The notes under the pieces were generated by a model. That model did no database searches. It saw only the letters and a program-made list of their open reading frames with translations, and was not told the origin of the DNA. The position numbers and the translations under genes were made by a program. Below, piece by piece: positions 1 to 64,000 of a stretch of 64,000 nucleotides of DNA. Positions within the stretch are counted from its first letter, which is position 1. Every line of letters starts with the position of its first letter. Origin of the DNA: a virus. Lineage: Duplodnaviria > Caudoviricetes. The stretch covers positions 1 to 64,000 of IMG/VR virus record IMGVR_UViG_3300028887_000103; one strand, written 5' to 3'.

Positions 1-120
1 ATAAGTGGGGGTGTTAAAAAAGAATATCTCTGTATGTTGAATAGAAAATATCTAACTGTCAATAAAGACAATTACAGTCTTCAAAAATCGGATTATGAAA
101 GGAGTGATGATGTGGAATAA
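1..120 (+). CDS. 3' end of an upstream gene (truncated by window edge)
   Basis: Frame 1 is open from base 1 to TAA at 118-120 and overlaps the next start. Confidence 0.4.
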   Translation: MSGGVKKEYLCMLNRKYLTVNKDNYSLQKSDYERSDDVE

Positions 121-895
121 GTTAGCAGACAAGTGGAACGATTTTGTTGATTTTGATGGGCAAAACAAGAATACAACCTCTAAAAGCGTGAATGGCGGTA
201 AAGGTAGTGGTAATTACGGTCACAAGGGACGACCTGGAGAGGTAGGAGGTAGTGGTAAAGGAGATGGAGGGGCACCAGAAGAATCTGGGCCACTAGCCAC
301 ACTTAAAAAATTCAAAAGGATGCTTGAAAAAACAAACTTTACAAGCGAGGAAGCCCGAAAACTAAGTTTCAACTACTTTGGGTATATGGACAACTGCCAG
401 ACGATTCAGCATTATATGAAAACTGGGGAGGATAATTATCTGGACAGGTTAGATGGGGAAGTGTCCAACATAAAAGCGTCGGAATGTGCTGAACTAATGA
501 AAAAGAAAATACAAGAAACAACATTTGACGAGGATACAATTCTATACAGAGGTATGTATGTCGCAAAAAAATCTCTTGATAAACTAGAGAGAAATGGGTT
601 TACTACGAAGATATTTCAGTCCACTTCTTTAGATTCAAGGGAACCACGAGCACTAGTAGAACACTACAGGGATAAAGAGTGGAACAACCAATCGAAAGTC
701 GGGGTAATGATAAAAATCTACGCAAAGAAAGGTCAACACTATATGGCTTCCCCACTAGCCAATGAACTGGAAATTGTCCTACCACCAGGAGTAAAGTTCA
801 AGGTCAAGAGTAAAGTATTTCGTGAAAACAAACCACCAGAAAAGAACGAGAAGGCTCGTCCTTTGGTATTATATGAGGTAGAATATGAAGAATAG
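95..895 (+). CDS. ADP-ribosyltransferase (VIP2/exoenzyme-like) with N-terminal GGKGSGNYGHKGRPG tag; true start probably 107 or 110
   Basis: R-S-E triad visible: ILYRGM, FQSTSL, NELEIVLPPG; SD AAAGGAG at 98-104. Confidence 0.8.
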   Translation: MKGVMMWNKLADKWNDFVDFDGQNKNTTSKSVNGGKGSGNYGHKGRPGEVGGSGKGDGGAPEESGPLATLKKFKRMLEKTNFTSEEARKLSFNYFGYMDNCQTIQHYMKTGEDNYLDRLDGEVSNIKASECAELMKKKIQETTFDEDTILYRGMYVAKKSLDKLERNGFTTKIFQSTSLDSREPRALVEHYRDKEWNNQSKVGVMIKIYAKKGQHYMASPLANELEIVLPPGVKFKVKSKVFRENKPPEKNEKARPLVLYEVEYEE

Positions 896-2834
896 ATTCG
901 TTTTAGAAGATGAGGATATAATTATTCTTGGAAACAATGACAAAACTATTAACGGCGGGAAGGGTTCAGGTAATTTTGGACATAAAGGCAGACCTGGTGA
1001 AGTGGGCGGGTCGGCACCTCAAGGTAGCACCAGTAGTTTAAGTGACGACAATGCTGAAGTCCTAGAGGTGGAAGCTATTGAAAAATGGTCGTTTCAAGGT
1101 AAATGGACCGATTACAAGAAAAAGTTAGAAGATAAATATTCCGAAAAATATCCAGATTATGAAATTAAAATTAAAAAAGCCGAGGTAACTGCTGGTGGCA
1201 GTAGTGGTCCTGGTTTTATAGATTATATTGTCTGGGGAACAAAAAAAGATACAGAGGATGACGACTATGAATCATTACGAGCAGAAGAAGATTCTTTGGG
1301 CTACAGTCTTGAATTAGAATATGGGAGTAACATTGTTGACTATGTAAAAGAACAGCTTGGTGTCGTGAAAACTGTTGAAAAATATCTTGACAAGGTTCCA
1401 GAAGATATGCGAGAGCAAATGGTAAGAGGGCTAGAAACTACTAAAAAGGATTTAGAAAGAGTTATAGAAAGCCACAAAAAGACCCTCGGTGATGACCTCA
1501 CGGCAGAAAATTTTGAGGAAAAATACGATGCACATAAAAAATCGATGCAGACAAGACTAGATGAAGTTCGTGCAAAGATTAGTAAAATGCGAAGTGAAAA
1601 ACGGGCTATAGACCTAGTGACAGATAGTAAAACACCAGATATGGATTATATCGGGAGTGAAAAGAAACGAATTGATATTGCCAGGAAGTCCATCGGTATT
1701 TTTGAGGACGACGGGTCACTAGCAAGCGATTGGCTAAACGGTGAAATTGGAGAGGCAAAACCAGAAATTAGAAAAGCAATTGAAAAAGATAAAGAGTTGA
1801 GGCAGGCTTGTCTGTCACAAATGTATTATGACTCCAACTCAAAGACCGATTTTAAGAAATGGCTTAAAACTCCAGTTACTCTAAAAAGAGTCCAATTTTC
1901 AGATAGAATTAACAAAGATTCTGGGTTTCTTTCTTTCTCTCAATATGGTGAGTGGGAAGGGACTGGACAAGGCCATAACAAGACTTTCCCAGGTGATATT
2001 CTAGAAGTGAAAATCAAGCCACAAGATACGCTTGGGTCAATTCCTGCTAGAGAGGGGTATGCTTATGCCGAGAAAGAAGTGATGGTCCCAACCGAATTGG
2101 TTACTGATGCGATGAAAAAGAAGAATAGCACTTATAATAAAGTAGAGAACAGCGGGGAGAAAGAAGCAAAAGATGATACGAGCGATAGTCTGGATATTCA
2201 TAGTTCTGATGGTGGGGCTGATGGCAATCGGAATGATAACCAAGCCACCAAGAGCATAAATGGTGGTGCTGGTTCAGGCAACTTTGGTCACGCAGGGCGA
2301 CCCGACTTGGTAGGGGGAAGTTCCCCTCGAGAAGCAAGTGTTTTTGATAATCCGTGGGATTCTGGGGATAATTATTGGAGACCTCTGTTAGATGCAGAAC
2401 TAGAGCCGGGTCAAACATATAGCGAATACTATAGAGATGCGAAAGGTATTGCTACGAAAGTGATTGATATTGCACCAGAAGATTATCTAAGGCTAATCCA
2501 AAAAGGTGGTCATTCAGTAGACAGGGAACACGACGATTTTATCGGATATGGTGCGAGTGAAAAATATAGAGACAAAATCTTATCTGGGGAAAAACTTGCC
2601 ACACCAGATTTTACATTGGAAGCCGATGGCTCTGTTATGGCTCAAGAGGGTAGGCATAGGGCAGAAGGGGCTAGATTGGCTGGGCTAAAGAAAATCCCTG
2701 TTATGATAAGTTATAAAGTAGCGGCGAATAATGTTGACAGTTTTCTGGAAGGATTTAACTACACAGATATCACGAAGTTATATCGTAAAATGGTAACAGA
2801 CCATTACAATAAAATTAACAATAACGAAAGGTAA
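885..2834 (+). CDS. Multidomain head-associated cargo protein: two GGxGSGNFGHxGRP tags, central ART-like domain, C-terminal ParB/Srx-like domain
   Basis: Tags INGGKGSGNFGHKGRPG and INGGAGSGNFGHAGRPD; LKRV..FLSFS..EKEVMVP; QEGRHRAEGARLAGLKKIPV. Confidence 0.7.
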   Translation: MKNRFVLEDEDIIILGNNDKTINGGKGSGNFGHKGRPGEVGGSAPQGSTSSLSDDNAEVLEVEAIEKWSFQGKWTDYKKKLEDKYSEKYPDYEIKIKKAEVTAGGSSGPGFIDYIVWGTKKDTEDDDYESLRAEEDSLGYSLELEYGSNIVDYVKEQLGVVKTVEKYLDKVPEDMREQMVRGLETTKKDLERVIESHKKTLGDDLTAENFEEKYDAHKKSMQTRLDEVRAKISKMRSEKRAIDLVTDSKTPDMDYIGSEKKRIDIARKSIGIFEDDGSLASDWLNGEIGEAKPEIRKAIEKDKELRQACLSQMYYDSNSKTDFKKWLKTPVTLKRVQFSDRINKDSGFLSFSQYGEWEGTGQGHNKTFPGDILEVKIKPQDTLGSIPAREGYAYAEKEVMVPTELVTDAMKKKNSTYNKVENSGEKEAKDDTSDSLDIHSSDGGADGNRNDNQATKSINGGAGSGNFGHAGRPDLVGGSSPREASVFDNPWDSGDNYWRPLLDAELEPGQTYSEYYRDAKGIATKVIDIAPEDYLRLIQKGGHSVDREHDDFIGYGASEKYRDKILSGEKLATPDFTLEADGSVMAQEGRHRAEGARLAGLKKIPVMISYKVAANNVDSFLEGFNYTDITKLYRKMVTDHYNKINNNER

Positions 2835-2837
2835 AAG

Positions 2838-3053
2838 ATGGACCGAGAAATTAAAAGGTTATTGAAGTTGGCAAATATCCCAAACTTCAAACTCACCGAA
2901 AAAGAAGAGGCTACACTGGAAGAATGGAAGAGACGCCAAGAACCAGTAAAGGTGAAAAAACGAACTTACACTCGTAAGAAAAAAACTACGAATGAAGTCA
3001 AAGAAGAGGACAAGGAAACAGGTGTTTTAGAGGTCGCAACTTTAGAATCGTAA
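2838..3053 (+). CDS. Small basic hypothetical protein
   Basis: ORF closely packed between neighbours; Lys/Arg-rich. Confidence 0.6.
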   Translation: MDREIKRLLKLANIPNFKLTEKEEATLEEWKRRQEPVKVKKRTYTRKKKTTNEVKEEDKETGVLEVATLES

Positions 3054-3063
3054 AGGAGTATTG

Positions 3064-3276
3064 ATGGATGATGAGAGGTTAATCGCTATCAGATGTCCCG
3101 CTATGGTTTACGATAAGAAAAATGACAAACTAATAAAATGTAACAAACTCTGTCTTAAAGTATTCCCAGGTTCATCTGGTGAAGTGATGTGTCGAGGCTG
3201 TAAACGAAAATTCAGATTTTATGTTGACAGTCAGGCGAAAAGCATACTAAGCGTGAAAGCAAAGGAAATCAAATAA
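3064..3276 (+). CDS. Small zinc-finger protein (Com-like)
   Basis: IRCP...CNKLC...CRGCK cysteine pattern; SD AAAGGAG before ATG 3064. Confidence 0.55.
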   Translation: MDDERLIAIRCPAMVYDKKNDKLIKCNKLCLKVFPGSSGEVMCRGCKRKFRFYVDSQAKSILSVKAKEIK

Positions 3277-3366
3277 ACGACTTGGAAAAATATTCCAGAA
3301 AAGAAGGTGTGGGGGTGAAGTGTTATAATAGAATTAACAGAATAATCTTAGAAATGGACTTATAAA

Positions 3367-5373
3367 ATGACAATAGAAAATGCAAATAGTCATCCTTATA
3401 AGGTGGCTTTAACGAGTGAGTCTGATGGTATGTTCGCTAATTCCCACCCCTATAAGGTGTCTATCGTTGAGGGTGGAACTGAACTAGTTTCAGAATTACC
3501 CGAAGAAGGAAAGAAAGGGGCGATTTACGTTCTAGTCGACGACGCTGAAAATCCAACAAAAGTCTATGGGATGTATATCTATGACAACGGTTGGGTTCTG
3601 GCAGCACAACCTGTTGACCAAGCAGTTCAACTAGTCGAGGAACTTCCAGAAGAAGGAGAAGAGGGTGTCCTCTATTATGTCCCAAAAACAGGGCAAACAG
3701 ACACCTACGACTTGTACAGGTGGATAAATGACAGTTGGGTTAAAGTTGATACCGATATTGTTCTATATTCTCAAGAAGGTAACGGTATAGATGGTGCTAT
3801 GACTCAATCAGCTACGACTGCAATGAAAGGCAAAGCAAAGGTTCTCACTACAGCTAATTATAACTGGAACTCTGTGTCTAAGGATACGACAGCACCCTAT
3901 GATTCTGTGGCACTCTGGCTCTTAGAGGATGGCTTATATTCTGCTCTAGCAGGAGTAAAAGTAGGAATTTACAAGACTTTCTATTCTGAAAACCCATTAT
4001 GCTACCTAGTGAGCTCCGCAAGTAGCCAAACTAAGAACATTTATACTTTTGAAATGCACCATTCCTACATACAAAAATCTTATGGACCAGTAATAGACAG
4101 ATTCGAGGTTACAGTCGCTACTGGTGTACTATCGGCATCTGCGAGTTTTGCTTCCAGAGATACTGTAACATCTATGATTACAGACTATATTAAGAGTGGA
4201 AATGGTACTCCTTCAGGAGTTCCGATAGAGGGTGCTGGTGTTTTGTATGAAGACAAGACTAGCGGAGAGCTTTACCAATACGACGGAACTAACTGGAACA
4301 AATTTACTACTAAAAACTATACCGATGGTTTAGTCGGTGTGGCTAGAGTTCTTACTGCTGATGACTATAACTATCCAATTGACAATCCAAAAGGAGTAGC
4401 TCTCTGGCTTCTTCCAGCTGGAACATACACACTAGGTTCTGGCTGTGTAGCATACTCGTACGAGATGTCTATGCAAGGGGGTTCTCCAGCGGTAGCAGAC
4501 CAAGACGCGACGTATATAGTTGGAGTTAACGGTACTTATGGACTTCCGATTGTAAAGATTAAAAAAATGGTACAAAGCGTTGGCACTGGGCTTACCAGAA
4601 ACTTTGTTCTTTCTGCAGTCACAGTCACCAACTCCACTGGGTATAGCCCAAGTGGCTTTGAGACTATTGGACCAATACCGCACAACTCGTTGTCATCAGA
4701 TAGCACAGATATTCCACTAGCTGCTTATCAAGGTAAAGTGCTTAATGATAAAATCAGCAACATACAATCTCTTATCCGTAATTTGAGCAGTGCTGATTAT
4801 GATTATCCAGATAACAATCCAGCAGGTGTAGCTTTGTGGAGGCTTTCTGATGGGATTTATCATAGCCCTGAACTTGTTAAGGTTTATCCTACTTCTGCCC
4901 AAAGCTTGGCATTCACGACTTCATCATTCTTCATTAAAGTCTCTGGCGGTCCTAATGATGCAGTACAGCTCTATACAATGACCGGCGCAGGAGGACACAT
5001 ACGATATTTTTGGGTTGACCCTACTACTGGAGATTGTACAGATATTAACCAAGTTTTTCTAAAAGGTAATGATTGTGTTGACAATTTGCTAGCAACAACT
5101 ATCAACCGACCTCTTTCAGCAAATCAAGGTAAGGTGTTGAAAGAAACAATCGATAGTATTGCCATCAAAAATGCAGGAGCTCCAACCACAGCTACCGTAG
5201 GAACAGTAGGACAGATTTTAGAAGATACCACGAATGGTAAACTTTATATCTGCACAGCAGTTTCAGGAAGCACATATACTTGGGATGAGGTAGCGACCAA
5301 GGGCTACGTTGACAATATCGTTGGGAATATCGAGTCTGCCCTAAACATAATTAACAATGGAGGAGAGAGCTAA
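3367..5373 (+). CDS. Fibre/adhesin-like virion protein with repeated modules
   Basis: Three (V/L)L(T/S)xxxY(N/D)x..VALWxL modules; two PL(A/S)AxQGKVL fibre-type motifs; Thr/Ser/Gly-rich. Confidence 0.6.
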   Translation: MTIENANSHPYKVALTSESDGMFANSHPYKVSIVEGGTELVSELPEEGKKGAIYVLVDDAENPTKVYGMYIYDNGWVLAAQPVDQAVQLVEELPEEGEEGVLYYVPKTGQTDTYDLYRWINDSWVKVDTDIVLYSQEGNGIDGAMTQSATTAMKGKAKVLTTANYNWNSVSKDTTAPYDSVALWLLEDGLYSALAGVKVGIYKTFYSENPLCYLVSSASSQTKNIYTFEMHHSYIQKSYGPVIDRFEVTVATGVLSASASFASRDTVTSMITDYIKSGNGTPSGVPIEGAGVLYEDKTSGELYQYDGTNWNKFTTKNYTDGLVGVARVLTADDYNYPIDNPKGVALWLLPAGTYTLGSGCVAYSYEMSMQGGSPAVADQDATYIVGVNGTYGLPIVKIKKMVQSVGTGLTRNFVLSAVTVTNSTGYSPSGFETIGPIPHNSLSSDSTDIPLAAYQGKVLNDKISNIQSLIRNLSSADYDYPDNNPAGVALWRLSDGIYHSPELVKVYPTSAQSLAFTTSSFFIKVSGGPNDAVQLYTMTGAGGHIRYFWVDPTTGDCTDINQVFLKGNDCVDNLLATTINRPLSANQGKVLKETIDSIAIKNAGAPTTATVGTVGQILEDTTNGKLYICTAVSGSTYTWDEVATKGYVDNIVGNIESALNIINNGGES

Positions 5374-6611
5374 TGACAATAGCAAGTGAAATAGAAGATT
5401 TAGCAACAAACTTGTCGGCTGCAAAAACTGCTGTAACCACTGCTGGTGGTACCGTTGGAGATACTGGCTTAGCGGGACTAGCAGAGGAGATTGCTAGCAT
5501 CCCTACTGGGGGCGGTGGGAATGTCCCTATCGGTGATTATGGGAAAGTAGCTTACTATACAAGACTTTCTTTCGTTATCGAGGACGTTATGGCGATGGGA
5601 TGCAATGCAGAGGTGGTAGATTCTTCTAAACTTATGCCTTTTGTAGAAGGAAACGATGTTGAGTTGCGATACGAAGATGGCTCTTGGCAAGTAGGATGGG
5701 GAGGTGGCGATACCTATACAACCGCAGAAGTAGAATCCGAAATTGGTGTTCGTATTACGAACATTGTGGATATTTTTGCAGAAGTTCGTATTATGGGAAC
5801 TTCAGGTATTGACATTACTTCAGAAAGGAAAGAGTGCACGATAGACACGTTACAGGATTTTGGAAAATTCTATACAGATAGTTCCAGTAGCGTTGTTTTA
5901 CCTAACGGTGACACCATTGTCCCTGGTCAAATCGTAGGTTATATTCTTGGTAGCGAAGTTACTAGTATAGGTAATTATTTTCTGGGTGGCTGCGACAATT
6001 TTTTAAGTTTTGATGCTAGTCTTGCTACTGGATTGACTACAATCGGTGATGGCTTCTTAGCCTATATGGACAAAGCAACTGGGGAAATAAGCCTCCCGGC
6101 AGTCACATCTGTTGGTGATTATTTCTTAGCGTCTTCAAATTTTACTTCTGTCAAACTGCCAAACCTTGTAACTGCGGGCAACAGCTTCTGTAGTATTACA
6201 CGACTTCAAGCGATTCCATCATTGCCACATTGTACAACTATTGGAAGTACTTTCTGTAGTAATTGCTCATATCTTCAATCTGCAAGTTTTTCTAGCATTC
6301 CTTTGCTTGAGACGCTTGGGGGAAATGCTCTTGTGACTTGTTCTAGTTTGAAGAGTATAAGTCTTACTGGTATGCCTAATATAACATCAATAGGACAAAG
6401 GTTTGCCCATAATTGTAGTAGCCTGGCTTCCGTGTCCTTTCCAAACAACGACATTTCGACCTGTTTCCAAGCCAGTGACACGGAGTCTTTTTCCGCAGGC
6501 TCATCGTCTGCCTTATCGTACATAGCAGGTATGTCGGCTTCTGGAAACAGTACCAATATTAAAAGCAAATTCCCTAGCGTTGCATATTACCCATACAGAA
6601 AGTGGAGATAA
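5373..6611 (+). CDS. BspA-type leucine-rich-repeat (LRR_5) protein
   Basis: Repeats such as VTSIGNYFL, LTTIGDGFL, VTSVGDYFL, CTTIGSTFC, ITSIGQRFA. Confidence 0.8.
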   Translation: MTIASEIEDLATNLSAAKTAVTTAGGTVGDTGLAGLAEEIASIPTGGGGNVPIGDYGKVAYYTRLSFVIEDVMAMGCNAEVVDSSKLMPFVEGNDVELRYEDGSWQVGWGGGDTYTTAEVESEIGVRITNIVDIFAEVRIMGTSGIDITSERKECTIDTLQDFGKFYTDSSSSVVLPNGDTIVPGQIVGYILGSEVTSIGNYFLGGCDNFLSFDASLATGLTTIGDGFLAYMDKATGEISLPAVTSVGDYFLASSNFTSVKLPNLVTAGNSFCSITRLQAIPSLPHCTTIGSTFCSNCSYLQSASFSSIPLLETLGGNALVTCSSLKSISLTGMPNITSIGQRFAHNCSSLASVSFPNNDISTCFQASDTESFSAGSSSALSYIAGMSASGNSTNIKSKFPSVAYYPYRKWR

Positions 6612-6646
6612 TAAGAAAGGAAAATAGAACAGTAAGGTTTTAGAAA

Positions 6647-7144
6647 ATGACAGTTCTTGACAATGTGAAAGAAATGAAAGGGTGGATAGCAGGGGCAATC
6701 GGTTTTGATGCATCTGTTACCACCTTGCTTGTCGCTATTTTTGGAGTGGATGCTGTAAAGACTACGATTGCGACTACGGCGACTACAATAGCGGCTTTGG
6801 CAATTATTTTTCTTATCTACAAAAGCGAGGCTAGGTCAAGAACTGAACTACAAAATCATATTGAGGAGGCCAGTGGGTCGCTTAAAGAGATGAAGCGTAG
6901 ATTCGATGATATAGACAAAGTTCTGCTAGAAATTCGTAGGTCCAGTCTTCGTATAGAACTTGGAAATGAGATGAGGGCTCATCCAGAAAACCACGATACT
7001 ATTATGAAAATGGCTGAAAAATACTTTGGGAAGATAGAAAAAGGTGGGTTAGAAGGAAACTGGGTGATGGAGGATGCTTTCAAAAACTGGGTAAATTCTG
7101 AAAAAGAAAAAGGAAGACCAGTTAACACACCGAAAGAATGGTAG
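6647..7144 (+). CDS. Membrane protein, holin-like (two N-terminal TM segments plus coiled coil)
   Basis: Hydrophobic WIAGAIGFDASVTTLLVAIFG and IAALAIIFLIY stretches. Confidence 0.5.
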   Translation: MTVLDNVKEMKGWIAGAIGFDASVTTLLVAIFGVDAVKTTIATTATTIAALAIIFLIYKSEARSRTELQNHIEEASGSLKEMKRRFDDIDKVLLEIRRSSLRIELGNEMRAHPENHDTIMKMAEKYFGKIEKGGLEGNWVMEDAFKNWVNSEKEKGRPVNTPKEW

Positions 7145-7156
7145 TATAATATAGAT

Positions 7157-7654
7157 ATGGAGGTTTGGAAAAAGATTGCAGAATACGGTGGTAAATATGA
7201 GGTCAGCAATCTTGGAAATGTCAGGAGTTTTTACAGAAAGACTAACGGGGTTATTTTGAAAAAAAGGTTAGATAAGGGTGGGTATGTGCGTTATTACTTA
7301 TACGGCAGAGAAAAACCACAATTCAGATTTGCCCATAGGTTAGTGGCTGAAGCATTTATTCCAAACCCAGATAATAAACCACAAGTCAATCATAAAAATG
7401 GCATCAGAGCAGATAATCGAGTTGAAAATCTTGAGTGGTGCACTGCCTCTGAAAATATGCGACACAGAGTCTATAAACTTAACGGCTTTTCTGTCAGACC
7501 CAGGAGGAAAGTTCTTTGCATAGAGACCAATCAAACTTTTGAAAGTGTTCGTGAGGTATTCAGGTGGTTGAAATATCCCCACTCAGACATAGTGTTTCAT
7601 CTACAAGGGAAACTTTCACACTGTAGAGGGTATCATTTTAAGTATCTTGAATAG
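7157..7654 (+). CDS. NUMOD4-HNH homing endonuclease
   Basis: [17 protein letters not shown]; [35 protein letters not shown]. Confidence 0.92.
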
Positions 7655-7779
7655 CAGTATTTTCTAAAACTGTGTGCGAGTTGGGTGGGCTTATCACACG
7701 GCTTTAGCCCGTGGTAGAACATTCAAATAAAACCTACGCTATTTCGCACGTATTGCTATCTAGGAGCCGTCTTGTAGCC

Positions 7780-7812
7780 GAAGATGATATATGTATCGTC
7801 TTCTTCTTTTTT
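7780..7812 (+). terminator. Intrinsic terminator
   Basis: GAAGATGAT/ATCGTCTTC stem followed by TTCTTTTTT. Confidence 0.6.
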
Positions 7813-7830
7813 GGAAGGGAGGTGAGGAAT

Positions 7831-8241
7831 ATGTCTAAAAAAAGAAGGTTAAGACAGCGTATCAAGAAGAGTCGGAAAAAGGATGCGAGGTTACAAGGAA
7901 AAGATTGTCACCATATCTTCTTTCAGAAGAGATATTGGAAGGGGGGTTTGAAAGGGGAACTCAGGATGCATTGGTATTGCAGAGTGTATATTCCTCGTGA
8001 CACCTTACACCGAGAACTTCATTCATTGATAATGACAATCCCTGTTCCTCGATACTGTAGTATCAGAAGTGCTACGGAACAACTGAAGATGCTGGAGAAG
8101 TATGGTGCTATAAAAAACACCGACCCGATTGACAAAAGATTACGAGTCTTTATCGCTCTGTTCGAGTGTATAGAAGACCCCACAGCAGATGCTCTTAAAG
8201 CACAGTTAGAAATAGTGGATAGGTTTCAGCCCTCCAAGTGA
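7831..8241 (+). CDS. Hypothetical protein with His/Cys motifs (HNH-like remnant possible)
   Basis: SD GGAGGTG before ATG 7831; DCHHIFFQKR..LHRELH. Confidence 0.6.
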   Translation: MSKKRRLRQRIKKSRKKDARLQGKDCHHIFFQKRYWKGGLKGELRMHWYCRVYIPRDTLHRELHSLIMTIPVPRYCSIRSATEQLKMLEKYGAIKNTDPIDKRLRVFIALFECIEDPTADALKAQLEIVDRFQPSK

Positions 8242-8250
8242 GGGCTTTTT
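8228..8250 (+). terminator. Intrinsic terminator
   Basis: AGCCCTC-CAAGT-GAGGGCT then TTTT. Confidence 0.8.
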
Positions 8251-8641
8251 CTTGAAAAATGACAAAAAGATATTATAATAAAAAGTAGAGACTATTTTAG
8301 TCTTGTAGCTTATCAAATCATAATCCAGAAAGCCACCCAACAATAATAAATTAACAGATTCGTTCTGTGCTATTGTATACGTTGCATATAGTGCTCGGGG
8401 TGGTTTTTTGGGCGGAGAAAAGACCTAGATGGTGCGGTCTCTAGGTCTTATGAAAAAATCTGTAGAGGCGACAATATAAGATTCGTGGAGTCTTATGGAG
8501 AAAAGCCTCTACAATCTAATTGTATATCAAATACTAGAAGTTGTCAAGGGATATTGAAAATGCCTCTATGCTATAATTATTGATAGAGACGAAGAGCTGT
8601 TTAGCCAGTTCTCTTAAAAACTTAACATAAAGAGGTTCAAG

Positions 8642-10759
8642 GTGAATATTGTCAAGAATCAAGTTGAAGTCACTAAGAACTCCTACAATGATGAAGGTGA
8701 AGGAATTGTATCCTTCCCGAATGGACTTTGTATCTCGGACAATAATGTCCAGAGAAACGGCACTAGATATGACATTGATACTTTGGATATTTCCAAGTAT
8801 CAAGGACAACTTACTGCCGACCACGAAGACAAGCTAAAGAATATTATCGGTCGAGTGGAAGGGGTGAGTAAGAAGAATGGTCGTTTGACTGTGAATAAAA
8901 TTGTCTATGCCGTCAAACAGAATCCTTACGCTAGATTGGCGTATGACCTTCTCGTAGGAGGCTTTTCTAATGCCTTCAGCACCGAAACAGTAGGACCTTC
9001 TGCAAACGATATGGATGGAACTCTGTATAATCACGAGTTGGTCGGTCTATCTCAAGTAGTTTGCCCGAATAACTATTCAGCTGTGATAAATACAGTTCGT
9101 AACTCGCTAGAGAAATCTAGACAGGATGGACTTGATGTTACCGGAATAGCTGAAGAGTTCCTAAATGTTAAAAAGGAAGAAAACGAAATGGACGAAGAAT
9201 CCAAAAAAGTCGTAGATGAAGTTGAAATCAAAGAAGTCAACGAAGATGGCACTGTAGAAGCCGTTGTCGAAGGTGAAGAGACTACTCTTGAACCAGCCGA
9301 CGAGGAAACTAAAGAGGCTATCGAGGAAGAAGAGGAAACTGAAGCAGAAGCTGAAGAGGAAATTGAACAAATTGAGGTCGATAACGAAATCTCTGATGCA
9401 GAAGTGAAAGAACTCTTTGCTAAGATTGATAATCTTACCAGCTTAGTAGAAAAAGCTACGGCTGTAGAAGAACCCACTGTAGAGGGTGTTGAGGAAATTG
9501 TCGAAGATGACCTTAACGAAACTACAGATAAAGTAGAAAATAATATAGAGGAAACTCAAATGGACGAAGAGAAAATCCAGAATGCTGTTGCAGAGGCTCT
9601 CAAGGGTTATTTTGCAAATGCAACCCCAGCAACTGCTCCAGAATTCAAAAAAGATGAAAATAGCGTTGCTTTCGCTGATATGTCGTGGAAAGACCGCTAT
9701 AACAAGCAGGTTAACGCTGCTTGGGAAGCCTTCCGTGCTGGCTCTATTGAAGCACGCAAAACCCTCAATGAGATTAACGAGGTCAACCTCGGTGCTCTCA
9801 AGGCTGAGGGTATCGCAAAGAACTCAATGACAATTGCGTCGATGGGTAACTTTGTGATTCCACCGGAGATGTATAAAGAAATCATCGGTAAAAGAACTGA
9901 TTACACTGCTATTATCAAAGCCACCAACTGGCGTGAGACTGATAGCCTAGAGTTCGCTTGGTTGAAGAGAAACGGTGACATTGATATGAAGAATGTTGCC
10001 CTCTGCGATGATGGCGAGGATGGTAATCTCAAACCAATTTCTGAATACACTGCCGAACCACAAACCAGCAAACTAGAGGAAATGGCTGCTGTTACTGTTG
10101 TCTGTAACGCCGCTACCCGTTTCTTCGCTGTTGATTTGTTAGCTGATGTCGCTGCTGGTTATCGCAATGACTATGACCGCAAGCGTGCTCAGTTGGTAAT
10201 TGCCCGTCTTGAGCAGGCTGTTCTTGAGAGTCAACAGAGTGTTGACTATGCTCCAAGCACTGATACCGAAGCGATGGTTGCTTGGCTACAGGCAATTGCT
10301 GAGATTTCTGACGCTACCGTCAATGGAACTCTCATCTTCAACAACAAGACCTTTGCACAGCTCAAAGCTCACGCTCTTGAAGCTGGCGTAAATGGTCCTC
10401 TTTCACACATCTTTACCGATGGTGAAATCCCACAAATCTTTGGAACCCCATACATTGTCGTTCCTAACGATTTGATGCCAACAATTGAATCTTCTGATGC
10501 TATCGCCTTTACGGTTGATGGTGAGGAAGTGCCTATCACTCACGCTGTGTTCTATGCTGACCTTAGCGAGTTCGTAGGTTACACTTCTGGTGGCTTACAA
10601 TATGATGTGGCTACCGAGGCTTCTTATGAAGTCAATGGAACTGTCCGTTCTGCATACCAGAGGAATGAATTGGTGCTCCGTGGCTCCTTCTTCCGTGGTG
10701 GTGCAATCAAGGATGTGACTCGTGTATCTGGTATCAAGCAACTTGCTACCGAGTCTTAA
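8642..10759 (+). CDS. Prohead protease - acidic scaffold - HK97-fold major capsid protein fusion
   Basis: N-terminal protease-like region (LTADHEDK..IIGRV..FSTET), Glu-rich linker, capsid-like C-terminal part (GNFVIPPEM..YQRNELVLRG); directly upstream of connector genes. Confidence 0.85.
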   Translation: MNIVKNQVEVTKNSYNDEGEGIVSFPNGLCISDNNVQRNGTRYDIDTLDISKYQGQLTADHEDKLKNIIGRVEGVSKKNGRLTVNKIVYAVKQNPYARLAYDLLVGGFSNAFSTETVGPSANDMDGTLYNHELVGLSQVVCPNNYSAVINTVRNSLEKSRQDGLDVTGIAEEFLNVKKEENEMDEESKKVVDEVEIKEVNEDGTVEAVVEGEETTLEPADEETKEAIEEEEETEAEAEEEIEQIEVDNEISDAEVKELFAKIDNLTSLVEKATAVEEPTVEGVEEIVEDDLNETTDKVENNIEETQMDEEKIQNAVAEALKGYFANATPATAPEFKKDENSVAFADMSWKDRYNKQVNAAWEAFRAGSIEARKTLNEINEVNLGALKAEGIAKNSMTIASMGNFVIPPEMYKEIIGKRTDYTAIIKATNWRETDSLEFAWLKRNGDIDMKNVALCDDGEDGNLKPISEYTAEPQTSKLEEMAAVTVVCNAATRFFAVDLLADVAAGYRNDYDRKRAQLVIARLEQAVLESQQSVDYAPSTDTEAMVAWLQAIAEISDATVNGTLIFNNKTFAQLKAHALEAGVNGPLSHIFTDGEIPQIFGTPYIVVPNDLMPTIESSDAIAFTVDGEEVPITHAVFYADLSEFVGYTSGGLQYDVATEASYEVNGTVRSAYQRNELVLRGSFFRGGAIKDVTRVSGIKQLATES

Positions 10760-10787
10760 TCAGATTTAACAAACAAAGGATTTTAGC

Positions 10788-11492
10788 GTGGACTTAGAAG
10801 AATATGAAAAACTGATGGGAATAGTTATTCCCGATAGTAAAAAAGTTTACTTTGAGGCTCAGATTAAAAGAGTTCAAACCAAACTTGAGTCGTTACTAGG
10901 CTTCACGCTAAAAGCCTCGAACCTTTACACAGAATTGGGCAAAGCACAGAGGGAATGCGTTTGTCCAGATATTCCACAATCTGAAACTTTACTTCCTGCA
11001 GATGAAGTGAAGGGAATTATCAAAATCTTTCCTTACAATTCAAAAGACAAGTTCCTGCACGTTGACCCGTTCTTGGATGTCTATAATGTGAAACTTGGTA
11101 AAGTGACCGAAGATAAAAAGTTTATTACTTTCAAGACCTTTGAGTTCTATACTAAGCATTTTATGGCACAAGGTATCGGTAAATATGTTGAAAAATGCAA
11201 AACTTGTTTCTGCGATTGCGAGTGTAAAGATTGTATCCAGCTAATAGTAGATGCTGACTGGGTCGATTTCACTGATGAAGAGTCAGATATACCAGATGAC
11301 CTATTATATCTCTGGTGCGATATGATTAACTACTATGCTGACCCTACCAAAGATATTAAGAGCGAATCAGTGGATGGTCATTCTTGGTCAAAAGGTGATA
11401 TTAAACCACCTGAAGAGTTGATTGAAAATAAACTTATTCTAGAGAAATATGCCGGTCCGTATGGTTCTATAACCCGGATACCAACAATATGA
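10788..11492 (+). CDS. Head-tail connector/adaptor protein
   Basis: Position after MCP; IKSESVDGHSWS motif typical of adaptors. Confidence 0.7.
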   Translation: MDLEEYEKLMGIVIPDSKKVYFEAQIKRVQTKLESLLGFTLKASNLYTELGKAQRECVCPDIPQSETLLPADEVKGIIKIFPYNSKDKFLHVDPFLDVYNVKLGKVTEDKKFITFKTFEFYTKHFMAQGIGKYVEKCKTCFCDCECKDCIQLIVDADWVDFTDEESDIPDDLLYLWCDMINYYADPTKDIKSESVDGHSWSKGDIKPPEELIENKLILEKYAGPYGSITRIPTI

Positions 11493-11875
11493 ATCTACTA
11501 CTAGAATATAAAGACCCCGTCCTGCTGATTGAAACTGGTCAAGATGAATACGGAGATAATGCGATTATTCACGTTGAACATCTTAACGGTTTATTCAGAC
11601 TAGGTGCTTCACAAAACGAAGCAAATTATGTAGAGGCACTAGGGACCGATGCTCATATCTATCTTGATATTGAAAATCCCTTCGTAAAGGAAAATGCTTA
11701 CCGTCTAGAGGGAATGTATATCGTGGCTAACTTACACGGTGGAAAGCAGAACCAAGCGTGGTATAAGATTTCAAGTTGCGTCTTAGGGCAAAGAAAACTC
11801 TTGGACAACGATTTGAATAATATCCACTGCAGACTAACTAAATGTTCTGCTCTAGAAGATTTGGAGGAGTCATAA
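11489..11875 (+). CDS. Head closure (stopper) protein
   Basis: Synteny; ETGQDEYGD motif. Confidence 0.55.
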   Translation: MNLLLEYKDPVLLIETGQDEYGDNAIIHVEHLNGLFRLGASQNEANYVEALGTDAHIYLDIENPFVKENAYRLEGMYIVANLHGGKQNQAWYKISSCVLGQRKLLDNDLNNIHCRLTKCSALEDLEES

Positions 11876-12231
11876 TGGGAATGACAACTCACTTATATCT
11901 AGATACAGTGCCACAGCAAGTTCAAAATGCTTGTCAGATTGCTATAAGAATGATGATGGAAGATACTCATAACTTGTCTACCCAGATAACCCCTTATAAA
12001 GAAGGTGCGTTGAGGACATCAGTGACAAAACAGATGCCTTCTCCGATGCTGGGTATAATGACTTGGAATGTTCCTTATGCTCAATACCAAGAAAGAGGAA
12101 TGAGGGCAGATGGAACCCACGTTGTCCGACACTATACTACACCAGGAACTCACGCACATTTCGTTCAAGAGTCAGTTGAAAAAGTAGTAGCAAGAATACC
12201 AGAGTATCTTAGAATGGGAGGGCTAGTATGA
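11875..12231 (+). CDS. Neck/minor capsid protein (HK97 gp10-like)
   Basis: TPYKEGALRTS..VPYAQYQERG..TTPGTHAHF. Confidence 0.75.
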   Translation: MGMTTHLYLDTVPQQVQNACQIAIRMMMEDTHNLSTQITPYKEGALRTSVTKQMPSPMLGIMTWNVPYAQYQERGMRADGTHVVRHYTTPGTHAHFVQESVEKVVARIPEYLRMGGLV

Positions 12232-12638
12232 CACTACTGCAATCGTTTGTGAAGTTTATTGAAGAAAAAGGTTATGGAGTATCTGGGCAAAACATTTATC
12301 TGTATAGAGTGCCCAATTCAAAGAAAACAGAAACAGAAGTTCTGTGGCTAATTCCGACAGGTGGATATCCTGCCTCCACAAATAAAACTGGGGAAATGAT
12401 AAAAACCTATCAAATACTAATCTACTATCGAAGCAATAGTGCTAGAAAGGTAGATGAAGTGTTGAATGACCTGGAACAAACTCTGAACTGTGCACATTGT
12501 GTCAGTTTAGAAGGTTTCGAGCTGGTCGGTATAAAGGCTACACAACTGCCTGCCGACCAAGACCTCGATTCAGAAAACCGAATGACTGGAAGTATCAACT
12601 GCCAGATTGAGGTTTACAAGAGTTGTGAAAAAAGTTAA
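12228..12638 (+). CDS. Tail terminator/completion protein
   Basis: Synteny immediately before tail tube gene. Confidence 0.6.
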   Translation: MTLLQSFVKFIEEKGYGVSGQNIYLYRVPNSKKTETEVLWLIPTGGYPASTNKTGEMIKTYQILIYYRSNSARKVDEVLNDLEQTLNCAHCVSLEGFELVGIKATQLPADQDLDSENRMTGSINCQIEVYKSCEKS

Positions 12639-12664
12639 ACAACTAATAGAAGGAAATTCAAAAG

Positions 12665-13150
12665 ATGTTAGTAAAAGGACCATTTTCAATCAAATGGGGT
12701 GAAAACCCTGTTGTAGATGTTTCGGAAATCGGTTTCAACTACGATGTTGCGACCAACGACTATCAAACTGTTGATGGACGAACTTACACGGTTGATGGTG
12801 CAATCACCGCTTCTATTGACCTAACGCTTCTTGCGTCTGATGTGGAAGCCTTGTCTGCGATTCTCCCTCAGTATTATGTTGCTGAAGGCGAAACGATGTC
12901 AACTGGTGAGACTGCTCCAGAAGGCGGTGCGATTGATATTGTCGCTGCTCAGTGTGATACCACCAATACGAACTATGACCTCGATATCATTTCTTGTAAC
13001 GGGGAAGTTACTCGCTTGGTGAATGCTCGCACGAGCCTTTCAACGGTTGATATTGCTGATAACGCTCTTAGAACTGTTACGATTACCTTCCGTGGTGAGC
13101 CGGAACAGGGCGAAGGCATTATTCAGTTCTTCAAGAATGCCGAATCTTAA
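12665..13150 (+). CDS. Major tail (tube) protein
   Basis: Synteny, size, followed by strong terminator and chaperone genes. Confidence 0.7.
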   Translation: MLVKGPFSIKWGENPVVDVSEIGFNYDVATNDYQTVDGRTYTVDGAITASIDLTLLASDVEALSAILPQYYVAEGETMSTGETAPEGGAIDIVAAQCDTTNTNYDLDIISCNGEVTRLVNARTSLSTVDIADNALRTVTITFRGEPEQGEGIIQFFKNAES

Positions 13151-13164
13151 TCGTAAGATTAACG

Positions 13165-13194
13165 AAAAGACCTCTAAATATAGGGGTCTTTTTT
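13165..13194 (+). terminator. Intrinsic terminator (possibly bidirectional)
   Basis: AAAAGACCTC..GGGGTCTTTTTT. Confidence 0.8.
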
Positions 13195-13356
13195 GTGGCA
13201 TTGAAAATCTCTTCTATGCTATAATAGTGGTAGATATAAATAAAGCGTTTCTGAGGCTTTTTCTTACAACTAGTATAAAGTATCGTCTTTGATACGAGAA
13301 GGCTCTTAGAGGCGATAATAAAGCCATTTAACGGCAAATAGAAAGGACAGAACCAG

Positions 13357-13686
13357 ATGAGTTCACGAATTAACCTTAACGACAACACAAACGATAGGTT
13401 TGAGTTTTCTATCGGCGGATTGGATTATGATTTCAGATATCCGACTTTGGAAGAAATTGACCCTATCACGGACCTCTATAAAGAACGGGAAAAGGCTGAA
13501 AAAGAAGGCACCCCTGAGAGTGTAGAAAAAATTGCAGAGATTGACAAAAAACTTACTGATACTCTGTATAGTCTAGTGATTCCAGTCAATCATTCAACTC
13601 CTATTCAGGAAACATTGAAAAAACAACCTTATCCTGTGGTTCGTGCTTTTAACAAGATGATGACAGACCAACTATCGGCGGAGTAA
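13357..13686 (+). CDS. Tail assembly chaperone
   Basis: Between tail tube and tape measure; SD GAAAGGA. Confidence 0.65.
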   Translation: MSSRINLNDNTNDRFEFSIGGLDYDFRYPTLEEIDPITDLYKEREKAEKEGTPESVEKIAEIDKKLTDTLYSLVIPVNHSTPIQETLKKQPYPVVRAFNKMMTDQLSAE

Positions 13687-13691
13687 ATTAA

Positions 13692-13976
13692 ATGGCAGGG
13701 GGTGAAAAAAGGATAGTAGCCAAGTCTATCCACCCGACAAGTAGCGAGACCAATAAGAGGGAACTGTGGGCGACAGTATGTTATCACTACCCACAATACA
13801 CCTTAAAAGAGGCTTCCCAACTATCAGTTCGGGATATAAAGTTACTCTTAAGAGTAGCAGAAAAGATAGATGCTAAAAATAAATACGACTTTACACAAAT
13901 AGCGGCTGCTCCCCATACTAAGAAAGGCTCTGGTGTTAAGAAATTAACTGAACATTTTGAAAAACAAATGAAATAA
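13692..13976 (+). CDS. Second tail assembly chaperone-like protein
   Basis: Directly upstream of tape measure. Confidence 0.55.
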   Translation: MAGGEKRIVAKSIHPTSSETNKRELWATVCYHYPQYTLKEASQLSVRDIKLLLRVAEKIDAKNKYDFTQIAAAPHTKKGSGVKKLTEHFEKQMK

Positions 13977-13991
13977 CACAAGGGATTACAA

Positions 13992-16900
13992 ATGGCGATA
14001 GACGGTGGCTCTGTTGAAATACGATTTGAAGGAGATGTTGCACCTCTTAGACGGAGTGTTGAAGAGGCTGTAGAGAGTTTAGAAAGTGTCAGTGAGGCTG
14101 CTTCTGATGTAGATGCCCAACTTTCTAAATCAGGATTTGATGGATTCGGCAAGAAAGCCAGACAAGAGTTTGGCGAGTTTGCTGATTCTGCTAGAGAAGC
14201 GTTTGCAGATGCTTATGATGCTGCAGATGATTTTTCTGGCCAGTTAAAAAATATCGGAACTTTGCTAAAGAATATTGGTTTTGGTGCTTTAACTGCAGGT
14301 GCCACTGCTGCTGCAGGTTCTTTAGTTAAGATGGCTAAAGGTGCTATTGCTGATACCTCTGCTCTTGAAAATATTCAGATTCAGATGATTGGCTTGACAC
14401 ACTCTGTTGAAGCAGGTAATCAAGCGATGGCTATGGCTGTCAAGTATTTCAAGAATAACCCGTTCAACCGCTTTGAAGTAACTACTGCCACTAAAAGTCT
14501 TATTCAGTTTGGTGCCGAGTTAAAAGAAATTCCTAACTTGCTTGATAAATTGGGTAAGGTATCTTTGTCCACGGGTGCTAAAATTGATACTTTGGCTTAC
14601 TACTACCAGAGGATGATTTCTGATGGGCGTATTAACACTATGGACCTTCTGCAGTTGAATAACCAAGATGTTCCGATTATAGGTGCTTTGGCAGATAGAT
14701 TGAAAACTACCTCTGGACAAATTCGTGAGTTAGCATCAAAAGGCAAGATTTCTGTTGAAGATTTCAAAGCCGCTTTCGAGTCGCTAGCAGATTCAGATGC
14801 TATGGAGAGGTTCAATGCAACCTTGTCCCGTCAGATTGATAGGTTCAAAGGTAGAATGTCCAATATGAAGGCTGCTCTTGCTGGGTATACTACCTCAATG
14901 ACTGGAGGCTTGGAAATCGCTGAAAATGGGTTATACAGGGCTGCTACTAGATTTTTGAAAACCTTTGCCGACATAATGGATAGCGAAACTGGTCAAAGGA
15001 TTTATTCAGGCTTTGAAAAAATAGGGAATGCACTAGGTAAAGTCATTCAGCAGATTACTGATATGATGGAACCAGCGATGAATGCGTTTAGTAGGATGCT
15101 TGACTTCCTAGGTGATAACTCTGAACTTTTGATACCTATTCTCGGTGGACTGATAGTTGCTCTAGGAAGACTGGGAAGTTTCTTACCGGGAATTGGCCCT
15201 GTTATTGATAAAGTTAGCAGAAGTTTCGGAGGTTTAGGGCAAAGCATCAAAGATTTAGTTAGCACTCATCCTCTTTTGTCCGCTTTAGTTGCATTACTCG
15301 GTGTTGGGTTTATGGAAGCCATCAAGAATGATGAAGATTTCAAGAACACTATTTCCGAACTTGTGGGTGCTCTTAAAGATTTGATTTCTAATCTGATGGA
15401 GGCTGTGAGAGGTGTTTTGCCAGTCTTTGTCAATATGATAAAAGAATTGGCCAGTTCTGGTGCGATAAAGACAGTTCTGCAGGTAGTAGCGTCCACCCTG
15501 TCAATGATTGCTAAAGCGATAGCGAGCATCCCTCCAGAAGTGTTAGCAGGGCTGATGTCCTTCTTCTTGAGTTTGAAGTTGATAAACGCTAGCCCGATTA
15601 TGTTTGCTGTAACGGCTATAACGCTGTTGATTCAGTATATTAAAGAATTGGGTGGCATAAGTAAAATCTTTGAAAATCTACCTGAAAAGTTAAATACTAT
15701 CGGTCATAATATAATGACTGGGCTATTCAACGGGATAAGAGAAGGTGCGAGTAAAGTCATCAACTTTGTAAAGCAGGTAGCGTCTTCAATTCTTACTACT
15801 TTCAAGAATATGTTTGGTATCCACTCACCATCTACCGTGATGTATGATATGGGTATCAATATGGGGTTAGGTTTAGCCGAAGGTATCACTAACAGTGAGG
15901 ATGTTGTCCAAGTGGCAATGACAAACCTAGCAGAAGATATCTTAAAGTTAAGTGAAAAGATTATCGCTAACAAGGTTGACTTTGGAATCTTGGATATCAA
16001 TGCCGAGTACAAAGAGTGGAGGAAAGTATCAAAACTCTTTACGGAAGGCTCTGAGCAATATAACTATGCCATTGGTAAAATGGAAGAGGCTCGCAAGAAA
16101 GCAAATCTTAAGATTCTAGAATTACAGCAATCCTACAATAATGCACTTGACAATACTATAGATAAGATTGCGTCGATGTATGGTCTCTTTGACGAAGTGA
16201 ATCTTGGCGGTAGTAAGAATTCAAATCAAATCTTGAAAAATCTAGATAAACAAGTTGCTAAGATGCAAGAGTGGGCTGAGGCTCAAAAGAGTATTGCTAA
16301 TCTTGGTCTAGATGATGAATTGGTTAAAGAACTCCAAGCAATGGGAATAAATGCTACGGGCGAATTGAGTGCTATTGCCCAGATGACTTCTGATGAACTT
16401 AGCACTTTGAATGATATGTGGCTGAAGAAGCAATCTATTGCTAATGACGAAGGTGTCCGCCAGATGACCGACCTCAAGGAAGACACCCTAGAGCAAATCA
16501 ACCAGTTGAAAAATGGTGTAGATGGCACTACAGTAGATATTGAAGATGTCGGTGGTAGATTGGTTGAGAACATTGCCGAGGGTGTTTATGGTGCTATGCC
16601 TACGCTAGAAAGTGCGTTAGACCAACTTGGCGATTACATTGAAAAAGCCAAGAGAGAACTAGCGAAGTCTGGCGGTGTTGGCACAGACACTACAGGTGGG
16701 GGTGTTAACACCAATGGCACTGATGATTTAGTTAGTGGGATTAAAGAAGGTATCACTGCCAATCTTGAAAAAGTCAAGAGTATGCTTCCGAATATTATAC
16801 TAGGGGCTATTGGTGCTTGGGGAGTAGTGAAGTTTGGTCCGAAAGTAGTAAAGGCTCTGTTCAACAAAATTGGGCAAGGTTTGTTGAACGGTGGGCTTGG

Positions 16901-19772
16901 TGCGCAAGGAATTGCCGGTTCTCTATTCAAGTCTGCTGACCTAGGGCTCGGATTAAGAGATGGGCTACTTGAAGTGGTTGACAAAATCCCTCGTGAAGAT
17001 ACTACCGTCAGTGGAAAGATATTAAATAAGATTCAAGGATGGTTGAGTCCAAAAGAATCATCGCAAGTAGCAAAAACAGCGAAACAAGTTACCAAGACAA
17101 GCAAACCAGTTCAACAGATTGCTGAAAGTTCTACACAAATCAGCCAGAGTGTTCAAACGACAGGCCAGAGTTTCTCCAAGGCTAATGGTTGGATGAGTTC
17201 AATTCAGCAAGGGGCAAAGACAATAATCTACATTGCAGGTGCTATTGCCGCTGTCGCTGGTGCTCTATGGCTTGCTTACAATGCTTTGAAAGATGTTGAC
17301 TTTGTAAAGTTCCAAGTCTGTCTAGTGGAGATGGTAGAGGCTGTCGTAGTATTCGGTGCATTGGCAAAACTTGCCGATATGCTTAAAGTCGGGCTTGCTG
17401 GAATCTTGGTAATTGCTGGGGTTGCGGCTGATGTTGCTCTTATAGGTTTGGCTTGTAGTTCGGCTTACAATGTGATGAAAGATATTGATTTTGTCAAATA
17501 TCAACTCGTGATTGTAGAAATGATTGAAGCGTTGACAGTCTTTGGTGGATTCAGTGCTTTGCTTGGTATATTCAGTCCGATTGTCGGTCCAGGGTTATTG
17601 ATGATTGCTGGGGTGGCTGGAGACGTTGCTCTAGTAGGAATGGCTTGCAGGTCTGCTTATGATAATATGAAGGATATTGACTTTGGAAAGTTCCAGCATA
17701 TTATTCTTGAGATGATTGAGGCTCTCGGTGCAATGGGTGGATTTAGTGCTATATTCGGGCTTTTTGCACCACTTGTTGGTTTGGGTTGGTTAAGTATTAC
17801 TGCTATCTGTGATGAACTATGTAAAGTTTCAGATGCTCTATACAAAGTCTATATGACAGTTCCTGATGACTTTGATGGAGTCAATGACAAAATTGACCTG
17901 ATTATGAAAGTTCTGAATAAGATTGCTGATACTGACCTCGGAACTTTGATTGGCACGATTGTAGCGAGCTGGGAAGTCGGACCGTTGACCAGAATCATAG
18001 ATATGTATGTCTATGTCGCAGAACAGTTGAATAAATTATCCCAGATTGAACTAAATGCAGACGCTATTGAGGGTAACTTGAATTATATTAAGACTACTCT
18101 GGATACTATCAAGGCAAAAACTGATGTGATTACTGGGTGGCTAGAGGCTTCTGCGTTAGATATGGAAGCATCCACAGTCGAAAATGCCGGTAGGATTGTG
18201 ATTGTCTATGGCAATATGGTAGATGCTTTGAACAAACTGGCTAACTTCAAACCAGATGAAACGGCCATTGCCAAGAGTCTTGTTTCAATGGTAGCCGTGA
18301 TTACTCTATTGCGCAATCAGTCTTACGGTGGACGTGGTCTATTCAATATCTTTAACGATATGGGCACTGTGGCTAATGATGTTGACAAAATTAAGAGTAT
18401 CGTCAACAACTACTTAGAAATGATACCGACCATTAAGTCGTTAGGTGATAACGAGAATAAGATTTCAGACGCGCTAGAAACCACAGTAATCGAGAATGTT
18501 GATAATATTAAAGATATCGTCCTTGCGATTGGCTCTGTGAATACGGGCGGTTGGATTGACCAGAAGGAAAGCGATGTGGGTAAAATCCAGAGCATCCTTA
18601 ACAAGTTTACTGAACTTGAACCTGTAATTTGGCAGATTGCTCAGTTTAACTTGAGTTATCTAGAAGGTGACAATAGTGCGAAAAGTAAGATTGAAAAAAT
18701 CCGAAATATCGTTCTGGAAATTGGCAAGGTTGACACTGGTGGTTGGATTGACCAAAAAGAAAGTGATATGGGTAAGATTCAAAGTATCTTGAATAAGTTT
18801 ACTGAAGTTGCCAAGACCACTCAACTACTAGGTAAATATCCCGTTGCTGATAACGCAACAACTTGGGTCCAAACAGTAAGAAACCTAGTCTGGGAAATTG
18901 GGCAGATTAACAATAGCCAATCGAGTAGTCTAGACAGCAAGATAGAAGTTATTGAAAAAAGCAAAACCATAGCACAGAAGTTAGGTGAGTTTGCTTCAGT
19001 TATTCAGAATCTTCAGAGTGTTGATAATGGAAGTGTCATCGAATCATTGACGAGTGCTTTGAATCAACTATTAAATGGAGTGTCCGATAGCCTCAGCAAT
19101 AGGACGAGTGACTTTGAAAATATCGGTGCTAAACTTGGTCAATCTCTTGCGTCTGGTGTTCAGAGTCAAGGCGATGCTATGACTAATGCAGGGAATGCTC
19201 TACAAAGTGCGTTCTGGTGGGCGATTAACAATAGAATGCAAGATGAATACTACCAAGGTAGGTCATTGGGCGAGAGGTTCCGTCAAGGCTTATATGATAT
19301 AGATTATGGCAATGCAGGGTGGTGGGCTGTTCAAGGCTTCATTAACGGTGCTTGGGGTAGAGCAGGAAGTGGCGATGGTGTCTATAATGCAGGTTGGTGG
19401 ATTGCTGATAGGTTCTTACAAGGTTTGAAAGATAGAGGTGGTCAGGGTTCGCCGTGGCAAACCACTATGGAATCTGGTGTCTTTGCGGTGGAAGGTTTGG
19501 TGGAAGGTTTGAAGGCCTCCGAAGGTGCTTTGGTGGACGAAGCAAACAGTCTAGCCGACCAAGTGATTGACGCTTTGACAATAGATGACCTTGCAATGTC
19601 TCCAACACTAAATGTAGGCACAAGTGGTGGTCTTGCTCCAAGTATGGATATCGAAGGTAGTTATGCTAGGACAAATGGCAATGTTATAATAAGACAAACT
19701 AATAATAATTACACCGAATACGATGTTGAGCAAGTTCAACGAGATTTGGCTTGGGAATTGAGTAAGGTATAA
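13992..19772 (+). CDS. Tape measure protein
   Basis: 1926 aa, helical Ala/Leu-rich; tape-measure domain (PFNRFEVTTATKSLIQFG..GRINTMDLLQL); FGIHSPSTVM motif. Confidence 0.95.
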   Translation: MAIDGGSVEIRFEGDVAPLRRSVEEAVESLESVSEAASDVDAQLSKSGFDGFGKKARQEFGEFADSAREAFADAYDAADDFSGQLKNIGTLLKNIGFGALTAGATAAAGSLVKMAKGAIADTSALENIQIQMIGLTHSVEAGNQAMAMAVKYFKNNPFNRFEVTTATKSLIQFGAELKEIPNLLDKLGKVSLSTGAKIDTLAYYYQRMISDGRINTMDLLQLNNQDVPIIGALADRLKTTSGQIRELASKGKISVEDFKAAFESLADSDAMERFNATLSRQIDRFKGRMSNMKAALAGYTTSMTGGLEIAENGLYRAATRFLKTFADIMDSETGQRIYSGFEKIGNALGKVIQQITDMMEPAMNAFSRMLDFLGDNSELLIPILGGLIVALGRLGSFLPGIGPVIDKVSRSFGGLGQSIKDLVSTHPLLSALVALLGVGFMEAIKNDEDFKNTISELVGALKDLISNLMEAVRGVLPVFVNMIKELASSGAIKTVLQVVASTLSMIAKAIASIPPEVLAGLMSFFLSLKLINASPIMFAVTAITLLIQYIKELGGISKIFENLPEKLNTIGHNIMTGLFNGIREGASKVINFVKQVASSILTTFKNMFGIHSPSTVMYDMGINMGLGLAEGITNSEDVVQVAMTNLAEDILKLSEKIIANKVDFGILDINAEYKEWRKVSKLFTEGSEQYNYAIGKMEEARKKANLKILELQQSYNNALDNTIDKIASMYGLFDEVNLGGSKNSNQILKNLDKQVAKMQEWAEAQKSIANLGLDDELVKELQAMGINATGELSAIAQMTSDELSTLNDMWLKKQSIANDEGVRQMTDLKEDTLEQINQLKNGVDGTTVDIEDVGGRLVENIAEGVYGAMPTLESALDQLGDYIEKAKRELAKSGGVGTDTTGGGVNTNGTDDLVSGIKEGITANLEKVKSMLPNIILGAIGAWGVVKFGPKVVKALFNKIGQGLLNGGLGAQGIAGSLFKSADLGLGLRDGLLEVVDKIPREDTTVSGKILNKIQGWLSPKESSQVAKTAKQVTKTSKPVQQIAESSTQISQSVQTTGQSFSKANGWMSSIQQGAKTIIYIAGAIAAVAGALWLAYNALKDVDFVKFQVCLVEMVEAVVVFGALAKLADMLKVGLAGILVIAGVAADVALIGLACSSAYNVMKDIDFVKYQLVIVEMIEALTVFGGFSALLGIFSPIVGPGLLMIAGVAGDVALVGMACRSAYDNMKDIDFGKFQHIILEMIEALGAMGGFSAIFGLFAPLVGLGWLSITAICDELCKVSDALYKVYMTVPDDFDGVNDKIDLIMKVLNKIADTDLGTLIGTIVASWEVGPLTRIIDMYVYVAEQLNKLSQIELNADAIEGNLNYIKTTLDTIKAKTDVITGWLEASALDMEASTVENAGRIVIVYGNMVDALNKLANFKPDETAIAKSLVSMVAVITLLRNQSYGGRGLFNIFNDMGTVANDVDKIKSIVNNYLEMIPTIKSLGDNENKISDALETTVIENVDNIKDIVLAIGSVNTGGWIDQKESDVGKIQSILNKFTELEPVIWQIAQFNLSYLEGDNSAKSKIEKIRNIVLEIGKVDTGGWIDQKESDMGKIQSILNKFTEVAKTTQLLGKYPVADNATTWVQTVRNLVWEIGQINNSQSSSLDSKIEVIEKSKTIAQKLGEFASVIQNLQSVDNGSVIESLTSALNQLLNGVSDSLSNRTSDFENIGAKLGQSLASGVQSQGDAMTNAGNALQSAFWWAINNRMQDEYYQGRSLGERFRQGLYDIDYGNAGWWAVQGFINGAWGRAGSGDGVYNAGWWIADRFLQGLKDRGGQGSPWQTTMESGVFAVEGLVEGLKASEGALVDEANSLADQVIDALTIDDLAMSPTLNVGTSGGLAPSMDIEGSYARTNGNVIIRQTNNNYTEYDVEQVQRDLAWELSKV

Positions 19773-19773
19773 T

Positions 19774-20565
19774 ATGCAGATAAAAATAGGAAGTATCTTA
19801 TATGTCGGAGGTGATTCACCGTTTCATTTAGCACCTCCTGTTCAAGGATTGGAAAGTCCTGCTATCAGAGTGGGAGACGGCTTGTATGCTGGGCGTGATG
19901 GAGGCTTTGTTTCAGGTCATTTTTACGGACACAGAACTATCGTGATAAATGGCTTCTATATTGGTGCTGATTGTGAAGAAGCGTCTGAATTGCGAGAAAC
20001 TCTATTCGGGCTTTTGAGGATTCGTTATCTCCACCCGACTATAATTACTACTGCGACACACAATTGGTATACTGAAGGGGTAGTGACAAACGTAAAATCA
20101 GACATTGAAAACGAAGTGTCTGGAAAATATCAGGTCACTTTGCTTTGTCCTGACCCGATATTCTATAAATTAAATGACGGTTCTACTGACCCTTCAACAA
20201 TAAGGACAAGTGCCTCAATGACAATAACTTCTGGGACAGGGACAATAACTATTGATAGCGCTAGTTCAGTGGACACTTACCCGATAATTACTTGGAATGG
20301 CACAATTACTGGATTTTCTGCAACTAACGAAACGACCGGGAAGACTTTTGCTCTTGACAATAGTTTACCGGGCGGAAATACAATAATTGATTTTGGAAAA
20401 AGAACTGTAATTGTAAATGATGTCTGCTATAACTCACATAGGCTTGCCACTTCAGAGTGGTGGACGCTTATTCCTGGAGAGAATGTAATTACTTTTGCGA
20501 ACACGAGTGGAAACAATAATTCTGGCGTAATAAGATGGGTTAAAGAAGCGAGGGCGGGCATCTAA
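19774..20565 (+). CDS. Distal tail protein (Dit)
   Basis: After TMP; YQVTLLCPDPIFY and WWTLIPGENVI motifs. Confidence 0.8.
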   Translation: MQIKIGSILYVGGDSPFHLAPPVQGLESPAIRVGDGLYAGRDGGFVSGHFYGHRTIVINGFYIGADCEEASELRETLFGLLRIRYLHPTIITTATHNWYTEGVVTNVKSDIENEVSGKYQVTLLCPDPIFYKLNDGSTDPSTIRTSASMTITSGTGTITIDSASSVDTYPIITWNGTITGFSATNETTGKTFALDNSLPGGNTIIDFGKRTVIVNDVCYNSHRLATSEWWTLIPGENVITFANTSGNNNSGVIRWVKEARAGI

Positions 20566-23500
20566 TGGCAGTTTTTACCGACCAAGACCAATTATTGATG
20601 TCCAGGAGTTTCACCTCCCCGTATGGCTATACTGTTACCACTAAAGTTTACGGTCGACGAACTGCCCTTGGGGAAGGCACTTGCACAATTCACTACCGAT
20701 ATGTAGTCCAAACATCGACAAATGTATCTGGGATGAGTTGGGGAAATAATGGTGGGGTCTATTGGCGAGATACTCAACACTCACAGGTGAATAAAGGCTC
20801 TTTTGCCCTTGCATCAACTACGAGCGAACAAGAATTATTTTCAGTTGATGTATATGTGAACGACCCCAATGGGGCTACTCTTAATGCCTATACTTTTACA
20901 GTGTATAACTGGATGGGCTTGAATGAGGGTAATTCAGCAATGTCTAATGACTCATCGGCATTTACCGCTCCTGCTGGAATCGATATGAGCAATGTGCGAA
21001 GGGGGATTGATTCGTTCACAGCGAATGTGAGTTTGACAGGTTGGGGTGGCGGTGGTTCGACTGACGAGAGAAAATACCGAGAACTACAATGCTGGACTCA
21101 AGGAATGACTGAGCCAAGAAGGTATCAAGTTCAATACGGTGGGAGTTTATCTGGTGATATTACCGTGAGTAATAGTTCTAGTGGTAGTTTGACAATTCGT
21201 CCGAATACAATGTATACGCTAGGTATTTATGCTGCTACTCGTAGTTCTGCTTGGAATGATGGTTGGGCAGGTACAGGCTCAAAAAATAAAGGTGTCTATA
21301 CTACCCTTCCGCCGAAATCCACTTTATCTTTGAATACGGCTGGTTCGAATAGTCTAATGATAAATTATTCTGCACCTGCCGATGGTGGCCAATACAGTAA
21401 AACTTTGGAATATAGTGTAGATGGTGGGACAACTTGGGTTACGGGTGCTACGATAAATTCTGGAAGTGCTACAACTGGGACTTTCACTATTTCTAATCTT
21501 GACCCGAATACGCAATATACAATTCAAAGCCGAGTGACCACTTCTGCTGGAACTACAACAAATGATAATCTTACGGCCAAAACAATTGGTCCAGCAACAC
21601 CAACTTTGACAGTAGCGAATAATGGTTCTAACTATAAAATCCAGACTGCTACTTACGGGACAACATCTTTTGGTGGTGGGACTAACGGAGTAGTATCTTT
21701 ATATGCTGGGACCAGTGCCAATCCGACCACGTTGGTAGATTCTAAAACTACTACTGGCACTTCAACTTTCAATAATACTAATCTGCAGGGAAATAAACTT
21801 TACTACTATCGTGCTAGAACTCAAGCTGATTTTGATGGGACTACGGTCTATTCAGACTATGTGTCTGCCAACCAAGCTACGAGACCTCCAGTCCCTTCTA
21901 TCACTTCAGCAACAACTTTGCAATATGAAACTGCTAGCACTGTAACGGCTAGAGTTCAAATCAGCGTTCCTGCCGATGGTGGTTATTCTGCCCAGAAAAA
22001 AATTCAATATAGATATTCAACTGACGGTGGTTCAACCTTTACTGCGTGGGTAGATGGACCAGTTATTTCTACAAGTTCTGCGACCACTACTTATGTAGAT
22101 TACACAGGGCTTCCAGTTAGCACGACTTTTAGATTTTCAATTCGTCAGGTAGCAATCACGGGAGGGTTGGCTTCTAATACAACGACAAAAAATTACACTT
22201 CTCCGGGACAACATCAACCACCTACGAATTTTGATTTTGAAATCTTTGATGCGAATACAAACGTAGTAAATTGGCTTTCGACATTCTCTGGATATACTAG
22301 CCCGATTTATGTTCAAGGGCAATCTATGGTTGGAATGAGAATCCCCGAAGCGACAAAAGGAACTTGTTCTGATGGTGCGACACTAACTAAATACACTGGG
22401 AAACTGGTGGTTGATAATTTTACTATTATCGACACTACTTTTAGTTATCCAGTCGTGATTTCGTTTGGGTTTAACAAACCGATAAATAGAACCACAGATT
22501 ATCCGTCCAATCTAATTACTATTCAGGGTTTTGCTTACGACTCGTTGGCTACTTATACGCAAGTGGATAAGAGTGCTTTATCATTGTCTTGGGAAAAGCC
22601 AACTGTGGCTGTGAGTGGGGAACGACTGCCGACAATAGGCACAGCAAGAATTGACTATTCTGGGACTTATGCTAGATTACAAGACGCTAGTCTAAACAGC
22701 GGAAATGACTTAAACAGCATTACGGTTCAATACAGAGTTCTAGATACTGAAGGTAATGTTCTTAAAACTTGGACTACGGTGAGTGCGCCGAGTAGTTCAA
22801 TAGATACAAACAAGCCATTCTTGAGGGATTATTCTGGAAGAATTACTGTGAGCGATATTCCTGCGAGCAGTGATTGTAAGGTGGAAGTGAAAATTACTGA
22901 CCACTTTACGAGTGTTACTGATTCATACATTTTAACCGTCTGGGACAATGCACAAATCAACGAGCCAGTCCACTGTGATATTGAATTATGGGATTGGAAA
23001 ACTAATACTTTCGTTGCCGACCTTTCTTACTTAGTCGTAGGTGAGTTAAACATTACTTGGCAACTAAATGACGTGGAAGAAGTCAGTTTTGATATGGACC
23101 TGATGGAGTTTGAAAAAAAATGTCAAGAGATGGGGTTGGATTCAGAAGACTTATTAAAACCTTATGCCCACGATATTCGGATTCGTAGAAATGGCGAATA
23201 TATCGTAGGGTGTCAACTTGTAGATGTTGATATTCAAATTTCTAACAATCCGCCTTCAAAGATTTCAGTTAAAGGCACTGGGTTCTTAAACTTATTGAAA
23301 GACCAGTATATTCTAAACGAGGCTTGGAGTGGATATACCTATGCTCAAATTGCTAGGAAACTGGTTCAGGCCGCTCAACTACCCGATTGTCTAGTGAAAA
23401 ACCCAACTGGGGATATCGATACTTCTTACTGGCTATCTGGTCACGGGACGATTGCTTACAGTAATAGTGCACATTCTGGCGACGGCTGTATCTCTTGCGG

Positions 23501-24959
23501 TAGGTCTGGCACGGGTTGGGTGTCTGGTGGGACACAGATGGATGTTGATACTGGTCAAACTATTAAGGTTGATATGTGGGTTAAGGGCCAGAGTGGTATT
23601 GATTGTTATGTGCGAGAAAGACGCTATGTTACCGAATATAGCGCTCAAGGAACAATTGCAAGCATCACTTTGGATGGGAGTTGGCAACACATTCAAGTAA
23701 ACAGTTATACTACTGCTTTTGAAAATAGCTATATTCTAGTTGAATGTAATAGGACTGATAGCACCAATTTATTGATTGACGATTGCTATGTTTATGCAGT
23801 AAATGATAATGCTACTCTTTGTAATATGAATATCCCTCTTGGGGTTGATACTGCTTCAGTAAATCAAGAGAGCAGTCGGCAGGTAAACTATGAACTTCAG
23901 AACGTTAAAGATGCACTAATCAACTTGACTAATATGGAAGATGACAATTTTGAGTTTGAGTTCGAGCCAGACAGAACCTTCAATGTATATGAGAGAAAAG
24001 GTGCAGACAAACTAGACTTAGAAGTAGAATACCCAGGAAATGTAGATTCAATGACAATCTCTAGGAGTGCGTCTAATGTGGCGAACAAGATTATTGCGCT
24101 AGGTTCGGGCATCGGTGACGAGCGTTTACAAACAGTCGTATATAATAACACCTCCAGAAGTAGTATCGGGACAAGGGAGAGCGTCACGACAGATAGTAAT
24201 ATCAGTCTAGAAGAAACGCTTAGAAGTAAAGCGATTGGTAATCTTTACGATAGAAAAGACCCGACTAACATTCCAAAGATTGTGATACGGGATGGTTCAA
24301 TCAACCCGTCGAATGTTGAAACCGGCGATGTAGTTCTAGTGGAAGTTCACGGGGAAAACTTTATCGAGTCCACAACTGGGGAATACAGAATAGTTAAAAT
24401 TGACTATTCGTTGAGTGAAAATGTTGTCGAGAAAATGACCTTAACAGTTGAACGTCCAATCCAGCGTCCTGAAAAGAAAATGATAAGATATATCCGAGAT
24501 AGTATCGCTGGCAATAGTGTAAATGGTTATAATCACTGGGTAGAAATCGAAGCATTGATGTTGGTAGGAAATGAATATGTAGATATTGCTCGTGGGAAGA
24601 CGGTGACAATCAGTTTTACTCCAGAGTCTCCTCATAATGACCCCCAGATTGTAGTAGACGGGAATACGACCACAGAACAAAATTATCTAGGGCAAGCTGA
24701 CAGTAATGTTACTGGTGCCGTAACCGTTGATTTAGGTTCAGAATATCCAGTCGATTATATTCAAGTTTGGCACTATTGGCAAGATGGTCGAAGTTATAAG
24801 GATAATACTTTGTCTGTCGGAACTGAACTAGTGGGTGGAACGACTGGCACGGGCGCATTGTCGGATGTTTTGTGGCAATATAGTGGCACGGCTTATGTAG
24901 AATCATCACAAGGAAAGAGGTCTAAGTGGTTGCAAGAACAAAATGTAGTGGAGGGTTAG
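20565..24959 (+). CDS. Large tail-tip protein: N-terminal FN3/Ig-like repeats, Tal/ReqiPepy6 gp37-like hub, carbohydrate-binding insert, C-terminal discoidin-like domain
   Basis: LDPNTQYTIQSR and LEYSVDGGTTW (FN3); NVANKIIALGSG (hub); VTVDLGSEYPVDYIQVWHY (F5/8-like). Confidence 0.75.
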   Translation: MAVFTDQDQLLMSRSFTSPYGYTVTTKVYGRRTALGEGTCTIHYRYVVQTSTNVSGMSWGNNGGVYWRDTQHSQVNKGSFALASTTSEQELFSVDVYVNDPNGATLNAYTFTVYNWMGLNEGNSAMSNDSSAFTAPAGIDMSNVRRGIDSFTANVSLTGWGGGGSTDERKYRELQCWTQGMTEPRRYQVQYGGSLSGDITVSNSSSGSLTIRPNTMYTLGIYAATRSSAWNDGWAGTGSKNKGVYTTLPPKSTLSLNTAGSNSLMINYSAPADGGQYSKTLEYSVDGGTTWVTGATINSGSATTGTFTISNLDPNTQYTIQSRVTTSAGTTTNDNLTAKTIGPATPTLTVANNGSNYKIQTATYGTTSFGGGTNGVVSLYAGTSANPTTLVDSKTTTGTSTFNNTNLQGNKLYYYRARTQADFDGTTVYSDYVSANQATRPPVPSITSATTLQYETASTVTARVQISVPADGGYSAQKKIQYRYSTDGGSTFTAWVDGPVISTSSATTTYVDYTGLPVSTTFRFSIRQVAITGGLASNTTTKNYTSPGQHQPPTNFDFEIFDANTNVVNWLSTFSGYTSPIYVQGQSMVGMRIPEATKGTCSDGATLTKYTGKLVVDNFTIIDTTFSYPVVISFGFNKPINRTTDYPSNLITIQGFAYDSLATYTQVDKSALSLSWEKPTVAVSGERLPTIGTARIDYSGTYARLQDASLNSGNDLNSITVQYRVLDTEGNVLKTWTTVSAPSSSIDTNKPFLRDYSGRITVSDIPASSDCKVEVKITDHFTSVTDSYILTVWDNAQINEPVHCDIELWDWKTNTFVADLSYLVVGELNITWQLNDVEEVSFDMDLMEFEKKCQEMGLDSEDLLKPYAHDIRIRRNGEYIVGCQLVDVDIQISNNPPSKISVKGTGFLNLLKDQYILNEAWSGYTYAQIARKLVQAAQLPDCLVKNPTGDIDTSYWLSGHGTIAYSNSAHSGDGCISCGRSGTGWVSGGTQMDVDTGQTIKVDMWVKGQSGIDCYVRERRYVTEYSAQGTIASITLDGSWQHIQVNSYTTAFENSYILVECNRTDSTNLLIDDCYVYAVNDNATLCNMNIPLGVDTASVNQESSRQVNYELQNVKDALINLTNMEDDNFEFEFEPDRTFNVYERKGADKLDLEVEYPGNVDSMTISRSASNVANKIIALGSGIGDERLQTVVYNNTSRSSIGTRESVTTDSNISLEETLRSKAIGNLYDRKDPTNIPKIVIRDGSINPSNVETGDVVLVEVHGENFIESTTGEYRIVKIDYSLSENVVEKMTLTVERPIQRPEKKMIRYIRDSIAGNSVNGYNHWVEIEALMLVGNEYVDIARGKTVTISFTPESPHNDPQIVVDGNTTTEQNYLGQADSNVTGAVTVDLGSEYPVDYIQVWHYWQDGRSYKDNTLSVGTELVGGTTGTGALSDVLWQYSGTAYVESSQGKRSKWLQEQNVVEG

Positions 24960-25466
24960 ATGGGTCAGGTTCAGAGTTATAATGAGACACACCTAGCAAA
25001 TAAAGTGGCTAGCATAGAGCAAGATGTGATTCAGTTGAAAGCCCGTCAGATTTACGGGATGAATGATGTCCAAGTTTTTACTTCTAACGAGTTAAAAGAA
25101 GGGAGTCACACCTTTATCGAGCAATCTTATGACCATCAATATAGTTGGACTGGCTCAGCCACAGATATTCTAAAAGTCAGATTCGTGGGCAATAAACCTG
25201 CTAAAACTGTAGTCGGGATTTTAAGGTATGCGTTTGAAATTATTTCTCAAGGGGAATTCTATTACGTCCCATTCCTGAAAGCGTATAGGGGTTCTAACCC
25301 AAATGTTTTGGAGTGGCTAGTCTGTGCTTATGGCGGAAACGATGCTCTTGGGAGTAGGTATACGACCTTCAATCTAAAATTGACGGCATTGACAAATGAA
25401 GTAGGTGTGCTATCTATCGTGGATAGTTATGATATTGGCACATACTACGGATGGGTGTTAGGGTAA
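24960..25466 (+). CDS. Tail-tip accessory protein, paralogue 1
   Basis: N-terminal KVASIEQDVIQLKARQ coiled coil shared with the next two ORFs. Confidence 0.6.
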   Translation: MGQVQSYNETHLANKVASIEQDVIQLKARQIYGMNDVQVFTSNELKEGSHTFIEQSYDHQYSWTGSATDILKVRFVGNKPAKTVVGILRYAFEIISQGEFYYVPFLKAYRGSNPNVLEWLVCAYGGNDALGSRYTTFNLKLTALTNEVGVLSIVDSYDIGTYYGWVLG

Positions 25467-25467
25467 A

Positions 25468-25869
25468 ATGGACATTGAAAAGAAGATAGCTGAGTTACAG
25501 GAAGAGGTCAGAAGGTTCAAGACCTCACAGGCTATTGGGCAGTCTAACTCCACAAACTATAAAATAGTGTCTGGAGCAAAAATGACAATCGCTACTAACC
25601 AGTATAAGTATGGCGATGCCACAATCACTTTCACTTCAAGTGGTAGGGCTTTCCCACACTTTTGCTATACTGTAGATAGTTACACTGTTTCGGATGGAGG
25701 CACGGCTACCATTACGCCTTACTACTTACCTCAATACACTTGGAGTGAGCAGGCTGATTTGTATAAAGATTCGATGCTAATTCAGGTTAGAACATCAAGT
25801 GCCAGCCAAACAGTGACAATCTACTTTACAATCTATTCGGATACACCGGGAACTTATGTAGTGAGTTAG
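25468..25869 (+). CDS. Tail-tip accessory protein, paralogue 2
   Basis: KIAELQEEVRRFKTSQ. Confidence 0.6.
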   Translation: MDIEKKIAELQEEVRRFKTSQAIGQSNSTNYKIVSGAKMTIATNQYKYGDATITFTSSGRAFPHFCYTVDSYTVSDGGTATITPYYLPQYTWSEQADLYKDSMLIQVRTSSASQTVTIYFTIYSDTPGTYVVS

Positions 25870-25871
25870 AT

Positions 25872-26267
25872 ATGGATGAAAATATAGTTAACAGAGTCGT
25901 AAAACTTCAAGAAGATGTCATTAAAATAAAACAAATCCAGCGTTCTCAAAATGACAGTTTCAAATTCTATGCGTATCAGACGGATAACTTATGGAATGTC
26001 TTGCCTCATACTGCACTGGGGACGACGGTCAATTTAGAGTTTAGGCCAGTTATGAAACAGAAGGATAAAGTGGTGTGTCGATTTTACGCAGAGGATGGGA
26101 GTGCCGTTCAATACTTTCCAGAAATAGATATAGACCCAACTAACCATCTGAAAGCGACCTATCTTTTCTTTGGTTATGACCCACCGACATCACCGCCGTC
26201 GTTTGAACAGTTCTGTTATCTTGGGTGCTATACAAATTGTGAGGGTGAACTAATCTGGAGTTTATGA
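25872..26267 (+). CDS. Tail-tip accessory protein, paralogue 3
   Basis: RVVKLQEDVIKIKQIQ. Confidence 0.6.
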   Translation: MDENIVNRVVKLQEDVIKIKQIQRSQNDSFKFYAYQTDNLWNVLPHTALGTTVNLEFRPVMKQKDKVVCRFYAEDGSAVQYFPEIDIDPTNHLKATYLFFGYDPPTSPPSFEQFCYLGCYTNCEGELIWSL

Positions 26268-26728
26268 TGAGTAGTAGAGGTTATCTAGTAGATTTGATAG
26301 AAAGTATCGGGGAGAAGATTTGTCTGTCATCCCATATAGAAGAAAAGTTACGGGCTAGTGATAATGACGATGAAAAAGCCCAACTAGAACAGATGTTGGA
26401 TGCAGTTTTGAAACAGAGGCGAGAGCAGATGAGTCTTCTGCTTGAAAATGCTGAATGTCCAGACCCAACATATCACTGTATCGTGAAACACGCTATCGGA
26501 AGTTGGTGGCGAGATATAGAGGTTTGGGAAGCATCTAATGACAATCGTGATTTAGAAAAGACTATCCAGTCAGCAGATTTGCTGGCTATGTGTTTGAGTA
26601 AATATCTAGGAATGGAGTTTGAAGTCTGTTCTAGATGCTTATGGGATAGGATGCTCGTTAAACAGGTCGAAAACGAGCGTTCTGATATACTTAAAACAAA
26701 TGAAAAAGGAGACGAAGATGGCAACTAA
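26264..26728 (+). CDS. Hypothetical protein
   Basis: Overlapping start/stop with both neighbours. Confidence 0.65.
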   Translation: MMSSRGYLVDLIESIGEKICLSSHIEEKLRASDNDDEKAQLEQMLDAVLKQRREQMSLLLENAECPDPTYHCIVKHAIGSWWRDIEVWEASNDNRDLEKTIQSADLLAMCLSKYLGMEFEVCSRCLWDRMLVKQVENERSDILKTNEKGDEDGN

Positions 26729-26975
26729 AAAAGCAATGGCTACACAACCAATTGAAACGAGTATTTCTACTCAGAGAAAATTGTCGATTGCAGTGGGCCT
26801 TCTGTCGTTTGGTGCTTTCGTGATTCAAGCCCTAGGGCAAACTTGGGGGTTCTCAGAAGTAGCAACACAGATTGTTCAGACTTGCTTGGCAATTTCAGGT
26901 GGCATAAGTATTTACTTCTTAGGTTCAACAACTCAGAAGATTACCGAGGAGAAGAAGCAAAATGGAGAAAGTTAA
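26718..26975 (+). CDS. Holin-like membrane protein
   Basis: Two hydrophobic segments, charged C-terminus, immediately before endolysin; SD AAAGGAG before ATG 26718. Confidence 0.6.
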   Translation: MATKKAMATQPIETSISTQRKLSIAVGLLSFGAFVIQALGQTWGFSEVATQIVQTCLAISGGISIYFLGSTTQKITEEKKQNGES

Positions 26976-27987
26976 ACAATTTTTCTTTGATTATCTACAC
27001 TGGCTTATAGTCGGTGGAGTAGTAGTTCTCTGTGCTTTGTTCTTAGTCGTTGGTCATAAAGGTGAAGATGGGTACGTGACTTTGTCTGGAGGGGAAGTGA
27101 CAATCACAGAGTCCACTCAACAGTTTATTAAAGAGGCACAGCAAGCAATAATTGAGTATTCCGAAACGGCTATTCCTGCTGTCATAATCAATGACAATGG
27201 CGAAGAAGAAACTATTGAAGTGCCGACAGTAGAAAGTATTGACGGTGGCGAAATACTACACGATGAAGATTGCCCAGAAGGAGAATGTGGCAAGGGTGCG
27301 TATGTTTATGCTCCAACGGATACATATCAGCATTTTAAGGATTATACTATCGGGAAATGTTGGAATGTTGACGGTGCTTATGGAGCACAATGCTGGGACC
27401 TCTCATCTTTACACGCTATGAATTACACTAATGACAAAAGAGTGTTCTCTACTTGTGGGACTGGTGCTGCTAAAGGTATGTGGGCTTGTAAAGAACAGAA
27501 TGCTGGGACAGAGTATGATTTAGTCTACAACATTGGTAATCTTATAGTCGGTGATATTGCTGTGTTTGATGGTGGGACTTGGGGACACACTTGTATCATC
27601 GCAGGTCCAGTCAAGAATGGCTATGTGGCTTGTCTTGGGCAAAACCAAGGTGGGAGTGCTTGTCCTGGTGGTGGTGCTGCTACAAACATCATAAATATAT
27701 CATTGAAAAACTTCTTGGGTGCTTTCCACCCGAAGACTTATGTTGACCCAGAACCGACACCTCCAACGCCTACACCAACTGCTAAGTGTAAGAGCTGGAC
27801 ACTGTCTTGGGGCGATACTCTAGGTGCAATAATGAAAACTTGTGAGGGCAAAATAGAGTGGGGTGAAGTAATGAATGCTTACGCAAAAACTTGGACCGAC
27901 GAGGCTACTGGTATGACCGTTTGGGAAGGTTGGAACACCTATCCCGGAATTGGATTATATGCTGGGCATACAATCGTAAAGAAATAA
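26962..27987 (+). CDS. CHAP-domain endolysin with N-terminal TM segment and C-terminal LysM-like domain
   Basis: DGAYGAQCWDL (catalytic Cys), WGHTCI (His), LGQNQGG; WTLSWGDTLGAI. Confidence 0.85.
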   Translation: MEKVKQFFFDYLHWLIVGGVVVLCALFLVVGHKGEDGYVTLSGGEVTITESTQQFIKEAQQAIIEYSETAIPAVIINDNGEEETIEVPTVESIDGGEILHDEDCPEGECGKGAYVYAPTDTYQHFKDYTIGKCWNVDGAYGAQCWDLSSLHAMNYTNDKRVFSTCGTGAAKGMWACKEQNAGTEYDLVYNIGNLIVGDIAVFDGGTWGHTCIIAGPVKNGYVACLGQNQGGSACPGGGAATNIINISLKNFLGAFHPKTYVDPEPTPPTPTPTAKCKSWTLSWGDTLGAIMKTCEGKIEWGEVMNAYAKTWTDEATGMTVWEGWNTYPGIGLYAGHTIVKK

Positions 27988-28479
27988 CTATTTCCCGACT
28001 GTGAAGTTGATATTTAGGGTGAGTGAAAAACCGTTCTCAAGGGCGGTTTTTTCTACTGGAATAGTAACTTGCTGTGTCGGGGTGACTGGCTCTGCTGGCT
28101 TAACCACTGGTTCAATTGGTTTCGTTACAGGTTTGACAATTGCTGTGGATTTCTTTTTCTTAGCCGTAGGCTTTGCCACTTTGTTCTCATAAAAATGATA
28201 CTCGTATTCTGGTCGATTATTTTTGTCAAACTTAACGAGAGTCTCCGTCATATAGCCGAGTGAAATCTTACGATGGACCCACGTGTTAGCGACTGATATG
28301 CGTTCTTTTGGAATACCGACAAGTTCTGCCACTTCTGTTCTGTTTTTGGCTTGTGCTAATCTGCCGTCTTTTTCGGCTTCAATAATTTTTTTCATTCGTA
28401 ACTCACCGAGTTGCTTGCGAGTCAGAGGCTGTTCTGTTTTTTTCAGAAAGTCTTTTGTGAAGATTACTCTTCCATTCAT
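27988..28479 (-). CDS. Hypothetical basic protein, possibly DNA-binding
   Basis: Lone convergent ORF with SD AAGGA; NRTEVAELVGI helix-turn-helix-like segment. Confidence 0.65.
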   Translation of the reverse strand: MNGRVIFTKDFLKKTEQPLTRKQLGELRMKKIIEAEKDGRLAQAKNRTEVAELVGIPKERISVANTWVHRKISLGYMTETLVKFDKNNRPEYEYHFYENKVAKPTAKKKKSTAIVKPVTKPIEPVVKPAEPVTPTQQVTIPVEKTALENGFSLTLNINFTVGK

Positions 28480-28517
28480 TGCTTTATTCCTTTCTTTTAG
28501 ATTTGATATAATATAGA

Positions 28518-28680
28518 GTAGATGTGTTATTATCAGCCGTAACGAGACTGCTCTATGTGAGGTAGGTTCTTACCTCCAACCTACATTCGGCTTTGACCTG
28601 CGAGGGTTGCTTCAGTCCGTCTGAAGTGTAAAATGTTGGCTTAAAAATGCTCACCACATCTATAACACCTCCTTTCTTTG
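28518..28680 (+). ncRNA. Candidate structured small RNA
   Basis: TG-TATAAT at 28504-28512; closing stem 28519-28526/28655-28662; internal hairpins 28559-28576 and 28610-28626; terminator follows. Confidence 0.45.
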
Positions 28681-28712
28681 GAAGAAGACCCTTCGGGGTC
28701 TTTTTCTTTTTG
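28681..28712. terminator. Bidirectional intrinsic terminator
   Basis: GAAGAAGACCC-TTCG-GGGTCTTTTTCTTTT. Confidence 0.8.
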
Positions 28713-28811
28713 TTAAGCAGAAAAGGCTAGGTGAAAGACGCAAGTATGAAGCGTATGACCTAGCCTATCTGTAAAGCGAGGCTTGATTATGCCTAAATCA
28801 AACCTACCCTT

Positions 28812-28840
28812 ATTATAATGCAAAACGATGAAAATGTCAA
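28812..28840 (-). promoter_or_regulatory. Consensus sigma70/sigmaA promoter facing left
   Basis: Reverse strand TTGACA-N17-TATAAT. Confidence 0.75.
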
Positions 28841-29045
28841 GGAAATCGTTTTTGAGGGTCGTTTTGGCTTGAATAGTATAATATATCGTCTTTGGGTCTA
28901 AAACCGTTTCTAGACGGCAATACGCAAGAATTACGGCATATTTTTTGTGGTGGTCGTGGTGGGCTTGAAAATCCGAGGTTGATTTTTCTGCAATTCTGTG
29001 TTATAATAGTAGAGGGCGAATATTAACATTAAGAAAGGAAATAGT

Positions 29046-29312
29046 ATGGATTTCAAGATTAAGAAACCAGTTTACTATGTAGGTGTTCAAACGGGAGATT
29101 TTGAAAATCGTGATTACCACTTGACACTTATAACCGAAGTCGACTATGGAAAGAGGACTTGGAAGGCTGAAGTAGATAAGAAGCCCAAGAAGTTCACTAA
29201 GGAGTTGGCTGAAGAAATGGTAATCTGCTTGGCCATCAACGATGCCTTTGCTGTAGTAGTCTATTGCGATGGCGAATTGACTGGTCAACCATTCACTAAA
29301 CACGACAAGTAA
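29046..29312 (+). CDS. Hypothetical early protein
   Basis: SD AAAGGA, upstream TG-TATAAT. Confidence 0.7.
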   Translation: MDFKIKKPVYYVGVQTGDFENRDYHLTLITEVDYGKRTWKAEVDKKPKKFTKELAEEMVICLAINDAFAVVVYCDGELTGQPFTKHDK

Positions 29313-29322
29313 CTACAAAAGG

Positions 29323-29577
29323 GTGGGCACAAAGAAAGGAATGGTAATGAAAAAATCCACTAAAGAGTTTATTCAGAGACTTCTGGATAGGGAGTTGCAA
29401 GCAGAGTTCCTGCAACAGAATCCGAATCCTCTAGAGGTTGAATATGTTAGAGACCTCATAGATGCTAGTAAAGATTTTGCTAAATGCTCTGGAGACTGGA
29501 TGACCGTCTATTATACCAACGGGCTAATTGAGCAAGTCTTAACGGATAAGGATTTAGGGTATTCAGGTGGCCTCTAG
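29323..29577 (+). CDS. Hypothetical protein (start probably 29341 or 29347)
   Basis: SD GAAAGGA before the internal ATGs. Confidence 0.6.
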   Translation: MGTKKGMVMKKSTKEFIQRLLDRELQAEFLQQNPNPLEVEYVRDLIDASKDFAKCSGDWMTVYYTNGLIEQVLTDKDLGYSGGL

Positions 29578-29613
29578 GGTGTGGAAAACTCTATAAAAGA
29601 AAGTAGCCGAAAT

Positions 29614-29654
29614 GTCAAAAAAGTATTGATTTTTGGCTATTTTTTTGTTATAAT
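29614..29654 (+). repeat. 41-bp promoter cassette, copy 1 (copy 2 at 56464-56504)
   Basis: GTCAAAAAAGTATTGATTTT(TG/TT)GCTATTTTTTTGTTATAAT, one mismatch between copies. Confidence 0.85.
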
Positions 29655-29691
29655 TAAGGTAGGGTGGAATAAATTAAAGAAAGGAAAATGT

Positions 29692-29838
29692 ATGCAATTT
29701 ACAAAAGAAATTGACAAAAAGCTGAAAGAGTTATTTACTCAAAAAGCGTTTAGCGAAGACGAGTTGAAACTTTTGGCTGAAATAATAACCCTTGCCTACG
29801 AGGAAGGGAAAAAGGAAGGAGTGGGCAATGACAAATAA
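29692..29838 (+). CDS. Small hypothetical protein
   Basis: SD GAAAGGA before ATG 29692. Confidence 0.55.
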   Translation: MQFTKEIDKKLKELFTQKAFSEDELKLLAEIITLAYEEGKKEGVGNDK

Positions 29839-30028
29839 CTATTACAAACAAGTAAAGAGTGGTCAGTATAGGTATGTCACTAACCACGGGATGGGACCAG
29901 GTGCTTATCCAAAAGACTGCATTGGCGTAAGAGCCTTACCGAATTATAAAACAGAGTTGTTCTTTGACAGACCATTAACGCAAGAAGAACTTGACCAATA
30001 TGATATCAAAGCAGAATGGGAGAGTTAG
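29828..30028 (+). CDS. Small hypothetical protein
   Basis: SD AAGGAG before ATG 29828; PLTQEELDQYDIK. Confidence 0.6.
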   Translation: MTNNYYKQVKSGQYRYVTNHGMGPGAYPKDCIGVRALPNYKTELFFDRPLTQEELDQYDIKAEWES

Positions 30029-30360
30029 AAATGTTTGGTATTCCTTTAACGAAGTGGCCGATAGAAGAAATGACAGGCTACAAGCCAAAAACTACATTCT
30101 GGAATGATTTTGAAATTGCAGAAGCGTTTGGAATAGCAGAAGTGGAAGATACTTACAAAAGATGTTTCAAACATTGGAAGCACGATGTAGAGTATATTAC
30201 AGAATTGGCTATGGTAGTCAACTGGAGGCTTCACTATTGGTTTGGTAAGAATGACAAATTGGCTAGATTATACGAGAAGTTCTGGTTTGATTGCGATAAG
30301 TGGTGTATGGAAAACTTAAAAGATAAGGATTTGACCTATTATGTCCGCACTACTGATTAA
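30016..30360 (+). CDS. Hypothetical phage protein
   Basis: Coupled ORF; YKPKTTFWNDFEIAEAFG. Confidence 0.7.
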   Translation: MGELEMFGIPLTKWPIEEMTGYKPKTTFWNDFEIAEAFGIAEVEDTYKRCFKHWKHDVEYITELAMVVNWRLHYWFGKNDKLARLYEKFWFDCDKWCMENLKDKDLTYYVRTTD

Positions 30361-30538
30361 GATTTACTACATAAATCCTGCTGGAATGACAGAAAGCGTC
30401 ATCTGTCAAGGAGAAACGCAAGAGGAGTTGCAGAAAGACGCAGATTTGACAATTGATAGATTGGGGTGGAATCGTGACTACTGTTGGTCGGAAGTAGTTA
30501 GAAATAATAAAGGAAAGGAGTCTTCAAGATGTATGTAG
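30341..30538 (+). CDS. Hypothetical protein
   Basis: Coupled ORF in early cluster. Confidence 0.5.
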   Translation: MSALLIKIYYINPAGMTESVICQGETQEELQKDADLTIDRLGWNRDYCWSEVVRNNKGKESSRCM

Positions 30539-30771
30539 TCTGGTGCGAAACTACTGAAGGAAACGGATGTTACTTCGGTGGTATCTATCGTTCTCACGAT
30601 AGGGCATTAAATAGAATGAAGTGGTGTAGCAATCATTGTCTCTACGGAAATGATGCTTGGAAGATTTCGTTTGTGAAGGCACAGCCAGCGGAAGGTGGCT
30701 ATTATGCAGACGCTTTTGATAACGAAATAGAACCTGGTGACAATGTTGAATATGCAGAAAATGAACAATAA
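30529..30771 (+). CDS. Hypothetical protein
   Basis: SD AAAGGAG. Confidence 0.6.
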   Translation: MYVVWCETTEGNGCYFGGIYRSHDRALNRMKWCSNHCLYGNDAWKISFVKAQPAEGGYYADAFDNEIEPGDNVEYAENEQ

Positions 30772-31033
30772 AGAAAGGAATGAAATGCACGGAAATAAAT
30801 TTCGAGATACAGAGGGTAGGTGGATGTCAAGATGTAACCCCTACCACGATGGTCATCATTTAGGAGGAACAATCCCAGAAGGAGATTGTCCGAAGTGTCA
30901 TAAGCACTACAGAGGTCATCCTGCTTTAAGTCGGGAAGACAACAAAACTAAAATCTGTCCAGAATGTGGGCAGAGAGAAGCGTTGGAAGCGTTTCAAGGT
31001 TACTTGAAAATCAAGCACGAGAAAGGAGAATAA
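30737..31033 (+). CDS. Zinc-ribbon protein
   Basis: CPKCHK..ALSREDNKTKICPECG. Confidence 0.65.
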   Translation: MTMLNMQKMNNKERNEMHGNKFRDTEGRWMSRCNPYHDGHHLGGTIPEGDCPKCHKHYRGHPALSREDNKTKICPECGQREALEAFQGYLKIKHEKGE

Positions 31034-31035
31034 TA

Positions 31036-31371
31036 ATGGCAGACGATGCTGTTCCAGTTTCAAATCTTACCCTTAACAAGAAGGTTCTGTATAATGCGAT
31101 GCTCAAGAGTCGCAAAAAGAGTGATACAGAATTCATAAAAGATGTAGATTTGGTAATTACTTCGGCTTGGTGTGCTGGACAAATGCAGGGTGCAATGGAA
31201 ACCGCACAGTATGCTGGAATAAATGAATTGATGGAAAATCCACTAGAACTGCTTGGAGTGTTAGAATACATAACAGAAAAAGTAGAGTCTGAAATGGATG
31301 ACCCATCAGAATGGGAAAAATTCACCAGAGAATTAAACAAACAAAAAACCACCTCTGATAAGGTAGATTAA
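31036..31371 (+). CDS. Hypothetical protein
   Basis: SD AAAGGAG before ATG 31036. Confidence 0.6.
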   Translation: MADDAVPVSNLTLNKKVLYNAMLKSRKKSDTEFIKDVDLVITSAWCAGQMQGAMETAQYAGINELMENPLELLGVLEYITEKVESEMDDPSEWEKFTRELNKQKTTSDKVD

Positions 31372-31471
31372 AGTTCCACTGGTGTTTCTATGTAGGGCAA
31401 GCCGATTTTTGTTCTGCAACTTACTATGTGATACTTGTATTTTCTTGGTTTACGCATATTGTGTCCTTCTA

Positions 31472-32485
31472 TTATACCATATTACGAGGCTTTATTAACT
31501 GCCAGATTTGCTTATTGAGGGCTTCATCGCCTCTTTTTTTCAGCGTGAAAATTAACGACCTCATCTCTTTTGATAAAGAATTATCTAGGGCTATGTCCTT
31601 GTCAGACAAGTGCTTTCTAGGCTCATACTCGTTCTTTACGGCAAGGAAAATCAGCGAGTGGTTATATTGTAGTTCGTCTTCCCACACTTCCATCTGACGC
31701 ATAAATTCGTCTGGGATATCTAAATCTTGAATTCGTTGACCACTGGATAGGAGTTCCCACACCCTCTTTTTTGTGCAATCGGACAGTAGTCTGTGGTGGT
31801 TAATAAAGTATTGAGTCTTGATTTTAACTCGTTCAAAAGTCTTCAAGTCTTGTGCGACCACCCCTTCCACTTTTTGCTTTAAGTATTCTTTAGCCTCTGC
31901 CAATGATAATTCTTTAGCGATAGGAAATGGGCATTCTTCGTCTGGAATAATTTCGTTGAAGTTCTCATCTCTTATGGCCCAGCAAACTAACTTTGGCACT
32001 GGGTGTTTAGTTAGAATGATTGCTTCGTCACCTGGAAAGTTCTGCAAAAGTTCACAGAAATAAGTATAATTCGGGGTCATCTTTAGTAAGATTTCGTCTG
32101 TGAGGAACTTGTCCACAGCATCAATATACTGGTTTTTGAAACTCCCTCTAGAAGTGACAATCAGTCCCCAATCAGAGTCTAGTTTGATTGAGATATAATA
32201 ACCATCTAGTTTTTCGGAAATTCTAGCGTTCATCAAGTTGATTTCGGCGGCTAGAGGCTCTCCTTGGTTAAAAAACTTTTCAGGGCATCTAATGACAATC
32301 TTATAATTACTGTCTAATACTAAACCCCTTGTCTGTCTAGTAATCTTGTTCCAGTTGCCTTCGAACTGGGTTTTTTGGGAGTAGTTATAGATTGACAATG
32401 GTAATCTTGGGTGGTCAACCTTGCGAATATAGCCATCATCTACTAAAGAAATCAAATCGTCAATGTCTTGTTCACTTAAATTCAT
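31472..32485 (-). CDS. rnl1: T4 Rnl1-like RNA ligase
   Basis: HPRLPLSIYNYS..TRGLVLD..PEKFFN; nucleotidyltransferase motif I EKLDG; EGVV; RVKIK. Confidence 0.88.
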   Translation of the reverse strand: MNLSEQDIDDLISLVDDGYIRKVDHPRLPLSIYNYSQKTQFEGNWNKITRQTRGLVLDSNYKIVIRCPEKFFNQGEPLAAEINLMNARISEKLDGYYISIKLDSDWGLIVTSRGSFKNQYIDAVDKFLTDEILLKMTPNYTYFCELLQNFPGDEAIILTKHPVPKLVCWAIRDENFNEIIPDEECPFPIAKELSLAEAKEYLKQKVEGVVAQDLKTFERVKIKTQYFINHHRLLSDCTKKRVWELLSSGQRIQDLDIPDEFMRQMEVWEDELQYNHSLIFLAVKNEYEPRKHLSDKDIALDNSLSKEMRSLIFTLKKRGDEALNKQIWQLIKPRNMV

Positions 32486-32552
32486 AATGAAAATAGCCTC
32501 TGGGAGAAAGGGTAGATGAACTCCCAGAGACTTACCTCCTCCTAACTAAATA

Positions 32553-33326
32553 CTACCACGGAAGTTCTTTGCCGTCAAGAGAGATTTTGACAAAATTCTT
32601 GTCCTCAAGGGTAAGCAAAGAGTCGTCACCATACGGGGAATAATCAGAATAGGTAGAGAATGTGTCACAGAAATAGATTTCTTCATCGTAGTTATTATAG
32701 AAGGTTACGGTCTGGTGTGGAGTATGTCCTACAATCTGAATTACTGGAAACCAATCTGCTATGAGTTCAACTGTGTCTGCCCAGAGTGGACTAGGGTCTT
32801 GGTGTCCTCCACGAGCATAACCTACATCGCCAAGTCCGAAGAAAGCGTCTTCACAATTTTCTTGTTTACGGTGATGAAAGGCATAGTTGGTTACTTTCAT
32901 AATATCCCACGGGCTTTCAAAAGGTTTTTGAAAATACTTATTCAACCACGATTTAGTGAATCCTGCGTGAGAACAGATAAAGGAACGGTCTTTGGGAACG
33001 AAAGCGATGTCAAAAAGTTCTTCGTATTTGGTAAAGAGTGGAGATATTAACTGTGAAGTCATAAAGTTATAACCAGAACAAGCAAAAGGTTTGCCAAACC
33101 ATTCAGATAAGTCGTGGTTACCTAGCAGAAGAATAACTTTGCCTGGGTTTGATAATTTGAAATCAATCAGATTTTCTAATAACTGTTTAGAGTATTCTGG
33201 TGCTGACATCCAATCGTCAACATAATCGCCAAGGAAAATAACTTTGTCGTATCCTTCGGACAATTCTTTAACCCGTTCTAGTATCCCGTTCTTGGTGTGT
33301 AAATCCCCTACGAATAAGTATTTCAT
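32553..33326 (-). CDS. Calcineurin-like metallophosphoesterase
   Basis: GDLH, FLGDYVD, LLGNHD, SHAG, VGHT motifs. Confidence 0.9.
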   Translation of the reverse strand: MKYLFVGDLHTKNGILERVKELSEGYDKVIFLGDYVDDWMSAPEYSKQLLENLIDFKLSNPGKVILLLGNHDLSEWFGKPFACSGYNFMTSQLISPLFTKYEELFDIAFVPKDRSFICSHAGFTKSWLNKYFQKPFESPWDIMKVTNYAFHHRKQENCEDAFFGLGDVGYARGGHQDPSPLWADTVELIADWFPVIQIVGHTPHQTVTFYNNYDEEIYFCDTFSTYSDYSPYGDDSLLTLEDKNFVKISLDGKELPW

Positions 33327-33920
33327 TTAACTTTCATCCTCCAATACACTAATTATAGTAGGGTTATCTTGACAATTCAAGTCTGCACCTACACCTCTTG
33401 CGAGCAGATATTCGTTACAAATCTTGCCGATTAAGTATTCCATTAGGGTTTTACGTTCTTCCCAACCTTCGTTCTTGGCCTTTAGATTGCTTTTGAGGAT
33501 ATTGTCTATCTGTCGAATGGCAAACTTAACACCATTATCTTGAGATTTTACTGCCATCTGGATAGTTTCTTTGGACGGTGCCTTGCCATAATTCAGGAGT
33601 AGAAAATTATAAAGTTGCTCTGGAGTGACAATCTCTATTACTTCGGTGTCTGGGTCATCAGAATCACCTAACCAGATTCGACTACCTTTTTTGTTTCTGC
33701 CTCGGTCTGGAGCGTCCCACAACCACCACGAGATATAACCATCATCGTCCCCCATAGCATCCACTAGGAAATCTACTAGGATGTCTAGTAGTCCTGTCTT
33801 TGCGAAGCCAGTAAAGTCGGAAGGTGCGTATTCCCGAAGTGCTTCGTCGAATTTTTCTTGGGAATCTTCTTCCTTTAAGATGAGTTCCAGTATAGTTAAG
33901 AACTGTTTTTTTGTTAGCAT
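33327..33920 (-). CDS. Hypothetical protein
   Basis: Coupled ORF in minus-strand operon. Confidence 0.7.
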   Translation of the reverse strand: MLTKKQFLTILELILKEEDSQEKFDEALREYAPSDFTGFAKTGLLDILVDFLVDAMGDDDGYISWWLWDAPDRGRNKKGSRIWLGDSDDPDTEVIEIVTPEQLYNFLLLNYGKAPSKETIQMAVKSQDNGVKFAIRQIDNILKSNLKAKNEGWEERKTLMEYLIGKICNEYLLARGVGADLNCQDNPTIISVLEDES

Positions 33921-34135
33921 TATTCCTCCTCTTTAAATAAGTTACCTTCATCAATGACAATCATACCTTTTCGCTGGATTTCTCCATCTGCTACAGTCAA
34001 GTCTTCTTCAGATAAGATATGTTCTGGGAACAGTTCAAGAAGTTGCAAGTAATTATCGGGGTCTCCTTCGTTCTGTTTGACAAACTCCCTTAAAACTCCG
34101 AGTGGCACGGCTAAATAAAACTTTTCGTTAATCAT
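33920..34135 (-). CDS. Hypothetical protein
   Basis: Coupled ORF. Confidence 0.6.
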   Translation of the reverse strand: MINEKFYLAVPLGVLREFVKQNEGDPDNYLQLLELFPEHILSEEDLTVADGEIQRKGMIVIDEGNLFKEEE

Positions 34136-34529
34136 AGAGGTCGTCTTCCTTTCTTAAACTGTCCAAACATTCTTCTAACATTATAGCCAATTCATCGTGG
34201 GAGGTAGGACGGTTTGTCCAGAATCCTCGTCCACAATACTTATACCAAGTGATTTCTAAATCTCTCCACTTGAAGTTGATAGGTTGAGGGTTTGGGCTAC
34301 TGTCATCATAGTCCCAACCCCAATCGTATGCGTGAACCTCGAAGGCGTCGTTTTTGTAGCCTTCTACATTGCCGGTATTTCTCCACGGATTTTGGTCATC
34401 ATATTCTTTTTGATGAATATTCCACATCACTCTTAACCAATCATTTTCGATATAAGTTAAGATACAATCTAAAAAGTGATAACTGACACCGAGATTGTCG
34501 TTATTCATACTTCTCCCTTCTATATACAT
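34128..34529 (-). CDS. Hypothetical protein (start may be 34508)
   Basis: Coupled ORF; NFKWRDLEITWYKYCGRG. Confidence 0.65.
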   Translation of the reverse strand: MYIEGRSMNNDNLGVSYHFLDCILTYIENDWLRVMWNIHQKEYDDQNPWRNTGNVEGYKNDAFEVHAYDWGWDYDDSSPNPQPINFKWRDLEITWYKYCGRGFWTNRPTSHDELAIMLEECLDSLRKEDDLYD

Positions 34530-35001
34530 TAGATTGGTCTTTTTCTATCAAGTTGGCAATCTTGCGAGTGCCTACGAATAAGTTCTCATATCGGTTATAG
34601 ATAATCTGCATCTGGGAGAGTCTATACTTCCACTCTAGAAGTTGCTGTTGGGCTTTGATGTATTCCGGCTGAGTTTTGACAAAAGATTCACGGTCTTTGG
34701 CATTGGCAAGTCCGAGGTCTTCCTTGCGTTGATTGCATTTTCGCCAGAGTTCAGCAGTGATTGTGTCCACATCAAGTTTGGCGTAATCGTATGCTCGTTG
34801 AAGTTTAGCGAGGAACAAGCCTGCTTCTGCTAGCATATTCGGGTCGTGTGATAAATGAAATCTGACCTGTTCTTCGTTAAAGCCCTCCATCTCACCTACC
34901 TGAATAGTCCGAATCATTTCGTTTTGTGCCTCTTCCACCCTATCAACATATTTTTGCAATCGGGCTATTCTTTGTTCTTCTGATTGAGTGAGGCTTTTCA
35001 T
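34501..35001 (-). CDS. Helical protein, possibly recombination mediator (UvsY-like)
   Basis: All-helical pattern within recombination block; function is inference. Confidence 0.45.
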   Translation of the reverse strand: MKSLTQSEEQRIARLQKYVDRVEEAQNEMIRTIQVGEMEGFNEEQVRFHLSHDPNMLAEAGLFLAKLQRAYDYAKLDVDTITAELWRKCNQRKEDLGLANAKDRESFVKTQPEYIKAQQQLLEWKYRLSQMQIIYNRYENLFVGTRKIANLIEKDQSNVYRREKYE

Positions 35002-35032
35002 ACCACAATCATATCATAACGGAATGAAAAAA

Positions 35033-35272
35033 TCAACCTCTGAATTTCTCCCCAACCCACTTTTTCGTAAGGTGATATTTTCCACAGTAGGAACATTGGT
35101 AATAATTCAATCTGATACCATATTTCATACACTGGTGTCTAATCATTCGGTTGGCTGCTCCAGAAGTTTCGTAGGCTTTCTTTTTCTTGCACTCGGAATA
35201 CCAGCGTCGCTTATCTATGCGATAATTTTTGTTATGGATTTTACCTCGTAACTGCTTGCGAGAGTATTTCAT
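35033..35272 (-). CDS. Small basic Zn-binding protein
   Basis: CKKKKAY..YYQCSYCGKYHLT. Confidence 0.6.
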   Translation of the reverse strand: MKYSRKQLRGKIHNKNYRIDKRRWYSECKKKKAYETSGAANRMIRHQCMKYGIRLNYYQCSYCGKYHLTKKWVGEKFRG

Positions 35273-35281
35273 TGGCTCTCC

Positions 35282-35722
35282 TTAAAGAGTTTTGCCGTTG
35301 AACTTGATTGAAATACTCCTAGATTTTTTTACATCAAAACCAGCAGGAGGATTGAGACCTGCCTTTAGATAATTGCTAACTAACTTGGTGTTAGGTATTC
35401 TTTGATAAAACTTGCCATTCGGTGCTTGGAAAACATTATCCACTTGAACTGTCGTGGTGTATTCTTCTGGGACTTGTGTTTCGTCTGACACAACAACCGT
35501 GTTCCTATCTGTGATTGAAATGTCTAAAGTATTATCCCCAAGAGAAATGCTTTCTTTGACTTTGCCAGTGGTTTCTTCTTTTAACCGTTTCTTTAACTCC
35601 TCTATTTCGGCTTTGGTTTGGTTATAGAAATCAATCTGGGCTTTGACCTGTTCTGATACTTGTTGGAGTTGCGATTCCAACTTTAAGATTGACAATGCTG
35701 TTTCTTTGTTTTGCTCGTTCAT
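35282..35722 (-). CDS. Siphovirus Gp157-like protein
   Basis: Coiled coil then VVVSDETQVPEEY; adjacent to recombinase genes. Confidence 0.5.
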   Translation of the reverse strand: MNEQNKETALSILKLESQLQQVSEQVKAQIDFYNQTKAEIEELKKRLKEETTGKVKESISLGDNTLDISITDRNTVVVSDETQVPEEYTTTVQVDNVFQAPNGKFYQRIPNTKLVSNYLKAGLNPPAGFDVKKSRSISIKFNGKTL

Positions 35723-35733
35723 AACTAACCTTT

Positions 35734-36309
35734 CTAGAATGTGATTTTACTAGGGTCAAGTCCTGAAAAGATGGATTCAAACTTATCTTGAAAATCTTTC
35801 ATTGGATAAATTCGGTGAACAAACATTGCGTCCTTTAAGTTATCCACATCTGGATTGTAAAGAACCAAGTCATTCCAATCTCGTTCAGTGACCCATAACT
35901 GATATTGAATCTGGCAGATAATATGAGGGTCTAGGTTCTGGTTTACTTCATAATGCCGTTTCAAACTAAAGCACTTGACTTCAACCATTCCGTCTTTGTT
36001 GACTAGTCCGTCTGGGCTACACCCTACAAAAGGATGTTTGTCGTTGATGACAAAACCTACATCTGTGGTAGGAGAATAAATTTCAGAGTAAATCTCTTTT
36101 GCTTCTGGCTCTAGTTTATGCCCTCGTTCTGTCCAGTAGTTGCCTCTGAATGCGTTGGTCTGTGGAGCGTTCTTATGTCTTAAGATTTCTTGAACTGATG
36201 CTCCGTTGATAAGACCATAAGCGTCAGTTGCCGAGATGTATTTTGCTCTTAAGTCCAACCATTCTTGGCTTCCTTGTGGCACCTTGTCACTTGGAATAAT
36301 GGTAATCAT
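35734..36309 (-). CDS. YqaJ-like (lambda-exonuclease family) recombination exonuclease
   Basis: QGSQEWLDLR..ISAT..GCSPDGLV..VEVKC..QIQYQL. Confidence 0.92.
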   Translation of the reverse strand: MITIIPSDKVPQGSQEWLDLRAKYISATDAYGLINGASVQEILRHKNAPQTNAFRGNYWTERGHKLEPEAKEIYSEIYSPTTDVGFVINDKHPFVGCSPDGLVNKDGMVEVKCFSLKRHYEVNQNLDPHIICQIQYQLWVTERDWNDLVLYNPDVDNLKDAMFVHRIYPMKDFQDKFESIFSGLDPSKITF

Positions 36310-36908
36310 TAAGATTCACCCTTGATAGCATTAACGATTGCTTGCTTTTTGCTTTTGCTAGTTCTAATCTTTTCTGCCATTTCTGGAGATAGATAAGTAT
36401 AAACTATCTGATTATCGTCAGGTAACTTGGTATTGATAATCTGCAAAGCACTAATGTTACCGGCCTCGTCATAAGCAATCTTGGCAACTTCAAAGTTTGC
36501 GTCTGGGTAAAACTTCCCATTGCGAGAAGTATTATTATACTTGCTAGATGGCACCCAGATGAATGGGGAAGTATAAAGTTCTCTACCTATACCCCAGTTG
36601 ACACAGGCTCTTTTGAATGAGTCAGATGCGATGCCCTTTTCTTTTTCGGTGTTGGATTCTGTGCCGACATCTTCTTTTTCTATCCACTGATTTTTCATTT
36701 TGTCCCAGATAGATACAATACAGTTAGCATTGTCCCTAGAATGATGTCTTTGCCAGTTTCTACTCCCAACCGTTTCGTCCAAGATGTTCATATCACATCT
36801 AGCGTCTTTGTAGAGTAAGAGTGTGCAACCCTTTTCTTTTGATATTCCGACCCGACATTCAATTTCGTCGGCTCGTAGTTTGCGAAACTTTAACGAATCG
36901 TCTTGCAT
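36309..36908 (-). CDS. sak: Rad52/Sak-family single-strand annealing protein
   Basis: LLYKDARCDMNILDETVG..WIEKEDVG..SDSFKRACVNWGIGRELY. Confidence 0.88.
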   Translation of the reverse strand: MQDDSLKFRKLRADEIECRVGISKEKGCTLLLYKDARCDMNILDETVGSRNWQRHHSRDNANCIVSIWDKMKNQWIEKEDVGTESNTEKEKGIASDSFKRACVNWGIGRELYTSPFIWVPSSKYNNTSRNGKFYPDANFEVAKIAYDEAGNISALQIINTKLPDDNQIVYTYLSPEMAEKIRTSKSKKQAIVNAIKGES

Positions 36909-37023
36909 TTTTTGCCTCCTTTTTGTTAAATTCTATACCCTTATTATAAAACTAAAACTTCAAAAAGTCAATAGAAACTCGTGTAATTTTCTGCATTTCA
37001 TATTATAATAGGGTTATGGAAAA

Positions 37024-38094
37024 GTGGAGGTAAGCACATTTCCAAGAAAGGAGTTAAGAGTGGGGAATGAAGAACAAAAACGGAGTAAAATTTCGGTCAT
37101 CAATGAGGAAATATTGAGTGACAAAAATCTTACGCCATCGGAAAAGATGGTGTATGCTAGAATCTGCTATTTTGAATTGTTCTTTGAAAGTCCAAAAGAA
37201 ACAGCAGAGTATCTTGGCTTGAGTGAGTGGGCAGTCAAGTCGGCAAAAAGGAAACTTGAGCAATTGGGCTACATTATCTGTGTGCAAGATACAGGTCGTG
37301 GAAAGCAATATATTGCTGATGTCAATGTAGGTGTTGGAAATACCAATAGCAGATGTTTGGAAAAACAACATCAGGTGTTGGAAAAACCAATATCAGATGT
37401 TGGAAATAACAACATCAGATGTTTGGAAAACCAATACATAGGTAAGAATATAATAAAGAATATAGGTAAGAAAGAGAATAAGAAAGAAAGTGGGCGAGAG
37501 ACTTTTGCTAGCATTTTGGAAGAAAAGGTGGCAGATGAAGAATTGAGGGTTCTGTTTCAAGAGTTTATCAAGATGCGTAAGATGATTCGTGCTCCTTTAA
37601 CGAATTATGCTCTTAAGTTGGCTATCAACAAAACAGAAAAGTTGTCTGGGGGTGATATTGAAAAAGCCAAGCGAATAGTGGAACAGAGTATCGAGAGGTC
37701 GTGGAAAGGTCTGTTTGATGTTCCAGATGAGGTTAAGCAAAAGTCCAATGACAATCTTTACAAGCCAAAAGATGGAGAAGATATTTCTTATCGCAGAATG
37801 TTCGGGGTGTGGAAAAAGTTTCTAGGGTATTCAGTCAAGGAGACGAATGACAATGTTCAAGCGTGTAGAGATTTGCTAGCAGATATAGGCGAAGAGTCAC
37901 TGACACGGCTGATAGTGGCTCTGAAGATGCGAGGCGAGCACAAGTTTTTGACAAAAGAGTTGAAGTCGGTGTCAGATTTTGTCGGGTTAAAACAGAATGT
38001 TGGAGTAGTGCAGAGTTTCTATGATGAGCACTGGAAGTTCTGGAAGATGAGACAAGAGGCAGAGTCTAAAGGTAAGAAGGTTTGGGAATTGTAA
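37024..38094 (+). CDS. Replication initiator (N-terminal HTH, internal ori repeats); start possibly GTG 37060
   Basis: LTPSEKMVYARI..AEYLGLS..KLEQLGYI; FIKMRKMIRAPLT; iterons inside. Confidence 0.8.
   Translation: MEVSTFPRKELRVGNEEQKRSKISVINEEILSDKNLTPSEKMVYARICYFELFFESPKETAEYLGLSEWAVKSAKRKLEQLGYIICVQDTGRGKQYIADVNVGVGNTNSRCLEKQHQVLEKPISDVGNNNIRCLENQYIGKNIIKNIGKKENKKESGRETFASILEEKVADEELRVLFQEFIKMRKMIRAPLTNYALKLAINKTEKLSGGDIEKAKRIVEQSIERSWKGLFDVPDEVKQKSNDNLYKPKDGEDISYRRMFGVWKKFLGYSVKETNDNVQACRDLLADIGEESLTRLIVALKMRGEHKFLTKELKSVSDFVGLKQNVGVVQSFYDEHWKFWKMRQEAESKGKKVWEL
37328..37437 (+). repeat. Five ~22-bp direct repeats (replication-origin iterons)
   Basis: Units AG(G/A)TGT(T)TGGAAA..CAA(T/C)A(G/T)C followed by AT-rich stretch. 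Confidence 0.8.
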
Positions 38095-38135
38095 AATTCG
38101 GGAAAATGAATTATAATTAAGAAAAGGAGTAACAG

Positions 38136-38504
38136 ATGTCTAAAGTCGTAGGAATCTTACTTAAAAACAACAAGGTAGATAGTCTTGGAGTCAAGCAGTG
38201 GCTTTATGTCACAAAAGATAAGTTTGACAAAATGATGGAATCTCAACTTGACCCAGAAATGCGTGGCTTTAGATGGGCTGTGAAAGATGTCACTTTTACA
38301 ATGGCTGATATTGCAGAAACAAAGGAAATGGATGATGATTACGCTAGAACATTGCCAACTTGGGGAAAGTATATCGAAGAAAGAGTGCAAGAGCAGAAAC
38401 TTCTGGAAGCAAAGCAACAAGAGAGTTTGAATCCAGAAGGGTTGAAAAAGTTAGAAGAGATGAAGGCTAATTTTAGGCTTAACAAGGGGGTAAATGATAA
38501 CTAG
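38136..38504 (+). CDS. Hypothetical protein after initiator (possible helicase loader)
   Basis: SD AAAGGAG; function inferred from position only. Confidence 0.6.
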   Translation: MSKVVGILLKNNKVDSLGVKQWLYVTKDKFDKMMESQLDPEMRGFRWAVKDVTFTMADIAETKEMDDDYARTLPTWGKYIEERVQEQKLLEAKQQESLNPEGLKKLEEMKANFRLNKGVNDN

Positions 38505-38838
38505 GTATTTTGATAAGAATGGGCAGGAGTTGAAAGTGCCAATCAACCCAGCACATCTTTGGACGAATAATGCAAAAGATAACAGACCACCTGATTATGT
38601 GATAATTAAACAGAATGAAGTAGAAGAAATGTTGACCGACCCCTACGGACAATCAACAATGATAAGACACTTGAGTGAACCAGTAGAAGAAGTCTACTGT
38701 CGTTGGCAGTGGGATAGTGGAACTTGGTATCACCTGATTTGTATGGTAGTTCGAGGGAATCAAGTTATAATAGACCGAAGACCAAACGGATGGAGTTTCT
38801 ATGAAGAGTTCCAGAAACATAGACCGAGGTTTCGATGA
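38494..38838 (+). CDS. Hypothetical protein
   Basis: Coupled ORF. Confidence 0.6.
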   Translation: MITRYFDKNGQELKVPINPAHLWTNNAKDNRPPDYVIIKQNEVEEMLTDPYGQSTMIRHLSEPVEEVYCRWQWDSGTWYHLICMVVRGNQVIIDRRPNGWSFYEEFQKHRPRFR

Positions 38839-39056
38839 AACAGGAGGAATGGCCAATGACAAAATTGCCAGAATATTATAGTGTCCCGATACAATGCGTT
38901 AACTGTGGCAGTAAATTCATAGATGACGACCCAGGGTATTATTCTGACCCAGGAGTTATCGGGGAAGCAATAAATATAAAGAAAGGAATGAAAATCTGCG
39001 AAGTTGAATGTCCACTCTGCGGATGTCTAACACTAGCGAGATGGAGGGTAAGATGA
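38835..39056 (+). CDS. Zinc-ribbon protein
   Basis: CVNCG..CPLCGC. Confidence 0.55.
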   Translation: MKQEEWPMTKLPEYYSVPIQCVNCGSKFIDDDPGYYSDPGVIGEAINIKKGMKICEVECPLCGCLTLARWRVR

Positions 39057-39865
39057 GTCAAAGAGATAAAGCAAAAGTTATTCTGGAAGAATTGAAAAAC
39101 AGAGGATTCCATCCAGAGGGAGTTAAATATCAGGGTGGCTACTTCCTGTTTGATTTCGGAAAAGATATGGTCGTTCATTTTCGGCTAAAAGAGTGTAAAG
39201 GTTGGCTGTTTGCTATCTGGTGGAATGTAGATGACAAAAATCAATTCGACTTCTTTACTCAATTTGAAAAGAATATAGATAAGTTCAAGCCGACTGCTTC
39301 TAATTTTGTCCAAACCGATATATCTTATGCGAAAAAGGATGCCCGCTCTATCGTAGATTTCTATCTTCTGCCGATAATAAAGTTTATTCGGAATCATAAA
39401 TATGTGGCTTGGTGCTATGACAATTACTATTACCTCAAGAGTTGGCAGTATATGACAGGTTTCGAGGCTTGGCGTGAATATACAAAATACAGTCTGAAAT
39501 ATTACAGGTTGAAACCGTTGGTAGAAAAAAGAATGGTAAAGCGATGGAAGAAGATTATGCGAGGGATTTGCGACCAAGAACTAGAGAATTATGCCATCGT
39601 GGATGATAATGTTGGCGGGGTAATCTGCTATCCGAGATTTCATATTGTCTGCGAAAACTTTAAGGAGGAAAAAGTAGAGAAAGGTTACTGGACACTTGAG
39701 ATAGATGAACAAGATGTCAAACTAAAAAAGAAGATTGATAGGTTCAACAAAAAACTAAAAAGAATGCAGAAGAGATTCGGGCATATGTTTGATGTGGATG
39801 AAATCAGAACTCATATCGGAGTTGTCGTAAATGGAAAGAGACTTGTAAAACAGAAGAAGAAATAG
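39053..39865 (+). CDS. Hypothetical protein
   Basis: SD GGAGG before ATG 39053; 270 codons open. Confidence 0.7.
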   Translation: MSQRDKAKVILEELKNRGFHPEGVKYQGGYFLFDFGKDMVVHFRLKECKGWLFAIWWNVDDKNQFDFFTQFEKNIDKFKPTASNFVQTDISYAKKDARSIVDFYLLPIIKFIRNHKYVAWCYDNYYYLKSWQYMTGFEAWREYTKYSLKYYRLKPLVEKRMVKRWKKIMRGICDQELENYAIVDDNVGGVICYPRFHIVCENFKEEKVEKGYWTLEIDEQDVKLKKKIDRFNKKLKRMQKRFGHMFDVDEIRTHIGVVVNGKRLVKQKKK

Positions 39866-39968
39866 TATAATTAAATTGAGGACAGTGGTTCATTGGTTCT
39901 GTCCTCCAGTTTAGGTGCATTACCGGGGCTAGTCAATTCCTTTCGGCTAGTCCCGTCAAGGAGAAAAG

Positions 39969-40130
39969 ATGATTACAATAGGTATAATGATAATCGGTTT
40001 AGGAATAGGACTTATCTGCTTTGCTTTACTCCTCATCGGTGGGTTTGTCGGAATCTGTCTAATACCAGTTGCTATAGTTCTGTGTCTATTGAAGGCTCTG
40101 TGGAAAATGACTTTTGACAAAGAAAACTGA
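39969..40130 (+). CDS. 53-aa hydrophobic membrane protein (not in supplied ORF track)
   Basis: SD AAGGAG; MITIGIMIIGLGIGLICFALLLIGGFVGICLIPVAIVLCLLKALWKMTFDKEN. Confidence 0.65.
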   Translation: MITIGIMIIGLGIGLICFALLLIGGFVGICLIPVAIVLCLLKALWKMTFDKEN

Positions 40131-40142
40131 CCTTGCTATAAT
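40114..40142 (+). promoter_or_regulatory. Consensus promoter for ncRNA-A/tRNA
   Basis: TTGACA-N17-TATAAT with TG extension. Confidence 0.8.
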
Positions 40143-40149
40143 TAAAATA

Positions 40150-40446
40150 CGCATAACAAACAAGCCCATTAAAAAGTGAGTAGGTTGATAATATCGGTTT
40201 GATGATGCCGAGGTAGCCAAAAATACTGTCGTTAAGAAGATACGAGATGGGTGGATGGTGACGGCGAAGAATATCACCACGAGTCCCCAATCCAGAGGTT
40301 TAGAAGAGAGATTCGCCAAGAATATAGTTCGGTGACGCTAAACCAAACCGTGAGAACGGAGTTGCAAGGACAGTAACCTTACAAGCCGAACCAACCAATA
40401 CTAATTGCCAGCACGGGTGAAGTTATGTTTGATTGAAATGCTGGCA
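40150..40446 (+). ncRNA. Candidate structured ncRNA-A with kissing loops
   Basis: Nested stems 40194-40200/40383-40389, 40224-40230/40369-40375, 40256-40261/40274-40279, 40297-40303/40338-40344; loop-loop GGCGAA/TTCGCC. Confidence 0.6.
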
Positions 40447-40449
40447 TAT

Positions 40450-40525
40450 TGTGGGGAGATGCGGAAGTCGCATACTGGCCTCATAAACCAGTTGTTAGTA
40501 GGAGCGTTACCTGCCCCCACAACCA
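40450..40525 (+). tRNA. tRNA with CAU anticodon (elongator Met or Ile2), atypical T-loop
   Basis: 76 nt; acceptor TGTGGGG/CCCCACA plus A-CCA; D stem ATGC/GCAT; anticodon loop CTCATAA; T stem GTAGG/CCTGC. Confidence 0.8.
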
Positions 40526-40527
40526 TA

Positions 40528-40557
40528 TTGACAATGAAAATATGAATGTGCTATAAT
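40528..40557 (+). promoter_or_regulatory. Promoter for ncRNA-B
   Basis: TTGACA-N18-TATAAT with TG extension. Confidence 0.7.
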
Positions 40558-40564
40558 GTAAGCA

Positions 40565-40840
40565 GATTCGGACTCGTGCGTCGTGCACGAAGAAAAAGCA
40601 CCTTTCAGTTGTGGCAGTAGTAGCATAATAAACCCCCCAAGACGGTTAATGCTGAATGTAAATCCGAGAGGAATATATCTGGGAGGCGATAAGCCGAAGG
40701 ATGAACTGCAGAAATGTTTACATTTGAAAATCGGGCTTAAAATATATGGAAAATGCAACACGAAGCCTTGGAGCCCGTCAATGTAGAGACACTGGCGAGA
40801 GTTAGTTCCTACCTACTGTCATAACTGAAGGGTGTTTTTT
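40565..40840 (+). ncRNA. Candidate structured ncRNA-B with 28-bp closing stem and internal pseudoknot
   Basis: 40593-40620 pairs fully with 40813-40840 (four G-U pairs); crossing stems 40655-40663/40716-40724 and 40690-40697/40731-40739. Confidence 0.65.
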
Positions 40841-40858
40841 GTGTTATAATTTGGATGA

Positions 40859-40965
40859 GGGGCTGACAGGATTAGAATCTTAAAGAATGTTACGGACGAA
40901 AAAGGGTTTGAAAATAAGTCTGGAGTACTTAAGATGACGTGGTTTCGACACCACCAGCTCCACCA
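40859..40965 (+). ncRNA. Miniature tmRNA-like RNA (alanine tRNA-like domain, mRNA-like domain nearly absent)
   Basis: GGGGCTG/CAGCTCC-ACCA with G3:U70; tmRNA-type D-loop ACAGGATTAGA; P2 ATCTTAA/TTAAGAT; GAC linker; T-arm GTGGT-TTCGAC-ACCAC; TG-TATAAT at 40843-40850. Confidence 0.8.
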
Positions 40966-40978
40966 GGAGGAGAGGAAT

Positions 40979-41542
40979 ATGGGAAGACCGAAGATTAGAG
41001 AGGATTGTTCTGTTACTGGTTGTGACAAGCCCTATTTTGGTAGAGGCTACTGTGTTATGCATTATGCTCGTTGGAAGAAAAATGGAGATACTGGACCAAT
41101 AGGAAAGTATGGACAAAGGAGAAAAGTTTTTAGGACAGAAGACCACCCACTTTATGAAACTTATAGAGGTATGGTAAAAAGATGTTGTTTGAAGACGCAT
41201 ATTCACTATAAAGATTATGGCGGTAGGGGTATTAAGGTTTGCGATAGATGGTTAGGTAAAAATGGGTTTGATAATTTTATTGAAGATATGGGTGAAAAGC
41301 CAAGCGGATACAGTTTGGATAGAATAGACAATGATGGTAATTATTGCCCAGAAAATTGTCGTTGGGCTACCCATATAGAACAGGCTAGCAACAAACGTAA
41401 CAATAAAATTATTACATATAAAGGTGAAACCCATACAGCGGCAGAGTGGAGTAGGATTCTAGGTATAAGACCAGGCACATTTTCTGAACGAAGAAGGGCA
41501 TATCCTAACGACAAGGACAAATGGTTTAAGGAGTTGGTATGA
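40979..41542 (+). CDS. HNH-type endonuclease with N-terminal Zn finger
   Basis: [16 protein letters not shown]; [12 protein letters not shown]; [20 protein letters not shown]; SD GGAGG right after the tmRNA-like CCA. Confidence 0.85.
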
Positions 41543-41835
41543 GAAATCGTCTTTTTCAACAAAAAGATATTTACAATAATCGTGAGTATGTCTTAAAATC
41601 TAGGGCACGACAAGGCGATTGTTTATGGTGTTATCCGAATCATAATGAAAATCGTAGAGGACATAAGAGTAGATGGGGTAGAAAAGTGGCTTCCAGACGA
41701 CAATACACCACGGGAAAAGGCAGAAAAGAAGTAGATTGGACTAAACACCCATACTGGGATTTATGGGATGAACATTACGAAAGGAGAAACAAAGGTGTTA
41801 AACACGACCTTTATCTTGCCTGGGAATGTGCCTAG
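41539..41835 (+). CDS. Hypothetical basic protein
   Basis: ATGA overlap with upstream gene. Confidence 0.5.
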
Positions 41836-42175
41836 CAAGAAGAATTCAAGACAAGTATTCGTTAAGCACGGTAGAATTACAAACATTCCGTCAAAACGAT
41901 ACAAAGAGTGGCACGACCAAGCAATGACAATACTAGACGGGTTTGGACGATTAAACCCTCCTTATGAAATAATCTTGACTTTCTGGATGAAAGATAATCG
42001 CAGGTGTGATTTAGATAATAAGTTGGCTAGCGTTCTAGATTTATTTCAGGATGCTGGAATCATTGAAGATGACTGTTGGCAAAAACTAACTAGTATCAAA
42101 GCAAACGCAGGTGGAATAAGTAGAGATGCTCCACGGGTTAAGGTAGAAATACATTCAGGGCTTGACAAAACATAA
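41768..42175 (+). CDS. rusA: RusA-like Holliday junction resolvase
   Basis: [34 protein letters not shown]. Confidence 0.88.
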   Translation: MNITKGETKVLNTTFILPGNVPSKKNSRQVFVKHGRITNIPSKRYKEWHDQAMTILDGFGRLNPPYEIILTFWMKDNRRCDLDNKLASVLDLFQDAGIIEDDCWQKLTSIKANAGGISRDAPRVKVEIHSGLDKT

Positions 42176-42213
42176 AGAGTTTGCTATAAAGAGGGAAATA
42201 GGAGGTTGAAAAG

Positions 42214-43038
42214 TTGAAGACTGATTTTCGAAGAGATGCTAAAGTGCTGTTCTATGATTTAGAAGTAGCACCAAGACTAGGTTATTACTACGGCGCTTAT
42301 GAAGTTACACCAATCAAGGAGGTTAGACCTCCGATTTTGCTTTCTGTGGCTTGGAAATGGCTTGGGGATAAAAAGGCTCATTGTCTAACACTTTATGATA
42401 GGCCGACAGTTGACCCATACAATGACAAACTACTAGTAAACGAACTGTGGAATCTTTTGGACGAGTGTCAGATAGCGGTAGGGCATAATTCCAAACGATT
42501 TGATGATAAAATGGCTAACTACTTCTTTATTAAGCACGATATGACACCTCCAAGTCCGTTCAAGGAGTTTGACACTTTGCAGACTGCTAAAAAGTATTTC
42601 AAATTCGATTGCAACAAACTTGACTATCTGGGTAAAATGCTTGTCGGGGAAGGGAAAACAGAAGTCACTTATGGAGATGTCTGGGAGGAGTTGCTAGAAG
42701 GGAATAGAAAAGAGAGAAAGAAAGCGTCTGATTTGATGGCTGAATACAATATCAGAGATGTGGAAGTTCTTGAAAAAATATATCTTAAGATGTTGCCGTG
42801 GGCTACTAATCACCCGAATATGGCTCTTTATGCTGGGCAAGAGCACATCTGTCCAAGATGTGGAAATGATAGCGAGTTCCAAGTCAAGAGTTATCGGAGA
42901 ACAGGTGTCCAGATTAACGCTATTCAATATCAATGTAAGAAATGTGGTGGCTATGTCACTAGAGTTTTGACAAAAGAAGAACGGGAGGAACTCAAAGAAG
43001 AGGGCAAACTCAAGCCAATTTTCAGAAATGTGGTATAA
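42214..43038 (+). CDS. DnaQ/RNase H-like 3'-5' exonuclease with C-terminal Zn ribbon
   Basis: LFYDLEV, VGHNSKRFD, YNIRDV; CPRCG..CKKCG. Confidence 0.85.
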   Translation: MKTDFRRDAKVLFYDLEVAPRLGYYYGAYEVTPIKEVRPPILLSVAWKWLGDKKAHCLTLYDRPTVDPYNDKLLVNELWNLLDECQIAVGHNSKRFDDKMANYFFIKHDMTPPSPFKEFDTLQTAKKYFKFDCNKLDYLGKMLVGEGKTEVTYGDVWEELLEGNRKERKKASDLMAEYNIRDVEVLEKIYLKMLPWATNHPNMALYAGQEHICPRCGNDSEFQVKSYRRTGVQINAIQYQCKKCGGYVTRVLTKEEREELKEEGKLKPIFRNVV

Positions 43039-43162
43039 TATAAGCAAGATAAACTGGGCAAGGTATGGATAAAGAAACTAAACGAGTATTAAACCTACTA
43101 GAAGAAGAACTAAAGAATACGAACAAGAACGAAGCGTAGGTAGGTTCCAGTTTATTAAAAAG

Positions 43163-43183
43163 GAGTCAGAAGGCTCTTTTTTT
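43163..43183 (+). terminator. Intrinsic terminator
   Basis: GAGTC-AGAA-GGCTC then T7. Confidence 0.55.
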
Positions 43184-43203
43184 CTTGTGATATAATCAGG
43201 CTA

Positions 43204-43458
43204 ATGAAAAAAATAATCCGAAAAAGTAAACTCGGATGGGTCTTGACAGATGATTCAATTACAGTGTTCGACCGATTACAGGCTACAGTCTATCATACTT
43301 ACGACTTGACAAACAGGCAACCGTTTGATGTGATGAAATACAAGATATTGAAATCTAAACCAGAAGAGTATAACTCTTGGGTGGATGTTCTAGATTTAGC
43401 AGTTAAACAAGGAATACGAGGATATGGAACAAGAATGCCAGAGTTGGAAGAGTCTTGA
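43204..43458 (+). CDS. Hypothetical protein
   Basis: ORF after TG-TATAAT. Confidence 0.55.
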   Translation: MKKIIRKSKLGWVLTDDSITVFDRLQATVYHTYDLTNRQPFDVMKYKILKSKPEEYNSWVDVLDLAVKQGIRGYGTRMPELEES

Positions 43459-43870
43459 CCCTATGTATTTTTGGCCTCTGGTAATGAGGTGGAAAAATAG
43501 GGTTTGCCCAAGAATAGTGATAAAAGGTAATTCAGAAGAAGAGTTTTTGGAACAAATTTCTAAACATCCAGAAATGGATTTTGTTATCGAGGATAGCGAA
43601 AGTCTAGTTGCTCCAAGGTTCAACAACCTAGTGTATAGGTGGCGAAATAAGATGTCGTATAAGAGCTGGGTTGACGAGTGGGCTAGGGTAGATTATTTAG
43701 TCTGTGATGAAAATGACAAAGATTACTGGATGCAGGCTGGGCTTTGCGGAGTAAAGGTATTCTTTAGCTGGGAGAAGTTCGTAGAGGCTTTGAATAGAGG
43801 TGAGATTCTGGTCTTGAGTAAGATAGATAGAATTGACCAATGGGAAATGACAAAAAACCTCTTGACATAA
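43424..43870 (+). CDS. Hypothetical protein
   Basis: Coupled ORF. Confidence 0.55.
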   Translation: MEQECQSWKSLDPMYFWPLVMRWKNRVCPRIVIKGNSEEEFLEQISKHPEMDFVIEDSESLVAPRFNNLVYRWRNKMSYKSWVDEWARVDYLVCDENDKDYWMQAGLCGVKVFFSWEKFVEALNRGEILVLSKIDRIDQWEMTKNLLT

Positions 43871-43897
43871 CTAACTAGGTGTGCTACTTTAAAACTA

Positions 43898-44524
43898 ATG
43901 GTTACGATAATTACTTTAGTTAGCAATCGGAAAGGATTTGAAAATCTGAAGAGAAATCTAGTCAGTTTTGAATCTGATTGGAAACTTGGGGTGGATATTC
44001 TTTGTATTGTTTCAGACTATGACTTATATCTAGAATGTCGGAATTTCTTGCACGAAAATGTAGATAGAGGGGAATGTCTAGTTGTCTTTGACCAAGATGC
44101 TACCTTAAAGTCTGGAAAAGAATATCTGGATACCAAGAATGAATATGTGTTCTTACTTGCCGAGAATGTCAGAGTTCCGAGTGGTGGTATCACTAAACTA
44201 TACAAAAACTATCTTGAAAAACCACAGGCAGGGTTCATCACAGGGGAGTGGAACCAATTCCCGACTGTTCGCTGGGTCAAAGATATCTATGGTGCTCCGA
44301 AGTATATCTATTCAAATGAGCCGTCACCTTATGGGTTAAGAATGGATATAGATGTGGCAGAAGTCCACGGCATAATGACAAAAACTAGTCTATACAAAGA
44401 ATTGTTCTGTGCAGAGGATTTAGATGGTTACGGTAGTCATAGTTTCGGGATACGATTAAGAAGGCAAGGATACAAAAATTATATTAACACAGGGGTAGAA
44501 TACAAATATGGAGGTAACGAGTGA
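43898..44524 (+). CDS. Divergent GT-A (family 2-like) glycosyltransferase
   Basis: TIITLVSNR..LKRNL; EYVFLLAENV (DxD position degenerate); FGIRLRRQGYKNYINTGV. Confidence 0.5.
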   Translation: MVTIITLVSNRKGFENLKRNLVSFESDWKLGVDILCIVSDYDLYLECRNFLHENVDRGECLVVFDQDATLKSGKEYLDTKNEYVFLLAENVRVPSGGITKLYKNYLEKPQAGFITGEWNQFPTVRWVKDIYGAPKYIYSNEPSPYGLRMDIDVAEVHGIMTKTSLYKELFCAEDLDGYGSHSFGIRLRRQGYKNYINTGVEYKYGGNE

Positions 44525-45405
44525 AAATAATTATGTTGAAGGGGTTGCCTGCGAGTGGAAAATCTACTTGGGCTAGGGAGCGTCAAAAGGAAGGTGGCAA
44601 TTATCTAGTCATAAGCAAAGATGAAATTCGTAAGATGTTCGGCGGGTATGCCCCCAAGCGAGAGAAAGATGTCTTAAGAGTAAGAAATGAACTGATAAAA
44701 CTGGGCATTAAACTACGCAAGAATGTAATAGTGGATGATACCAACTTGAACATCAAGCACGAAAGATATATCAGACAATTGGCAAATGAACTAGGGGTGA
44801 AGTTTGAAATCAACGATGACTTTATGGAAGTTCCACCAGAAGAATGTATAAAACGAGATTTACACCGTGGAGAAAAGGCCGTCGGTGCTAGCGTGATTTG
44901 GGATATGTATTATAGATGGGTGGCACCAGACCCACAAGTCAATTTAGATGTAAACTTTGACAAACCGAGGTGTGTGATTTGTGATGTCGATGGCACATTG
45001 GCTCTGAATACAGAGGGCAGAAGTTTCTACGATTTGTCCAGAGTTAACGAGGATACGGCTGACCCGTTTGTCTCTTGCGTAGTAGATGCTCTGTATAACT
45101 ATGGCACTGAAATCAATGGGGATAAATACCCTAGCATAATTATCTTGAGTGGAAGGGAAGAAATAAGTAGAGAAGCCACGGAGGGGTGGCTTAAACAATA
45201 TGGTATTCCTTATGACCAAGTGATAATGCGAGAAACTGGGGATAAACGGAGTGATAGTATTGTGAAGCGAGAACTCTATGAAAAATATGTAGAGCCAAAC
45301 TACTGTGTCTTGGGAGTGATAGATGATAGACCTAGCGTCTGTGCTGTCTGGCGTAGTTTAGGCTTAAGAGTTGCTCAAGTTGGTAACCCATATATTGATT
45401 TCTGA
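44521..45405 (+). CDS. pseT: Polynucleotide 5'-kinase/3'-phosphatase (T4 PseT-like)
   Basis: GLPASGKST Walker A; VIVDDTNL; HAD DVDGTL; LSGRE; IDDRP. Confidence 0.92.
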   Translation: MKIIMLKGLPASGKSTWARERQKEGGNYLVISKDEIRKMFGGYAPKREKDVLRVRNELIKLGIKLRKNVIVDDTNLNIKHERYIRQLANELGVKFEINDDFMEVPPEECIKRDLHRGEKAVGASVIWDMYYRWVAPDPQVNLDVNFDKPRCVICDVDGTLALNTEGRSFYDLSRVNEDTADPFVSCVVDALYNYGTEINGDKYPSIIILSGREEISREATEGWLKQYGIPYDQVIMRETGDKRSDSIVKRELYEKYVEPNYCVLGVIDDRPSVCAVWRSLGLRVAQVGNPYIDF

Positions 45406-45443
45406 ACTAGAAGTATGTTAAACTATAAAAAAGGAGACAATAG

Positions 45444-45656
45444 ATGAAAGAAAAAGCAACAAGTGGCGGAGTAGGTTTCTTAAGTTTACTATTCTTGCTA
45501 TTTCTAGGTTTGAAACTTGGTAATGTGATTGACTGGTCGTGGTGGTGGGTGTTTGCACCACTTTGGGTTCCAGTGGCACTGTTCGTAGTCTTTATCGGGC
45601 TAGCGTTCTTGGGAGTGGTAATCTTTAACCCAAGATGGAAGAAGGGAAAGAAATGA
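45444..45656 (+). CDS. Small membrane protein
   Basis: LKLGNVIDWSWWWVFAPLW. Confidence 0.75.
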   Translation: MKEKATSGGVGFLSLLFLLFLGLKLGNVIDWSWWWVFAPLWVPVALFVVFIGLAFLGVVIFNPRWKKGKK

Positions 45657-46063
45657 TTACACCTTTTCGTCAGATTCGAAATGGATTTAGAAGAGTCAAG
45701 TGGTGGTTTATGCGAGCCAACGGGACACTTCCACCGTGCGACTGGTGGGATTATAAGTATAGTCTTGCCGACTTTATCAAGCAGGGGCTTTCTGGGTTAT
45801 TGCACGAAGGAGTGACTGACTGGGATAGCAAACATCATAAGAAGGAAAAGAAGGATTTGGAGTTTGTTCTAGACTGGGCTATTGAGTTCCCTTATTATGA
45901 ATCTGGAATAATTGCAAGCAATGAGGATGACTGCAAAAATCTAAAAAACCAGTTCGGTGATGAAGTTTTGGTAATGACAAAAGATGACTTTGAGGAGTTC
46001 CAGAAGAGGACAGAAAAAGCATTTAAACTGTTAGCGAAAAATATACATACTTTATGGGATTAA
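45653..46063 (+). CDS. Hypothetical protein
   Basis: ATGA overlap. Confidence 0.6.
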   Translation: MITPFRQIRNGFRRVKWWFMRANGTLPPCDWWDYKYSLADFIKQGLSGLLHEGVTDWDSKHHKKEKKDLEFVLDWAIEFPYYESGIIASNEDDCKNLKNQFGDEVLVMTKDDFEEFQKRTEKAFKLLAKNIHTLWD

Positions 46064-46064
46064 G

Positions 46065-46826
46065 ATGAAAACAAAAGATTTAGATATAGTTTACTGTCTC
46101 AAAGAAAAAGTAACTCACGAGGAGTTCAGGTATTCTTTGAGGTCATTGAAAAACATAGAGCACAACCGAGTATGGGTTTTTGGTGGCTGTCCAGATTGGC
46201 TTGATTTAGATAAGGTAGAATATGTCAAGACACTACAGAATAAGGGGAATAAATGGCTCAATGTGGCAAGTATGCTTTTAGAGATTGCAGAGAATGACAA
46301 TGTCACGGAAGATTTTATCTGGTTCAATGACGATTTCTTTGTGCTTCAAAAAACAGATGAGTTGAATTACTACTATGATAGGACACTTTCAGCCAGAATA
46401 TCTGATTTCTATAAACTTCATCTGTATCTGATGAATAACAACTACACTCGTAGGTTGGCGAATGCGAATAGAGCGTTGAAGTGGAAGAAACAAACCACAC
46501 TAAACTATGAATTACATTTACCGATAATCTTTAACCGTAAGAAGTTGGCAGAAGTGATAAAGGCTTATCCAAATGTCGGTGCCAAGAGAAGTCTCTACGG
46601 GAATAATTATGTAGAAGATGCCATCCAACGAAATGATGTTAAGATATATGACAATGAAAATACCCCCGACGATACTTGGGATTTTGTATCCACTAGCGAT
46701 AGTTCTTTTGTTGCAGGAAATGTTGGAAAATATATTCGTCAGAAGTTTAAGGCTAAAAGCAAATATGAAAAAGTTGACAAGAAAAAAAGCAAGCGCTATA
46801 ATAAAACTGAAAAGGAGAACGAATGA
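46065..46826 (+). CDS. Stealth-family-like phosphoglycosyl (hexose-1-P) transferase
   Basis: LDIVY, EFRYSLRSL, FIWFNDDFF motifs. Confidence 0.7.
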   Translation: MKTKDLDIVYCLKEKVTHEEFRYSLRSLKNIEHNRVWVFGGCPDWLDLDKVEYVKTLQNKGNKWLNVASMLLEIAENDNVTEDFIWFNDDFFVLQKTDELNYYYDRTLSARISDFYKLHLYLMNNNYTRRLANANRALKWKKQTTLNYELHLPIIFNRKKLAEVIKAYPNVGAKRSLYGNNYVEDAIQRNDVKIYDNENTPDDTWDFVSTSDSSFVAGNVGKYIRQKFKAKSKYEKVDKKKSKRYNKTEKENE

Positions 46827-47122
46827 ACTGCTGGGATTCGCCACTAGATAAAATAACTTACTATCCACTAACGGATACAGTTAAATATGAAACATTTTCT
46901 AATAAGGAGGCAAATATGTCACTAACTAAAAGATATGCTAACAGAAATCGTAGTGCCGATGAGCAACTGGCCATAGATGAAGGGCTTTTGCGGGAAGATG
47001 GGACTCTGACTTCAGAAGGGCGAGAGTTTCTTTGTCAGATACTTTTTGATGATGAGAGTATCAAAGAAAAGTTCTATGAGGCTTTACGAGAGTTGATTGA
47101 TGAAGAAGACGAGGAAGAATAA
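46823..47122 (+). CDS. Hypothetical protein
   Basis: ORF; internal SD AAGGAGG suggests later start near 46916. Confidence 0.5.
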   Translation: MNCWDSPLDKITYYPLTDTVKYETFSNKEANMSLTKRYANRNRSADEQLAIDEGLLREDGTLTSEGREFLCQILFDDESIKEKFYEALRELIDEEDEEE

Positions 47123-47201
47123 TGGATATTGACAATCCTAGTCCGAAAGTAGCCCTTACCGAGAATGGAATAGTAGTCAAAAATCGGGCTTATCGGAGGA
47201 A

Positions 47202-47621
47202 GTGGAAAAACAGGGCTATGTTAGAGGGGAAACAGTCCAAGAAGTTCTATACTCAAAAGAAGAAAGGGAAAAGGAAGAAAAAATGAAAGATGAAATGAAA
47301 AAAGCCAGAAATCTGGTCAATAAAATTGTGAAGAAGTTTAATCGTAACGATTTAGATTGGACAGTGCAAGTGAGTATTAACTCTACCCGTCCAGAACGAG
47401 TGAATTACTGTGCTCAAATAGAAGCACCGGCTAATGGGTTACAACCATTGACTTGGGTGAAAGAAAGTTTTGCCGAGTTAGAAGATGCATTGAAAATCGC
47501 CGAAAAGGGTTTAGACCAAGATGCTGTGGATAGGGCTTGGCACGAGGCTGAAATACAGAGGGCAGAGTCCCTTATTAAATACCACAAGGACGCTATTGCT
47601 GAACTTGATAATGAAAGTTAG
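47202..47621 (+). CDS. Hypothetical protein
   Basis: SD GGAG, GTG start. Confidence 0.6.
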   Translation: MEKQGYVRGETVQEVLYSKEEREKEEKMKDEMKKARNLVNKIVKKFNRNDLDWTVQVSINSTRPERVNYCAQIEAPANGLQPLTWVKESFAELEDALKIAEKGLDQDAVDRAWHEAEIQRAESLIKYHKDAIAELDNES

Positions 47622-47631
47622 ATGATATAAA

Positions 47632-47904
47632 ATGGGGGTTATAAAAAGAAAAGGAGAGCAGATGGAAAGTTTAAGTTCAAAAGCAAAAGAGTTCTTAAGG
47701 TTATGGACGGAGTTAAGCCCGTATGCGAAGAATTCCACATCCGTAGTCAATGACAAAGAAAATTGTAGAATATACTTTGTGATTGACGATTTCGATGGAA
47801 ATGTAGGAAGTTTTGAATATCATCTCTACCACAAGAATATGACAGGGTTTGAGACTTTAGAAGATAAGAAACCTTACAAGATTACAGATTTGATAAACTC
47901 ATAA
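47632..47904 (+). CDS. Hypothetical protein (start probably 47662)
   Basis: SD AAAGGAG. Confidence 0.55.
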   Translation: MGVIKRKGEQMESLSSKAKEFLRLWTELSPYAKNSTSVVNDKENCRIYFVIDDFDGNVGSFEYHLYHKNMTGFETLEDKKPYKITDLINS

Positions 47905-47984
47905 CCTCTTGTATTTTTCTACAAAATGACTTATAATAATAATTGGTAATGCTATAAATATCATTTAACAAAAGGAGGTATGAA

Positions 47985-48383
47985 ATGGCAATCAATTCAG
48001 TAAATCTAGTCGGAAGGCTAGTTCAAGACCCAACACTAAAATCTGTCGGGGATAATTTACAGATGTGCCAATTTACTTTAGCCGTTGACAAACGAGGCAA
48101 GGATAAAGGAACAAACTTTATTGATTGCGTGGCTTGGAATAAGACGGCAGAAACAATTGCCCAATATGTGAAAAAAGGTAATCAGTTCGGGGTGTCAGGT
48201 CGTCTAGACCACCAAGTCTGGGAAAAAGATGGACAGAAGAACAGCAAGATTTCTGTTATCGTGGACGATTTTACTTTTGTTTCTGGAGGAGAAAGAAAAA
48301 CCCCTAGCGAAGAAGTTGGCTTGTATGATAGACCACCGAAAGAAGACAAAGAAGAAATAGATTTGAGTCAGATTCCTTTCTAG
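47985..48383 (+). CDS. ssb: Single-stranded DNA-binding protein
   Basis: INSVNLVGRL..FIDCVAWNKTAE..VSGRL; acidic tail EEIDLSQIPF. Confidence 0.97.
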   Translation: MAINSVNLVGRLVQDPTLKSVGDNLQMCQFTLAVDKRGKDKGTNFIDCVAWNKTAETIAQYVKKGNQFGVSGRLDHQVWEKDGQKNSKISVIVDDFTFVSGGERKTPSEEVGLYDRPPKEDKEEIDLSQIPF

Positions 48384-48403
48384 ATTTATTGTCTGCGAAG
48401 CGC

Positions 48404-48429
48404 AAAAAATCCTCTACGGAGGGTTTTTT
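48404..48429 (+). terminator. Intrinsic terminator
   Basis: AAAAAATCCTC-TACG-GAGGGTTTTTT. Confidence 0.8.
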
Positions 48430-48549
48430 GTTGAGTATGCTATAATGATGCTAGTTTTAGTTCCCCAGAAAACTAAAACTGTAAACCGTTGGCGAGGACA
48501 TAGATGTCCTAACCAGAAATACAACAACTAAAACCGAAAGGGGAATACA

Positions 48550-49188
48550 GTGAAAAAAAATCTTAAAGATGTCAATATGGGCTGGGTTGCGACATCTGCT
48601 ATAGTGGCTTATGCAATTATAGCGATTGCGACTGATATGTTCGCAAACAAAATGCTAAGCATCGGAAGTCTAACGCTAGCAGGCGGTATTCTGATGATTC
48701 CGTTCAGTTTCACCATTCGTGACTTAATCCACAAATTGATTGGGTTTGACAATGTGAAGAAGGTGGTCTGGACTACTGCAATTGTAAATCTAGTGGTAGC
48801 GATATTACTTATCGTTCTAGATGTTATTCCGTCGGCAGTTCCGGGCCAACAAGAGGCTTGGCACGCTTTGATGGGTGCTAGTTGGCGAGTGATAATCGCT
48901 TCGTTCATAGCACAACTTGTGGCTGATTTAGGTAATACCTATGTCTACCAATGGGTGTGGAATAAACTTGGCGATAAACACGTTTGGTTGAGGACTATCA
49001 TTTCAAACTTGCCAGCGTGTTTTCTAGATTCGGCGATATTCAGTTATATTGCGTTTCTAGGGGTGCTTGACCCAAACATTATCTGGGCGAGTGTTATAAG
49101 TTCATTCGCAGTAAAGTATGTCCTGTCGATTGTAGCGACACCACTTACTTACTTGAGTGAAACAAAGGAAAAAGAAAAGAAGAAATGA
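48550..49188 (+). CDS. yhhQ: Queuosine-precursor (preQ0/preQ1) transporter, YhhQ/VUT family
   Basis: FANKML..GILMIPFSFTIRDLIH..RVIIASFIAQLV..LRTIISN..DSAIFSYIAF. Confidence 0.88.
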   Translation: MKKNLKDVNMGWVATSAIVAYAIIAIATDMFANKMLSIGSLTLAGGILMIPFSFTIRDLIHKLIGFDNVKKVVWTTAIVNLVVAILLIVLDVIPSAVPGQQEAWHALMGASWRVIIASFIAQLVADLGNTYVYQWVWNKLGDKHVWLRTIISNLPACFLDSAIFSYIAFLGVLDPNIIWASVISSFAVKYVLSIVATPLTYLSETKEKEKKK

Positions 49189-49230
49189 CAATATCCTGCT
49201 GGTCTGGGCTGGCAGGGGTAAAGGAATAGA

Positions 49231-49473
49231 ATGAGTCTAATTGAAGCAACAGGTCTAATAGCAACACTCCTAGTCTTTGTATCGTTCCTACCCAAGAATA
49301 TCGTGTTTATCCGATGGGCTAACTTGATAGGAAGTATATTCTTCGTCATCTATGGCTTTGGGATAGGTGCGTTCTGGACGGGGTTTATGAATGCTTGTTT
49401 GATACTTGTTCAGGCTTATCACTTAACTAAAATCTATATGGAAAGGAAAAAGAATGGCAGGAAAGATAAATAG
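49231..49473 (+). CDS. Small three-TM membrane protein (YgjV/PQ-loop-like)
   Basis: FIRWANLIGSIFFVIYG motif. Confidence 0.65.
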   Translation: MSLIEATGLIATLLVFVSFLPKNIVFIRWANLIGSIFFVIYGFGIGAFWTGFMNACLILVQAYHLTKIYMERKKNGRKDK

Positions 49474-49816
49474 TCTTACTGAAGAAGAGCAAGCAAAATG
49501 GCTTGACAATACTTATGGGATTGACGAGATTAAATTCGTCGAGGAAATACAGCATCATTGTCCACTAGGTGAGCAGGTCGGAGTGACAACTTATAATGTG
49601 GAAGTCGTGCCTGGAAAGCACTTGGCAGAGTTAATCCAACTGCACTGGGATATTCAGAAACTAATGGGACAAACATTCACACTTGAAAGTGGTGCTGCTG
49701 AAGTTCTAGAGATAGTGAAAAAAGCGTATGTTGACCCTGAATATGTCTGTGTGAGAGCCAAGTGTCCACCCAACCGACATATGAGCGTGGAAGTATCAGT
49801 GGAATACGAGGGTTAA
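49454..49816 (+). CDS. QueF-like tunnel-fold protein
   Basis: HHCPLG (Cys-Pro), FTLE, YVCVRAK; inside deazaguanine cluster. Confidence 0.6.
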   Translation: MAGKINSLTEEEQAKWLDNTYGIDEIKFVEEIQHHCPLGEQVGVTTYNVEVVPGKHLAELIQLHWDIQKLMGQTFTLESGAAEVLEIVKKAYVDPEYVCVRAKCPPNRHMSVEVSVEYEG

Positions 49817-50638
49817 ATGTTACTGTTCTTCGCCGCTACAGAAGCAAGACAACACAGGGACGCTGCAATCGAGGGAGGTGTTAAAAACTCCCTCCAGTCT
49901 TTTTACACACTAGGTTGCGGTAAAGGAGTTCCAGATAACAAGAAGTTTGAGAATTATCTACTTGATTCGGGTGGGTATTCTGCTAGAAAGCACGGTATAG
50001 ACATCAATGTCGAAGATTATGCTAGGTATCTCAATAACTACAAGATTAAAGTGGCGTTCAATCTAGACTTCAAGGACAATGACAAAAGTCTTCGGAATCA
50101 GAAATATCTTGAAACCCATACCGATACTTATGTGCTTCCTGTTTACCACGGGACAGAATGGATGAATCCGAAGTGGGATGGGTTGCTTGAATACTATATG
50201 GAACACTACCCATATATTGCTTTGGGTGGTATGGCAGGCAGGGAAAACTCGAAGGAAAATCTACCGAGATTTTTGAATTATGTATTCAGCAGAACTAAAA
50301 ACAAAACCCAAGTTCACGGTCTAGGAATGACTAGTGAGCCACTGCTTAAGCAATATCCGTTCTATTCTGTCGATTCCACGAGTTGGATGAGTCCAGCATT
50401 GTTCGCCAACAGCAGAATACACGGCGAGAAGTGGATGAAGGCTAACGCTAAAAGCAGACACTTCACCTATAACATCATAGATGAGATGCCGTTCTGGTTT
50501 AAACTTGAAAAAGATGTTACGAAACTCTGGGAACAAAGAGGGGTGAGGTGGGGAAAGTTTGATTATGATATATTCATATCAAAGAGGAAGAAAGAAATTC
50601 CTACTTTTGAAGAATGGAGAAATCATAATATAATATAA
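49817..50638 (+). CDS. dpdA: DpdA-like DNA-guanine transglycosylase, paralogue 1
   Basis: LLDSGGYS, AFNLD, PVYHG, IALGGMAG, VHGLGM, VDSTSW (TGT-fold motifs). Confidence 0.82.
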   Translation: MLLFFAATEARQHRDAAIEGGVKNSLQSFYTLGCGKGVPDNKKFENYLLDSGGYSARKHGIDINVEDYARYLNNYKIKVAFNLDFKDNDKSLRNQKYLETHTDTYVLPVYHGTEWMNPKWDGLLEYYMEHYPYIALGGMAGRENSKENLPRFLNYVFSRTKNKTQVHGLGMTSEPLLKQYPFYSVDSTSWMSPALFANSRIHGEKWMKANAKSRHFTYNIIDEMPFWFKLEKDVTKLWEQRGVRWGKFDYDIFISKRKKEIPTFEEWRNHNII

Positions 50639-50640
50639 CT

Positions 50641-51156
50641 ATGGCAAGTGGTGTTTATATTATAAAAGTAGGCAAAACTAAATATGTCGGAGCATCTGGC
50701 AATCTAAAGGTTAGAAAAGAAATACATTTTAATCAATTAAAAAGAGGAAAGCATTATAATCCATATTTACAAGAAGCCTACAACAAAAGTCAGGAATTTC
50801 GATTTGAAATAATAGAAGAGTGTGAAAATTCTTTTGAAAGGGAAAGGTGGTGGGTAGAGAGAATAGGAATAGAAAAATTAGCAAATGAAATTCTACCAGA
50901 CGGGGTTAGTGGGATTCCAAGCGAGAGGATGAATAAGAAGCGTTCAGATTCTCTAAAAAAGTATTATGAAACCCACGATGGTAATAAAACTTGGTTAGGG
51001 AAGACCAGGTCAGAAGAAACAAAACAAAAACTCCGAGAGCATCATAACCCTAAGAGCAATCCAAAAGGGTGTGTTCGGTCCGAGGAAACAAAGAGGAAAA
51101 TCTCAGAATCAATTAAGAAGTGGCATCAGGAGAGGAAAAATGCAGGAAAAAGCTAA
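50641..51156 (+). CDS. GIY-YIG homing endonuclease with NUMOD3 repeats
   Basis: SGVYII..YVGAS; RSEETKQKL / RSEETKRKIS. Confidence 0.88.
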   Translation: MASGVYIIKVGKTKYVGASGNLKVRKEIHFNQLKRGKHYNPYLQEAYNKSQEFRFEIIEECENSFERERWWVERIGIEKLANEILPDGVSGIPSERMNKKRSDSLKKYYETHDGNKTWLGKTRSEETKQKLREHHNPKSNPKGCVRSEETKRKISESIKKWHQERKNAGKS

Positions 51157-51796
51157 AGAAATATTTGAGTTTGACCCTAAAAAACTTTTGAAGGTTCCTA
51201 TTTCGGAGGTTCGGGAAAATAATTGGAATCCAAAAGACCCAAATAGCCCAGAATATGAAAAAGTAAAAAGGTCTATCGAAATCAATGGTTTAACTCAACC
51301 AATTTTTGTTAGAGAGAATAGTGATGGGGATACAAAATATGAAGTCTTAGACGGAGCTCATAGATTTAGAAGTTGCAAAGAATTGGGGTTCAAGGAAATT
51401 TACATCTATAACGAAGGTGTTGTCCCAGACCCTTTGGCAAAAAGTTTCACTATCTATCATCAAATTCAGGTTCCGTTCGATGAAGCAGAATTGGCACCAA
51501 TCGTGATGGAGTTAAACAACTTGCAGATGGAGTTACCTTACAACGAACTAGAGATAGATGGTTTTAGGAACTTGGCTAGTTTTGATTTTGATAAGGCTTA
51601 CGAAAGTCAAACACCGTTGAAAGAAGACAATGACAAAGATGAGGAAATCTTAACTATAAAGATGACGGCAGACCAGATAGAAAAGGTCAATAACGCTATC
51701 GAGGAAGTGAAGGCTTCTAAAAAAGTAAAAGAAGGGGAGGCATTGACAATGTTATGCGAAGGAGGGCTAGATGTTATATTTTCTGACGAATCTTAA
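51140..51796 (+). CDS. ParB-N-terminal-domain protein 1
   Basis: VRENNWNPK..GLTQPIFVR..YEVLDGAHR. Confidence 0.85.
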   Translation: MQEKAKEIFEFDPKKLLKVPISEVRENNWNPKDPNSPEYEKVKRSIEINGLTQPIFVRENSDGDTKYEVLDGAHRFRSCKELGFKEIYIYNEGVVPDPLAKSFTIYHQIQVPFDEAELAPIVMELNNLQMELPYNELEIDGFRNLASFDFDKAYESQTPLKEDNDKDEEILTIKMTADQIEKVNNAIEEVKASKKVKEGEALTMLCEGGLDVIFSDES

Positions 51797-52676
51797 GAAA
51801 CAGGCACCGTGGCAAATAGACTATGAAAATCTTTACCAGAAATACTTGACCGTGCCATATAAAGTTCTTACAGATAGAAGTCAATTGAGTGAGTTGACCG
51901 ATAAAGATATTCTTTGGATACAACACTTTTTGGATATTGATACTCCAGAAACTAGGGCTTGCAAGGCTCGTAAGATGGCTCAGGTCAATGGAACAGCAGT
52001 CAACCCGTATATTGGTGCCGTGGATAAGAAACAGGAAGAAATTGAATACAACGAGATTTTAGACATTGCTTTGGTTTTTGATAGCGTAATCTCTTCCACA
52101 ATGAAACACGCTTATCCGAAGGTAGATTTTTGGCGAGTAGGGTTCCCGATTCCAGAAATAAAACTTCCTCAAGTAGAAAAAAAGAAACAAATCTGCATTG
52201 CTGGAAGGCTGGATGCTTACAAGAATGTGAATATAAATATCTGGCTGACAGAGAATTTACGACGAGAAGGGTATAAAGTAATCTTCTGTTACCCAGATAA
52301 AGATGTCCAAGCAGAAAGAGTCCAACTTTACAAACCAGAGAAGTTTGACAATCTTGAGTTCAGACGCTGTAAGAAGGAAGAATGGCTACAGATTGCCAAC
52401 GAGAGTGAGTTCTATCTTTTGACAAGTTTCGATGATGTCTGTTCTGTGAGTATGTGGGAAGCCTACTATGCTGGGTGCTATTTACTTATTCCAGACATTC
52501 AAACCGGAATTATCAGGTATCCTGCGTATGTCAATCCACAGTTCCGTGCGTTTGACCGAGATTCTTTGGAATGTTTAGTGGAAACAAAACCAAAACAAAC
52601 CGTCAATACAATCAATATAATACCTCAAAAATGCGTAGAAAGGTTGGAGGAATACTTAAATGAAGAAAGTCTATGA
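51771..52676 (+). CDS. GT-B (family 4-like) glycosyltransferase
   Basis: IAGRLDAYKN..FYLLTSFDD..SMWEAYYAG. Confidence 0.7.
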   Translation: MLYFLTNLKKQAPWQIDYENLYQKYLTVPYKVLTDRSQLSELTDKDILWIQHFLDIDTPETRACKARKMAQVNGTAVNPYIGAVDKKQEEIEYNEILDIALVFDSVISSTMKHAYPKVDFWRVGFPIPEIKLPQVEKKKQICIAGRLDAYKNVNINIWLTENLRREGYKVIFCYPDKDVQAERVQLYKPEKFDNLEFRRCKKEEWLQIANESEFYLLTSFDDVCSVSMWEAYYAGCYLLIPDIQTGIIRYPAYVNPQFRAFDRDSLECLVETKPKQTVNTINIIPQKCVERLEEYLNEESL

Positions 52677-53691
52677 TTTAGATGGGACTATCTGTGAAAA
52701 TGGAAGTCCAGAAAACTTTGCAAATGCAATTGCTTTTAAGGAAGTGATTGCTGAAATAAACAATTCTTACGATGCTGGCGATGAAATCGTGATTCACACT
52801 GCTAGGCTAGCAAAAGACCGAGAAGTGACAAAAGAATGGCTTAAAAAGAATGGAGTAAAGTATCACGAGTTGCTAATGGGCAAACCAACGGCTGACCTCT
52901 ATATTGATGATAAAGCCCTTCCTTACATTCCAGCAAGAGGGCCACAACTCAATAGGAAGAAGTTGGCTGTCTGTATCTCTGGAGGGATGGATTCTTACAT
53001 CGCTTACTGGTATGCCATCTATGAAAAAGGATATGACCCTGAAGATATTATCTGTCTAAACTTTGATATCGGGCATCCTTACAGAAAGAAAGAACAGGAA
53101 TGTTTGAAAAAGTTAGAAATTCCTTATGAAACTATCACGGTGGATATTTTGCGACCAGAGTTTGGCAATATGCCAGACGAGGAAAATTATATTATCCCGG
53201 CAAGGAATATGATTTTTGCGTCTATAGCATCTGGATTTGCTGAACGGGTGTGGATAATGGGAATGAAATACGAAGACCATTACTTTATGCTAGACAAGAA
53301 TACAAACTTCTTTAAGGGTGCGTCTTTCATTTTAAGTCAAGCAACAGGAAACCCTACAGTAGTGGAAACCCCGTTCAAGAACTTGACAAAAACTGACATC
53401 ATTAACTGGGCAAAGAACTTCAAACTTCCTCACCTGCACGATACGACTTCTTGCTATAACCCAGACCATCAAAGATGTGGTAAATGTTCGCTATGCTTTA
53501 AGAGATATATCGCTATGAAGGCTTGTGGTCTAGACGAAGAGTTTGCTACTGACCCTACCCAATCAGAAGAGGCAAAGCGTCTAGTGGAGGCTTACAGAGA
53601 AGCAGTGAAAAATAATGATTACACCCACTACCAGAAGGATAGAATTGAAGAAACCTTCCGAGTGCTGGGTTTGGATGAAAAAGGATACTAG
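52660..53691 (+). CDS. queC: HAD phosphatase fused to QueC-like 7-cyano-7-deazaguanine synthase
   Basis: N-terminal DLDGT..HTAR..KP..YIDDK; C-terminal SGGMDS, PARNMIF, SCY..CGKCSLC. Confidence 0.85.
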   Translation: MKKVYDLDGTICENGSPENFANAIAFKEVIAEINNSYDAGDEIVIHTARLAKDREVTKEWLKKNGVKYHELLMGKPTADLYIDDKALPYIPARGPQLNRKKLAVCISGGMDSYIAYWYAIYEKGYDPEDIICLNFDIGHPYRKKEQECLKKLEIPYETITVDILRPEFGNMPDEENYIIPARNMIFASIASGFAERVWIMGMKYEDHYFMLDKNTNFFKGASFILSQATGNPTVVETPFKNLTKTDIINWAKNFKLPHLHDTTSCYNPDHQRCGKCSLCFKRYIAMKACGLDEEFATDPTQSEEAKRLVEAYREAVKNNDYTHYQKDRIEETFRVLGLDEKGY

Positions 53692-54498
53692 ATGCTAATT
53701 TTCTTTGCAGGAGCAGAAGGAGAAGACTTTAGAATAATTCTAAAGCAGGCAGGAGCCAAGAATGTGCTTCAATCGTTTTGGGCTTTAAGACCAGACAAAC
53801 CACCGAAGACAGAGGCGTTTGACAATTATTTACTAGATTCAGGTGGGTTTTCGGCAAGGCAACACGGAGTTGAAATAAGTGTCCAAGAGTATGCTAACTA
53901 CTTGAATATGTATAAAATCAAGTATGCTTTCAACTTGGATGTTCTAGACTTAAAGACGAGTTTGAAAAACCAAGACTACCTAGTCAGAAATACCAACACT
54001 TACATTATGCCAGTCTATCACGGCAATGAATGGATTGACCCTAAAACCAGAGATTTGCTTGATTATTATATCGAGTGCTTCCCATACATAGCCCTAGGAG
54101 GTATGGCAGGCAGAGAAAATAGCAAAGCCAACCTTCCGAAGTTTCTAAATTATGTATTCAAGAGAACTAGAGATAAGACAAAAGTCCACGGGCTAGGGAT
54201 GACGGGGGTGACCTTCCTTCGCAAATACCCGTTCTTCTCGGTAGATTCAACGAGTTGGATTTGCATAAACCGATATGCCCAGAGTAAAGTCTATTCCCAC
54301 GAGATGACCAGAGTTCGGCTTAACAACAGGTCGTGGAGGGAAAATCTTGTTCCAGAAGCAAAACATTGGATTGGAGTGCAAAATGAAATGACAAGGCTAT
54401 GGGATAGACGGGGTATCGTCTGGGGAAACCTCGACTATGATAAACTGATGGCAGAAAGAAAGGTTATGACCTATGAAGAATGGAAGGAAAAGAAATGA
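53692..54498 (+). CDS. dpdA: DpdA-like DNA-guanine transglycosylase, paralogue 2
   Basis: LLDSGGFS, AFNLD, PVYHG, IALGGMAG, VHGLGM, VDSTSW. Confidence 0.82.
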   Translation: MLIFFAGAEGEDFRIILKQAGAKNVLQSFWALRPDKPPKTEAFDNYLLDSGGFSARQHGVEISVQEYANYLNMYKIKYAFNLDVLDLKTSLKNQDYLVRNTNTYIMPVYHGNEWIDPKTRDLLDYYIECFPYIALGGMAGRENSKANLPKFLNYVFKRTRDKTKVHGLGMTGVTFLRKYPFFSVDSTSWICINRYAQSKVYSHEMTRVRLNNRSWRENLVPEAKHWIGVQNEMTRLWDRRGIVWGNLDYDKLMAERKVMTYEEWKEKK

Positions 54499-55076
54499 GA
54501 GATTTTAACCCAGATAACATACAGATTGTGGGTATAGATGAGGTTCGGCCTAACGGCTGGAACCCTAAACTTGAAAATACACCAGAATATCAAAAGATTG
54601 TAGAAAGTATCCAAGTCAATGGCTTCAAGTCCCCTATTATCGTGCGAGAAGTAGAAGGAGAAGACGGCTATGAAATCTGTGACGGTTGTCAGAGATGGAA
54701 TGCCGCTAAACAACTAGGCTTTGACAAAATCTACATTTACAACTTGGGTAAGATTTCAGAAAGTGAAGCGAAGTCTATCACTATCTGGATGGAAACTCAA
54801 GTCAAGTTTGATGAGTTGCAACTTGCACCACTTGTGGCAGAATTAAACGATTTGCAAATGACAATGCCATACACGGAAGATGAAGTTCAAGATTACATAA
54901 ATATGCTTCACTTCGATTTTGAGGGTGATGGCAAAATCAGTTTGAGTGTTAAATGCACTCCAGAACAGTTCGATAAGATTAAAGAATGTCTGAATGTCTA
55001 TACTTACAACAATGAAGTGGAGGAAGACAAGGCTTTGGTGGAAATGGTAAAACTAGGAGTGAAGAGGTATGAGTAG
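54495..55076 (+). CDS. ParB-N-terminal-domain protein 2
   Basis: VRPNGWNPK..GFKSPIIVR..YEICDGCQR. Confidence 0.8.
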   Translation: MRDFNPDNIQIVGIDEVRPNGWNPKLENTPEYQKIVESIQVNGFKSPIIVREVEGEDGYEICDGCQRWNAAKQLGFDKIYIYNLGKISESEAKSITIWMETQVKFDELQLAPLVAELNDLQMTMPYTEDEVQDYINMLHFDFEGDGKISLSVKCTPEQFDKIKECLNVYTYNNEVEEDKALVEMVKLGVKRYE

Positions 55077-55701
55077 TGATTTTGACCCAAAAAATCTGAA
55101 GAAGATTAAAATATCTGAAATGCTGTTTAACGACTGGAATCCGAAGGAGAATGAAAAAGACTATGAGAAGGTCAAGAAGTCGATAGTCGTCAATGGATTG
55201 GTCACTCCAATTTTTGTGCGTAAAACAGATGAGGGCTATGAGGTTGTCGATGGTAATCAGAGGGCAAGGGCTTGCAGAGAGTTAGGTTACACAGAAATCT
55301 ATGTCTATGATTTAGGTGAAATCAGTGAGGCAGAGGCAAAACAACTAGTTCTTTATCTTCAGATTCAAGTTCCGTTCGTAACTGATATGCTAGCACCAAT
55401 CGCTGTGGAATTGGAAAGTCTAGGTATGGAGTTGCCCTACAATGAAAAAGAGATGCAGAAGTTTCGTGATTTAGAAGCGTTTGATATGGACACGGCTTAT
55501 GAAGACGAAGAACCAGTGCCAGAGCCAGAAAAACCAGAAGACGAGATAAAAGAAAAACTTAAAACCTACAAGATTAAACTCCAACCAGAAGATTTCGATA
55601 TAGTGCGAGATGCTATTGATAAAGTCATAATGTCCGAGAATGTGAATGAAGGCAGGGCTTTGGAGTTGCTTTTGCTTGTGGCGATGGAATGGGAAAGTTA
55701 G
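55069..55701 (+). CDS. ParB-N-terminal-domain protein 3
   Basis: FNDWNPK..GLVTPIFVR..YEVVDGNQR. Confidence 0.8.
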   Translation: MSSDFDPKNLKKIKISEMLFNDWNPKENEKDYEKVKKSIVVNGLVTPIFVRKTDEGYEVVDGNQRARACRELGYTEIYVYDLGEISEAEAKQLVLYLQIQVPFVTDMLAPIAVELESLGMELPYNEKEMQKFRDLEAFDMDTAYEDEEPVPEPEKPEDEIKEKLKTYKIKLQPEDFDIVRDAIDKVIMSENVNEGRALELLLLVAMEWES

Positions 55702-55829
55702 AATAGGTCCTACGAGGCGTTTTAAGCCGTCTAGGAGCCGTTCTAGAACAAAAGTAGTATCCAGTATCGTTCTTGACAATAAAGAGGCTTATACTTGATT
55801 TTAGAGGCGTTTTCAGTTATAATGTAAAT

Positions 55830-56096
55830 ATGAGAACGAAATATAATCTCAAAGAAGATGAAGAAGTCATTGTCACAGTGGCACAAATCATCGACATCGT
55901 AGAAGGAATTGCTAGCATCAGCAATCTCATAGATGACGAGATTAAGAATATGCCACCAGAAAAACAGAGAAAAGCCACTATTACTATTTTGGCACTGTTT
56001 ACTGTCGTGGCTAGACTTTTCCCGTCCAAGCAAAGAAAGTTGATATTCAAGGATTTGAAAGAAGTCTGCGGGGTTGACTTGATGGATTTGCTCTAA
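55830..56096 (+). CDS. Hypothetical protein
   Basis: ATG after TATAAT; coupled to next ORF. Confidence 0.5.
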   Translation: MRTKYNLKEDEEVIVTVAQIIDIVEGIASISNLIDDEIKNMPPEKQRKATITILALFTVVARLFPSKQRKLIFKDLKEVCGVDLMDLL

Positions 56097-56437
56097 TGAG
56101 AGAAGACAACCGCTGTCCAGAGGGTTATCCAGTCTTCAGAGATGGTGGGTTTCACAAGAATCTTCTAGTAGATGAAGGCACCTACATAGTTGATAGATAC
56201 GGCAGAGTTTGCGTTACCACAACCAGCAATAAATGGGAAAAATTGCAGGGGTCTGTCCAAGAATGGAATCAAGGTTTCGTCCGTGCTAGGTATTTTAGCA
56301 ACAAGGGCGATTTTTTGACCTATTCTAATCAAATACGGCTTGCTACAGCCGAAGAAGTGGAAAAAACGAGGAAATGGGCAAAATCCGTGGAAATGCCGTA
56401 TGAAATGGATAAAAATGGGCAGTTTCGCCTCTGTTAA
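56096..56437 (+). CDS. Hypothetical protein
   Basis: Coupled ORF. Confidence 0.6.
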   Translation: MREDNRCPEGYPVFRDGGFHKNLLVDEGTYIVDRYGRVCVTTTSNKWEKLQGSVQEWNQGFVRARYFSNKGDFLTYSNQIRLATAEEVEKTRKWAKSVEMPYEMDKNGQFRLC

Positions 56438-56463
56438 ACCTGTGGAAAACTCCTCAAGAAAAA

Positions 56464-56504
56464 GTCAAAAAAGTATTGATTTTTTGCTATTTTTTTGTTA
56501 TAAT
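56464..56504 (+). repeat. 41-bp promoter cassette, copy 2
   Basis: Near-identical to 29614-29654. Confidence 0.85.
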
Positions 56505-56550
56505 ATAGGTATAGGGGGAAAGGGTAAATTAAGGAAAAGAAAGGAAAAGT

Positions 56551-56853
56551 ATGAGAATTACAATTTACCAACCAGTCAAGCCAGAATATATGTTTAGGGT
56601 TGACGAAAATAAGCACTTTTACAAAATCAGAGATTACGAGATAGTCTTTGACGAAATAGAAGATGACGGAATCTACTTAAATCAAGCAGACAAAGATATT
56701 TTGGAAGGCTTGTTTGAAAGATTCAACTGTGGGGAATATCCAGAAAGTTATCGTGGACACAGTTTGTCCGTTGGTGACATTGTGGAATTAAATGACAATC
56801 TTTACATCTGTGACAGTATCGGATGGAATAAGATTGAATGGGTAAAGGATTAA
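56551..56853 (+). CDS. YodL-like domain protein
   Basis: YRGHSLSVGDIVEL..YICDSIGW. Confidence 0.75.
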   Translation: MRITIYQPVKPEYMFRVDENKHFYKIRDYEIVFDEIEDDGIYLNQADKDILEGLFERFNCGEYPESYRGHSLSVGDIVELNDNLYICDSIGWNKIEWVKD

Positions 56854-56862
56854 GGAGGAGAT

Positions 56863-56988
56863 ATGATAATCTTAAGCAAAGAAGAAGCCAGAAGGATGGA
56901 GAAGAACATCATCGACCCAGAGACAGAAATGTCGGAGATGGACTTATTTGAATGGCAACATTGTAACGAAGACTGGAGGATAGCATAA
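56863..56988 (+). CDS. 41-aa hypothetical protein (not in ORF track)
   Basis: SD AAGGAGG; stop overlaps next ATG. Confidence 0.55.
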   Translation: MIILSKEEARRMEKNIIDPETEMSEMDLFEWQHCNEDWRIA

Positions 56989-57179
56989 TGGATGCTAGAC
57001 AAGCAAGGGAAAGGTTGGCTGAAATCAGGTATATGTATAAGACCAAACAGATTGAAGCCGATGAAGCATATAGGTTGGCAGAAGAGCCACTAAAGATTTA
57101 TAATGACAAAGCGACTGAAATTGCTAAGAAATATGGAGTCAGACCAAAAACATTACCAAACAAGATAATCTATTGGTAG
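56988..57179 (+). CDS. Hypothetical protein
   Basis: Coupled ORF. Confidence 0.6.
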   Translation: MDARQARERLAEIRYMYKTKQIEADEAYRLAEEPLKIYNDKATEIAKKYGVRPKTLPNKIIYW

Positions 57180-57191
57180 AAAGGAGTTGAA

Positions 57192-57428
57192 ATGAAAAAG
57201 ATTAAAGTAGAAATTCATATAGATTGTGACCCGATGGCGAGATATCAAGAGTATCTAGGCAAAAAGGTTTTCAAGATTTTAGGTCAAGAATATCGGAGAC
57301 CAGATTGGACACTTTTCGGGGATTGGGTGTGGGAGAATGTAGAAATGGATGAAGAAACTGAAAAGAAGGTCGGAGAGTTGCTAAAAGATGCCTATGAAAA
57401 AAATATGTGCCGATATGCACAATGGTAG
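57192..57428 (+). CDS. Hypothetical protein
   Basis: SD AAAGGAG. Confidence 0.65.
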   Translation: MKKIKVEIHIDCDPMARYQEYLGKKVFKILGQEYRRPDWTLFGDWVWENVEMDEETEKKVGELLKDAYEKNMCRYAQW

Positions 57429-57437
57429 GGAGGACAG

Positions 57438-57665
57438 ATGAGTTTTAGATTAAATCAAAATGCCAGAGATTTCTACGGAGATAAAGACTATACAATTTCG
57501 GAAGGGATATTGTCTGGAAAAGGAAAGTTGATAGTCAGACGAGATATGACTACAAACTGGAAAAACCAGTATCTTTATCGTGAAGGGTTGATAGTAATGC
57601 AGGTGGATGGACGAGAAGCAAAGAAATTTGCTAAAGATAACAATTTAACAATAGGAAAGGAATAG
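57438..57665 (+). CDS. Hypothetical protein
   Basis: SD GGGAGG. Confidence 0.65.
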   Translation: MSFRLNQNARDFYGDKDYTISEGILSGKGKLIVRRDMTTNWKNQYLYREGLIVMQVDGREAKKFAKDNNLTIGKE

Positions 57666-57667
57666 AT

Positions 57668-57958
57668 ATGAAATACAATAAGAATCTATCTTTAGGACAA
57701 AATGCTATGCGTGGAGTAGATATTACAGAACCAGATGAGATATTTACACCAGAGAATACTAGGTGGGAAGTAGAAGAGAATGAATATGGGCATCAAGAAA
57801 GTCACCTTGTCTATACAGGAGATATGGAAGAACTTGTGGAAGAAACTGGGTTAACAGAAGATGAGTTATATGACGAACTAGCAGAATATGAAGCAGAAAG
57901 TTTAGATTTGATTGAATCCCAACGAGAAATAGATGAAGCCAGAAAAGGTCAGTATTGA
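57668..57958 (+). CDS. Acidic hypothetical protein
   Basis: SD GAAAGGA; Glu/Asp-rich. Confidence 0.65.
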   Translation: MKYNKNLSLGQNAMRGVDITEPDEIFTPENTRWEVEENEYGHQESHLVYTGDMEELVEETGLTEDELYDELAEYEAESLDLIESQREIDEARKGQY

Positions 57959-57998
57959 TAAGATGAATTTTTGCTGTATAATGTAAGAAAGGAGTCTA

Positions 57999-58421
57999 AT
58001 GAAAATCATAGATTTTGAAAAGAAAGGAAATGTCGTCAAGTTCTACTTGGGCATATCCAAAGATTTTACTGGAGATGATTGGAATGATGCACCTTATGAC
58101 TGTAACGCAGAAAGAGTTTCGTCAGAGTATATTCTAGGCACTATGGAAGTGATGTTCCCATACGATTATTCGGTGAGAGAGCCGAAAGAGCCAGAATGGG
58201 AAAGACATTCTTGGACAAAAGATGATATGAAAAATAGGAAAGTCCCCTGCATAGTGGCTAAAAGATATCCAGAAGACGAAAGTGAAGATTATTTTGACAA
58301 GGTATTGGCTGATTCAGAATCTCTAAAGGTGTATTTTGGAGACGATGTAGCGGATGTTAAGAGTTTGCTTTATTCGGCAGACGATAAGATAGTGGCGAAT
58401 ATATGTTTGAAAAAGTTTTAA
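57999..58421 (+). CDS. Hypothetical protein
   Basis: SD AAAGGAG; GDDWNDAPYDCNAE. Confidence 0.7.
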   Translation: MKIIDFEKKGNVVKFYLGISKDFTGDDWNDAPYDCNAERVSSEYILGTMEVMFPYDYSVREPKEPEWERHSWTKDDMKNRKVPCIVAKRYPEDESEDYFDKVLADSESLKVYFGDDVADVKSLLYSADDKIVANICLKKF

Positions 58422-58672
58422 GCAAAGAAGAAATCGAAGAATTAAATAGAAAAGCATACGAAACTTGTGCTTGGGAAATTACTTCGGAAGCAGAAGATGA
58501 AAAAGCAATAAAAAAAATAAAGGCTTGGGAACGACTGAAAGAAAAAGGGTTCAGATTTAAGGGTTGGAGAACTGCTGACTTGGGTGCAGATAAATACTAT
58601 TTCGTAATAACAGCCGAAGCCGATGATGCCTGTAAAGATGACCTGGACATTTGTTTCGGAGGTAAAGAATGA
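58403..58672 (+). CDS. Hypothetical protein
   Basis: Coupled ORF. Confidence 0.55.
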   Translation: MFEKVLSKEEIEELNRKAYETCAWEITSEAEDEKAIKKIKAWERLKEKGFRFKGWRTADLGADKYYFVITAEADDACKDDLDICFGGKE

Positions 58673-58905
58673 AGTATAAAATTGGCAGGAAGTATGGATG
58701 GTTTGACCGTGCTAACAGAAAAATAGAAACAGTGACATTAGTAGGTGTTCATAGAGATTGCACAAAACCGTGGAATTTTGGCAAGGAACCGATGGAGTAT
58801 TATGTCCAGTTTGACAATGGAGAAATTACGATGGGTTACGAGAATAATTTGCTTACGGAATATATTGATTCAAATGGAGTTAAACATAAAGGAGGCGAAG
58901 AATGA
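58669..58905 (+). CDS. Hypothetical protein
   Basis: SD GGAGG, ATGA overlap. Confidence 0.6.
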   Translation: MKYKIGRKYGWFDRANRKIETVTLVGVHRDCTKPWNFGKEPMEYYVQFDNGEITMGYENNLLTEYIDSNGVKHKGGEE

Positions 58906-59180
58906 ATAAAGAGAAGAAGAATGGGTATTGGTTTAGCCCTTGCATAAACTGTGGGCAAATGCCTACGGTAGAAGACACAGAATTATGTGGGCCTTGCTGT
59001 TTCGGTGAAGCAGATAGTTTATGGGATTGGCTTTGGGAAGATTGGAAAGGCTGTAAAAAAGCCAGCAAGTATGCCTCGAAATTATTGAAAGAAGTAAATG
59101 GTGCGGGGTTAAGATATATACCAGATATTGAAAATCGTTTGAAAGAAATAGTGAAGGAGGGTAAAGATGGGAATGTTTGA
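58902..59180 (+). CDS. Hypothetical protein with CxxC motifs
   Basis: CINCG..CGPCC. Confidence 0.6.
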   Translation: MNKEKKNGYWFSPCINCGQMPTVEDTELCGPCCFGEADSLWDWLWEDWKGCKKASKYASKLLKEVNGAGLRYIPDIENRLKEIVKEGKDGNV

Positions 59181-59448
59181 TTGGGTGCAAAGAAAACCTG
59201 CTAAGTGTCCTGTCTGTGGAAAAGATATTGACGAGTTCCAGAGTAAGGATGGGTTCAAAAAATTGCTAAAAGTTACCCCAGAGCAACTCATAAAGGACGC
59301 ATACGAGGTATTAGGCGAAACGGAAGTCCAGTACTACGGATATTGTGATAACGGCTGTGGGGCACTTTATTATATCTACAATAGACAGAAAGGTAAATGG
59401 ACAGAAGATTTTTTGAAAAACGAGGAGTTATATGAACAAAAAGATTAA
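59167..59448 (+). CDS. Zinc-ribbon protein
   Basis: CPVCG..FQSKDG..CDNGC. Confidence 0.6.
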   Translation: MGMFDWVQRKPAKCPVCGKDIDEFQSKDGFKKLLKVTPEQLIKDAYEVLGETEVQYYGYCDNGCGALYYIYNRQKGKWTEDFLKNEELYEQKD

Positions 59449-59533
59449 AGGTTTAGAGCCAGCATTCTGGATTTTTCTAATTATCGTGGCGATAATGACA
59501 ATCATTGCTGTAAAGGTGGCTTATGGCATCTAG
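59432..59533 (+). CDS. 33-aa single-TM peptide (not in ORF track)
   Basis: SD GAGGAG; MNKKIKGLEPAFWIFLIIVAIMTIIAVKVAYGI. Confidence 0.5.
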   Translation: MNKKIKGLEPAFWIFLIIVAIMTIIAVKVAYGI

Positions 59534-59541
59534 GAGAAAGA

Positions 59542-60000
59542 ATGCTCGTATTTTGTGATATAGATGGGGTTTTAGCCGATTGTAACCACAGACTGCATTA
59601 CTTAAGCGAGAAGAATTACGACAAGTTCTATTCCGAAGAAGAAATGATGAATGACAAACCTATTGAAGAAGGTTTAGGTTTGCTTGAGATACTTTTGAAT
59701 GACCCATTCTGCAGGGTAGTTCTCTTAACGGGGAGGCCATATCGGACAGAGAAACAAACTAGGGAGTGGCTAAAAACATACAGTTACCATAAAGGCATTG
59801 AAAAAATAGATATTGTTATGCGTAAAGACCACGACTACAGACCATCAGAAGTGGTTAAAGTAGAAGCACTAAACCAGTTCAATACGGGAGACTTCAAACT
59901 TGGAGTTTTAGTTATTGATGACGACCCCAAGAATGTGGTTGCTGTGGAAAAGGGTGTGGAAAACTGTAAAGGTATTCTCTTTGGAACATCAAGATTATAG
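59542..60000 (+). CDS. Stand-alone HAD phosphatase (PNKP phosphatase-like)
   Basis: DIDGVL, LTGRP, MRKDHDYRP, IDDDP. Confidence 0.85.
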   Translation: MLVFCDIDGVLADCNHRLHYLSEKNYDKFYSEEEMMNDKPIEEGLGLLEILLNDPFCRVVLLTGRPYRTEKQTREWLKTYSYHKGIEKIDIVMRKDHDYRPSEVVKVEALNQFNTGDFKLGVLVIDDDPKNVVAVEKGVENCKGILFGTSRL

Positions 60001-60059
60001 TTGATTTCTACCTGCATCGAAATTATAATTGGGTTATAAATTAACAACCCGGAGGTAGA

Positions 60060-60383
60060 ATGATAAAAGATATAAAAGAAATAAGCCAGAGCCAAAGCAC
60101 TATGACAGAGAGTGAATTGCAGGTGGTGGTTGCTTGTAAATGGCTAAAAATCGGTATTCCAAGTATGGCAGGAGGGGAGGCATTGGCAATGTGGCTTGAG
60201 AAGCACATAGATGGGATAGAAAGCATCTTTGGTGCTGATGATAGGGTATATATCAGGACAAAAACTCCAGAGTTAAATAAGGAGTTAGCAGAGTTTCTAA
60301 TAGGAAAGGAGGTAGGTGACGAATTACAGTGGAAAAAATGTAAAGAGTCAGACCGTTGGTGGTTGATGGTTTGGTGGGATTGA
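60060..60383 (+). CDS. Hypothetical protein
   Basis: SD GGAGG. Confidence 0.65.
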   Translation: MIKDIKEISQSQSTMTESELQVVVACKWLKIGIPSMAGGEALAMWLEKHIDGIESIFGADDRVYIRTKTPELNKELAEFLIGKEVGDELQWKKCKESDRWWLMVWWD

Positions 60384-60483
60384 GGGGAATGATAATGTCT
60401 GATGACCACTGGGCTTCCGAAGGTAGAAAGTGGCAAAATCAAATTAACAAACTAATAGATACTTACAGAGAAAGGGTAAAAAA

Positions 60484-60729
60484 ATGGCAACAAAAAAATT
60501 CAAAAAGGTAACAGTTTATCTTTATTCACAAATAGAACCACTCGTGTTTGAAGATGGTTGGTTCTATGTGACCCCAAAAGATTTGAGCGACACTAGGGTA
60601 GAAGAGTTTATCCCGATGGGCCCAAACTTTGTCCGAAAAACAGATATTAGCAAGATTTTTGTAGAAGATGTCGTGAGAGAAGTAGAAGATAAGAAGGAAA
60701 AGAAAGATGAGAATGACAAAGGAAATTAA
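60484..60729 (+). CDS. Hypothetical protein
   Basis: SD AAAGGG. Confidence 0.6.
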   Translation: MATKKFKKVTVYLYSQIEPLVFEDGWFYVTPKDLSDTRVEEFIPMGPNFVRKTDISKIFVEDVVREVEDKKEKKDENDKGN

Positions 60730-60898
60730 ACTTACTTGTAACGGAGATTCTCCAGACGAGTTGCAATGTAGTTTAGAATACGATAATTGGCACTTTGACG
60801 GGACTTATGATGAAGTCAAAGAACAACTAGATAGTTTGATAAATCAAATGGATTATGAGGTAAAGAAAGGTAGAAAGTATGAAAGTCAATACAAATAA
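60707..60898 (+). CDS. Hypothetical protein
   Basis: Coupled ORF. Confidence 0.55.
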   Translation: MRMTKEIKLTCNGDSPDELQCSLEYDNWHFDGTYDEVKEQLDSLINQMDYEVKKGRKYESQYK

Positions 60899-61160
60899 GA
60901 TGCGAGATAAGATATTAGCACTAGTTAAAAAAGATGCTAGGTTTGCCAACGATGACAAATTGCTAATCGCTGCTATCTGGTGGGGTGAAGGGTGGAAAGA
61001 TAAAGAACTCTACAAACACTTGAAGGCTGTGTCCAGTGCTGAAACTATCAGAAGGACTAGAGCCAAACTAGTGGAAGAGGGGTTGATTAAGCCAAATGAA
61101 AAAGTTCAACAAGCCAGAAAAGAAGCAGAGCAGTGGGCAAGGGGTGATTTAGGCTATTAA
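60879..61160 (+). CDS. Hypothetical protein
   Basis: Coupled ORF; SAETIRRTRAKL. Confidence 0.65.
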   Translation: MKVNTNKMRDKILALVKKDARFANDDKLLIAAIWWGEGWKDKELYKHLKAVSSAETIRRTRAKLVEEGLIKPNEKVQQARKEAEQWARGDLGY

Positions 61161-61178
61161 ACAAACAAGGAGGTAAAG

Positions 61179-61454
61179 GTGCCATTTCATTTAGTTTATG
61201 AAGAAGAGGGGAAAGTCAGAAGACAACAATTTAGCAGTTACTATCAATGCGTGGTGAAGAAGGAACAACTTCGGAAAAAAGGAATAACAGCAAAATACGG
61301 GGAAAGCGGTAGTGATGTAACCCAGCACTATGAAAATAAGATATTCGGGGTAGGAGATAAAGAAGCCATCAAAAGATTTTTGAAAGTCTGCGATAATGTT
61401 GGTGACCTACACAATTCTAAAACTTATGCTAAAATGAAGGCTAAAAAGGAATAA
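61179..61454 (+). CDS. Hypothetical protein
   Basis: SD AAGGAGG, GTG start. Confidence 0.6.
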   Translation: MPFHLVYEEEGKVRRQQFSSYYQCVVKKEQLRKKGITAKYGESGSDVTQHYENKIFGVGDKEAIKRFLKVCDNVGDLHNSKTYAKMKAKKE

Positions 61455-61456
61455 GA

Positions 61457-61750
61457 ATGGACGAATTGGTAGAAAAGGTTAAAATCTGGGGAAGGGAAAA
61501 AGGCATTGACAATCCTTCCCGACAATTAAACAAGGTGACAGAGGAAGTAGGTGAGTTAGCCCACGAGGTATGCAGAGATAGACTAGATAGCGAAGAGTTC
61601 CGAGATGCAATCGGAGATGTTCTAGTGACAGTGATAATCCTAGCCGACATAACAGGAAATGACCCAAAAGAATGTCTAGAGGAAGCCTATAACGAAATAG
61701 CAAATCGGAAAGGAATTACCTCTGATGGAATGTTCATCAAAGACTTGTGA
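61457..61750 (+). CDS. MazG-like nucleotide pyrophosphohydrolase
   Basis: QLNKVTEEVGEL..DAIGDVLVT..CLEEAYNEIANRKG. Confidence 0.85.
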   Translation: MDELVEKVKIWGREKGIDNPSRQLNKVTEEVGELAHEVCRDRLDSEEFRDAIGDVLVTVIILADITGNDPKECLEEAYNEIANRKGITSDGMFIKDL

Positions 61751-61807
61751 AAATAGATGAAAGGTGTTATAATATAAGTATTAACAAATTAAGAAAGGAA
61801 GGCAAGT

Positions 61808-62587
61808 ATGAGTCATTTCGTAGTTATGGTGACTAGAACAGATGAAGATTCAGTTGAGTCACAACTAGAACCTTTTTACGAGCAAGGGAATGAAAATGAT
61901 TCCTTTATGGAAAAGGAGTATTATCTAAAGAATGACGAAAAGGAAATAGAGGAGTGGTTAGATAGCGAAATCAAAAGTTTCAATGAACATCTAAACAATC
62001 CAGATGTTTCAGTAGACAACAAAAGGTGGTGTCAAAATTGTCTGAAAGATTTAGAGAGAATTAAGAATCTTAAGACCGTCAGAGGTAAATTGAAGGCTAT
62101 CAAGAGGCACGAAGGAGGAGGGCTTGACAAAGATGGGCTATATTGGTTAAACAACCCGAATGCCCAATGGGACTGGTGGTCAATTGGTGGCAGGTGGGAT
62201 GGCTGGTTGGTGGATAAAAATGGTATTCATTGTAACATCTGCACAGTAAAAGATTTAGATTTTGATAGGATGCGAGAAGCAGAAAAGGAAAGTCGTGCTA
62301 GATATTATGACCAAGAAATGAAAAAGAAGGAAGAAAAGCCAGAGTATAAGCCACTATTCTGGGATTTCGACCATATTCCTACGAGAGAAGAATATATTAA
62401 CAAGGAACTTTCAGTAGCACCTTATGCGTTTCTACACGACGGGGAGTGGGTTGAGAGAGGCGAAATGGGTTGGTGGGGAATAAGCAATGACAAATTCTCT
62501 GCTGAAGAATGGGATAAGAAGTTTGAAGAGTTCATCAAAAGTCTAGACCCAGAAACAGAAATAACAATTGTAGATTGCCACATATAA
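61808..62587 (+). CDS. Hypothetical phage protein (WDWWxIGGRWDG motif)
   Basis: SHFVVMV..NPNAQWDWWSIGGRWDGWL..GEMGWWG..VDCHI. Confidence 0.75.
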   Translation: MSHFVVMVTRTDEDSVESQLEPFYEQGNENDSFMEKEYYLKNDEKEIEEWLDSEIKSFNEHLNNPDVSVDNKRWCQNCLKDLERIKNLKTVRGKLKAIKRHEGGGLDKDGLYWLNNPNAQWDWWSIGGRWDGWLVDKNGIHCNICTVKDLDFDRMREAEKESRARYYDQEMKKKEEKPEYKPLFWDFDHIPTREEYINKELSVAPYAFLHDGEWVERGEMGWWGISNDKFSAEEWDKKFEEFIKSLDPETEITIVDCHI

Positions 62588-62595
62588 GGAGGCGA

Positions 62596-62832
62596 ATGAC
62601 AAAAGGTAGAATAAGACTAGAGTGGGATGGCCGAGTGCTTGAAGAACAAGAAGATGGCTCAATTACTATTTCGTTAAATAGAGAAGACCTGCTAGAATGC
62701 ACTGTTCAGATATACGGAGAGTATCTTCTAAAAGGTGGCAAGAAAAGTGGCTTCGGAAAGTATATTGACGAAGAATTAAGAAAAGTGAGAGAAGAAAGGA
62801 TTAAGAGAGAATATGGAAAACAAGAAAGTTAA
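62596..62832 (+). CDS. Hypothetical protein
   Basis: SD AAGGAGG before ATG 62596. Confidence 0.6.
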   Translation: MTKGRIRLEWDGRVLEEQEDGSITISLNREDLLECTVQIYGEYLLKGGKKSGFGKYIDEELRKVREERIKREYGKQES

Positions 62833-63241
62833 ACTTGATGACCTCTATTTTGGGGTAAAGTTATATCCACTATCCTACAGTTCTAAAGATGACTCGAAGG
62901 AATTGAAAACCTACAACCTGTTTGATTTTGGAAGAGTGAAGTGGAGTGTTGCTAGATGGGTGACGATGAATGATAAAGAAAAGAAGGAAATCTGGAGTGA
63001 CCCGCTAATGTTCTGTTTCGGAGATGTCTGGAGTAGGTGTGAATATGAATTCATTGTCTGTCCGTGGGGTGGTTTAGATGAGAATGATAAAGTTATAGAT
63101 GTCGGAATTAAGATGGATACTTTTGAAATGTATGTTAAACCTAACGAAAAACTGCTGATGAATATGGTAAATAGTGTGAGTGTCAGTAGCGCTAAAAAGT
63201 ATCTATCAGAAGAAAGAAAGCGTATCAAGGGGTTGAAATAG
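62813..63241 (+). CDS. Hypothetical protein
   Basis: Coupled ORF; WSRCEYEFIV. Confidence 0.65.
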   Translation: MENKKVKLDDLYFGVKLYPLSYSSKDDSKELKTYNLFDFGRVKWSVARWVTMNDKEKKEIWSDPLMFCFGDVWSRCEYEFIVCPWGGLDENDKVIDVGIKMDTFEMYVKPNEKLLMNMVNSVSVSSAKKYLSEERKRIKGLK

Positions 63242-63275
63242 AATAGTTTTGCTATAATTCCTCATAGGAGGAATA

Positions 63276-63770
63276 ATGCAAGAGAAGAAATATACTGCTC
63301 AAGATATTGAGGAATTAAAAAAGAAAGACCCTAAAGAATTAACTGCTAAAGAAAAAGGTTTGATAAATCTACGACCAAACAAGCCAGGTGAAACTGGTGA
63401 CAAACATCTAGGAGGAAGAAAGAAGGGTACTCCAAATTGGTCAACCCATTTCAAAAGATTGATGGGCGATGAACAGTTCTTAAATACTATTATCAGTGCT
63501 CTACCTCAACAGTGGGAAGGAGTAGTTGATAAATATCCTGCCAGCGTGATAGCGGCTGGGCTGATTACTACTGCCACTCAACAGATTGCAAAAAGTGTCG
63601 TGGAGGGGAAACCAGTTGACGAACAAACACTACGAATAATAGATAGAATTTCAAAGATTGGATATGGAGATGAAAGTAGAGTAACGCTGAACACAGAAGA
63701 AGGCTTCTTTGATAAAGTGAACTTCACTTTCAATGTGGTAGAGGACAGAGAGCAACCAGAGGAATCCTAG
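63276..63770 (+). CDS. terS: Terminase small subunit (putative)
   Basis: NLRPNKPG..GGRKKGTPN basic motif; stop overlaps terL start. Confidence 0.7.
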   Translation: MQEKKYTAQDIEELKKKDPKELTAKEKGLINLRPNKPGETGDKHLGGRKKGTPNWSTHFKRLMGDEQFLNTIISALPQQWEGVVDKYPASVIAAGLITTATQQIAKSVVEGKPVDEQTLRIIDRISKIGYGDESRVTLNTEEGFFDKVNFTFNVVEDREQPEES

Positions 63771-64000
63771 TGGATATAAGTAAGAAGCAAAGACAATTTC
63801 TACAACTGCTGGAAGACCCTACCATTAACGAACTTCTGATTGGAGGAGCAGGTGGAGGTGCCAAGAGTTTCAGTCTAGGGATGGGAGCAACTCTTTTGGC
63901 TAGAAAGTATCCAGGGGTTAGAATCTTTATGGGAAGAAAAACCCTAAAAAGTCTTAAGCAATCTACTGTCAATACTCTACTTACAAAGGTGTTCCCATTT
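63770..64000 (+). CDS. terL: Terminase large subunit, N-terminal part (runs off window; not in ORF track)
   Basis: GTG 63770; MDISKKQRQFL..LLIGGAGGGAKS (Walker A)..RIFMGRKTLKSLK. Confidence 0.8.
   Translation, partial: MDISKKQRQFLQLLEDPTINELLIGGAGGGAKSFSLGMGATLLARKYPGVRIFMGRKTLKSLKQSTVNTLLTKVFPF

Follow-up and report, generated by a model that had tools for sequence, protein, structure and literature searches.

A conserved glycine-rich peptide may mark processing junctions in head-region proteins of tailed phages

The window analysed here, a 64,000-nucleotide stretch of the 80,372 bp genome of an uncultured phage, begins with two genes, ORF1 and ORF2, that together carry three copies of a short glycine-rich peptide (the tag). 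Each copy consists of a four-residue front edge followed by a 20-residue core, and each stands ahead of a protein module. The features of the two genes, together with the capsid gene to which they are compared below, are as follows.

95..895, + strand: ORF1 (from the open reading frame listing), 266 aa, made up of a leader, a tag and an ADP-ribosyltransferase (ART)
182..193, + strand: front edge of tag copy 1, K-S-V-N, with a predicted cut after the Asn (Asn33 of ORF1)
194..253, + strand: core of tag copy 1, GGKGSGNYGHKGRPGEVGGS
398..829, + strand: R-S-ExE ADP-ribosyltransferase domain (R152, S176-T-S, E224-x-E226)
885..2834, + strand: ORF2, 649 aa, made up of a leader, a tag, an ART-like domain, a spacer, a second tag and a ParB_N-like module
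885..941, + strand: ORF2 leader (MKNRFVLEDEDIIILG...), common to stand-alone proteins of relatives
942..953 and 954..1013, + strand: front edge (K-T-I-N) and core of tag copy 2
1731..2099, + strand: divergent ART-like domain (R335, S350-x-S352, E396-x-E398)
2133..2249, + strand: Asn/Ser/Asp-rich spacer between the Asn sites KVEN and KSIN
2250..2261 and 2262..2321, + strand: front edge (K-S-I-N) and core of tag copy 3, which is internal to ORF2
2322..2831, + strand: ParB_N-like module, with EGRHR at residues 588-592
8642..10759, + strand: 705-aa fusion of head protease, acidic scaffold and HK97-type capsid protein (from sequence layout), the protease part at about residues 1-170

The repeat described in the original prediction is real, and its three copies in the window span positions 182-253, 942-1013 and 2250-2321, although these represent 3 of the 12 copies that the genome holds. 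Using ORF1 as a query against its own genome, we recovered both ORF2 copies (E 8e-12 and 3e-9) and nine further copies at genome positions 67.9-79.6 kb, beyond the window, so that the 12 copies are distributed over five adjacent head-region genes. Their glycine-rich consensus is x-x-x-N-GG(K/A)GSGN(F/Y)GHxGRP(G/D)(E/L)VGGS; 16 of the 36 aligned columns are invariant when all 12 copies are compared, and Asn directly precedes the GG in every one of them. The DNA of the copies is only 64% identical on average (range 51-81%), with codon switches of Ser between AGY and TCN and of Arg between CGN and AGR. Since synonymous sites are scrambled in this way, selection acts at the level of the peptide. 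AlphaFold2, run with a 148-row alignment, predicts the tag core as coil (pLDDT 63), and the predicted lack of a fold of its own fits the expectation for a linear motif. The tag had been described as heading its domains, which holds in the sense that all 12 copies precede a module; it is not confined to N-termini, given that copy 3 lies 459 residues into ORF2, and in no copy does the tag form the start of the protein. In the four tagged ORFs of this phage that bear a leader, 19-33 residues stand before the tag, and these leaders are dissimilar from one ORF to another.

The domain behind copy 1 is an ADP-ribosyltransferase, as had been proposed. ORF1, whose protein begins at Met6 in its database record, falls below Pfam's own ADPrib_exo_Tox model (PF03496), and is drawn into the ADPrib_exo_Tox profile by jackhmmer with E 3.8e-30 over aligned residues 102-245. 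Its Atlas feature score to PF03496 clusters is 0.94, its Atlas model superposes on T4 Alt-type ARTs with a TM of 0.73, and a weak PHROG match is likewise Alt-like; a single-sequence AlphaFold2 model reached a pLDDT of 37. The Arg, Ser-x-Ser and Glu-x-Glu motifs that characterize R-S-E ARTs occur in ORF1 in this order, together with similarity to the family. A paralogous relationship of this ART to the C-terminal module of the portal polyprotein was unsupported by BLASTP, and one to the ART-like part of ORF2 was not supported on comparison. A relative of the ORF1 ART with 67% identity, P0153, carries half of the core only; therefore, the full core is not indispensable.

In ORF2, the leader recurs in seven stand-alone proteins of related phages that differ in sequence downstream, and six of these seven carry the full tag. 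Behind copy 2, where an ART-like domain had been predicted, the family of ORF2 residues 283-405 (7 sequences) matches an ART profile (77 sequences) in hhalign with 82% probability and E 1e-5, and the match aligns the R, S-x-S and ExE catalytic motifs. Homologues of this domain keep LYRG, FLSYS and ExEIMVP. The domain is without a Pfam match of its own, and, because the assignment comes from a profile-profile match (E 1e-5), we refer to it as ART-like and not as a proven member of the family. Behind copy 3, the predicted ParB-like module is borne out as well: the family of ORF2 residues 480-649 (31 sequences) matches a Pfam-confirmed ParB_N protein encoded at 55069-55701 in the window (hhalign 87%, E 3.7e-6; controls 0.1%), and the match falls inside the ParB_N region of that protein. 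Atlas leads from this module also point to ParB_N clusters, and it shows the features of ParB_N (PF02195), including a (D/E)GxHR-type motif; it has no direct Pfam match. Searching the ORF1 and ORF2 modules against the PDB with phmmer returned chance matches only. ORF2 thus joins two unrelated effector modules, one ART-like and one ParB_N-like, in a single polypeptide.

Residues 424-485 of ORF2, in the region of the spacer, are homologous by BLAST to residues 15-76 of P0205, P0223 and P0200, which are products of stand-alone cargo genes in relatives; there, the stretch belongs to the leader. The ParB-like module also terminates the portal-MuF polyprotein P0154 of a related phage, where it is 55% identical. 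The match of the spacer to stand-alone leaders and the portal-MuF-fused copy of the ParB-like module suggest that genes have been joined and split at the element.

The location of the tagged genes beside head genes holds as originally described. On one side lies the 705-aa capsid fusion (8642-10759), close relatives of which carry PF05065 (Phage_capsid); on the other, just upstream of ORF1 and ORF2 in the genome, a tagged 1587-aa polyprotein contains a portal (Pfam E 3.4e-16) and a MuF-like region. Neither ORF1 nor ORF2 has a MuF match, the MuF sitting in this neighboring portal polyprotein. A 999-aa protein is another polyprotein of this phage that uses the tag. We presume that the 705-aa fusion supplies both the processing enzyme and the reference substrate, with candidate cut sites among the conserved Asn sites of its junction, namely KTLN (residues 373-376), EVN and AKN. 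Several of these sites qualify as the capsid cut site, and a scoring matrix built from the 12 front edges was too unspecific to place it. When PF05065 and the 705-aa fusion were used as queries, no match was obtained in five other tagged phages, and a pattern search of viral contigs returned no close relatives of the fusion.

The tag is not particular to this phage. Its profile matches 3,978 protein clusters (at 50% identity), a single protein having as many as 9-10 copies, and 76 viral loci contain 329 tags in 201 ORFs. MuF modules are present at 62 of these 76 loci, with portal, terminase, protease and capsid genes alongside, and the same head-module context is found in 22 of 24 prophage loci of bacterial genomes. 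Tagged prophages are present in the cultured bacteria Oxalobacter paraformigenes HOxBLS (L086) and Clostridiales bacterium CCNA10 (L091). The 20-residue core is nearly universal, GGxGSG(N/H)FGHxGRPGxVGGS, and its H, R, P, F, N and S are invariant across about 4,000 clusters. Among ORFs whose tag lies close to the N-terminus (94 ORFs), every one has at least 12 codons between the preceding stop codon and the GG. The hosts of tagged phages include Clostridia, Proteobacteria, Elusimicrobia and others.

What follows the tag is, by contrast with the tag itself, highly variable. Among 114 post-tag modules of other phages, Pfam identifies ADPrib_exo_Tox (15 modules), ART-PolyVal, MuF, Zeta toxin, topoisomerase IB, GNAT, Fic, DRAT and others, with most modules belonging to no family; precomputed domains of further tag proteins add portal, NUDIX, RelA/SpoT, PARP, Tpt1 and 2-5 RNA ligase. 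Different domains behind the tag, as predicted from the three copies in the window, are therefore found across many unrelated Pfam families, and the outcome that had been named as speaking against the prediction, the same domain always downstream, is not what this tabulation gives. Regarding the proposed modular packaging cassette, the 114-module survey bears out a modular element with interchangeable enzyme domains in the head region, whereas its packaging remains a prediction.

We found no model covering the tag in Pfam, PHROGs or NCBIfam, no match to the tag profile among PDB sequences, and no relevant paper in literature text searches with the motif and its variants; term searches in PMC5512222, PMC5576092 and PMC3482391 likewise found no mention of it. 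Searches of 50,697 phage records with megablast and tblastn were unproductive, and tblastn found no cultured phage bearing the tag in these records; because the low-complexity filter probably masks the tag, these null results are not evidence of its absence.

The front edge behaves differently from the core. Each phage keeps one residue before the GG, and the choice varies from phage to phage (L/A, R, K, N, D or E), with an entropy at this position of 2.75 bits in total, 0.37 bits within phages and 1.79 bits after shuffling. Since other variable positions of the core depend much less on the phage, this invariance within a phage does not simply reflect recent duplication. It also follows the head protease: the loci of one protease cluster (21 loci) mostly have R/K-x-L/A before the GG, and those of a second have D in 10 of 10, a correspondence that is confounded by shared ancestry and amounts to about three or four independent lineages. 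A similar motif is found in the major capsid proteins, at the position where a variable N-terminus meets the conserved body. In the capsid family of the R-x-L/A-tag phages, the boundary reads h-R-x-(L/A) followed by (S/G/A)-P, a pattern that also occurs in an independent Sulfuricaulis prophage, with three loci (L052, L054 and L059) matching their own tags imperfectly. In the capsid family of the D-tag phages (16 sequences), it reads (R/N)-F-D followed by S, D or A, and locus L050, whose tag has Asn, has Asn at the aligned capsid position. These putative capsid-protein sites are without the 20-residue core. In addition, four phages place other short peptides, NPYHDxxGRFTSG and DNPEGINQYS, behind the same phage-specific front edge, which indicates that the front edge is an element separate from the core. 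In R-class phages, we made the unquantified observation of h-E-R motifs in head-region proteins.

Altogether, these comparisons of sequence suggest, as the reading that we hold to be reasonably probable, that capsid-loaded proteins bear a junction element made of two parts, of which the tag is the one that stays constant. The first part would be the phage-specific motif ending just before the GG (x-x-x-Asn in this phage), which looks like a capsid-maturation protease site and is most likely cut by the head-maturation protease, the same enzyme that would trim the major capsid protein. The second part would be the unstructured 20-residue core, which after the cut would become the new N-terminus, or cap, of every module. 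Ahead of the element, ORF1 and ORF2 would have a disposable leader of some 20-30 residues, and the polyproteins (ORF2 at its internal copy, the 999-aa protein and the portal-MuF protein) would have the previous module. Given the protease-site-like motif before it, the tag may thus mark processing junctions, including those inside portal- and MuF-fused polyproteins. Processing in the procapsid would then release the ART, the ART-like enzyme and the ParB_N-like protein, each with the same cap, and these would be present in the virion.

Cleavage by itself leaves the conservation of 20 residues unexplained, because a protease site needs few residues, and the core persists where both the proteases and the capsid proteins of the phages are unrelated. 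Most plausibly, the cap would act as a shared handle by which modules are recruited into the procapsid, leave through the portal and tail at infection, or do both, and this function is the weakest step of our explanation. Its broadest form, in which the retained cap would be a universal capsid-cargo handle for loading and threading out, with the front edge as release site, in thousands of unrelated tailed phages, is a tentative proposal that we consider possible but not probable.

Several of these observations can be read in other ways. The peptide might never be cut and might serve as a docking signal for entry into the procapsid or for leaving by way of the tail, the residue before the GG being part of the docking surface. 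This would account for a core conserved despite unrelated proteases and capsid proteins, for the many unrelated domains that it heads, for the location in MuF-containing head modules (62 of 76 loci) and for the predicted unstructured, linear character of the motif. However, we regard it as rather unlikely, since it does not explain why the tag is never at the start of a protein, why the front-edge motif reappears at the N-terminal boundary of the capsid protein, or why the same front edge stands before unrelated caps, and a docking signal would be superfluous on modules fused to the portal. Cutting might instead be performed, in the head or after injection, by zincin-like metallopeptidase modules of the polyproteins, leaving the head serine protease uninvolved. 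HExxH is 12-fold enriched in tagged modules (35 against 2.9 expected), occurring at 25 of 67 loci in a typical zincin context, the portal-MuF polyprotein of this phage contains such a motif (IFHELAHAF), and PMC5512222 names the metallopeptidase as the main hub of polyvalent proteins and proposes it as their processor. Such a module is present in only about a third of the loci, which are partial, and the front edge covaries with the family of the head protease and with the capsid boundary, at which that protease is expected to cut; hence, we consider this explanation unlikely.

It is also conceivable that the 24-residue element combines an extended protease site with a flexible glycine linker, such that the core has no function once the cut is made. 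The element is indeed glycine-rich, unstructured and located at domain boundaries, but the putative capsid-protein sites lack the core, the invariance of H, R, P, F, N and S in about 4,000 clusters exceeds what a linker needs, and the core remains constant while the protease family changes, which makes this reading improbable. Finally, the repeats could be DNA recombination sites that shuffle cassettes, as the great variation of module content between relatives, and the shift of modules between stand-alone and fused forms, might suggest. Copies that are 51-81% identical in DNA, with synonymous codons randomised, offer no stretch long enough for homologous recombination, and the scrambled codons effectively refute this idea, to which we assign almost no probability. 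Judged by sequence, a DNA-binding role as an AT-hook-like GRP motif does not appear to fit, since the flanks of the core are not basic, nor does self-cleavage through Asn, since the residue before the GG is not Asn in most phages.

The opening minutes of an infection are decided, by way of host takeover and counter-defence, by phage proteins that are carried in the capsid and co-injected with the DNA, and such proteins are hard to spot by sequence. If the tag is part of a junction element as we favor, it would flag capsid modules in about 4,000 clusters and thereby allow candidate injected effectors, most of them belonging to no known family, to be listed from sequence alone, while the residue before the GG would predict the cleavage specificity of the head protease of each phage. 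It would also give the T4 targeting-peptide model a testable rival, in which the mature protein keeps the shared element, and would sharpen the concept of polyvalent proteins by defining where modules start. Were the universal-handle proposal true, sequence would directly reveal which effectors are injected, and proteins of choice could be loaded into heads by means of the tag.

Among known systems, the encapsulin cargo-loading peptide is short and conserved and loads diverse enzymes into a shell of HK97 fold, and it is usually C-terminal. Encapsulin cargo peptides are not known to involve cleavage or delivery; they are unrelated to the tag in sequence, and the likeness is one of analogy only. 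In the giant phages SPN3US and phiKZ, ejection proteins are processed at A/S/G-x-E (PMC7411985, PMC5694885). As proposed here, the prohead protease acts at a single short motif that the capsid protein has in common with numerous proteins inside the head, but the propeptides of giant phages exceed 100 residues and are removed, and a conserved, retained cap is not described (PMC7411985, PMC5694885). MuF polymorphic toxins (Jamet et al. 2017; PMC5576092) carry variable toxin or enzyme domains on MuF and are presumed to be capsid-borne. ORF1 and ORF2 differ from them by the absence of an N-terminal MuF domain, and searches of that paper for terms on linkers, glycine, motifs and cleavage found nothing.

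Polyvalent proteins, as described by Iyer, Burroughs, Anand, de Souza and Aravind (2017; PMC5512222), combine several effectors in one polypeptide, are encoded next to virion genes and are joined to MuF or portal, with ART, ParB-type, MuF and zincin metallopeptidase domains as hubs and with a proposed processing into effectors. ORF2 resembles them in its two effectors, in its location among virion late genes and in its ParB-like module, which is portal-fused in P0154; ORF1, having a single effector domain, can be regarded as a solo version. A junction motif was not found by searches of the paper for linker-, spacer- and processing-type terms, whereas here a 20-residue peptide with a phage-specific front edge lies at every boundary.

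A further parallel is the capsid targeting sequence (CTS) of T4, which is present on IPI-III and Alt and is removed by the prohead protease gp21; in T4 and SPN3US, one cleavage motif serves both the capsid protein and the head proteins that are ejected (PMC9026906, PMC7411985). Like the CTS, the tag is a short N-terminal element on unrelated proteins, including an ADP-ribosyltransferase, that are packaged in the head and injected, packaging and injection being predicted in our case, and both are modular, the CTS being able to carry foreign proteins. The leaders of 19-33 residues, and the at least 12 codons in the 94 other ORFs, have the form of a T4-type short N-terminal propeptide. Removal by the prohead protease at a motif shared with the capsid protein is, for the tagged proteins, a prediction that the covariation seen with two capsid families supports. 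The two elements are not similar in sequence, and the targeting determinant of T4 resides in a removed piece of about 10 residues, whereas here the 20 conserved residues follow the predicted cut and would be retained; a determinant shared by the removed pieces is not found, though the ORF2 leader is conserved among relatives. Finally, in contrast to the CTS, the tag also repeats inside polyproteins and spans phages with unrelated capsid genes, and not one group.

The tag, a front edge of four residues ending just before GG followed by a 20-residue Gly-rich core, occurs three times in the first two genes of the window:

95-895: ORF1, 266 aa, carrying tag copy 1
182-253: tag copy 1, front edge KSVN plus core
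885-2834: ORF2, 649 aa, carrying tag copies 2 and 3
942-1013: tag copy 2, front edge KTIN plus core
2250-2321: tag copy 3, front edge KSIN plus core

The window covers 64 kb from the start of an IMG/VR phage record of 80,372 bp, which is rated complete. Nine further copies of the peptide lie at 67.9-79.6 kb of the same genome (one in a 311-aa protein, five in a 999-aa protein, and three in a 1587-aa protein). Besides an N-terminal portal domain (Pfam E 3.4e-16), the 1587-aa protein has a MuF-like region and contains HExxH; its gene stops 29 bases short of the record end. If the record ends join, as we infer, the five tagged genes form a single block flanked by the terminase and capsid genes. 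In the alignment of all 12 copies, 16 of 36 columns are invariant. Mean DNA identity among the copies is 64%, and all synonymous options are in use, including AGY and TCN for Ser and CGN and AGR for Arg. Since synonymous codons are scrambled among the copies, it is selection on the peptide that keeps the repeat; this scrambling and the mean DNA identity rule out a DNA repeat or a recent duplication.

The original prediction placed an ART, an ART-like, and a ParB-like domain behind the three tags, and all three assignments hold. Behind tag 1, ORF1 has the ART motif residues Arg152, Ser176-Thr-Ser, and Glu224-x-Glu226; it was recruited by an iterated ADPrib_exo_Tox profile seeded with a Pfam-confirmed domain (E 3.8e-30), and the nearest matches of its Atlas model are T4 Alt-type ARTs (TM 0.73). 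Behind tag 2, ORF2 residues 283-405 belong to a small family with conserved LYRG, FLSYS, and ExEIMVP, all of which align in a comparison with the ART profile (hhalign 82%, E 1e-5). We call this region ART-like, ART membership not being proven; a PF03496 match in one relative falls in another module. Behind tag 3, ORF2 residues 480-649 (a family of 31 members) contain EGRHR; the family aligns with the window's own Pfam-confirmed ParB protein (55069-55701), within its ParB_N region (hhalign 87%, E 3.7e-6, against 0.1% for unrelated controls), in agreement with the Atlas leads.

A profile built from the 12 copies matched 3,978 cluster representatives (50%-identity clusters, E <= 1e-3), in which the copies per protein reach 9-10. 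On 76 viral contigs, 329 tags were distributed over 201 ORFs, with several tags on most contigs. When tags were masked and all pieces from these 76 loci clustered, the commonest companion was the MuF module (62/76 loci, mostly within a tagged ORF); portal, terminase, two head-maturation protease families, and capsid proteins were also common. Matches in bacterial genomes, among them Oxalobacter, Clostridia, Lachnospiraceae, Elusimicrobia, Sulfuricaulis, and Terriglobus, lay in a prophage head module of the same kind in 22 of 24 cases. Among 114 post-tag modules, Pfam recognized ADPrib_exo_Tox (15), ART-PolyVal (3), MuF (3), Zeta toxin (2), and topoisomerase IB (2), as well as GNAT, Fic, DRAT, DUF3626, and LPD1; the majority had no Pfam family. 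Precomputed annotations of tagged proteins add NUDIX, RelA/SpoT, PARP, Tpt1, and 2-5 RNA ligase. The tabulated neighbors span many unrelated families, which bears out the proposal that the tag heads interchangeable domains. The peptide was absent from the family libraries, solved structures, and literature searched.

Across phages, the core is nearly constant, GGxGSG(N/H)FGHxGRPGxVGGS. The residue before GG is almost invariant inside one phage and variable between phages, where it is L/A (preceded by R/K two positions upstream), R (V-E-R), K, N (this phage), D, or E. Its entropy is 2.75 bits in total and 0.37 within phages, versus 1.79 when shuffled. The remaining variable core positions are far less phage-specific, so the constancy of the front edge is not simply due to recent copying. 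This residue tracks the head-protease family, a covariation drawn from a few lineages: it is mostly of the R/K-x-L/A type at loci with protease cluster a, and D in 10/10 with cluster b. In L012, L064, and L071, the phage-specific edge precedes alternative short peptides (NPYHDxxGRFTSG and DNPEGINQYS), which establishes it as an element in its own right. These peptides also replace the tag in L017, a less clear case in which the alternative cap is preceded by K-R and not by that phage's own Asn. At L074 (11065-12990), a tag directly follows the head protease domain itself; at that position the related L076 (12637-15144) has two copies of LRDA then DNPEGINQYS.

Read most simply, the front edge would be a head maturation-protease site; cleavage, packaging, and injection we infer from sequence. 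Trimming of the capsid protein N-terminus is common to all prohead proteases studied, and those of T4 and SPN3US cut ejected head proteins at the capsid-protein motif (PMC7411985, PMC9026906). The front-edge motif of a phage recurs in its own major capsid protein, at the switch from variable N-terminus to conserved body. Where tags follow R-x-L/A, the capsid family a boundaries read FRAL/GP, FRAA/SP, LRSL/SP, LRTL/SP, and LRAL/SP, and an independent Sulfuricaulis prophage has capsid GFRAL/AP with tags VRAL, FKAL, and LRAA. In family b, (R/N)FD then S/D/A occurs in 16 sequences, every one from a phage with D-type tags. L050 pairs an Asn-type tag with Asn at the aligned capsid position. The capsid boundaries of L052, L054, and L059 do not cleanly fit their own tags. 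The fusion of protease, scaffold, and capsid protein in this phage has several conserved Asn sites within its scaffold-capsid junction, KTLN among them, all of which are candidate cut sites. A zincin-type HExxH module is a competing candidate processor of the tag junctions: such modules are 12-fold enriched among tagged modules, and this phage has one.

HExxH modules occur within tagged polyproteins at L009 11580-16343 (genome 75580-80343) and L042 13206-16669; L042 has two HExxH proteins with a divergent tag, GGPGSGH(K/H)(K/G)HKGIP(G/K)HRGGS, missed by the profile. In the 705-aa fusion (8642-10759, one ORF), an N-terminus resembling a head protease precedes a scaffold-like, very acidic middle part and a capsid protein of the HK97 type. 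Its homologues number >1,000, many 79-98% identical, and thus indicate that phages of roughly 80 kb form a large group; in a few relatives, the capsid part (about 400 aa) stands by itself. Between the putative cargo genes and the capsid gene lie, at 3367-6611, a 668-aa protein with phage tail-fiber repeats and a 412-aa leucine-rich-repeat protein of the BspA type, an unusual location for fiber-like proteins. An HNH endonuclease at 7157-7654 (PHROG E 2.4e-45) separates these cargo and fiber genes from the capsid gene.

The core itself is predicted to be coil (pLDDT 63, AlphaFold2, 148 aligned tags), which suggests a linear motif, not a folded domain. It would be more than a protease site, because putative capsid sites lack it. 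The core stays conserved even between phages with no detectable relationship in capsid proteins or proteases. In P0153, a relative of ORF1 with 67% identity in the ART, just the second half remains, F-x-GHKGRxG...GGS (EN then DFPGHKGRKGIGRGGS); the ART is intact and the GGxGSGN half lost. NPYHDxxGRF is similar to the half that remains. These observations lead us to favor, at well under even chances, a cap that would be retained on each released module as a handle for recruitment or exit.

The tag never stands at the very start of a protein: in 94 ORFs with an N-terminal-side tag, the upstream stop lies at least 12 codons from GG. The ORF2-type leader, MN(x)RFVLxDEDIIILG, is common to seven stand-alone proteins of relatives whose post-tag sequences differ; an Asn/Ser/Asp-rich spacer mostly comes next, then x-x-x-N and a full tag in 6/7; P0153 carries a degenerate one. 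The consensus MN(x)RFVLxDEDI(I/V)(I/V)L (window 885-941; relatives P0155, P0161, P0200, P0205, P0211, P0223, P0236, and P0153) is absent from this phage's other leader-bearing tagged ORFs. Possible roles for the leader are a targeting peptide that is removed and a conserved 5' end for cassette exchange. The 35 residues ahead of the internal ORF2 tag share homology with the spacer of these stand-alone leaders, which suggests an origin of ORF2 by fusion of two such genes. P0154, a portal-bearing polyprotein, continues from its MuF end, ...KTLN, directly into the same spacer and tag and then the ParB-like module (55% identical).

Among known systems, the architecture of phage polyvalent proteins (PMC5512222) matches that of the tagged genes of this phage, and the logic of the T4 targeting sequence matches that of the proposed tag element.

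What the first reader, a model, noticed from the sequence alone, without database searches (positions are those of the whole stretch)
40150..40446. ncRNA-A: multi-stem RNA with a kissing-loop interaction and its own promoter
Seen: a perfect promoter, four nested stems, and GGCGAA (40263-40268) in one hairpin loop complementary to TTCGCC (40312-40317) in another; a GAGA-capped hairpin; no credible ORF. I could not match it to RNase P, SRP, 6S or group I/II introns. Inference: an undescribed, possibly catalytic or protein-binding phage RNA co-transcribed with the tRNA.
Basis: partly seen in the sequence, partly recalled or inferred. Interest (0 to 1): 0.7.

Follow-up and report, generated by a model that had tools for sequence, protein, structure and literature searches.

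The report
New structured RNA in rumen phages
The stretch encodes a real, previously uncatalogued folded RNA of about 300 bases, shared by a small group of cattle and sheep gut phages. Its shape is kept by evolution, but the 'kissing loop' that drew attention is peculiar to this one phage, and what the RNA does is still unknown.

Summary
ncRNA-A is real. I found homologues in seven lineages of related gut-metagenome phage contigs (10 distinct sequences, 71% mean column identity). Every core helix is kept by compensatory changes: 99.4% of cells pair, and 12 of 31 pairs change on both sides, against 2-4 when partners are slid. Invariant G-U pairs place the RNA on the + strand.

The extended -10 box (TGnTATAAT) is invariant. 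It survives a reading-frame change in the small membrane-protein gene it overlaps. The full TTGACA -35 occurs only in this window.

The RNA ends in a conserved hairpin. In two lineages a U-run and an unrelated gene follow that hairpin. Elsewhere a tRNA(CAU) starts 3 nt later. So it is a transcription unit of its own, and the tRNA is an optional passenger.

Rfam 15 has no match, on either strand, at E up to 10. IMG/VR, INPHARED and 150 Clostridia genomes gave no further copies.

The GGCGAA/TTCGCC pairing exists here, but its partner sits in a variable arm tip that other lineages lack or replace. The GAGA loop is not conserved either.

Function is unknown. My best guess is a trans-acting, protein- or ribosome-binding RNA in a phage RNA island. 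The scan noted this stretch before only in an overlapping window of the same genome.

The parts
40114..40142 (+). Promoter: TTGACA, 17-nt spacer, TG-extended TATAAT
   Evidence: Scores 12 of 12. TGnTATAAT is invariant in the four sequences aligned across it and is read by eye in L148, L152, L157 and L158. The -35 hexamer is present only in the window. The -10 box is kept although the overlapping small ORF is in a different frame and stops earlier in the window.
40149..40178 (+). Inferred 5' leader (start about 7 nt after the -10 box); in relatives it doubles as the 3' end of the small membrane-protein ORF
   Evidence: Alignments. Called genes L139 2829-3008 and L152 1775-2011 run into the RNA. 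The transcription start is inferred, not measured.
40179..40402 (+). Outer closing helices P0 (40179-82/40399-402) and P1 (40183-87/40392-96), enclosing the whole core
   Evidence: P1: 4 of 5 pairs change on both sides. A different sequence forms the equivalent helix in every lineage.
40195..40388 (+). Helix P2 (40195-201 with 40382-88)
   Evidence: CGGUUUG/CAAGCCG here. Relatives have CGGUCUG/CAGACUG, UCGGUU/AACUGG, CAAC/GUUG, AAUAGU/ACUAUU and UUUUUUGGG/CUCAAAAAA.
40210..40380 (+). Helix P2a (GAGGU 40210-14 with ACCUU 40376-80), with an invariant G-U pair
   Evidence: The A-U pair becomes U-A in three sequences; 98% of cells pair.
40225..40374 (+). Helix P3 (40225-30 with 40369-74), closing the four-way junction
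   Evidence: 100% of cells pair; two pairs change on both sides in 4 sequences each.
40231..40245 (+). Junction strand J3/4 with the invariant AGAUACGAG
   Evidence: Invariant columns in the 10-sequence alignment.
40246..40291 (+). Arm P4 (40246-51/40286-91) plus P5 hairpin (40256-61/40274-79).
   Evidence: P4: 2 pairs change on both sides. P5: 4 of 6 do. The loop sequence is nearly invariant.
40292..40296 (+). Junction strand J4/6, part of the invariant UCCAGAGGU
40297..40344 (+). Arm P6. The base GGU...ACC is conserved; the tip is variable and holds TTCGCC 40312-17.
   Evidence: The tip is 26 nt shorter in L002/L139 and has different sequence in the other lineages. Each lineage still folds an arm here.
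40348..40359 (+). Hairpin P7 (CCGU-GAGA-ACGG)
   Evidence: Every lineage has a hairpin at this position. The GAGA loop occurs only in the window and L002/L139.
40360..40368 (+). Junction strand J7/3 with the near-invariant GAGUUGCA
40406..40446 (+). 3' hairpin PT: 8-bp stem, 25-nt loop
   Evidence: 100% of cells pair; 3 pairs change on both sides. It is followed by AUUUUUU in L152 and AUUUUGGUUUUG in L157. Here only AUAUU follows. The automatic terminator scan did not call these sites, because their loops exceed its 8-nt limit.
40450..40526 (+). tRNA-like cloverleaf, anticodon CAU, encoded ACCA end; co-transcribed passenger and probable 3'-end processing signal
   Evidence: Folds as a cloverleaf, z = -2.5. 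Not called by ARAGORN or the Rfam tRNA model. A canonical tRNA-Met sits at the same place in L002 and L158.

Best explanation
ncRNA-A is a genuine + strand structured non-coding RNA of about 250-300 nt, and it defines a new family confined so far to one clade of ruminant-gut phages. It is transcribed from its own extended -10 promoter, which lies in the 3' end of a small membrane-protein gene.

Fold: nested helices P0/P1, P2, P2a and P3 close a four-way junction. Three arms leave the junction (P4-P5, P6, P7), joined by long, sequence-invariant strands.

3' end: the RNA ends at a conserved hairpin. In two lineages a U-run follows, so the hairpin probably terminates transcription there. In this window transcription reads on into the tRNA(CAU)-like gene 3 nt downstream. 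RNase P cleavage at that tRNA's 5' end would then set the RNA's 3' end (inferred).

Function: most likely it acts in trans as a stable, compactly folded RNA that binds a protein or the ribosome, as a scaffold or decoy. It is one member of a phage 'RNA island' that also holds tRNA(CAU), ncRNA-B and a mini-tmRNA.

My sub-confidences: real structured + strand RNA 0.95; independent transcription unit 0.8; trans-acting protein- or ribosome-binding role 0.4.
For: - Structure: 10 distinct sequences from 7 lineages. In the five helices P2a, P3, P4, P5 and PT, 99.4% of cells pair. 12 of 31 pairs change on both sides, against 2-4 in slid controls, and 0 of 500 shuffles reach the covariation score (8-sequence version; RNAalifold).
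- P1 and P2 are built from different sequences in each lineage. P6 and P7 arms are present in all.
- An independent bovine run (X2) shows the same compensatory pairs.
- Strand: G-U pairs in P2a and P4 are invariant in 10 of 10 sequences, and further G-U pairs occur elsewhere. On the - strand these would be mismatches.
- Promoter: 12 of 12 match. The -10 box is invariant across lineages and across a frame change.
- Independent unit: L152 and L157 end in hairpin plus U-run, followed by a glycosyltransferase or a YopX gene with no tRNA.
- Non-coding: only 26-41-aa frames, and a 26-nt indel in relatives.
- Trans-acting: the downstream neighbour differs between lineages (tRNA-like, canonical tRNA-Met, GT2, YopX), and I found no conserved alternative pairing with the 3' hairpin by eye.
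- Context: GOLLD and ROOL are likewise phage RNAs near tRNA islands, and GOLLD has been pulled down with ribosomes (10.1101/2024.12.08.627333).
Against: - No transcript evidence for ncRNA-A itself.
- All seven lineages are syntenic relatives, so context says little about function, and the effective number of sequences is low (2.18).
- No partner protein is identified.
- The long invariant junction strands fit a ribozyme or a ligand-binding aptamer equally well.
- The single-sequence fold energy is not significant (z = -1.3).
- The U-run hairpins were read by eye; the terminator scan did not call them.
Confidence: 0.55

Rival explanations
1. Riboswitch-like cis-regulator. The P1-P7 core is a ligand-binding aptamer and the 3' hairpin is its expression platform, controlling read-through into whatever lies downstream (tRNA, glycosyltransferase, YopX).
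For: The order promoter, large conserved junction-rich fold, hairpin plus U-run, then a gene in L152 and L157 is the classic layout. Invariant unpaired nucleotides are typical of aptamers.
Against: The downstream gene differs in every lineage and is usually a tRNA. A 9-12-nt linker separates P0/P1 from the hairpin, and I found no conserved anti-terminator pairing (by eye). In most lineages no U-run follows the hairpin. No Rfam riboswitch matches.
Confidence: 0.12
2. Ribozyme. The invariant junction strands form an active site for self-cleavage, ligation or another reaction.
For: About 45 invariant unpaired positions (AGAUACGAG, ACGGC, UCCAGAGGU, GAGUUGCA) sit among stems that vary freely. That pattern is typical of catalytic cores.
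Against: No match to any ribozyme family in Rfam, including RNase P, group I/II introns and the small self-cleavers. No conserved cleavage-site signature, and no split gene or exon context.
Confidence: 0.1
3. RNA-only multimer. Like ROOL, GOLLD or phi29 pRNA, the RNA self-assembles through loop-loop contacts. The GGCGAA/UUCGCC pair would then act between molecules.
For: Phage origin and tRNA-island context resemble ROOL and GOLLD (10.1101/2024.12.08.627333). The P5 loop is a conserved 14-nt sequence. In this window a perfect 6-bp complement exists in another loop.
Against: The complement is absent from the other six lineages. The RNA is half the size of ROOL or less. There is no Rfam match to ROOL, GOLLD or pRNA. 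This phage has ordinary tailed-phage structural ORFs and is not of the small phi29 type, so a pRNA-type packaging role is unlikely.
Confidence: 0.1
4. Cis element of the upstream small membrane-protein mRNA: a structured 3' UTR that stabilises or restrains a toxin-like hydrophobic peptide transcript.
For: In every lineage but L157 the RNA directly follows, and partly overlaps, a 52-78-aa hydrophobic ORF. That ORF also has a structured 5' UTR and a promoter of its own at 39843-39871.
Against: The -10 box is kept even where the ORF frame differs. In L157 the RNA follows a tRNA-like element and its own TGnTATAAT, with no such ORF.
Confidence: 0.08
5. Not an RNA at all: a DNA-level element such as an origin or protein-binding site, or chance structure in a spacer.
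For: It lies in the replication module (replication-initiator-like gene at 37024-38094). The single-sequence fold is not significant.
Against: Compensatory changes occur in every helix, and invariant G-U pairs would be mismatches in DNA or on the other strand.
Confidence: 0.02

Closest known systems
GOLLD and ROOL RNAs (Rfam families; cryo-EM nanocages, 10.1101/2024.12.08.627333)
   Same: Phage or prophage encoded; found next to tRNA genes (one GOLLD example lies downstream of a Met-tRNA); multi-helix folds supported by covariation; function unknown; ROOL was first seen in rumen metagenomes.
   Different: No sequence or structure match in cmscan at E up to 10. It is about 250-300 nt, against roughly 580 and over 800. 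A single four-way junction rather than a multi-domain pseudoknotted fold. Self-assembly is untested.
phi29-type packaging RNA (pRNA, an Rfam family; recalled knowledge)
   Same: A phage RNA from its own strong promoter.
   Different: No Rfam match. The loop complementarity is not conserved. This is an 80-kb tailed phage with ordinary tailed-phage structural ORFs, not a small phi29-like phage.
Candidate structured RNAs catalogued from IMG/VR (PMC10690425)
   Same: Comparative discovery of non-Rfam structured RNAs in phage intergenic regions, many near or resembling tRNAs.
   Different: Those candidates are 29-151 nt and need several IMG/VR copies. My six word and pattern scans found no other IMG/VR record with this RNA. 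Their alignments were not available to check.
Large riboswitch aptamers with multi-way junctions (for example lysine, cobalamin, M-box; recalled knowledge)
   Same: Promoter-proximal, junction-rich fold with invariant unpaired nucleotides, followed by a hairpin that carries a U-run in two lineages.
   Different: No Rfam match. No constant downstream gene. No conserved anti-terminator. A tRNA usually follows.

Membership tests
Any Rfam 15 family (RNase P, 6S, SRP, tmRNA, group I/II introns, T-box, riboswitches, small ribozymes, pRNA) | Covariance-model match at or near the family's gathering score | tested here: not met
   Whole window at gathering thresholds: 0 matches. Region 39800-41000 at E up to 10: nothing meaningful over 40149-40446, only an 18-bit chance hit to a flavivirus element at E = 1.1.
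GOLLD / ROOL | Match to the Rfam model of the family | tested here: not met
   No hit at E up to 10.
GOLLD / ROOL | Phage-borne and adjacent to tRNA genes | tested here: met
   The window is a complete 80-kb virus record. A tRNA or tRNA-like gene lies directly beside the RNA in 6 of 7 lineages.
GOLLD / ROOL | Length above about 500 nt with multiple domains and pseudoknots | tested here: not met
   About 250-300 nt with one four-way junction. No pseudoknot is supported by covariation.
GOLLD / ROOL | Homo-oligomeric cage | not testable with these tools
   Needs native gels or cryo-EM.
Riboswitch with a terminator expression platform | Terminator hairpin with a U-run directly after the aptamer | tested here: inconclusive
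   A U-run follows the hairpin in L152 and L157 only. The scan tool did not call them. Here and in the other lineages no U-run follows.
Riboswitch with a terminator expression platform | Conserved regulated gene downstream and mutually exclusive anti-terminator pairing | tested here: not met
   Downstream is a tRNA-like gene, tRNA-Met, a glycosyltransferase or YopX. No conserved alternative pairing was seen, by eye.
Free-standing bacterial-type small RNA gene | Own promoter and a defined 3' end, no ORF, conserved between relatives | tested here: met
   Conserved TGnTATAAT, conserved 3' hairpin, no conserved ORF. Transcription itself is not shown.
phi29-type pRNA | Conserved complementary loops for intermolecular pairing | tested here: not met
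   Loop complementarity is found only in the window lineage.

The most novel reading that the evidence does not exclude
ncRNA-A is a new class of functional RNA: a ribozyme, or an RNA that binds and re-programmes the host translation apparatus. It would work together with the neighbouring atypical tRNA(CAU), ncRNA-B and the tRNA-like-domain-only mini-tmRNA as a phage-encoded, largely RNA-only translation-takeover or anti-defence island, each RNA driven by its own consensus promoter.
Probability: 0.15. Interest if true: 0.85.

Novelty: new variant of a known kind. Interest (0 to 1): 0.6.

Why it matters
Orphan structured RNAs with strong covariation are rare. In the past they have led to new biochemistry, including riboswitches, ribozymes and the ROOL and GOLLD cages. 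This one is compact enough (about 250 nt of core) for probing and cryo-EM. It has an unusually large share of invariant unpaired nucleotides.

It also sits in a remarkable stretch: about 800 bases of a phage genome with no credible ORF. That stretch carries three or more separately promoted RNAs, among them a tRNA that standard tools do not recognise and a 107-nt tmRNA-like molecule. Working out what ncRNA-A does would shed light on why phages place such RNAs beside their tRNA genes, which is an open question for GOLLD and ROOL too. The family is narrow and its host unknown, which limits its immediate reach.

Tried and rejected
- Rfam at gathering and permissive thresholds: nothing. L002 gave only its tRNA.
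- Phage GenBank collection by blastn with two divergent family members: no match.
- Six IMG/VR word or pattern scans: no other record. A protein-guided IMG/VR scan also found none.
- Metagenome 18-mer scan: 17 loci, of which only L002 is a true homologue.
No true hit among those returned, so it says nothing about prophages.
- Covariance model R1 against 150 Clostridia genomes plus two gut MAGs: two weak hits (20-22 bits). I read L161 and it lies in a protein-coding repeat. L160 aligns only at its ends, skipping about 131 core positions. I take both as false.
- Read laying: the two RNA runs covered only ncRNA-B, and no cover over ncRNA-A was seen in them. This is no evidence either way.
- My first reading was a mobile 'module' with unlike flanks. 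I dropped it: the flanks are diverged but syntenic.
- Shared 7- and 8-mers between the P5 hairpin and the P6 tip suggested a duplication. By my estimate, repeats of that length are expected by chance in 300 nt, so I dropped it.
- A possible tertiary pairing of the invariant CGGC in the P5 loop with the invariant GCCG at 40207-40210: both sides never vary, so it cannot be tested.
- AlphaFold model of the 285-aa upstream protein (pLDDT 88): only weak Foldseek matches, the best being the T4 MotA DNA-binding domain at E = 0.04. No link to the RNA.
- Pfam and PHROGs on neighbouring proteins: no RNA-binding candidate; PNKP confirmed further downstream.
- Supplementary alignments of the IMG/VR candidate-RNA catalogue are not held.

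Full report
**Where it lies.** The window is the first 64 kb of a complete 80,372-bp virus record that recurs in bovine and sheep gut metagenomes. ORFs run mostly on the + strand and include a very long tape-measure-sized frame. A replication-initiator-like gene lies upstream of the finding. An HNH endonuclease, a RusA-like resolvase and a DNA-polymerase exonuclease subunit lie downstream. Between 40131 and about 40930 only short, unconserved frames are found. That stretch carries three promoter-like sites: two perfect TTGACA/TATAAT matches at 40114-40142 and 40528-40557, and a TGnTATAAT at 40842. The finding is the first unit.

**Checking the observation.**
- The promoter scores 12 of 12 with an upstream TG. 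Only four such perfect sites exist in 64 kb.
- The minimum-free-energy fold shows long-range nested helices around a multi-branched core.
- GGCGAA (40263-68) and TTCGCC (40312-17) are complementary.
- CCGU-GAGA-ACGG is at 40348-59.
- ARAGORN finds no tRNA in the window. Even so, 40450-40526 folds as a cloverleaf with anticodon CAU and an encoded ACCA end.
- On its own the fold is not significant (z = -1.3 on the + strand, -1.9 on the - strand). The case therefore rests on comparative evidence.

**Finding relatives.** Rfam gave nothing for the stretch, on either strand, at gathering thresholds or at E up to 10. The phage GenBank collection and IMG/VR gave nothing either.

Laying contigs of an independent bovine run (X2) on the region revealed a 93%-identical copy. 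Its substitutions fall in compensating pairs:
- 40259 U>C with 40276 A>G
- 40260 G>A with 40275 C>U
- 40199 U>C with 40384 A>G
- 40228 G>A with 40371 C>U

A metagenome word scan recovered one true homologue, L002. Two neighbouring proteins served as handles: the 98-aa protein at 41539-41835 and the 285-aa protein at 39008-39865. With them I fetched syntenic contigs carrying five more lineages:
- L139-142
- L144/L145/L158/L159
- L148/L151
- L152
- L157

More distant relatives of the 285-aa protein (L154, L155) have tightly packed genes and no copy.

**Structure.** The MAFFT alignment of 10 distinct sequences has 71% mean column identity. Five helices align unambiguously, and they behave as follows:
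- 99.4% of cells form standard pairs.
- 12 of 31 pairs have changes on both sides, in 43 cells.
- Sliding the 3' partners by 1-3 columns leaves 32-58% of cells paired and only 2-4 such pairs.
- No shuffle in 500 reaches the observed covariation score.

The 8-sequence version including P1 gave 15 of 36 pairs, and RNAalifold independently gave 15 of 38. P1 and P2 are misaligned by MAFFT in the divergent lineages. Duplex folding shows that each lineage forms both helices at the same place from different sequences. For example, P2 reads CGGUUUG/CAAGCCG, CGGUCUG/CAGACUG, UCGGUU/AACUGG, CAAC/GUUG, AAUAGU/ACUAUU and UUUUUUGGG/CUCAAAAAA. Each lineage also folds two hairpin arms between the invariant CCAGAGGU and GAGUUGCA.

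In window coordinates the model is:
- P0/P1, 40179-87 with 40392-402
- P2, 40195-201 with 40382-88
- P2a, 40210-14 with 40376-80
- P3, 40225-30 with 40369-74
- a four-way junction with arm P4-P5 (40246-91), arm P6 (40297-344) and hairpin P7 (40348-59)
- a separate 3' hairpin PT (40406-46)

Two G-U pairs, in P2a and P4, are invariant in all ten sequences, and others come and go. On the opposite strand these would be A-C mismatches, so the functional strand is +. The junction strands and the P5 loop are almost invariant (AGAUACGAG, ACGGC.AAGAAUAU, UCCAGAGGU, GAGUUGCA) while the stems around them change.

**Promoter and ends.** TGnTATAAT is identical in all lineages. In relatives it lies inside the last codons of a 52-78-aa hydrophobic ORF, which then runs 35-90 nt into the RNA leader. 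In the window a 2-nt difference shifts that frame and the ORF stops before the -10 box, yet the box is unchanged. This argues for selection on the DNA signal rather than on the peptide. The TTGACA -35 is special to the window.

At the 3' end, PT is followed by AUUUUUU and a glycosyltransferase gene in L152. In L157 it is followed by AUUUUGGUUUUG, a new promoter and a YopX gene. The simple terminator scan missed both because their loops exceed its limit. In the other lineages a tRNA follows within a few bases:
- the atypical CAU tRNA in the window, L139 and L144
- a canonical tRNA-Met in L002 and L158
- both in L145, where the canonical gene is cut short by an inserted Endonuclease VII-family ORF

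. The RNA is therefore a unit of its own and the tRNA an interchangeable passenger. Where a tRNA follows, RNase P cleavage would define the 3' end. That step is inferred from general knowledge of tRNA processing.

**The kissing loop.** The GGCGAA side lies in the conserved P5 loop. The TTCGCC side lies in the tip of P6, which is 26 nt shorter in L002/L139 and has unrelated sequence in the other lineages. In the window the loop-to-arm duplex is matched by only 2.2% of shuffles. In the other lineages it is matched by 36-93% of shuffles. The pairing may still form in this phage, but it is not a feature of the family. The GAGA loop of P7 is likewise confined to two lineages.

**What it does.** Nothing computed here fixes the function. 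I rank a trans-acting, protein- or ribosome-binding role first, for these reasons:
- The RNA has its own promoter and end.
- Its downstream neighbour changes between lineages.
- I saw no conserved switch pairing.
- The context matches that of GOLLD and ROOL, which are phage RNAs near tRNA islands. Both have unknown function, and GOLLD has been reported to pull down ribosomes (10.1101/2024.12.08.627333).

The heavy conservation of unpaired nucleotides keeps ribozyme and aptamer readings alive. ncRNA-A occurs without ncRNA-B in L152 and L157, so it does not depend on B.

**Novelty.** No Rfam family matches. The published IMG/VR catalogue of candidate structured RNAs covers 29-151-nt motifs and needs several IMG/VR copies, which this RNA lacks (PMC10690425). 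A model search of 150 Clostridia genomes returned only false hits. This is a sample, not proof of absence. I file it as a new family of a known kind: orphan structured phage RNAs beside tRNA genes. The earlier notes of this scan cover only this same genome.

Noticed in passing
window 40450-40526; L145 1780-2430; L002 1279-1356; L158 5131-5207: The tRNA(CAU) after ncRNA-A is atypical: T-loop AGCGUUA, missed by ARAGORN and by the Rfam tRNA model. It is nevertheless conserved, with compensatory changes, in L139, L144 and L145. L002 and L158 carry a canonical tRNA-Met at the same site. In L145 the canonical gene is truncated after about 30 nt by an insert that carries an Endonuclease VII-family ORF followed by the atypical tRNA. 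This looks like a homing-endonuclease cassette bringing its own cut-resistant tRNA allele.
   Followed up: partly
window 40547-40842: ncRNA-B is a second RNA unit of about 290 nt with its own perfect promoter (40528-40557) and a U-run at its end. Near-identical copies occur in many bovine, sheep and other gut runs, including contigs from two metatranscriptome runs covering 40615-40792. It is 69-98% identical in L002, L139, L144, L145 and L148 (L158 carries the start of one, read by eye) and absent from L152 and L157. No Rfam match.
   Followed up: partly
window 40859-40965: A 107-nt mini-tmRNA. The Rfam tmRNA model aligns both ends (37.7 bits, below the gathering score of 47), with a G3-U70 acceptor stem and only 22 nt in place of the 288-nt central part. 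TGTTATAAT lies just upstream. Diverged copies exist in L002 (about 660-830, - strand) and L148 (about 3300-3400).
   Followed up: partly
L002 830-945 (- strand); L148 3185-3300: A further promoter-led hairpin-closed RNA (GUGAGGG...CCCUCAC, behind TGCTACAAT) lies between ncRNA-B and the mini-tmRNA in relatives. It is missing from the window.
   Followed up: no
window 40934-41542: An HNH endonuclease ORF (PHROG E = 7e-51) overlaps the 3' end of the mini-tmRNA. It is absent at this place in L002. Other relatives have an unrelated 187-aa ORF there.
   Followed up: no
window 39872-40130; L148 2140-2360; L158 4400-4670: The small, very hydrophobic ORF (53 aa here) upstream of ncRNA-A has its own promoter (39843-39871) and a long structured leader. 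In L158 and L148 that leader holds additional tRNA-like elements with long inserts.
   Followed up: no
window 39008-39865: A 285-aa protein with no Pfam or PHROG family but more than 50 metagenomic relatives. The AlphaFold model is confident (pLDDT 88). Its best, weak, structural match is the DNA-binding 'double-wing' domain of T4 MotA (E = 0.04).
   Followed up: partly
L157 3701-4849 (- strand): A TnpB/IS605 OrfB-family gene sits between the 267-aa protein gene and the tRNA-like element plus ncRNA-A unit in this relative.
   Followed up: no
window 46774 (+) and 28840 (-): These are the only other perfect TTGACA-N16-18-TATAAT sites in the window. 16 of the 18 TGnTATAAT sites lie on the + strand.
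   Followed up: no
window 44521-45405: A T4-type polynucleotide kinase-phosphatase (Pfam HAD_PNKP, E = 3e-39) lies 4 kb downstream of the RNA island. It is also present in relatives that lack ncRNA-A (L154, L155).
   Followed up: no

Follow-up and report, generated by a model that had tools for sequence, protein, structure and literature searches.

Three structured RNAs lie in a gene-free stretch of 1.1 kb (39865-40979) of the window, which is the whole stretch of DNA that was analysed (64,000 nt). They are a mini-tmRNA, which is the subject here, and two further RNAs, called ncRNA-A and ncRNA-B. The record to which the window belongs is a viral genome of 80,372 bp with a CheckV completeness of 100%, and it carries siphovirus-type tail genes (Dit), a CHAP lysin and a terminase-side structural module. 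Promoters and ribosome-binding sites of this phage look Gram-positive, and its host is probably Gram-positive. A blastn search of the mini-tmRNA region and the 10 kb around it against cultured phages returned no match, and no close cultured relative of the phage was found. The same phage is present in two other assemblies, ERZ27257203 and SRR9008933. The features of the locus are as follows.

40114-40450, + strand: ncRNA-A, with a perfect TTGACA-17-TATAAT promoter; part of the conserved RNA module
40528-40845, + strand: ncRNA-B, with a perfect TTGACA-18-TATAAT promoter and z = -6.4; part of the same conserved RNA module
40842-40850, + strand: extended -10 box TGTTATAAT (inside TGTGTTATAAT), 8 nt upstream of G1, with no good -35
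40859-40965, + strand: mini-tmRNA gene, 107 nt, a tRNA-like domain with an extended helix 2 and without a tag message, by RF00023, the covariance model R1 (see below) and the fold
40859-40865, + strand: 5' strand of the acceptor stem, GGGGCUG, forming 7 bp with 40955-40961 (CAGCUCC), G3:U70 included
40866-40876, + strand: stemless D region ACAGGAUUAGA, which fits the tmRNA consensus GGNUUNGA in the RF00023 and mini-tmRNA alignments
40877-40883, + strand: 5' strand of helix 2 (P2a), AUCUUAA, pairing with 40929-40935 by the fold and the orthologue comparison
40884-40892, + strand: 5' side of an internal loop, AGAAUGUUA, opposite GAGUAC at 40923-40928
40893-40922, + strand: inner hairpin CGGAC/GUCUG, capped by a 20-nt A-rich loop, GAAAAAGGGUUUGAAAAUAA, at 40898-40917
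40921-40932, + strand: putative frame UGG AGU ACU UAA, judged to be no message, within the paired 3' strands of the inner hairpin and P2
40929-40935, + strand: 3' strand of helix 2 (P2a), UUAAGAU, by the fold and the orthologue comparison
40936-40938, + strand: GAC linker, a column that is invariant in the alignment A1 of mini-tmRNAs
40939-40954, + strand: T arm, with a 5-bp stem (GUGGU/ACCAC) and a 6-nt loop (UUCGAC), by the RF00023 alignment and the fold
40955-40965, + strand: 3' strand of the acceptor stem, CAGCUCC, then the discriminator A73 and an encoded CCA, by sequence and RF00023
40966-41542, + strand: ribosome-binding site GGAGGAG immediately 3' of the CCA, followed by an HNH endonuclease gene (ATG at 40979; PHROG HNH families, E = 6e-51)

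The original prediction had placed a miniature tmRNA here and proposed tmRNA covariance models and ARAGORN as checks. In E-value mode, the Rfam model RF00023 matches 40859-40965 with 37.7 bits and E = 2e-13, and it aligns end to end (model positions 1-374) with 288 internal model positions deleted, which comprise the pseudoknots, the resume codon, the tag frame and helix 5. This score lies below the curated gathering cut-off of 47 bits, and at gathering level Rfam gives zero matches in the whole window. ARAGORN called neither a tRNA nor a tmRNA anywhere in the window and thus returned nothing at the mini-tmRNA. Within the Rfam clan, the tmRNA model outscores the tRNA models at this position. 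A second covariance model, R1, was made from twelve other mini-tmRNAs, with the window RNA left out. It assigns 54.2 bits (E = 7e-11) to the window RNA, which is its sole match in the window and across all 80,372 bp of the genome, whereas true tRNA-Ala genes reach only 36-42 bits under the same model. The match is therefore far beyond chance, given the E-value of 2e-13 with RF00023 and the single genome match at 54.2 bits with R1.

The minimum free energy fold of the 107 nt reproduces exactly the layout of acceptor, D region, P2, linker and T arm. The acceptor GGGGCTG/CAGCTCC-ACCA with G3:U70 that had been described for this DNA is present, as are the stemless D region, the 7-bp P2 and the GAC linker, with which the fold agrees. 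The T arm is present too, with a stem of 5 bp; its loop, however, has 6 nt and not 7, one short of what is usual in tmRNA, and it retains the UUCGA loop type. The GAC linker and the GA of the UUAGA at the end of the D region could form the tandem G.A pairs that are typical of the tmRNA tRNA-like domain. The pseudoknot series is absent, as had been stated, and the 45 nt between the P2 strands fold as one hairpin. An mRNA-like insert of about 45 nt had also been described; the insert exists at that size, but it is a covarying hairpin with a 20-nt loop and not a single-stranded message.

Compared with tmRNA in general, the window RNA has the acceptor with G3:U70, A73 and CCA, the D region, the GAC linker and the T arm, and it falls short of the gathering score and lacks both a resume codon with a terminated tag frame and PK1-PK4. 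Compared with the tRNA-like-domain-only (TLD-only) RNA of the mycobacteriophage DS6A type, it likewise is phage-encoded and consists of a tRNA-like domain closed by a hairpin, without tag frame or pseudoknots. On sequence and predicted fold, 40859-40965 is thus confirmed as a real miniature tmRNA with a complete alanine-type tRNA-like domain and without pseudoknots, and the 107-nt RNA is, by the same evidence, a TLD-only (tag-less) tmRNA derivative encoded by a phage. Its letters show that the sequence determinants for alanylation and the tmRNA-specific D-region and linker motifs have been kept, with no message.

Several other identities were considered. A misread tRNA-Ala, one of the alternatives named in the original prediction, is unlikely, and this identity was rejected: there is no anticodon arm, ARAGORN is silent and the tmRNA model wins in the clan. 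The other alternative named there, an integration-site remnant, is unlikely as well, since the tRNA-like domain is there with both of its halves and no integrase is encoded in the genome; an attP site or ssrA 3' fragment was rejected on the same two halves and on a search of the genome for tyrosine or serine recombinases, which found none. A two-piece or permuted tmRNA was rejected because the acceptor stem closes within one 107-nt RNA and no permuted-tmRNA model matches in the region. A split tmRNA with ncRNA-B as its message piece is rejected for now: no tmRNA model matches ncRNA-B, and it holds no obvious conserved tag-like frame.

Related phage contigs, several with a length of about 60-80 kb, were reached through homologues of the protein encoded by the upstream neighbour (window 39053-39865). 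A separate search for related loci with the same protein gave no relative, and with the polymerase exonuclease subunit as query only two distant loci were obtained, L001 and L002, both without a mini-tmRNA. Orthologous RNAs were found on two contigs, at L035:2668-2777 (110 nt) and L036:9763-9864 (102 nt). The relatives L027-L030, L033 and L041-L046 show no mini-tmRNA within the flanks examined, and the L035 orthologue has no blastn match among cultured phages. Among the three carrier phages, the neighbouring protein is only 41-48% identical.

The three RNAs (window, L035 and L036) were segmented by hand, and the segmentation was checked by script. All of them have a single architecture with zero non-canonical pairs. 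G3:U70, A73 and the encoded CCA are fixed in all three, and the D region ends in UUAGA in each. Elsewhere the letters change and the pairing stays: acceptor pair 5:68 is C:G in the window RNA and A:U in both orthologues; P2 has 7-9 bp with entirely different letters in each RNA and intact pairing; the inner hairpin has 4-5 bp, with a stem of different letters that still pairs; and the T stem keeps 5 bp with different letters. The linker reads GAC in the window RNA, and CAC and GAC in the orthologues. An internal loop like that of the window RNA occurs in L035 (GAAGCAUA opposite GAGUA), and L036 is without such a loop. The apical loop has exactly 20 nt in all three and is similarly A-rich (GAAAAAGGGUUUGAAAAUAA, AAAAACGGCUUUGAAAAAAA and GUAAACGGCUAAAGAAGAAA). 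The T loop of L035 and L036 (GGCAGUU/A) departs from the consensus, as does the GG of their D region, which makes the window copy the one nearest to the canonical form. As read from these aligned sequences, the compensatory changes show that the mini-tmRNA design has been kept by selection across related phages.

The orthologues also bear on whether the RNA carries a message. According to the original prediction, it might add a tiny tag of Ala-Trp-Ser-Thr (A-W-S-T), as a working miniature tmRNA read from UGG AGU ACU UAA. The letters GAAAAUAAGUC UGG AGU ACU UAA are indeed present in the window RNA, and AAAAUAAGUC upstream of them was said in that prediction to resemble the resume context of E. 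coli. The homologous frame of L035 and L036, however, has no stop codon, and no stop-containing frame is common to all three RNAs. The supposed -1 triplet and the resume codon sit in the 3' strand of the inner hairpin, where the pairing is kept by double changes. The stop would also lie only about 7 nt before the T arm, which would leave little room to reach the decoding centre. With no conserved stop and a resume codon inside a covarying stem, the claim of a tiny tag is not supported, and it is extremely improbable that the RNA works in this way.

A wider survey of homologues, which had been proposed as a check, yielded about 20 further mini-tmRNAs by pattern scans, almost all of them on viral contigs. 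A loose pattern of a short tRNA-like domain was used, with an inner gap of 35-65 bases in the viral scan and 37-67 in the bacterial scan and otherwise the same. Among 2.9 million viral contigs it found 13 loci with 11 distinct sequences of 78-89 nt, whereas 596 Gb of bacterial genomes gave only 2, of which one is doubtful (L021, in a Solibacteraceae genome, a questionable pattern match with 21.8 bits under R1). A longer version of the pattern found one RNA of 129 nt (L016), and a metagenome scan for the spacing of a 6-nt T loop found four RNAs of 113-114 nt (L022-L025) with the loop UUCGAU. Scans of viral contigs with patterns close to the window sequence gave no matches. When ten of the short mini-tmRNAs were submitted to Rfam, nine scored 50-78 bits and L005 was unlisted; ARAGORN missed nine of the ten, its only call being a tmRNA of 343 nt that shares its 3' terminal base with L003. 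A 3'-half match of a mini-tmRNA in phage Tunturi_4 turned out to be a full permuted tmRNA, and matches in phages Bobbio and CcrBL9 were ordinary tRNA-Ala genes; all three were set aside.

Aligned with the window RNA, the ten short mini-tmRNAs form a core of 17 pairs in which 96.8% of the cells are paired and 12 of the 17 pairs are compensatory. None of 500 shuffles reaches the percentage paired, the number of cells changed on both sides, the further pair types or the covariation score, and a single shuffle has as many as 12 pairs with a change on both sides. Acceptor pairs one to four add no weight to this covariation, since the search pattern had fixed them; the scan patterns themselves demanded GGGG and CTCCACCA. 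The first P2 pair is A:U in the window RNA and L008, and C:G in the nine other mini-tmRNAs.

The short mini-tmRNAs L003-L015 (78-89 nt), L016 and L022-L025 have the same core as the window RNA. They differ in that the short ones are mostly shorter and above the Rfam cut-off, whereas the window RNA is longer and below it. L022-L025 also have the 6-nt T loop, as well as an A-rich loop of similar make-up, and their family is unrelated. The carrier contigs are true phages of unrelated kinds, with terminase genes, GroES or an IscB-like gene in the flanks. Proteins in common with the window were absent from these phages, save for the distant polymerase subunit in L001 and L002, which are without a mini-tmRNA.

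The claim that the gene has its own promoter holds in part: the extended -10 box stands 8 nt upstream of G1, but it has no good -35, and a scan for -35/-10 consensus promoters did not list the site at 40842-40850. The motif TGNTATAAT occurs 18 times in the window against 3.5 copies expected, a number that none of 100 shuffles reaches; judged by this excess, the extended -10 box type is a signature of this phage. A terminator between the mini-tmRNA and the HNH gene was looked for and is absent, and co-transcription of the two is therefore likely. The gene after the CCA differs in each phage, being an HNH gene in the window, an unrelated HNH_3 gene in L035 and a gene of 77 aa in L036, and a ribosome-binding site follows the CCA in all three.

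Upstream, ncRNA-A and ncRNA-B are conserved with covariation in related phages. These phages carry ncRNA-A first, a tRNA only 1-3 nt behind it, and then ncRNA-B and the mini-tmRNA. Three phages show ncRNA-B together with the flank downstream of it, and the mini-tmRNA is found in each of them; it is absent from relatives without ncRNA-B. It starts about 18 nt after ncRNA-B in the window; in L035 and L036 a gene intervenes. The 20-nt loop was compared with ncRNA-A and ncRNA-B for possible duplexes, and no shared one emerged, as the sites differ across the three phages and shuffled loops often match them. Elsewhere in the genome the phage encodes an RNA-repair set, a T4 Rnl1-like RNA ligase and a polynucleotide kinase-phosphatase (PNKP), which is a pair of the kind that phages use against anticodon nucleases. 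Genes for SmpB, RF-1/ArfB and Pth were searched for in the phage genome and none was found, and the RNA must therefore work with host factors.

How such an RNA might act can be proposed from its conserved parts. Transcription from the extended -10 box would begin at G1 or slightly upstream of it, or RNase P would cut the RNA from a longer one. The host alanyl-tRNA synthetase would charge it with alanine, and the charged RNA would bind host SmpB and EF-Tu. With no resume codon on offer, it would compete with the host tmRNA for SmpB and stalled ribosomes. Nascent chains, those of the phage included, would then miss the degradation tag, and broken mRNAs would be less subject to tmRNA-dependent decay. 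Among the readings considered this is the likeliest, although we regard the chances that the tag-less mini-tmRNA competes with the host tmRNA in this manner as about evenly balanced. A decoy function, the other one put forward in the original prediction, is plausible by analogy, as there is a published precedent in phage DS6A and a similar molecule inhibits tmRNA in E. coli. The viral bias of the survey, with 13 loci in 2.9 million viral contigs against 2 in 596 Gb of bacterial sequence, was counted in favour of this explanation; the sub-cut-off Rfam score and a T loop that is one nucleotide short were counted against it. The conserved charging determinants suggest an action after charging, on ribosomes, and because the strict alanine identity set and the CCA are unneeded for pure titration of SmpB, they hint at a role after charging. 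On the other hand, the loss of the T-loop and D-region consensus in L035 and L036 means that ribosome entry may not be the conserved activity, which would rather favour sequestration away from ribosomes. Neither the decoy model nor tag-less rescue accounts for the conserved 20-nt loop.

Such a rescue would be productive: the alanine-charged mini-tmRNA and SmpB would enter stalled ribosomes and take over the nascent chain, and a host ArfB-type hydrolase, or drop-off followed by Pth, would free the ribosome. Ribosomes stranded on degraded host mRNAs would so be recycled for phage translation, and their products would stay untagged. None of the three orthologues, nor any mini-tmRNA recovered (by patterns that demanded GGGG and CTCCACCA), has lost G3:U70, A73 or the encoded CCA, which argues for selection on charging. 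Phages do carry rescue parts, such as the permuted tmRNA of Tunturi_4 that adjoins a gene with an RF-1 domain, and CDS-less tmRNAs with an assumed rescue role exist in jakobid mitochondria and some plastids (PMC11915505). The window phage, however, lacks genes for RF-1/ArfB and Pth, L035 and L036 have lost the T-loop and D-loop consensus, and the sole experiment cited in the relevant passages of the tmRNA database papers shows inhibition and not rescue (PMC4131195). We consider productive rescue unlikely. Decay of a once full-length phage tmRNA, or of an ssrA attachment site, into a functionless relic would fit the sub-threshold Rfam score, the shortened T loop and the further drift of the orthologues from consensus. 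It is very unlikely, however, in view of stems that all remain perfectly paired through many double changes while the neighbouring protein has fallen to 41-48% identity, and in view of the encoded CCA and the extended -10 box; an att fragment, moreover, would not include the two halves of the tRNA-like domain together, and tyrosine and serine recombinases are missing from the genome.

The surrounding RNAs raise two further readings. As a tRNA-like element with a role in the module, the RNA could be a signal for RNase P or 3'-end processing that parts ncRNA-B from the mRNA downstream, or a decoy for host nucleases directed at tRNA. Its start about 18 nt after ncRNA-B, the ribosome-binding site behind the CCA in all three phages, the tRNA that follows ncRNA-A within 1-3 nt in relatives, and the PNKP with the T4 Rnl1-like ligase are consistent with this. 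A gene nevertheless separates ncRNA-B from the mini-tmRNA in L035 and L036; neither the tmRNA-specific motifs of D region and linker nor G3:U70 nor the 20-nt loop would be required in a processing signal; and an RNA without an anticodon loop offers anticodon nucleases nothing to cut. Such a role seems improbable to us. It is also conceivable, if quite unlikely, that the mini-tmRNA is a working part of a module of ncRNA-A, tRNA, ncRNA-B and mini-tmRNA, with its two perfect promoters, that reprograms or protects translation in the infected cell, for example by a phage-run tag-less rescue or by anti-defence, with the 20-nt loop docking to a partner. 

Phage-encoded tag-less mimics of tmRNA have one brief published precedent, which is mentioned in passing in the tmRNA literature: mycobacteriophage DS6A is listed as a 'TLD only' tmRNA in the tmRNA Website (tmID 11587; PMC4131195, PMC11915505). 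A passage in PMC4131195, repeated in PMC11915505, with both citing Mao et al. [quoted passage not shown] Mini-tmRNAs are far commoner on viral contigs than that literature suggests, and ARAGORN mostly misses them. Such genes are selectively kept across related phages, with the alanine identity set and the CCA invariant. Trans-translation is essential or important in many bacteria, and should the RNA block or bypass tagging, it would act as a compact natural inhibitor of this process. It would then also provide a natural test of the smallest RNA that is able to engage SmpB and stalled ribosomes.

The bacterial one-piece tmRNA (SsrA) is like the window RNA in the acceptor with G3:U70, A73 and CCA, the stemless D region, the GAC linker, the T arm and the start of helix 2. 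Jakobid mitochondria and Mallomonadaceae plastids have CDS-less tmRNAs (PMC11915505) that are alike in being reduced, with only the tRNA-like part left. They differ from the window RNA as organelle genes that work with a nucleus-encoded SmpB; some of them are permuted, and they are non-viral and cannot compete with a resident full-length tmRNA. The DS6A RNA was located at JN698994 28478-28560 (83 nt). Both it and the window RNA are phage-encoded, hairpin-closed tRNA-like domains with G3:U70 and without tag frame or pseudoknots; both are absent from the gene annotation of their records, and both score below the Rfam cut-off (43.2 bits for DS6A, 37.7 for the window RNA). In the DS6A RNA the hairpin is short, the T loop has 7 nt and the CCA is encoded incompletely (ACTA), in contrast to the 107 nt, the long irregular helix 2 with its 20-nt apical loop, the 6-nt T loop and the encoded CCA of the window RNA. 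The window phage is unrelated to DS6A, with no similarity detected beyond the common tRNA-like-domain consensus, and its RNA lies within a module of ncRNAs. What is new over the known TLD-only kind is the long helix with a conserved loop, together with the conserved module of ncRNA-A, tRNA, ncRNA-B and mini-tmRNA in which it stands.

The intergenic stretch upstream of the mini-tmRNA encodes two structured RNAs, each driven by a perfect promoter:

40114-40450 (+), ncRNA-A, a gene-free RNA of ~300 nt with a TTGACA-17-TATAAT promoter
40528-40845 (+), ncRNA-B, an RNA of ~280 nt with a TTGACA-18-TATAAT promoter

Compensatory change is seen in 28 of the 71 predicted pairs of ncRNA-B, which has a very long closing helix (fold z = -6.4), is kept in the related phage contigs L031, L034, L035 and L036, and ends ~18 nt before the mini-tmRNA begins. 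ncRNA-A retains 69-82% identity across the same four contigs and L032, with compensatory change in 17 of 49 predicted pairs. The 3' end of ncRNA-A in the relatives is separated by just 1-3 nt from a tRNA (mostly Met-CAU); the window has none at this place. No Rfam family fits either RNA. Perfect TTGACA-N16-18-TATAAT promoters number four in the window, at 28840-28812 (-), 40114, 40528 and 46774, and two of them serve these ncRNAs. The extended -10 box TGNTATAAT is found at 18 sites in the window vs 3.5 expected, nearly all on the plus strand.

Within the mini-tmRNA, helix 2 of the window copy and of its L035 orthologue has an internal loop in which GAA faces AGUA on the opposite strand (window 40884-40886 with 40924-40927; L035:2696-2698 with 2735-2738). 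These letters make the loop a candidate bulged-G motif (loop E / sarcin-ricin type); the L036 orthologue is without the GAA / AGUA motif. Directly 3' of the CCA, the window phage and the L035 phage each carry an HNH endonuclease gene:

window 40979-41542, HNH endonuclease
L035:2798-3301, HNH endonuclease

The two genes are unrelated, with no similarity detectable by BLASTP. Their position next to the CCA in two related phages suggests that the 3' flank of this conserved RNA gene is a recurrent landing site for homing endonucleases.

Elsewhere, the window phage encodes three genes that likely make up an RNA-repair set directed against tRNA-cutting host defences:

31472-32485 (-), T4 Rnl1-like RNA ligase
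32553-33326 (-), calcineurin-like phosphoesterase
44521-45405 (+), polynucleotide kinase-phosphatase (PNKP with HAD domain)

The cultured Tunturiibacter phage Tunturi_4 was found to carry an unannotated permuted (two-piece) tmRNA (RF04321, 79 bits; PP885687.1, about 43530-44293). It begins ~5 nt past a gene annotated 'RF-1 domain peptide chain release factor', and together they look like a phage-borne ribosome-rescue pair.

Other reduced tmRNAs and their neighbors were located in other contigs:

L016:1332-1460, tmRNA-like RNA of intermediate size (129 nt), in an AT-rich viral contig of 52.8 kb
L020:461-542, TLD-only tmRNA (82 nt), at one end of an 8.5-kb contig from a Patescibacteria metagenome-assembled genome
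L007:3130-3201 (-), Pistol ribozyme, ~330 nt from the L007 mini-tmRNA
L011:794-1003, HEARO RNA, on a contig also bearing a mini-tmRNA
L022:420-533 (-), L023:3451-3563, L024:1672-1785 (-) and L025:1988-2101, a separate mini-tmRNA family of 113-114 nt

The L016 RNA has a longer inner domain, which may hold a pseudoknot. The L020 RNA may lie on a viral contig or may be the cell's own reduced ssrA. RNAs of the L022-L025 family contain an A-rich loop (AAAGGCCC..GCAAAAA) along with two inner hairpins. In all four a short frame is readable, either GCA AAA ACA CGG...stop or GGA AAA AUA CGG...stop, but compensatory stem changes account for its variable letters. Compared with the window mini-tmRNA, this separate family has the 6-nt T loop in common.
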